From the NCBI RefSeq assembly GCF_009914755.1, contig NC_060927.1: a DNA stretch of 64,000 bases, one strand, 5' to 3'. Source of the DNA: the human T2T-CHM13v2.0 reference genome, Homo sapiens. The notes beneath the pieces are model-generated. The model was not told the origin of the DNA. It worked only from the letters and a program-made list of their open reading frames with translations, and did no database searches. A program made the position numbers and the translations under genes. Below, in pieces: positions 1-64,000 of this stretch. The first letter of the stretch is position 1, and each line of letters opens with the position of its first letter.

Positions 1-885
1 GATATTTTCTGTAGTTTCCTTTCCATGTGATGTCTTTGGTCAGTAACACCAGCTTTACAGAATGAGTTAGGGAGTGTTGCTTACATCTCTATTTCTGAAA
101 GAGTGTGTGAAGGATTGGTATTTTTTCTTTTTAAAATGTTTGATAGAATTCACCAAAGGAGCCATCTGAGCCTCTGTTTTTGTGGGCAATTTTTAAATTT
201 CTAATTCATTTTCCTGACTCATCTGGGGTCCCCCTTAGGGTGGGCACCTGCTTCTCTTAGGGAGTGGGACCCTTGTGGTTAGGGAGATTCTTGCCCCACC
301 AGCAGGGATTGAGATCACCAGAGTGAGCATGGTGTGTGTCCTTACAAGCTCCTCACTTTTCCTCTCTCCCTTGCCTTAGGGTGCTCACCTCTCCTTGTCT
401 CAGAGACCATCCCTGTTCTCCACTCATACTGCCCACCACCACCTTTTTCTAACTTCTGAATATAAGAGGCCTTAGAGCTCAGCCCTGGGTTCTGATTTCA
501 CTCCATGCATTCTCCCTAGCTGGTACCACCTTATCCCACATGTGAGGAAGGTGTCTGGAATCTTATTTTTTGGACTGGCCCAGATTCATGCGTTCACTTG
601 GATATGTCCAATATGATCATAGTTCAAAGTGGAAATTTTGATTTTATCCTCAAACCTGGTCATCCCCCAGTTTCCCCCAATCTTCTCACCTACCCAGTTG
701 CTCATTTAGGAACCCAGCAGTGGGTTTTGGAGGTGGGAGAAGTTGAGGGTCATTCATTTCCTTCTTCCTCCTCTCCAATAACCAAGTCATGACCTAGTTC
801 TGTTGACGCTACTTCCAATCCAGTTCTCTCCTCTCTTGCCATACTAGTCCACACCATCAGCATATCTTTTAGAAGCTGGATTATG

Positions 886-1228
<343 letters not shown>

Positions 1229-1480
1229 CTACTTCCCCTTGCTCACCCTCCAATCTATAGACAGCAGAGCAGCCAGAATGAAATTGTAAAGTTGTAAATT
1301 GCAGCATGCTCAGATCCCTCCAGTGGCTCCCAGGACCTCAGGGCTTATTCTCCTGTTGGGATGGCCTGGGGAACAGTTTACACGTAGCACCCCTAACAGA
1401 CAGGATGTGTGCCCCCGACCCAGGATGGAGGGGCTGGGGCACTTAGCCCCTGCATTCCAAGCAGAACTCTCCTTCATTCT

Positions 1481-1826
<346 letters not shown>

Positions 1827-2172
1827 TAGGTATGGGGACAAAGCAGTAAACAAAACTGATAAAATTCCCTGCATCTTAGAGCTTAAACTAGAACAAGACC
1901 TGTCTTTCCGTCGTATTCAGATCTAATTTTGTGTGTTTTAATACGATTGGGCTCTAATTTGGTTGAACTTAATCTGCAAGAATCTAGAGGAAGCCTAAAC
2001 TGGGAGTTTTAGGGTAGAAAAGGATTTGGCTTCATGTCTGCTGGGTGTAACAGTGTGGGTGAAGGACCCCGGGAGAGCAGGGCCACGGACACTATTCCAA
2101 GCATTACTTTTATTATTTGCCAGTAGACTATGGCAAACTTGTTCATAATGTTATTTTTCATACCATCTTTAA

Positions 2173-2535
<363 letters not shown>

Positions 2536-3509
2536 TAAATAACTATTATCTAGGTGCTCACACATAAATTATTTTATGTAAACTATTGGCAAAGTTTAAA
2601 TAATTTTGGAAGTGCATGTCCTTTAAAGCCTCACTACTCAACATGTAGTCCATGGATAGGCAGCATCAGCATCACCCGGAAGCAGGGCCTTGTGGCTGGT
2701 ACTACAGGCCAGCCTCATCTTGCAGGGCCAGTTTCCCCAGACCTTGTGTGATGTGTGATGTTGACCACCATAGATGGGCCCTGAGTTTCCTGGGAGAAGT
2801 CACCCAACCCAGTCCCATCGTGTGCAGGATCCAAGAGGCTGGGCCTAGTGACCCACAGAAGACCTGGATGAGGCCAGGAAGCACTCTTTTTTCATAGTGG
2901 AGGGTTCTGCAAGGGAGTGATGTGGCATGAATGAGGTACGTTTGCATTCTGTGGGCCTGCAAGGGTTGGAAGTAGCCTTTGCCAGCTGAACATCAATTTC
3001 TCCACTGTGGGAGAGGATCTGAGGGTCTCGACTTATCTTGCTCAGGTCCAGAGTCACCTCTTGCAGCATCCCTTTTCCCCTCCTCTTACCCACTAGTGGG
3101 TGCCAACCAGGATTTAGGTGTCAACTAGGCCGGGCGTGGTGGTTCACACCTGTAATCCCAGCACTTTGGGAGGCTGAGAGGGGCAGATCGCTTGAGGCCA
3201 GGAGTTCGAGACCAGCCTGGGCAACAAAGCAAAACCAAGTCTCCTCAATACAAAAATCAGCCGGATATGGTGGTGCGTGCCCATAGTCCTAGTCTGCTGT
3301 TCAGGGAGAAGTTCTGGCTGGAGCTGTGTTATAAAGGTGGGGGCATTAAGAAACTAAGGGGCTGAGGGGGCTGGCAGTCGACTCCTCTGCCTTCCTGAGC
3401 CTCCAGACCCGCCCTCTGATGGCCCCCAGTTTCTCTTCATGGTTCCTACCCACCCAGAGCCTGACTCATTGGTCTCCTTACCCCACATCAAACCAGTCCA
3501 GCCTCTCTC

Positions 3510-3990
3510 TAACACTTTATTCATTCACTCATTCACTTAATCATTTTTTTCAGAAATGCTTTATTAAGCCTTGCTTGTGGTTCTCTCCCAAGGATGGGCA
3601 GCCCCCTTTGGGGGTGTCCGGATATGTGAAAGGGCATTTGGTTGTCACGTGACTGGGCAGGGAGCAGAGGTGTTCAGGTCCCTCACAAAACAAACTGCCT
3701 CTCAGGATGCCAGGAGCACCTTATAGAGAACCTTGTTCCACAGCCACCTACAGCTGGTTTAGGAGGGTGCGCTGTGAGCCAACACAGTACTGTCTGAACA
3801 GTGAGAGTAAAAAGATAAGGGAAGGGCATTTCTACCTGGGAGAGGAGAGAGGCTTCCTGGAGGAGGTGACTTTTGAGCTGTGCCTTGAAGGATGAGTAGG
3901 GTTTACAGATACAGGATGCGGCAGGAATTCCAGGCAGAGGAAAGCAGGTGTGCGAAGGCAGAGGAGTGTGGACAGGCTTAGAGTTTTGGG
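3510..3990 (-). mobile_element. L2 3' end remnant, probably interrupted by a MER20-like piece
   Basis: TTCATTCACTCATTCA tail and typical L2 sequence GGCTTCCTGGAGGAGGTGAC..TTGAGCTG..CCTTGAAGGATGAGTAGG. Confidence 0.7.
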
Positions 3991-4108
3991 GGCTCTCTAA
4001 AAGGGACACCCCCGGACTGTGCAGGACAGGGGTGCTGAAGGCCCCAGAGTGAGCTGGACAGGTGGGGAAAGGGAGGTCTGTGGCAGGCCTCCCCTCCCTT
4101 TTCCAGCC

Positions 4109-4248
4109 CTAGAAATGACTTAGGATGTTGGTAATGGTGTCTACTTGACTTTCTCATATAGGTCCCTGACCACAGGTGGTAGCTTGGTGTTCCCAGGCTG
4201 GGAGGAGGGCATGGCTGCCTCAGAGGACCCACAACTCCCTGGAGGCAC
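4109..4248 (-). pseudogene. NGP-like pseudo-exon 4 (C-terminal region)
   Basis: Acceptor cttctgcag|GTG. Reads VPPGSCGSSEAAMPSSQPGNTKLPPVVRDLYEKVK, then a 1-bp deletion creates TAG at 4143-4141; the shifted frame gives DTITNILSHF* (TAG 4111-4109). Confidence 0.9.
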
Positions 4249-4901
4249 CTGCAGAAGCTACGCTGAATAGTCACCACCATCACCGTCACTGACCGACCCC
4301 TCCCTCAAGGCCTGGGTGAGGGGGCTGAGGCGCCGGCAGACAGGGCTAAAGGATGGGGCTAGAGGTGGCCACTAGGCTGAACCCCTTTCCCCAGATCCCA
4401 GAGGGCCCAGACTCTGAGACTTGTTTCCGTCCTGGCTGTTCTTCTCAATTGCCAGGAGGCTCCACTTCTGCCTCCAGTTTTCCCAAATGTGGGATTAAGG
4501 GGAGGGTGGGTTTCCAAGGAATCTCTTGGGGCCAGAGCCCAGGGTCCAGAGCACAGCCAGGGCCCTGAGAGCACCGAGCGCCCTCAGCCAGCCCGGACCC
4601 CTCCTCTTCGTCTCCTGCGGAGGACTAGCAACAACCTAGACCCTCGCATTCCCCACACACTACAGGCCTCCCCCTTCCCAACAGCTTGCGTTAAGTGCTG
4701 GATCCGCTCCTACTTTCCAGATGAGGAAACTGAGGCGCCATGCTCTAAATTGCTGGCCCAGGCGGCGGCACCCCAGTGGTCGGGAGGTAACCAGGCTAAA
4801 GCCGCCGGCGAGGGGAAGGACGGGATTCGCGGCGGAGTTTCAGGGAGGCGCGTCTGCAGGCTAGAGGAGGGACCCGGGGGACCACACCGGGGCGGGCTCA
4901 C

Positions 4902-4976
4902 CTCTGACTCGCGCCGGGATCTTTGTTGGAACCGAGTGTCAGGAATCGCAAATACCGCGTGAAGAATTCCCCCGTG
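4902..4976 (-). pseudogene. NGP-like pseudo-exon 3, gene-orientation copy (5' end lost)
   Basis: ACG GGG GAA TTC TTC ACG CGG TAT TTG CGA TTC CTG ACA CTC GGT TCC AAC AAA GAT CC CGG CGC GAG TCA GAG|GTGAG. Confidence 0.8.
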
Positions 4977-4980
4977 GCCA

Positions 4981-5063
4981 ATCTGCACGGGAGAATGCTT
5001 CACGCTGGGCCATTTGCGGTTCCTGACCCTCGGTTGCAACAAAGACCCCGGCGCGAGCCACAG
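4981..5063 (+). pseudogene. Inverted second copy of NGP-like exon 3
   Basis: Reads ICTGECFTLGHLRFLTLGCNKD/RREPQ|GTGAG. Keeps both exon-3 cathelin cysteines. Confidence 0.8.
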
Positions 5064-5314
5064 GTGAGCCTACCCCGGTCCGGGCCACCCACCCCGAGAA
5101 TGGCAGGACTGCCCGAGCCCAGGACCCCGGCCGTCCAGGGAGGCCGGAGCCTGGAGGGCCGTGTAGACCCATGGGAATCCCATGCCCCACTGTGGTATTT
5201 TCCCCTAAGTCATCCTCAAACCATAGACGCAAGCCAGAGCCAGGAGCGAGAGACAATCGCTAGGAAGAACCCCAGTGGACTAGATGCGCGTCCATTAAAA
5301 TAAAGGATGGCCAC

Positions 5315-5625
<311 letters not shown>

Positions 5626-5864
5626 GGTGTGTTCTCTTTATATAAATTTAGTAATTTTTAAAGTATGTATTGCTTTTATAAATAAGGATTTGCAATAATT
5701 TGTAGCAAGAAAAAACAATGAGAAAAAATCAGATTTTTTCCACATTCGAACCTCAGGTGAAGTGATCAGGTGAGGTGGGTGGAGGCAGACACACATCTTC
5801 TTTAGAGCAAGAGAGGAGGGGACCTTTTGCTCACAGGGCTGGGAGCTGGAGGGATGAAGACTCA

Positions 5865-5945
5865 GCTGCCCTCCCTGAAGGCACATTTTTGGGGCCATCT
5901 CCCAGCTGGAAATGCATACTATCTCTTTAATCCTAAAGCTGAGTT
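5865..5945 (-). pseudogene. NGP-like pseudo-exon 2 (cathelin FRIKET.C...C.F motif)
   Basis: Acceptor ttttttgttgcttctttag|AAC. Reads SFRIKEIVCISSWE then WPQKCAFREG after a frameshift. Donor degraded (..AGCTGAGT). Confidence 0.9.
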
Positions 5946-6880
5946 CTAAAGAAGCAACAAAAAAGTCATGATCATCTCCCTTTTACAGGTGAGGGAACAA
6001 AGGCACCGAGAGGTTAAGGTTACACAGCTGGAAGGGTCTTACCCCAGGTCTGCACTTTTCACCAAAGCCAGGGGGCTTGTTAAGTAGTCTCAGCAGAGGT
6101 TTAAGGTGCTTCAGCTTTTGGAAAGTAGCCAAAGGATACCGCTTACTAACTGTACAACCCTGAGGGGTCATGATATAGTTTGAGCGTATCTTCCTGCCAA
6201 ATCTCATGTTGAATTGTAATCCCCAGTGTTGGAGGTAGGACCTGGTAGGAAGTGTTTGGATCATGGAGACTAATCCCTCATAAATGGCTTGGGCCATGCT
6301 CTTGGTGATAAATGAACTCTTGCTCTGAGTTCACACAAGATCTGGTCATTTAAAAGTGTGTGGCAACTCCCCCTCCATTCGCTCTCTTGTTTCTGCTTTC
6401 ACCATGTGCCTGTTCCCACTTCACCTTCCACCATGATTGCAAGCTTCCTGAGGCCTCCCTGGAAGCCAAGCACATGCCAGCACCATGCTTCCTATAAAGC
6501 CTGCAGAACTGTGAGCCAGTTAAACTTCTTCTCTTTATAAATTACCCAGTCTCAGGTATTTTTTTTAATATAGCAATGCAAGAACGGCCTAATACAGAAA
6601 ATTGATAGCAAGGATTGGGGCATTACTATAAAGATACCTGAAAGTGTAGAAGTGACTTTGGAACTGGGTAACAGGTAGAGTTTGGAAGAGTTTGGAGGGC
6701 TCAGGCCGGGCATGGTGGCTCACACCTGTAATCCCAGCACTTTCAGAGGCTGAGGTGAGCAGATCATCTGAGGTTGGGAATTCAAGACCAGCCTGGCCAA
6801 TATGGTGAAACCCTGTCTCTAACTAAAAATACAAAAATTAGCCAGTCATGGTGGCACGTGCCTGTACTCCAAGCTAATCA

Positions 6881-7174
<294 letters not shown>

Positions 7175-7394
7175 TTATGCCTTAGCAAAGAGCTTGGCTG
7201 CATTGTGTTCATGCCATAGGGATCTGTGGAAGTTTGATTTAGGGTATTGCAGAAGAAATTACTAAGCAGCAAAGCACTCAGAATATGGCCTGGCTGCTTC
7301 TAACAACCTATACTCAGCTGTGGGAGCAAAGAAATGACTTAAAGTTGGAACATATGTATATTTTTTGTTTATTCATTTATTTGTTTGTTTTTGA

Positions 7395-7556
<162 letters not shown>

Positions 7557-8525
7557 TAGTAGAGACAGGGTTTCACCATGTTGGTCTGTCTGGTCTTGAG
7601 CTCCTGACCTCAGACAGTTCACCTGCCTCAGCTTCCCAAAGTGCTGGGATTATAGGCATGAGCCACCATGCCTGGGCAGAAGTTATATTTAAAAGGGAAG
7701 CAGAATGTGTAAGTTTGGAAATTTTACAACCTGGCCATGTGGTAGAAAAGTAAAGCCCATTTTCAAGGAGAGAATTCAAGCAGGCTGTGGCACAACGACT
7801 TGCTAGAGATATTTGCATAGCTAAAAGGGAGCCAAATGCTAATAACCAAGACAATGGGGAAAAGGTCTTGAAGGCATTTCAGAGACCTTTGTGGCAGCCC
7901 CTCCCATCACAGGCCCTGAGGCCTAGTGGGGAAGAATGATTTCATGGGCCAGGCCTAGGGCCCTGCTGCCCTGCACACCCTCAGGACACTGCTTCCCACA
8001 TCCTGACCACTCCAGCTCCAGCCAGGGCTCAAAGGGGCCCAAGTATAGCTCAAGCTGCTGCCACTTTGCAGTCTCACTTTGGAGAATGCAAGTGGTAAGC
8101 CTTGGCAGCTTCCATATTATGTTAATCCTGTGGGTGCACAGAGTCCAAAAGTGAAGGCTTGGCAGCCTCCGCCTAGATTTCAGAGGATGTATGAGGAAAG
8201 CCTGGGTGTCTGGGCAGAAGCCTGCTGCTGTAGCACTGCCCTCACAGAGAATCTCTACTAGGGCAGTGCCAAGGGGAAATGTGGAGTTAGACCCCACACA
8301 CAGAGTCCCCAGTGGGGCACTGCCTGGTGGAGCTGTTGGAAGGAGGCTGCCATCCTCCAGACCCAGGAATGTTAGAGCCACCAATGGCTTGCAATTTCAG
8401 CATGGAAAAGTCACAGGGGCAGAGCTGCCCAAGGCCTTGGGAACCCACCCTTCCCACCAGTGTGCCTTGAATGCAGGATATGGAGTCAAAGAAGATTGTT
8501 TTGGAGCATTAAGATTTAATGAATG

Positions 8526-9724
<1,199 letters not shown>

Positions 9725-9822
9725 CTATACCCCCACTGTATCTTGGAGGTAAATAATTTCTTTTTGATTTTACAGGCTCCTAGGTGGAAGGGACTCATCT
9801 CTAGCTAAGACTTTGGACTTGA

Positions 9823-10067
<245 letters not shown>

Positions 10068-10254
10068 TGAGTTAAGACTTTGGAGTCTAAGTGCTTGGGA
10101 GTTGATAAAACAATTTTTAAAATGAATAAATAAGTAGGCCAGGAGCAGTAGCTCATACCTGTAATCCCAGCATTTTGGGAGGCTAAGGTGGATGGATCAC
10201 TCAAGTCCAGGAGTTCAAGACCAGCGTGGGCAACATGGTGAAACCCCAACTCTA

Positions 10255-10563
<309 letters not shown>

Positions 10564-11721
10564 TTAAAAATTAGCCAGGCATGGTGGTGGGTACCTGCAA
10601 TCCCAGCTACTCCAGAGACTGAGGCAGGAGAATCACTTGAACCTGGGAGGCAGAGGTTGCAGTGATCCGAGGTCGCAGTGATCCGAGGTCGCACCATTGT
10701 ACTTCAGCCTGGGCAACAAGAGTGAAACTCTGTCTCAAAAAAAAACAAAAAACAAATAAGATTTTAGGGGACTGTTGTAAAGGCATAATTGTATTTTGCA
10801 ATGTGAGAAGGACATGAGATTTGTGGGGGCCATGGGCAGAATGATGTAGTTTGACTGTATGTCCCTACCAAATCTCATGTCAAATTGTAGTCCCCAGTGT
10901 TGGAGGTAGAGCCTGGTGGGAGGTGTTTGGATCATGGGGGTGGATCCCTTATGAATGACCTGGGCCATCCCCTTCATGATAAGTGAGCTCTTTCTCTGAG
11001 TTCCCACAAGATCTGGTAGTTTAAATGTGTGTGGCACGTCCCCTCCACCTTGTTCCTGCCTTCACCATATGACGTGCCTGCTCACCTTTCACCTTCTGCC
11101 ATGATGGCAAGTTTCCTGACGCCTCCTCAAAAGCCAAGCAGATGCCAGGACTATGCTTCCTATAAAGCCTGCAGAACTGTGAGCCAATTAAACCTCTTTT
11201 CTTCATAAATTACCAAATCTCTGGTATTTCTTTATAGCAATGCAAGAACGGCCTAATACAAGTCACTTCCTGTCTTTGTCCCTCAATTTCCTCCTCTGTG
11301 TGAGGAAACAGGAAGAAGAATCCCTGCCCTGCGTATTCAGCTGCCACGTGAGGTAATAGTGCAGGAAGGGGAAACCGGAAACCCCCAAAGGTGTTGGTGA
11401 GACCAGTTCCCTTCCTGTCTGTCCTCTGAAACAGCTCTGCATATTCCCCCAAGCCCAGGACCTGAGTATAGTCTGGATCCCCAGACTTCGCTGGATGAAG
11501 CTCTAAATTTACCAGCCAGCTGGCTTTCAGGCCCAAGATTACTATCTTGTCTTACCTTCAGGTGAGAGAAACATTATAATAACATCAATAACGAACAGTA
11601 ACCAAGCACTTGGTGCCTGTGCCAGGCATTCTCTCCTGCCAGCCATCCTTACAGGTATGAGGCAGGTAATACCTGCTTCCCCACTGTCTCCTACCCAAGC
11701 CTGGGCCCTTGAGACACTCAC

Positions 11722-11880
11722 CGACCTAGCTAATGGGATGGCCTCCAGCAGTGGAAACGGGACTTTCCCAATTATCCCCATGGTAGATTTTTAAGGCCTG
11801 GGTGACAATCTCATAGCTCAACAGCACTGGGCCACCACTGTCAAGCCTGCCAACACTCACGCCCTCCAGGCCCCTGCCAT
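11722..11880 (-). pseudogene. NGP-like pseudo-exon 1 (signal peptide and start of cathelin domain)
   Basis: ATG at 11880-11878, premature TGA at 11859-11857, two frame changes, intact donor TCG|GTGAGT (GT at 11721-11720). Confidence 0.9.
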
Positions 11881-11904
11881 TATCCCTTCTCTGATAGACT
11901 GCCA

Positions 11905-11948
11905 CTTTTAGGAAGAAGAGATGTGTAACTTACTACTCTTTATATATA
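11905..11948 (-). promoter_or_regulatory. Remnant core promoter of NGP-like gene (TATA-like)
   Basis: TATATAAAG on - at 11946-11938, about 60 nt upstream of the ATG. A second TAAAAG at about 11910-11905. Confidence 0.45.
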
Positions 11949-12021
11949 GATATTAGAATTCATCTCTTGAAATGATACACATTTTCTAACACCCCCAAAA
12001 TGCCAGTAAGAATGATTAAAG

Positions 12022-12310
12022 GGCTGGGTGTCGTGGCACATGCCCATAGTCCCAGCTACTCCAGAGACAGAAGAGGGAGAATGCTTGAGCCCAGGAGTTC
12101 ATCAGCCTGACCCCAACACAGCAAGAGCCCATCTCCACAAAAAATTAAAAAATTAGATAGGCATGGTGGCACACACCTGTAGTCCTAACTATTCAGGAGG
12201 CTGAGATGGGAGGAGTGCTTGAGCCTAGGAGTTAGAGGCTCAAGTGTGAGAACAGACACTCATAGCTCATGGCATAAGCTATGATCATGCCACTGTATGT
12301 ATTTAAAAAA
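12022..12310 (+). mobile_element. Alu (J-like) in the NGP-like upstream region
   Basis: Diverged Alu flanked by GATTAAAGG on both sides. Confidence 0.85.
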
Positions 12311-12875
12311 AGATTAAAGGTTGAGGGGATGGAAAATGGGATGGGATAGGAAATGGGGTGGGAAAAATAAAAATAAAAGCAGAGAGGGGGATTGCGCAGA
12401 CCAAGGAAGATAGCATGTCAACCCACCCCCGATTAAGGCATAACTCCTTGTATATAAAATTAAGCACCAATCAACATCCTAACAATATCATTAGTAGGGC
12501 ATCTGAAAGAACGTTCACTAAAGTATGCTTATCTCTATGTTTCTTCTTTTAGCTTTTATTATTTGAAAACTTTCAAAATAATAAACTTTCAGTTTTACAA
12601 AAATAACAAAAGTATTTTAAAAATGCCCATGCGGAGTCTGCATTTTATTCCACAATACATCTGCAACTTTTTTTTTTATTTTTTTGAGGTAGGTCCTGCT
12701 CTGTCGCTCTGTAGCTGGGTGCTCTGCATCTGTAGCTACAGGCATGAGCCACCAAGCCTGACTAATTTTTTGAGGAGGCAAGGGTCTCACTATGTTGCCC
12801 AGTCTGGTCTCAAACTCCTGGGCTCAAGCAATTCTTCCACCTTGACCTCCCAAAGTGCTGGGATTGCAGGCATGA

Positions 12876-13734
<859 letters not shown>

Positions 13735-13764
13735 CCTAGCCAGCTTTTTAAAATGTTCAATAGA

Positions 13765-15203
<1,439 letters not shown>

Positions 15204-15777
15204 TAACTGTTTTAACATTGAAACATTTTGTATTAATATTTCCACGGTGGGGCAGAAACTCCAGTAAAATCAAGCCTTTAGATGCTGTAGCGTGTTTGTT
15301 CAGGGACTCTGCACTCCCAATATGTGACTCCCCATCAGTTTGAGAAGCTTAGATTGCCCCCAGCATTGACAGATGAGGAAAATGAGGCCTGTACAAGTTA
15401 GGAAACTGGCTGGGTGTAGTGGCTCATTCCTGCAATCTCAACACTTTGGGAGGCTGAGGCGGATTGCTTGAGCCCAGGAGTTCAAGACCAGCCTGGGCAA
15501 CATAGCAAGACCCCATCTCTACAAAAAAATAAAAAATTAGCCAAGGGTGGTGGCATGCACCTGTAGTCCCAGTTACTCAGGATGCTGAGGTGGGAGGATT
15601 ATTTGAGCCCAGGAGTTCAAGGCTCCAGTGAACTATGATTGCACCACTGCACTCCATCCTGGGTGACAGGAAGATCTTGTCTCTTAAAAAAAAAAAAGAA
15701 GAAAAAAAAATGTTGACCGGGTGTGGTGGCTCATGCCTCTAATCCTAGCACTTTGGGAGGCCAAGGCGGGCAGATCA

Positions 15778-15969
<192 letters not shown>

Positions 15970-16527
15970 CTAGATGACAGAGTGAGACTCTGTCTCAACA
16001 ACAACAATAACAACAAAAGTTAGGAAACGTGTTCAAATTACACAGCCAAGTCTTATGTAGAATAGTGGGAAACTGGGGAGATTTACCTGGAGGAGAGGAG
16101 CAACAAGGTTTCAGTTCCCGGCTCTTGAAAGGCTGCGACAAACAAGACAACCAGAATGTTTTTGTGGCCTCAGAGCCAGAATCAGAGATTGCACTCTCAG
16201 AGGGAGACATGTCAATGGGAAAGGCCTCCTGACAACAGCTACAGCCTAGCATGACGGAGGCGGCTTGGGAAACATTGAACTATGTCTGGACAATCCACTG
16301 GCAGGAAAATCATAGGAAACTGTAGGGGCCATCTGATGCTTGGCCTCTTCGGCATCTATTTCCCCTACCTTTTTTCCCTTCGAATAGGGCCTCAATTTCC
16401 TTTTGAGGATCTGCATGGTTCTAGGAGTGGAACTTAGAGTAACTAGACTTAGCCGAAGTCTACCAGTGCCTCTCATCCCTCCATTAATGTGGTTCAGGGT
16501 ATGCATGTGATTAGCTGGTCCAATTAG

Positions 16528-17175
<648 letters not shown>

Positions 17176-18413
17176 TAGCTGGGACTACAGGCATACACCA
17201 CCACACCCAGCTAATCTTTTTAATTTTTTGGTAGAAACAGGGTATCACTATGTTGCTCAGGCTGATCTCAAACTCCTAGGCTCCAGCAGTCCTCCCACCT
17301 TGGCCTCATAAACTGCTGGAGTTACCAGTGTGTGCCACTGCACCAGACCAAGGTATTTCCTGCTCCTTGGAAATAATAAGGGAGCCTGACTAGATGTGAC
17401 AAAGACGACATCTTGGATATGAGGTGGGCTGCCCTTAAAATGAGATCAGCAGCACAGAAGGCACAGAGGAGAGAGAGAAACAAATCCTTACTGATATCGC
17501 TGAGCTGCTGGGTCACACTTTGCCTGAAGGTGGAGGGGGCCTCTGGAGTTTACTGTTTAAACTAGTTTGAGTGGGCTTTTCTGTTACTGGCAACATGAAT
17601 GCAATAAATATAGGGCTCAGGCATCCAATGGAGAGGGGTGGGGACAAAACCTTGTAGCCTTTATGATCCTGTCAATCCCTAAGCCTCTATAACATGTCCA
17701 AAGACTTGAGGTTGGAAGGCAGTAGTCAGTCTTGGGAACTCAGGTGGGAGGCTCTCAAGTAGAAGAAAGGTGTTTTTGATAGGTAGACTTTACAGGGTAT
17801 AAGTTCAAATGATCAAACTCCGTTATAGCTACATGAAAACCCTTCAATAACCTATGCTTGATAATCAACCCAGAGCAGCTTCAGGGTACAGCTGTATAAG
17901 CCCCTCCTCTGCTCCAGGGTCCCATAGATCTGGGTTCAAATCCCACCTCTGCCGCTTCCCCACTGCTTCTTAGTCAATCTCTCTGGGATTCAGTTTCTTC
18001 ATCTATAAAGCAGACAGAAAGCTAATATGGGCAACCTGGGCCAGTGTGGGAGGTAGGGGAAGCTTCAGGTATGGTGGCTTTTGCTGCAGTCATGGCGCAG
18101 AGATGCACTGGAGACCCTTATCAAACACAGAGCTCTTACCCCTGCCAAGCATAGACAAGGGGACTACCATTAACTCGATTTTGCAGATGAGGAAACAAAG
18201 GCACTGGGAGGTTAAGAACGGGACGCAGGCCGGGCGCGGGGGCTCACGCCTGTAATCTCAGCACTTGGGGAGCCAAAGCAGGTGGATCACTTGAGGTCAG
18301 GAGTTCGAGACCAGCCTGGCCAACATGGTGAAACCCCGTCTCTACTAAAAATACAAAAAAAAAAAAAAAATTAGCCGGGCGTGGTGGCGAGCACCTGTAA
18401 TCCCAGCTACTCA

Positions 18414-18518
<105 letters not shown>

Positions 18519-18631
18519 TCAAAAACAACAACAACAACAACAACAAAAACAGGACCCAGGCACAGAGCTGGTAAGTGGAGGTGCTGGGGATCCACCCCAG
18601 GGTAGTGTCACACACCCAGGCTGCTCTGCTC

Positions 18632-18709
18632 GCAGTCAGAGGAGGAGCGGCAGTCAGAGGAGGAGCGGCAGTCAGAGGAGGAGCGGCAGTCAGAGGAGGA
18701 GCGGCAGTC
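18632..18709. repeat. 18-bp tandem repeat GCAGTCAGAGGAGGAGCG, 4.3 perfect copies
   Basis: Units start at 18632, 18650, 18668, 18686, partial at 18704. Confidence 0.98.
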
Positions 18710-21609
18710 TGATGTTGGTTTGGCTGCTGGGGCCTGAGCTGCAGAAGGCGAGGGCAGGATTCCAGGCACCCAGGAAGAGCTTTCTCCGAGACCCACCCAC
18801 ATGGGACTTGACCCTGGGGCCTGAGGTTGGGTGACAGCTGGAAGGTGCAGAGAGCCGGAAGTGGATTCCCCTACCTCACCCTGGGAAAAGTCTTCACCTG
18901 CAGGAGATGAAAGATCCCTTTCAGGTGAGTGGTTCCGCTCCACAGTTATTACTTCCATCTTCTCCGCACAGAGCCAGCACTACAGGCAGCTGAGACCTGT
19001 GACTCCTTTTGGATGTCCCCAAAGCCTCTACACCTCCCTTGAGAAGATGGCTGAAGCAAAAAGCTTTCACAAGGGCTGAAGAACTGTGATGAAAGAACCC
19101 TGGTGGGCCTGTGTAAGCCCCGGACCTCAGTGGCAGCTTCTCTTTGCTATAATGAAGTAGCCAGGAGGCGGGCACAGATTCTAGGAACCCTTGCCTAAGC
19201 GGCCTGCACAAGTCGAATGGGGTGAAGAAAGCGGCTGTGGCCACAGTGGGGCCACATGGGGCACCACCTGATGTTCCAAAACCCAAATGGTGGATACAAG
19301 TCACTCTATTACCCATGGAGACAGAGACCTTGACTAGGAAGGCTTTGCATCTGAGAGTCCCACAGGTGATCCCAGTCCTGACCCAGTGGCTTTGGCACCC
19401 TCAAGAGGGTGCTGCCCAGCCAGCCTGCAGGGTCTCACTGCAAAGGCGAGGATGTCTCAAAGTTCCACCATGTTCTGCTGTGCTGTAGCTCACTGCCTGG
19501 CACCAGACAACCTCGGAGGGTGTACCTGGGCAATCCCGAAGGCCCCATCCGCCCCGGAGGCCCTTCCTTCCTTTCAGTGGCCTGAACTTGGGAGTTTGTA
19601 CCAGCCAGGAGAGGAATAAATTCTCCATTGCTACCTTTCCTTTCACAGACACTGGTACCAAAGGGCCACTTGCATAAGAATTAAATCTGGTCCTGAGCAA
19701 CAAAAAGCCCTGATTTTAAATATGTGGGTGTGTTTTTGTGCAGCCAAAGGCACCCCAGGATTGTGGCTGTGTTGTGGCAACACTGTGGCCTTGGCGCCAT
19801 CTGCTGGCCAAGTGACCCCCTCCCCCCCACCCCCACCCCGCCGCCGGCCCCCCAACCCCTAGGCTGGGAGCTGGGGAAGGGTTGTGATTTTGTGGATGGA
19901 TTCAGAGGCTTCCAACCTTCCTGAATATTTGCAAACCCGGGATGTTGGATCCTTTCCTAGGGAGAATGTGCCCAGCGCTCCTAGAGTTCCTGGAGGGTCT
20001 GGGACCCTCTGGAGGGAAGAGGAGTGCTGCACCACTGAGCAGCCTTTTTTCTGCTCTGACGGGGAAGGTCCCCACTGCTTTCTAGGCCAGTGGAAGAGGG
20101 CTGCCTCAGAGGCCCCTCCCCGACCTCTAGGATCCTGGCTGGTGGCTGGGAGGGAAGGAATAAGATGGGGATGCTTCCTGCTCTGGCCTCCACTCTGCCA
20201 AGTGTGAGACCAAGAGAGCTCCCCTTCCCCCTTTTGCCTTCTCTTATCCTCCTCCCCACTTCTCCTGCCACAGCTAACCTCTCTTCTGGCCCTCCCTCAG
20301 AGCCCACGTGGTGTTTTGGACAGCCCCTTTCCCATCGCACACCTCAGTTTCCCCACCTGTAATGCAGTGGTTCTGGATTCTCATACATGGGAGATGGCAG
20401 CAGGGGAGGACTCCATGTTTCCTGTTTGGGTGGCTATGACTATTCCTTTCTGACACAGCTCCTGGTGCTGTACACAGGAGTCTTTCAACGGTATACAGGC
20501 ACCCAGCAGGTCACAGGGGCTGATAGTGTCAACTTGGCTAAATAAGGCCAGTTTTCCAAAATGGTGGCACCAATTCACAGCCCTATCTACAGCCCCATCT
20601 CACCAACACTTATTATTGACAGATGTATACTCATCATTCTGATGACTATCAAGTGGCATTTCAGTGTAGTTGGGGTTTGCATTTTCCTGGTTACTGATGA
20701 GGTTGGACATCTTTCCATGTGGTTTTGGCTGTTCCTGTAAGTTCCCATCCAAGTTGTGTGCCCATTTGTCCATTGGATTGTTTGTCTCTCTTGAGAACTC
20801 ATCAGACTTTTTTACATATCCTTAATGGTAATCCTTTTTTGATTATGTCTCACAAATATCTTCTCCCAATTTGGTCTTGTCTGTTCATTTTCTTTATGAT
20901 GTCCTGTTTTTCTTTTTAACTTTTTATTTTGACATAATCTCAGACTTACATCGAAAAGTTGCATGAATAGTGCAAAGAATTTCTTCATACCCTTTACCCC
21001 AGTTCCCCAAATGTTAACATTTGACATTTGTGTCCCTCTCTCTTTCTTTCAGTGCCCCCATATATACACACATATCTCCCCTCCCCTTCCCTGAGCCCCA
21101 AGTCACTTGGGAGTAAGGGGCAGAATACTGCCTTTTTACTCCTAAATACTTCAGTGTATATTTCATTTTTGTTTTTAGATGGAGTTTCACTCTTGTTGCC
21201 CAAGAATGCAGTGGTGCAATGTCTACTCACTGCAATCTCCTGGGTTCAAGTGATTATCCTGCCTCAGCCTCCTGAGTAGCCGGGATTACAGGCACACACC
21301 ACCACACCTGACTAATTTTTGTATTTTTAGAAGAGATGGGGTTTCACCATGTTGGCCAGGCTGGTCTCGAACTCCTGACCTCAAGTGATCTGCCTGCCTT
21401 GGCCTCCCAAAGTGCTGGGATTACAGATGTGAGCCACTGCACCTGGCCTGGTGTATATTTCTTAAAAACAAGAACATTATCCTATATGTAAACATTACCA
21501 CAGAACAACTGTCAAATTCAGGAAATTAACACTGAAACACTACCATTATCTAATCTACAGACTTTATTCAGATTTCATCACTCATACTAGTAATGTCCCT
21601 TGGAGCCGA

Positions 21610-21856
21610 GGTGAGTGGTGGGTGGCAAGCATTACCACCTGAGCTCCACCTCCTGTCAGATCAGCTGCATTAGATTCTCATAGGAGTGCAAATCCTGCTG
21701 TGAACTGCACAGGTGAGGGATCTAGGTTGTGTGCTCCTTATGAGAGATGATCTGAGGTGGAACAGCTTCATCCTGAAACCATCCCCTGCCCCTCATCCAC
21801 GGAAAAATCGTCTTCCATGAAAGCGGTCCCTGGTCCCAAAAAGTTTGGGGACCGCT
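21610..21856 (+). mobile_element. MER1B-like hAT-Charlie DNA transposon fragment inside old L1 sequence
   Basis: GCATTAGATTCTCATAGGAG...AAAAAGTTTGGGGACCGCT. Confidence 0.75.
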
Positions 21857-22416
21857 TCCTCAGAACAAAAAGAACATCCCATATCATGTGTTACACTTCT
21901 TTAGTATGCTAAAGAGGTTATGTCTATGTTTCTTTATACTTTAATCTAGAATAGTATTTCTTTGTGTTTCATAAGACTGACTTTTTGGAGATGATAGACC
22001 AGTTCTTTTATAGGATGTCCTTCAATTTGGGATTATCTAATGTTTCTTCGTGATTAGATTAAGGTAATGCGTTTTGGGTACTGTGTCCTCAGAGCATCAT
22101 ACCAGAAGGCACATGATCTAGATTTCTCTCATTGCTGGTGACATTAAACTTCATCACGTGAGTAAGATGAGGTCTACTAAGTTTCTCCATATAAAGCTAC
22201 TGTTTTTCCCTTTGTGATTATTAAGTATCTAGGGGAGATACCATGGACTGTGTAATTACCCTATTAGTTTATTTCTCAAGTCTACTGGTTTTTATGTCCA
22301 TTGATGATTTTTGTCGAATTATTAATATGGCTGCCAAATAGTGATTTTCTAATTTTATCCTTCCTCATACCTCATACATCTATTAGTTGGCTTTTGGTTG
22401 TTTGTTTGTTTTGTGA

Positions 22417-22628
<212 letters not shown>

Positions 22629-23899
22629 TGATCCACCCACCTTGGCCTCCCAAAGTGCTGGGATTACAGGCGTGAGCCCCACTGTGCTTGGCCTGATTAG
22701 AACCTACTTAATCCAGTATGACCTCACCTTAATTTGATTATATCTACAAAGACCTTATTTCCAAATAAGGCCATATTCACAGATACTGGTGGGGGATGCC
22801 AAGGCTTCAATATATCTTTTAAGGGGAACAATTCAACCTGTAACAGACTCCAATTTGTTTTTTTGTTTTTTGTTTTTTTCATATGGATGACCAGTTAGCC
22901 TGCATCATTTATTCAGTAGCCATCCTTCCTCACTGGCCTGCAATACTACCTCTGAGTCCATTAAGTAGATGTGGATGCCTTGGGTCTATTTCTGGGTTTT
23001 CTGTTCAGTTCTGAGGGTCTAATGTTGCATTCCTGAACAAACACCCACACTGTCCCAATTACTCAGCTTTCTAGCAGGCCTAGATATCTGGTAAAACAAG
23101 TCTGCTCATTTTGTTTCTCTTCAAGACTGTCTAGTGGCTGGGCACAGTAGCTCATGTCTATAATCCCAGTACTTTGGGAAGCTAAGGCAGGAGGATTACT
23201 GAAGGCCAGAGTTTGAGAACAGCCTGGGCAACATAGCAAGACCCTTCTCCATAAAAAATTTAAAAATTAGCCAGGCATGGTGGCACACACCTGTAGTCCT
23301 AGCTACTTAGGAGGCTGAGACCAGTGGAGTACTTCAGCCTAGGAGTTTCAGGCTGCAGTGAGCTAGGATCATGCCACTGCACTCCAGCCTGGGCAACAGA
23401 CCAAGACCTTGTCTCTCAAAAAAAATAAAAAAAAAAGAGAGATAGATTGTCTAGGCTCTTCTGCGGTCTTTGCTTTTCCATATAAATTTGAAAAACAGTA
23501 TGCCAACTTTCTCACAAAAAAACTTGGGAGTTTGGCAGGAATTGCACTGAGCCTATGGATCACATCTCCTCTTCCAGGTTCCAGGAAACCTTCCCTCCTC
23601 ACTAGCCCCATTAGGCTCTCTGTCCCCTCTGGTTTCACACTATCCCCACCCCATTCTGTGGGGGTGATCTGGCCCCCTTGACTGGCCTGAATACCGCAAA
23701 CCACAAGGGTATGTTCCTTTCAAAAGTCTCCTTCATGTCTCTTGCGTGTGTCCAGACCAAGATCTGACTATGACGACCCTGAAAGCTAGATCTGAGTGAC
23801 ACAGTCCTCCTGTCTCCACTCTCCCCTCTACAGAGCCCAGAGTGTTGTCTTAGGAATCCTTGGTAGGGCTCTTCCTCTAATCCCCTACTCAGTCTATGT

Positions 23900-24780
<881 letters not shown>

Positions 24781-25237
24781 TGATCTTGAACTCCTGACCT
24801 CAGGTGATCTGTTTGCCTCTGCCTCTGCCTCCCAAAGTGCAGCCCAGACTCATGTATATTCACTTGTTGAGACTTTGGGTGGTCCCCTCCCCAGTCCAGG
24901 CCTGGGTTTCTACATTGGTAAAATGGGGAAGGGTGTGTGTGTTTTTAAGGGCCCATCCAACTCTGCTGGGTGTGATGGGGAGGCTGTCTTGAGAAAAGGG
25001 TGTGCTGCCCCCTCGTGATGAGGCAGACTCTTCCCCAGGACCATCAAGTCTTAGGCTTCTAACTCCCAACCCTGCCTGGAAATACATGTTAGGAGGGCAC
25101 TCCCTGCCCCGGAGTCACCCTTTCTGCTGTCTCACCTCCACCAACCCATCCCCGCCCTCAGCATTCAAGGCCTGTGAAGGTCCTCTTGGTCTTTGATGCC
25201 TTTCACACCAATTGCCCTTCATGTCACTGTGACCCTG

Positions 25238-25513
25238 TGTTATGGGCTAAATGTGCCCCCTCCATTACTCCTCATTTCATGTTTGAAGTCCTAACCTCCA
25301 GTACCTCAGAATGTGACTGAGTTTAAAGGCAGGGTCACCAGGCCCAGGGATAAGATGGCCATTAACAAGCCAAAGAGAGAGGCCTCAGAAGAAACCAACT
25401 CTACTAATACCTTATCTCAGACCTCTAGCCTCCAGAACTTTGAGGAAATACATTTCTGCTTAACCTACTCAGTATGTGGTACTTTCCTATGGCCACTCTA
25501 GCAAATGAATACA
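25238..25513 (+). mobile_element. MLT1-type MaLR LTR remnant
   Basis: TGTTATGGGCTAAATGTG...AGCCTCCAGAACT...GCAAATGAATACA. Confidence 0.7.
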
Positions 25514-25955
25514 CCCTGGAACTCACAGAATACTTTATTTCTTTTGTTGTAGTTCAACTCCAGAAGCACCATGTGGGGACAAGGTGTTCCCATTCCACCT
25601 CGGGAGTAGAGGCCAGGGGAAGGAAAGGCAGTAGGGCCAAAGCTATCACTGTAGGAAGCTCATGAGATAGGGACCCATCTGCCCAGCTCTCCTGAATCCT
25701 GGAGCCTCGCCAGAGCTCCCTCTTGCATCTGCAATTCCACCTGCCTGGAATGCCCATCTCTATAGGTCTTCTCTGTCTTGCAAGGCCCAATTTAGGGCTT
25801 CCTACTTCTCCCCTTCCTCTCTCACTTCCTGTTCCAGCCCATACTGAACTGCAACAGCTTAATCCTGACCCCTTGCTGGCCTCAAGTTTGGGTCCTGGGC
25901 TGTCTGTGTCCTGTGGCCAAGCAGCCGCCTCCTTCTTTGCTCAGTAATGCTATGA

Positions 25956-26516
<561 letters not shown>

Positions 26517-29500
26517 TAATCCCAGCACTTTGGGAGGCTGAGACAGGCAGATTGCTTGAGCCTAGGAGTTCAAGACCAGCCTGGGCAACATGGCAAAAAC
26601 CCATCTCTACAAAAAATACAAGAAAAAATTAGCCAGGCCTGGTGGCACACGCCTGTACTCCAGCCACTAGGGAGGCTGAGGTTGGAGAATTGAGTGAGCT
26701 CAGGAGGCCAAGGCTGCAGTGAGCCGACATCACACCATTGCACTCTGGCCTGGGCAAACAGAGCAAGACTCTGTCTCAAAGAAAAAAAAGTCTTCCAGAA
26801 ACAAGCTCTTCTAAGATGCTGGAAGAACTGGCAAAATTTTTCTTTCTCTTTAAATAAATTATTTGCAAGGTCTTATATTTTATTTTTTTTAAACTGTGGT
26901 AAAATATACCTAACAAAGTTTACAATTTTTCTTTTTTTTTTTTGAGACAGAGTTTCGCTCTTTGTTGCCCAGGCTGGAGTGCAATGGCACAAATCTTGGC
27001 TCACCGCGACCTCCGCTTCCCGGGTTCAGCGATTCTCCTGCCTCAGCCTCCCGAGTAGCTGGGATTACAGGCATGCACCACCAGGCCCGGCTAATTTTGC
27101 ATTTTTAGTAGAGATGGGGTTTCTCCCTGTTGGTCAGGCTGGTCTTGAACTCCCAAATCAGGCGATCCACTCGCCTTGGCCTCCCAAAGTGCTGGAATTA
27201 CAGGTGTGAGCTACCGTGCCCAGCCACAAAGTTTACAATTTCAAGCATACAGTTCAGTGGCATTAAATTGTTCAGATTGTTATACAGCCATTAAACAGTA
27301 ACTCTCCATTCTCCCCTCCCCTAGCCCAACAGACACCATTCTACTTTCTGTCTCCATAACTCTGACTAACTAGGTATCTCAGATAAGCAGAATACAGTAT
27401 TTGTCCTTTTGCAACTGGCTTATTTCACTTAGCATAATGTCTTCAGGGTTCATTCATGTTGCAGCATGTAACAGAATTTCATTCCTTTTTAAGGCTGAAT
27501 AATATTCCATTGTATGTACACACATCATCTTTATTCATGCATCCATCCATCACTGCACGGATTGCTTCTCTTTTGGCTACTGTGAAATGGTACTGCTATG
27601 AACATTCATGTAATTTCATTTTCTTCTGCTCTAACTCCAACTGGAATGAAGCTAGGCCCTTGACTAAGTCTTGAAAGGGTTTGAGGTCTCACAACAAAGG
27701 GACCTGGGCTCTACCTTGTGGGTGAAGCCTGTCTTAGAATCCCAGATCCCACCCACATCCCACGGTCTCCATAATTTTTCTTTTTCTTTTCTTTTTTTTT
27801 TTTTTAACACATGGTTTCACTTTTGTCGCCCAGGCTGGAGTACAATGGCACAATCACGGCTCACTGCAACCTCTGCCTCCCGGGCTCAAGGTTCCTCCCG
27901 CCTCAGCCTCCTGAGTAGCTGGGACTACAGGCGTACATGAGCCACCATGTCCTGCTAATTTTTATATTTTTTGTAGGGACGGGGTTTGGCCATGTGGGCT
28001 AGGCTGGTCTTGAACTCCCGGGCTTAAGCGATCCGCCCGCCTCGGCCTCCCAAAGTGATGGGATTACAAGCGTGAACCACCGCACCCGGCATCGTGGTCT
28101 CCACATTTCATCCAGAACGAGTCAAAGGCCTTGACCTCGAGCTTAACACGGACCTGAACCTTTGCTCTTCCCTTGTTTTCCCTTATCAGTAAACAGCCCC
28201 ACAGCCACCCACCTGCACAAGCCAGAAGCTTGGAAATCATATTCGACGTCCTCATGCCCTTACATCCATCCATTCCAAGTTCTGATACTTTTGTCTCCAA
28301 AATATTCCTCAAATATTTCTCAAAGTGGGCAAAATATTTCTTTGCTCACTTTTTACTTCCCTCTGCTCCAAGCCACAATCACCTGTCTCCTGGAAGACTA
28401 CAAAAGGCTCACTGATCTCCCAGCTCGCACTTTTGCACTCACTATCTCCAGGCCATTCTCTGTTATTTCTATTGTTACTATTATTATTTTGAGACGGAGT
28501 CTCGCTCTGTCGCTCAGGCTGGAGAGCAGTGGCAAGATCTAGGCTCACCGCAATCTCCGCCTCCCAGGTCAAGCGATTGAACCTCCAGCCTCAGCCTCCC
28601 GAGTAGCCTATTATTTATTTCTAAAAGTAGGTGATACAGCCATATGATTTAACAATTCCTGCTCTATAGGTCCCCTCTCCAGAGGCAACAGGTGCTCTCC
28701 ATTCCGTGGTCTCCTTCCAGATACTGTGGGCGTCCCTGGGTGCTCACCTGGCCGTATACCTTCCCCCACCCACTTCCCCACAGGGCCCGGGGCCTCCTCA
28801 CTCCGCTTGAGACCCTCCATCCAGGCGCTCCCTCCCTATCGTCCGTCTCCCTTGGGCACTGCCCGGCCTCCCAGGCTGGGCTGAGTAGGCCAGTCTCCGG
28901 TCAGTGATTCTGTTCCAAAGCTCGAAAGCCTTCGCAGCACTGGGACTGAAACCCCCAGCTCTCAGCCCCGACTCCTTCAGGCCAGGTGCTCCCTCCGCAC
29001 CCTCTCTAAGGCCCGTTTTCGCGTCATCTCTTTCCAGCGGCCCGCCCGCCACGTCATCTCTACCACAGCACCAGTCCTCCACGGCTCTTGACAATACGTG
29101 GGAGGGCAAGTTCATAGGTGAGGTCTCATGCTCTTCCTAGGAGGGAGGAGCGCGGCGGGCGGGACCCGCAGCTGGGCTTGGCCCGGGAGCGGGGAATAAG
29201 CTCGCTCCGCGCCTCTCAGTTTAGTGGATGAAGACTACTATCCCAGAAGCCGTTTCGCCTCGGGCTGGCGAGCTCCTCCCCGCCCTACTCCCTCCGCGCG
29301 AAGAAGACTGAGCATGCGCAACAGGGACAGCGCCTGCGCAAAAGACTACGCGAGCGGGTGGCTGGGTTCACTGCAACTCCCGGCAGGCCGCTGGCATTTT
29401 TCATTCCCTCCCGTGACCAGTGACTTCCGGCACGAAGGGGCGGGGCTGGGCTCGTGGCTGAGCCAGCAGCTGCAGCAGCTACGGGAGTGGCCGGGTGGCC

Positions 29501-29517
29501 GGCGGGTGCCAGCCGCC

Positions 29518-61605
<32,088 letters not shown>

Positions 61606-61834
61606 ACAGGTTTTGCCTACCTGGTCCTTACACTACATCATCATCATCTCATGCCCACCTGCCCACACCCAGCAGAGCTTCTCAGTGGGCACAGTCTCTT
61701 ACTCCCATTTCTGCTGCCTTTGGCCCTGCCTGGCCCAGCCTGCACCCCTGTGGGGTGGAAATGTACTGCAGGCTCTGGGTCAGGTTCTGCTCCTTTATGG
61801 GACCCGACATTTTTCAGCTCTTTGCTATTGAAAT

Positions 61835-61840
61835 AATAAA
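61835..61840 (+). terminator. PTPN23: PTPN23 polyadenylation signal AATAAA
   Basis: 230 nt after the stop codon, followed by GU-rich sequence. Confidence 0.9.
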
Positions 61841-62147
61841 CCACCCTGTTCTGTGGCCCGTGTCTGAGTCTGCCCATTGCTGCCTCAGCTCCAGTAGCAC
61901 TGCCAGGAACTTAACTTACTTAGCACCTTTTGTGGATGACAGGATGGTACCAAACTGCCACACTACCAGGACAGTTCTTTAAGGGCCCTGCAGTTCTGGC
62001 TTGCTCATCCTCCCCATGCCACACTGTATGTATGTTTCCTCAGCAGCTCTGAGGAGGGTCCAGGCAGAGTGTGTGCACAAACAATTCCAAGAGACACAAG
62101 TAGCTCCCAAAGTGCCTGACAGATGATGATATGGTTTTTTAAAAAAG

Positions 62148-62153
62148 TTTAAT
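62148..62153 (-). terminator. SCAP: SCAP polyadenylation signal ATTAAA
   Basis: TTTAAT on +, about 120 nt past the SCAP stop. Confidence 0.8.
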
Positions 62154-62273
62154 ATTATTACAGTCAGGAGGCAGCGGCTGGAAGATACTCGGCTCTTTCC
62201 CCCAAGTCCAGGTTCAGTGCATTGGCCCCCACACAGCACCCCAGCCTCCTGCCTGGGCAAGGAGGCCCTGCGC

Positions 62274-62519
62274 TCAGTCCAGCTTCTCCAGCACAGAGGG
62301 CACATACACCAGGCTGAGCTCACTGCCAAAGTTGCAGACAATGGCAGCGTTGTCCAGCACCAGGATCTGGCGGGCAGGCTGGGCCTCACTGTTCTTCCCC
62401 AGGTAGACTGTCTGTAACAGGTCCCCGTAGTTTAGGTCCCAAAAGGAGACACAGCCCTGGCCGCCAGTCACCAGCAGGTTGTCTGAGATGACACCCAAGC
62501 TTGCACCACAGCCCAGGTC
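62274..62519 (-). CDS. SCAP: SCAP last exon (coding part)
   Basis: DLGCGASLG...VLEKLD*. Confidence 0.97.
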
Positions 62520-63600
62520 CTGGAGGCAAGGACATGACAAGCTCAGTCCTGAGTCCTTCCCTAAAATCCCAAGAATCCTATGATCCCCATCCCCTCTACC
62601 TGCTGAATGGAGTAGAACTTGATGCCTGTGCTGCGGTCCCAGATGCTGATGAGGTCATCCAGGCCACTGCTGATGACACAGGAGGTGGTACAGGTAAGGG
62701 AGGTGACATCCCCACGGTGAGCAAACACATGGCTGACCCGGCTGCCAGTCAGTACATCCCACAGGCAGATGGCCCCATCTTGTCCTCCACTGGCCAGCAC
62801 CATGGTCTGGGGAAACAGGCCAGGGGAGTGGGGTCACCATGGTGTAATACCTCTGTCAACAGTGGTGTCCCTGTGCCCCAGTGGGTGGGGCCCTGACTGC
62901 TTCCTGGAAGGCCCCTGGGGACCAGCTCCCAGGAGTCAGCAAACATGGGCCACAGACTCTGTACCCCCTACCCCACCTGCAGGCCGCTTACCTGGTCAAT
63001 GTACACGGTCGTGATGGCCCCTGAGTGGCCCTGAAGGGTGAAGAGGCAGCACGAGTCCTCCAGACGGAACACCTGGGACAGGGATGGGCCTCAGGTTCTG
63101 GTCTCTGGGATTTTCCAAGTTATACTTTGGCTGGGAAATGCCCTCTGTTCTTCACCAGGACTCTTCCAGCCTCTCCCTGACGAATGCATCAGGCTCCCAC
63201 CCCGTGCCGGGCCACTCCAGCACCCAAGAGACAAGACAATACTCACTCTCAGTGTGTGGTCTTGGCTCCCAGTCACCAAGCGCCCAGCAGCGGCTTTCAG
63301 GGCTGTGATGGGTTTTTGGTGTGCACAGGGCACTGTGTGGGTCAGGTGACAGGCCACTGTGTCGCTGCTGCTGTACACTGGAGAGGCAGGGGAACTGCCC
63401 CGCCCTGGGGTCCCTGAGGACAAAAGGCCAAGTGAAGAATCTCTGAGAAAGCAATGGGTAGACGGCCCCTGCCCGTCCCACCAAGTGTGAACACCTGCCC
63501 ACCCCAGGCCCTCCGACCTCTAAACTGCAGGGGGCTGAGGGCAGTGTGGGTCTCCAAGGAGAAGAAATCAAGGGAACCGTTGAGCCGTGCAGCCACAATC
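62274..63600 (-). CDS. SCAP: SCAP (SREBP cleavage-activating protein), last five coding exons, WD40 C-terminus; gene continues beyond the window
   Basis: Exons 63600-63518, 63413-63247, 63072-62992, 62806-62600 and 62519-62274, with consistent phases; ends ...VPSVLEKLD*. Confidence 0.98.
62600..62806 (-). CDS. SCAP: SCAP penultimate exon
   Basis: [17 protein letters not shown]...FYSIQQ. Confidence 0.97.
62992..63072 (-). CDS. SCAP: SCAP exon (3rd from last)
   Basis: [27 protein letters not shown]. Confidence 0.96.
63247..63413 (-). CDS. SCAP: SCAP exon (4th from last)
   Basis: TPGRGSSP...[11 protein letters not shown]. Confidence 0.96.
63518..63600 (-). CDS. SCAP: SCAP exon (5th from last)
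   Basis: [27 protein letters not shown]. Confidence 0.96.
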
Positions 63601-64000
63601 CTGGAAGAGAAGAACAGCTGCCAGGGGCCTCTCCCTTAGAGCCCCAGCCCTGGGGCTGAGCATGTGGACATGAGAGTTAAGGGCCAGTTCAAGAAGGCAC
63701 AGGAGGGACATGGCCAAGAGGAAAGCACATGGTGCCAGAACAGATGCTGGAGCCAGAGGGCAACTCCAAATATTAACCACCTTGTGCCTCAGTTTCTTCA
63801 TCCGTAAAATGGGGATAAGAGTACCCACCTCACAGGGTGGTCATGAGAATCAAGTGAGCTAACGTGTAAGGTGGTACCTGGTGAATATCACGTAAGTTTG
63901 TAAATTAAAAACAAGCAGAGGGCTCCATGTAGCCTGGAGCTGAAGGGAGGGCTGCTGAGGGGAAACAGGATGCAGGGTGGGCTATGTTGGGTGTTGCGGA

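What the first reader, a model, noticed from the sequence alone, without database searches (positions are those of the whole stretch)
4886..5079. NGP exon 3 exists as a fold-back inverted duplication forming a ~190-bp palindrome
Seen: arms of 91 and 94 nt, about 85% identical, with a 9-nt spacer GCCAATCTG containing CCAAT. Each arm is a copy of exon 3 ending in an outward-pointing AG|GTGAGCC donor. The gene-orientation copy has lost its acceptor and first codons, while the inverted copy keeps I-C and the second Cys. Inference: a template-switch or fold-back event (or head-to-head fusion of two paralogs) disrupted the gene. The result can form a long GC-rich RNA hairpin from either strand or a DNA cruciform. 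Its symmetric CCAAT plus two divergent U1 sites resembles a bidirectional promoter or enhancer.
Basis: partly seen in the sequence, partly recalled or inferred. Interest (0 to 1): 0.82.

Follow-up and report, generated by a model that had tools for sequence, protein, structure and literature searches.

The report
Palindromic relic of dead NGP exon
A 214-base imperfect palindrome between KLHL18 and PTPN23 is most likely an old back-to-back duplication of one exon of NGP, a neutrophil gene that primates have lost; it lies in an unannotated CpG island, but nothing here shows that it does anything.

Summary
The arms are 4876-4976 and 4986-5089, with the 9-nt spacer GCCAATCTG between them. They match at 85 of 101 aligned bases plus one 3-nt indel (score 64; shuffles 11.2 +/- 1.25). 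Each arm ends in AG|GTGAGCC pointing outward.

It is single-copy in the T2T genome. A second palindrome in the same window is a dispersed repeat with 6610 candidates, so this one is not a MITE.

NGP origin is probable but not formally proven:
- It sits where marsupial NGP orthologues sit, on the same minus strand.
- The right arm keeps C-x16-C.
- A ten-residue motif taken from marsupial NGP exon 3 hits only these arms in 527,916 translated residues.
- An NGP-like C-terminus lies 340 nt downstream on the minus strand.
- Against this, Pfam, PDB and CAMP searches do not recognise the arms.

My first "exon 2" overlaps a SINE and is not counted.

New here: the palindrome is the core of a 562-bp CpG island (o/e 0.72; window 0.26). 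CpG sites in the arms diverged no faster than other sites.

That the fold-back killed the gene is not shown. The promoter idea is untested. Modest interest.

The parts
4876..4976 (-). Left arm. This is the gene-orientation copy of NGP exon 3: exon part 4976-4902 (75 nt) plus the first 26 nt of intron 3 (4901-4876). The acceptor, first codons and both Cys are lost.
4977..4985 (.). 9-nt spacer GCCAATCTG with CCAAT at 4978-4982. Its last 5 nt (ATCTG) continue the exon reading of the right arm (I, C).
4986..5089 (+). Right arm, the inverted copy. Exon reading runs 4981-5063 (83 nt) and keeps C-x16-C. It is followed by 26 nt of copied intron 3 (5064-5089).
5064..5069 (+). 5' splice-site-like CAG|GTGAGC of the right arm.
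   Evidence: read directly
4896..4901 (-). 5' splice-site-like GAG|GTGAGC of the left arm.
   Evidence: read directly
4626..5187 (.). CpG island around the palindrome: 562 bp, G+C 64%, CpG observed/expected 0.72, 42 CpG. No gene or functional element is listed here in the RefSeq table supplied.
4432..4564 (-). Probable NGP exon-4 remnant, reading ..KRFLGNPPSP*SHIWENWRQKWSLLAIEKNSQ. It has an in-frame TAA and has lost the terminal stop. The limits are approximate.
   Evidence: compared by eye
5866..5946 (-). Exon-2-like stretch (LSFRIKEIVCISS..C and, one frame over, CAFREG). It is ambiguous because its 5' part overlaps the end of a SINE alignment. It is not counted as evidence.
   Evidence: for; against
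5926..6050 (-). Fragment of a dispersed SINE. I recall the name MIR; no call named it.
4708..4736 (-). Core of a second copy of the same SINE, inside intron 3 and inside the CpG island.
   Evidence: E 5.1e-05
5347..5627 (-). Alu-type insertion in what would be intron 2. It shows as sub-threshold matches to the SRP RNA model.

Best explanation
The palindrome is a relic of the neutrophilic granule protein gene (NGP, a cathelicidin relative), which primates have lost. The dead gene lies on the minus strand between KLHL18 and PTPN23.

At some time in or before early primate evolution, about 109 nt were copied in inverted orientation directly upstream of themselves. The copied piece ran from the codon before Cys3 of exon 3 to 26 nt into intron 3. 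This is the product expected of a replication template switch or of fold-back priming at a break. It left a 9-nt loop and removed the exon's acceptor and first codons.

Shown: the geometry, single-copy status, position and strand. Inferred: the mechanism and the date.

The element has no coding role today. The most likely present state is a neutral relic. It lies in a stretch that has kept its CpGs, probably because it is unmethylated in the germ line (inferred from CpG retention, not measured).
For: Geometry:
- Arms 101 and 104 nt, 84% identical, far above chance.
- Homology ends 26 nt past each donor. No further inverted homology exists between 3500-4875 and 5090-6600 (best E 0.12).

Not a repeat family:
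- A whole-genome DNA search finds only the locus and its own inverse, from 1 first-look candidate.
- The flanks and the exon-4 remnant are single-copy.
- The positive control, palindrome 46257-46565, gives 6610 candidates and 85 matches.
- A SINE model built from 23 independent copies does not hit the arms.

NGP identity:
- Koala and opossum gene tables put the NGP orthologue on the minus strand between KLHL18(+) and PTPN23(+)/SCAP(-), as here (supplement of PMC12006171).
- The right arm has C-x16-C, like CAMP exon 3.
- Cys3 codon to donor is 80 nt. That fits musk-deer NGP exon 3 (93 nt less 4 codons = 81), not CAMP (60 nt).
- The motif C-T-[GA]-x(1,2)-F-T-x(3,4)-R-F-x(4,6)-C-[NQV]-x(0,1)-D occurs 1 time in 527,916 six-frame residues of 264 kb, and that hit is the right arm. 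Without the two Cys it occurs 2 times, which are the two arms.
- The left arm's FTRYLRF matches koala FTRLTRF at 5 of 7 positions.
- The exon-4 motif PP..HI[YW]EN..I.KN occurs once, 340 nt downstream on the same strand.

Age: K2P distance 0.179, or about 40-90 My at 2.2 to 1.0e-9 per site per year.
Against: - No profile or alignment search recognises the arms as cathelicidin. Pfam gives 0 families for the right arm and one weak chance match (YsdD, E 0.16), not cathelicidin, for the left. The PF00666 genome scan has no hit in the window. PDB gives none. tblastn with CAMP exon 3 gives none on the arms. BLASTP against gorilla CAMP gives only 6 residues at Cys4, E 0.19.
- I widened the motif ranges after seeing the human sequence, and I made the marsupial comparison by eye.
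- Ungapped identity to marsupial exon 3 is low.
- Exons 1 and 2 are not securely found. The exon-2-like stretch overlaps a SINE.
- Differences between the arms lean to third codon positions (6 of 10 up to 7 of 11; dN/dS 0.21-0.28; P 0.04-0.08). If real, this means coding constraint acted after the split, which a gene-killing fold-back does not predict.
Confidence: 0.68

Rival explanations
1. Same origin, but the element is now used. The CpG island with its central CCAAT and two outward 5' splice sites would act as a bidirectional promoter or enhancer. Alternatively, a transcript through it would give a long hairpin RNA that is edited or diced.
For: - CpG island 4626-5187 has o/e 0.72 against 0.26 for the window. 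The only stretches in the 64 kb that hold as many or more CpGs are two overlapping ones at the PTPN23 promoter, 28961-30200.
- 8 CpG positions are intact in both arms, out of 9 scored per arm. CpG nucleotides diverged at 3 of 20, non-CpG at 13 of 81. This argues for long-term germ-line hypomethylation.
- The island also covers a SINE copy that has gained CpGs.
- There is a GGGCGG at 4890, the CCAAT at 4978, and an AATAAA at 5299 downstream on the + strand.
- The hairpins are very stable.
Against: - The supplied RefSeq table lists no gene, lncRNA or functional element between KLHL18 and position 10791.
- No Rfam family matches at E <= 1.
- One CCAAT and one GC box are expected by chance.
- GC-biased gene conversion could also build a CpG-rich patch.
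- No expression, methylation or chromatin data could be consulted.
Confidence: 0.12
2. The arms are exon 3 of two paralogous NGP genes that lay head to head and were fused by deletion.
For: - Marsupials carry several NGP and NGP-like genes in both orientations in this interval.
- dN/dS of 0.21-0.28 between the arms would fit divergence of two working genes.
Against: - Homology stops 26 nt past both donors instead of running on through intron 3.
- There is no second exon-4 motif on the + strand.
- Both breakpoints would have to fall within about 5 nt of the same exon position.
- In koala the first two cathelicidin genes after KLHL18 run + then -, so they converge, whereas these arms diverge.
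- A paper states that eutherians have a single NGP (PMC12006171, passage seen).
Confidence: 0.07
3. The palindrome is a single-copy inverted duplication of non-genic DNA, and its likeness to NGP exon 3 is chance.
For: - No statistical search recognises it.
- I was misled once in this same locus by a cathelicidin-like reading that overlaps a SINE.
Against: Several independent coincidences would be needed: position and strand, C-x16-C, ten motif residues in order, a strong donor at the NGP-type distance, and an NGP-like C-terminus downstream.
Confidence: 0.1
4. It is a palindromic non-autonomous DNA transposon (MITE).
For: The shape alone. A true palindromic repeat does occur in the same window.
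Against: - Single copy in 3.1 Gb, by DNA and six-frame protein search, with a working positive control.
- G+C is 64%.
- No target-site duplication is visible at 4868-4875 against 5090-5097 (read).
Confidence: 0.03

Closest known systems
NGP (neutrophilic granule protein; mouse Ngp, rabbit p15, cow and musk-deer NGP, marsupial and platypus NGP orthologues), a cathelicidin-related gene
   Same: - Interval KLHL18-PTPN23 and the minus strand.
- Exon 3 of NGP type: about 93 nt, with C-x16-C.
- An NGP-like conserved C-terminus in an exon-4 remnant.
   Different: - The gene is dead. Exon 3 is present twice, back to back, with no acceptor.
- The gene-orientation copy has lost both Cys.
- The exon-4 remnant has an in-frame stop.
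- Exons 1 and 2 are not securely identified.
- The one paper passage I saw calls NGP 'absent in dogs and primates' (PMC12006171) and does not mention a remnant.
Template-switch or fold-back inverted duplications (replication-based mutation class; recalled from the literature, no paper read here)
   Same: An inverted copy lies directly beside its source. The loop is short (9 nt). The copied segment is sharply bounded. Source sequence is lost at the junction.
   Different: At about 109 nt it is longer than the short template-switch events I recall being described. It is old (16% arm divergence). Junction microhomology cannot be judged after that much decay.
Orphan CpG islands (CpG islands away from annotated promoters; a recalled concept)
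   Same: It meets the usual sequence criteria (562 bp, G+C 64%, o/e 0.72) and lies about 9.6 kb from the nearest annotated gene end.
   Different: No evidence of transcription start, of chromatin marks or of the unmethylated state itself was available.
Human CAMP (LL-37 precursor), the one working cathelicidin gene, 0.88 Mb away on the same chromosome
   Same: Cys3-x16-Cys4 spacing in exon 3, and a GTGAG-type donor.
   Different: CAMP exon 3 is 72 nt, with only 2 codons after Cys4. Apart from the shared cysteine spacing the only similarity to the arms is a six-residue match around Cys4, E 0.19.

Membership tests
NGP / cathelicidin family, exon 3 | Lies in the conserved interval between KLHL18 and PTPN23, on the strand opposite to both | tested here: met
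   The hub annotation gives KLHL18(+), PTPN23(+) and SCAP(-). Koala and opossum tables put the NGP orthologue on (-) between them. The gene-orientation arm and the exon-4 remnant are on (-).
NGP / cathelicidin family, exon 3 | Third and fourth cathelin cysteines spaced C-x16-C within exon 3 | tested here: met
   Met in the right arm, as in CAMP exon 3 and the koala, opossum and platypus NGP orthologues. Not met in the left arm, where both Cys are lost.
NGP / cathelicidin family, exon 3 | NGP-type exon length (93 nt) ending in a canonical donor | tested here: met
   Cys3 codon to donor is 80 nt in the right arm and 77 nt in the left. About 81 nt is expected from musk-deer NGP exon 3 and 60 nt from CAMP. 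The donor is AG|GTGAGC in both arms. The length is one base short of a multiple of three.
NGP / cathelicidin family, exon 3 | Significant match to the Pfam Cathelicidins profile PF00666 | tested here: not met
   No PF00666 match for either arm. The genome scan has no hit in the window. A 28-residue decayed exon may be too short for this test.
NGP / cathelicidin family, exon 3 | Alignment to exon 3 of a eutherian NGP | not testable with these tools
   No eutherian NGP sequence could be fetched. One search found no shared words. One search returned 22 primate-type CAMP proteins only (18 named for primate species, 4 unnamed). Searches returned 3 unrelated repeat proteins. I compared marsupial and platypus orthologues by eye and by motif only.
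NGP specifically, not a classical cathelicidin | Conserved C-terminal region (..Y-E-x-A-K-Y-D-I-I..I-L-[KR]-N-F in the orthologues seen) | tested here: inconclusive
   The remnant reads PPSP*SHIWENWRQKWSLLAIEKN. The loosened motif is unique in 527,916 residues, but the motif was fitted after the fact and identity is about one third.
Palindromic DNA transposon (MITE) | Many dispersed copies in the genome | tested here: not met
   1 candidate, itself, against 6610 candidates for the control palindrome.
Palindromic DNA transposon (MITE) | Target-site duplication flanking the arms | tested here: not met
   The flanks agggaccc and caccccga do not match (read). The decay of an old element weakens this test.
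Fold-back / template-switch inverted duplication | An inverted copy adjoining its source, with a short loop and a bounded copied segment | tested here: met
   9-nt spacer. Homology ends at 4876 and 5089. Nothing further lies in the flanks.
Fold-back / template-switch inverted duplication | Second arm absent in outgroup species | not testable with these tools
   No other mammalian genome is held.
CpG-island promoter or enhancer | Meets the CpG-island sequence criteria | tested here: met
   4626-5187: 562 bp, G+C 64%, o/e 0.72, 42 CpG.
CpG-island promoter or enhancer | Transcription start, open chromatin or an annotated element | not testable with these tools
   None is in the RefSeq table supplied. 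No CAGE, chromatin or methylation data were available.

The most novel reading that the evidence does not exclude
A dead immune-gene exon, folded back on itself, became the core of a primate orphan CpG island that has stayed unmethylated in the germ line for tens of millions of years. With its central CCAAT box and two outward-facing 5' splice sites it would now work as a bidirectional promoter or enhancer, or as the source of a roughly 100-bp hairpin RNA. That would make it a regulatory element built from a template-switch mutation in a pseudogene.
Probability: 0.12. Interest if true: 0.6.

Novelty: new member of a known kind. Interest (0 to 1): 0.33.

Why it matters
- If the orthology is confirmed, "NGP is absent in primates" can be replaced by a dated, lesion-by-lesion account of how the gene died.
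- It is an unusually long and old example of a fold-back (template-switch) duplication that can be read base by base.
- CpG sites in the arms diverged no faster than other sites. That makes the two arms an internal clock for long-term germ-line hypomethylation of an unannotated CpG island, which public methylation and CAGE data can test directly.
- As it stands it is a well-defined curiosity, not a demonstrated functional element.

Tried and rejected
**Profile and structure look-ups on the arms**
- Pfam on 17 ORFs and then on 109 minus-strand ORFs gave nothing for the arms. Of the 109 ORFs, 10 had some weak family hit (E 0.03-0.7), so the single PF00666 hit (E 0.25) is not significant alone.
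- PDB sequence search found nothing relevant.

**"Exon 2" at 5979-5866 and "exon 1 end" near 6043**

I first accepted these on three grounds: Pfam E 0.25, CAMP tblastn E 0.003, and BLASTP E 6e-05. I then found the following.
- The core 6019-5968 recurs elsewhere in the genome at 85-92% identity.
- The register of other copies runs on into the stretch.
- An independent 23-copy model aligns to 6035-5931, E 1.6e-10, ending near 5926.

On the other side, 5966-5850 alone gives no hit to an earlier model. Three marsupial-derived exon-2 motifs hit only here within 1-29000. I leave the stretch unresolved and uncounted.

The equal-scoring CAMP exon-2 hit at 11369-11425 I take as chance. The three sub-threshold PF00666 hits elsewhere in the genome are not SINE copies at the hit sites.

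**Fetching NGP orthologues**
- The exon-2-like piece shared no three words with any protein.
- CAMP exon 1 returned 22 primate-type CAMP proteins, 18 of them named for primate species. This shows the library holds mammals but gave no NGP.
- phmmer against 1.84 billion representatives returned 3 tandem-repeat proteins.
- The arm alignment was too short for the tool and I did not pursue it.

**Other**
- Head-to-head paralogue fusion and MITE origin were examined and judged unlikely.
- The bacterial promoter scan was not used, because it does not apply to human DNA.
- Literature searches found no description of a human NGP remnant. That holds for those term sets and that library only. The bioRxiv supplements were closed.

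Full report
**1. The observation**

The inverted repeat is real and slightly larger than reported.
- The repeat finder gives two collinear inverted blocks: 4876-4953/5012-5089 (78 nt, 85%) and 4957-4976/4986-5005 (20 nt, 90%).
- One gapped alignment joins them into arms 4876-4976 and 4986-5089. It has 16 substitutions (8 transitions, 8 transversions) in 101 columns and one 3-nt indel.
- The score is 64, against 11.2 +/- 1.25 (maximum 16) for 200 shuffles.
- The spacer is GCCAATCTG.
- Both arms end in AG|GTGAGCC pointing outward, with introns starting at 5064 (+) and 4901 (-). Homology continues 26 nt past each GT with 6 differences, then stops.
- Single-strand folds are extreme: RNA -161.4 and -177.6 kcal/mol, DNA -94.4, z about -15 to -17, and 0 of 200 shuffles fold as well.

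**2. It is not a repeat family or an artefact**
- A whole-genome DNA search with 4870-5095 finds the locus and its own inverse only, from 1 first-look candidate.
- A six-frame protein search finds itself, the other arm (68% identity, E 2.7e-04) and one chance hit (E 5.9).
- The flanks 4560-4875 and 5090-5300 and the stretch 4370-4570 are single-copy.
- As a positive control, the other large short-spacer palindrome in the window (46257-46565) gave 6610 first-look candidates and 85 matches at 71-81% in both orientations. The tool therefore does see MITE-like families.
- In 264 kb (the window plus 200 kb of flanks) an ungapped scan listed 8 inverted repeats with arms >= 50 nt and spacer <= 80 nt. 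Four of the eight lie in one TA-rich simple repeat. The rest are L030:5746-6044, L027:9253-9405, the control repeat and this one. I did not examine L030 or L027.
- Rfam has nothing on the palindrome at E <= 1.

**3. What the arms come from**

The evidence for NGP exon 3 is circumstantial but comes from several directions.
- *Position and strand.* The supplement of PMC12006171 lists koala as KIF9(-), KLHL18(+), two cathelicidins, the NGP orthologue PhciCath6(-), PTPN23(+), SCAP(-), ELP6(-). Opossum is alike, with ModoCath8(-) (passages seen). The human window has KLHL18(+) upstream and PTPN23(+)/SCAP(-) downstream. The arm that reads toward the exon-4-like remnant is on the minus strand.
- *Cysteines.* The right arm reads ICTGECFTLGHLRFLTLGCNKDPGASHR. 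It has C-x16-C, the spacing of Cys3-Cys4 in CAMP exon 3 and in the three NGP orthologues shown.
- *Length.* Cys3 codon to donor is 80 nt. Musk-deer NGP has exons of 180/102/93/141 nt (supplement of PMC6719980), which gives about 81 nt if four codons precede Cys3, as in the marsupial sequences. CAMP gives 60 nt.
- *Exon-3 motif.* I took ten residues from the marsupial exon 3 as a motif: C-T-[GA]-x(1,2)-F-T-x(3,4)-R-F-x(4,6)-C-[NQV]-x(0,1)-D.
  - It occurs once in 527,916 six-frame residues, and that hit is the right arm.
  - Without the cysteines it occurs twice, which are the two arms.
  - The bare core F-T-x(3,4)-R-F occurs 4 times, 2 of them the arms.
  - I widened the gap ranges after seeing the human sequence, so these counts overstate the significance.
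- *Exon 4.* About 340 nt downstream on the minus strand lies ..KRFLGNPPSP*SHIWENWRQKWSLLAIEKNSQ. It resembles the conserved NGP C-terminus seen. Its loosened motif is unique in the same 527,916 residues, while its six-residue core occurs 4 times.

I translated the two dasyurid coding sequences by eye.

**4. Evidence against, and a false start**

No statistical search recognises the arms.
- Pfam finds no cathelicidin match for either arm.
- The PF00666 genome scan finds only the three CAMP exons above cut-off, plus three weak hits elsewhere.
- PDB gives nothing.
- tblastn with CAMP exon 3 gives nothing on the arms.
- BLASTP against gorilla CAMP aligns only LGCNKD to ISCDKD, E 0.19.

I could not fetch any eutherian NGP.

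I also first accepted an "exon 2" at 5979-5866 (LSFRIKEIVC..C), on Pfam PF00666 E 0.25, CAMP tblastn E 0.003 and BLASTP E 6e-05. I then saw that it follows the core of a dispersed SINE.
- That core recurs at 85-92% identity in four other places.
- A model built from 23 independent copies aligns to 6035-5931, E 1.6e-10, ending near 5926.
- Other copies carry GGATTAAA in the same register.

Against the SINE reading, three marsupial-derived exon-2 motifs hit only this spot within 1-29000: FRIKEIVC, KE..C-x10-C, and CAFRE one frame over. The 3' half is not aligned by the SINE model. I leave it open and do not count it. A second core of the same SINE lies at 4736-4708 (E 5.1e-05), inside intron 3.

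**5. How it arose**

The copied unit runs from the codon before Cys3 to 26 nt into intron 3 (4981-5089, about 109 nt). It sits inverted, directly upstream of the gene-orientation copy, and is separated from it by four bases of unknown origin. The gene-orientation copy begins only at the codon after Cys3, so the acceptor and first codons are gone.

This is the footprint of a template switch or fold-back event (inference). A fusion of two paralogues is unlikely because homology ends symmetrically 26 nt past both donors, the flanks share nothing more (best E 0.12), and there is no second exon 4.

The K2P distance between the arms is 0.179. That gives roughly 40-90 My for rates of 2.2 to 1.0e-9 per site per year, and it is a lower bound if the arms ever converted each other.

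**6. Did it kill the gene?**

This cannot be told from one genome.
- Both arms share a Cys4-to-donor distance of 26 nt, which is not a multiple of three. CAMP and musk-deer NGP have phase-0 exons. A shared 1-nt indel may therefore predate the duplication.
- Yet the exon frame, a phase-2 junction and the exon-4 remnant after an AG at 4566-4565 stay in one frame (read), a 1-in-3 coincidence.
- Differences between the arms lean to third codon positions (6 of 10 up to 7 of 11, depending on gap placement). dN/dS is 0.21-0.28, P is 0.04-0.08, and an approximate Fisher test gives P 0.12. That hints at some coding constraint after the split, on tiny numbers. I record it as unexplained.

**7. The CpG island**
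- The stretch 4626-5187 (562 bp) has G+C 64% and CpG o/e 0.72, with 42 CpG. The window as a whole has o/e 0.26.
- The only stretches in the 64 kb that hold as many or more CpGs are two overlapping ones at the PTPN23 promoter, 28961-30200.
- In the gapped arm alignment each arm has 9 CpGs and 8 positions are shared.
- CpG nucleotides differ at 3 of 20 and other nucleotides at 13 of 81, which is the same rate. In methylated DNA, CpG transitions run about tenfold faster (established knowledge). If only 20-40% of CpGs were expected to survive in both arms, 8 or more of 10 has P 8e-05 to 0.012.
- The island also covers the SINE copy in intron 3, which is full of CpGs. The property is therefore regional, not a leftover of the exon.

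The simplest reading is long-standing germ-line hypomethylation. GC-biased conversion is an alternative. RefSeq lists nothing here, and I had no expression or chromatin data.

**8. Verdict**

The origin from NGP exon 3 by fold-back duplication is probable (about 0.7 for the whole account). The claim that the event disrupted the gene is unproven, and any function is untested.

It is a new example of known kinds: a unitary pseudogene, a template-switch duplication and an orphan CpG island. The searches found no description of a human NGP remnant. One paper passage calls NGP "absent in dogs and primates" (PMC12006171).

What I saw of each paper:
- PMC12006171: passages and supplement passages.
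- PMC6719980: one passage and one supplement passage.
- PMC3978490, PMC12002115 and PMC3347324: passages only.
- All others: search listings only.

Noticed in passing
window 46257-46565: A 300-bp palindrome (122-nt arms, 84%, 65-nt spacer) that belongs to a large dispersed family. The genome search gave 6610 first-look candidates and 85 matches at 71-81%, matching in both orientations. It looks like a MITE-type DNA transposon and lies about 400 nt before the RefSeq 'silencer' at 46951-47132.
   Followed up: partly
window 4626-5187: An unannotated CpG island (562 bp, o/e 0.72, 42 CpG). The only stretches in the window that hold as many or more CpGs are at the PTPN23 promoter. It covers a SINE copy that has gained many CpGs as well as the palindrome.
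   Followed up: partly
window 5866-5946 (-): This stretch reads like NGP exon 2 (LSFRIKEIVCISS..C, then CAFREG after a frame shift), yet it begins inside the alignment of a SINE. It is either a real exon abutting a SINE fragment or a striking chance likeness. It produced a false-positive-looking Pfam cathelicidin hit (E 0.25).
   Followed up: partly
window 6043-6102 (-): ..KPLLRLLNKPPGFGEKCRPG|GTAAGA resembles the end of a cathelin exon 1 with a good donor, only about 96 nt upstream of the exon-2-like stretch. Pfam does not support it, and it abuts the same SINE.
   Followed up: partly
window 4904-4975 (-) against 4987-5061 (+): Differences between the two arms lean to third codon positions. 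dN/dS is 0.21-0.28 over 24 codons, P 0.04-0.08. This is unexplained if both copies have been dead since the duplication.
   Followed up: yes
window 4908-5303 (+) and 4381-4962 (+): Stop-free frames of 131 and 193 codons run through the palindrome and the CpG island on the + strand. The 131-codon frame ends at the AATAAA at 5299. No family matches either frame. They are probably an effect of the G+C-rich composition.
   Followed up: no
window 11369-11425 (+): tblastn with CAMP exon 2 gives GKPETPKGVGETSSLPVCP, E 0.002, inside the RefSeq enhancer 10791-11990. I take it as chance.
   Followed up: no
L016:4840-5250 (T2T chr3:47,332,840-47,333,250, in KLHL18): A TA/TG-rich simple repeat about 400 bp long that forms many overlapping inverted repeats.
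   Followed up: no
L030:5746-6044 (T2T chr3:47,537,746-47,538,044): Another inverted repeat with 118-nt arms, 89% identity and a 63-nt spacer. Its nature was not examined.
   Followed up: no
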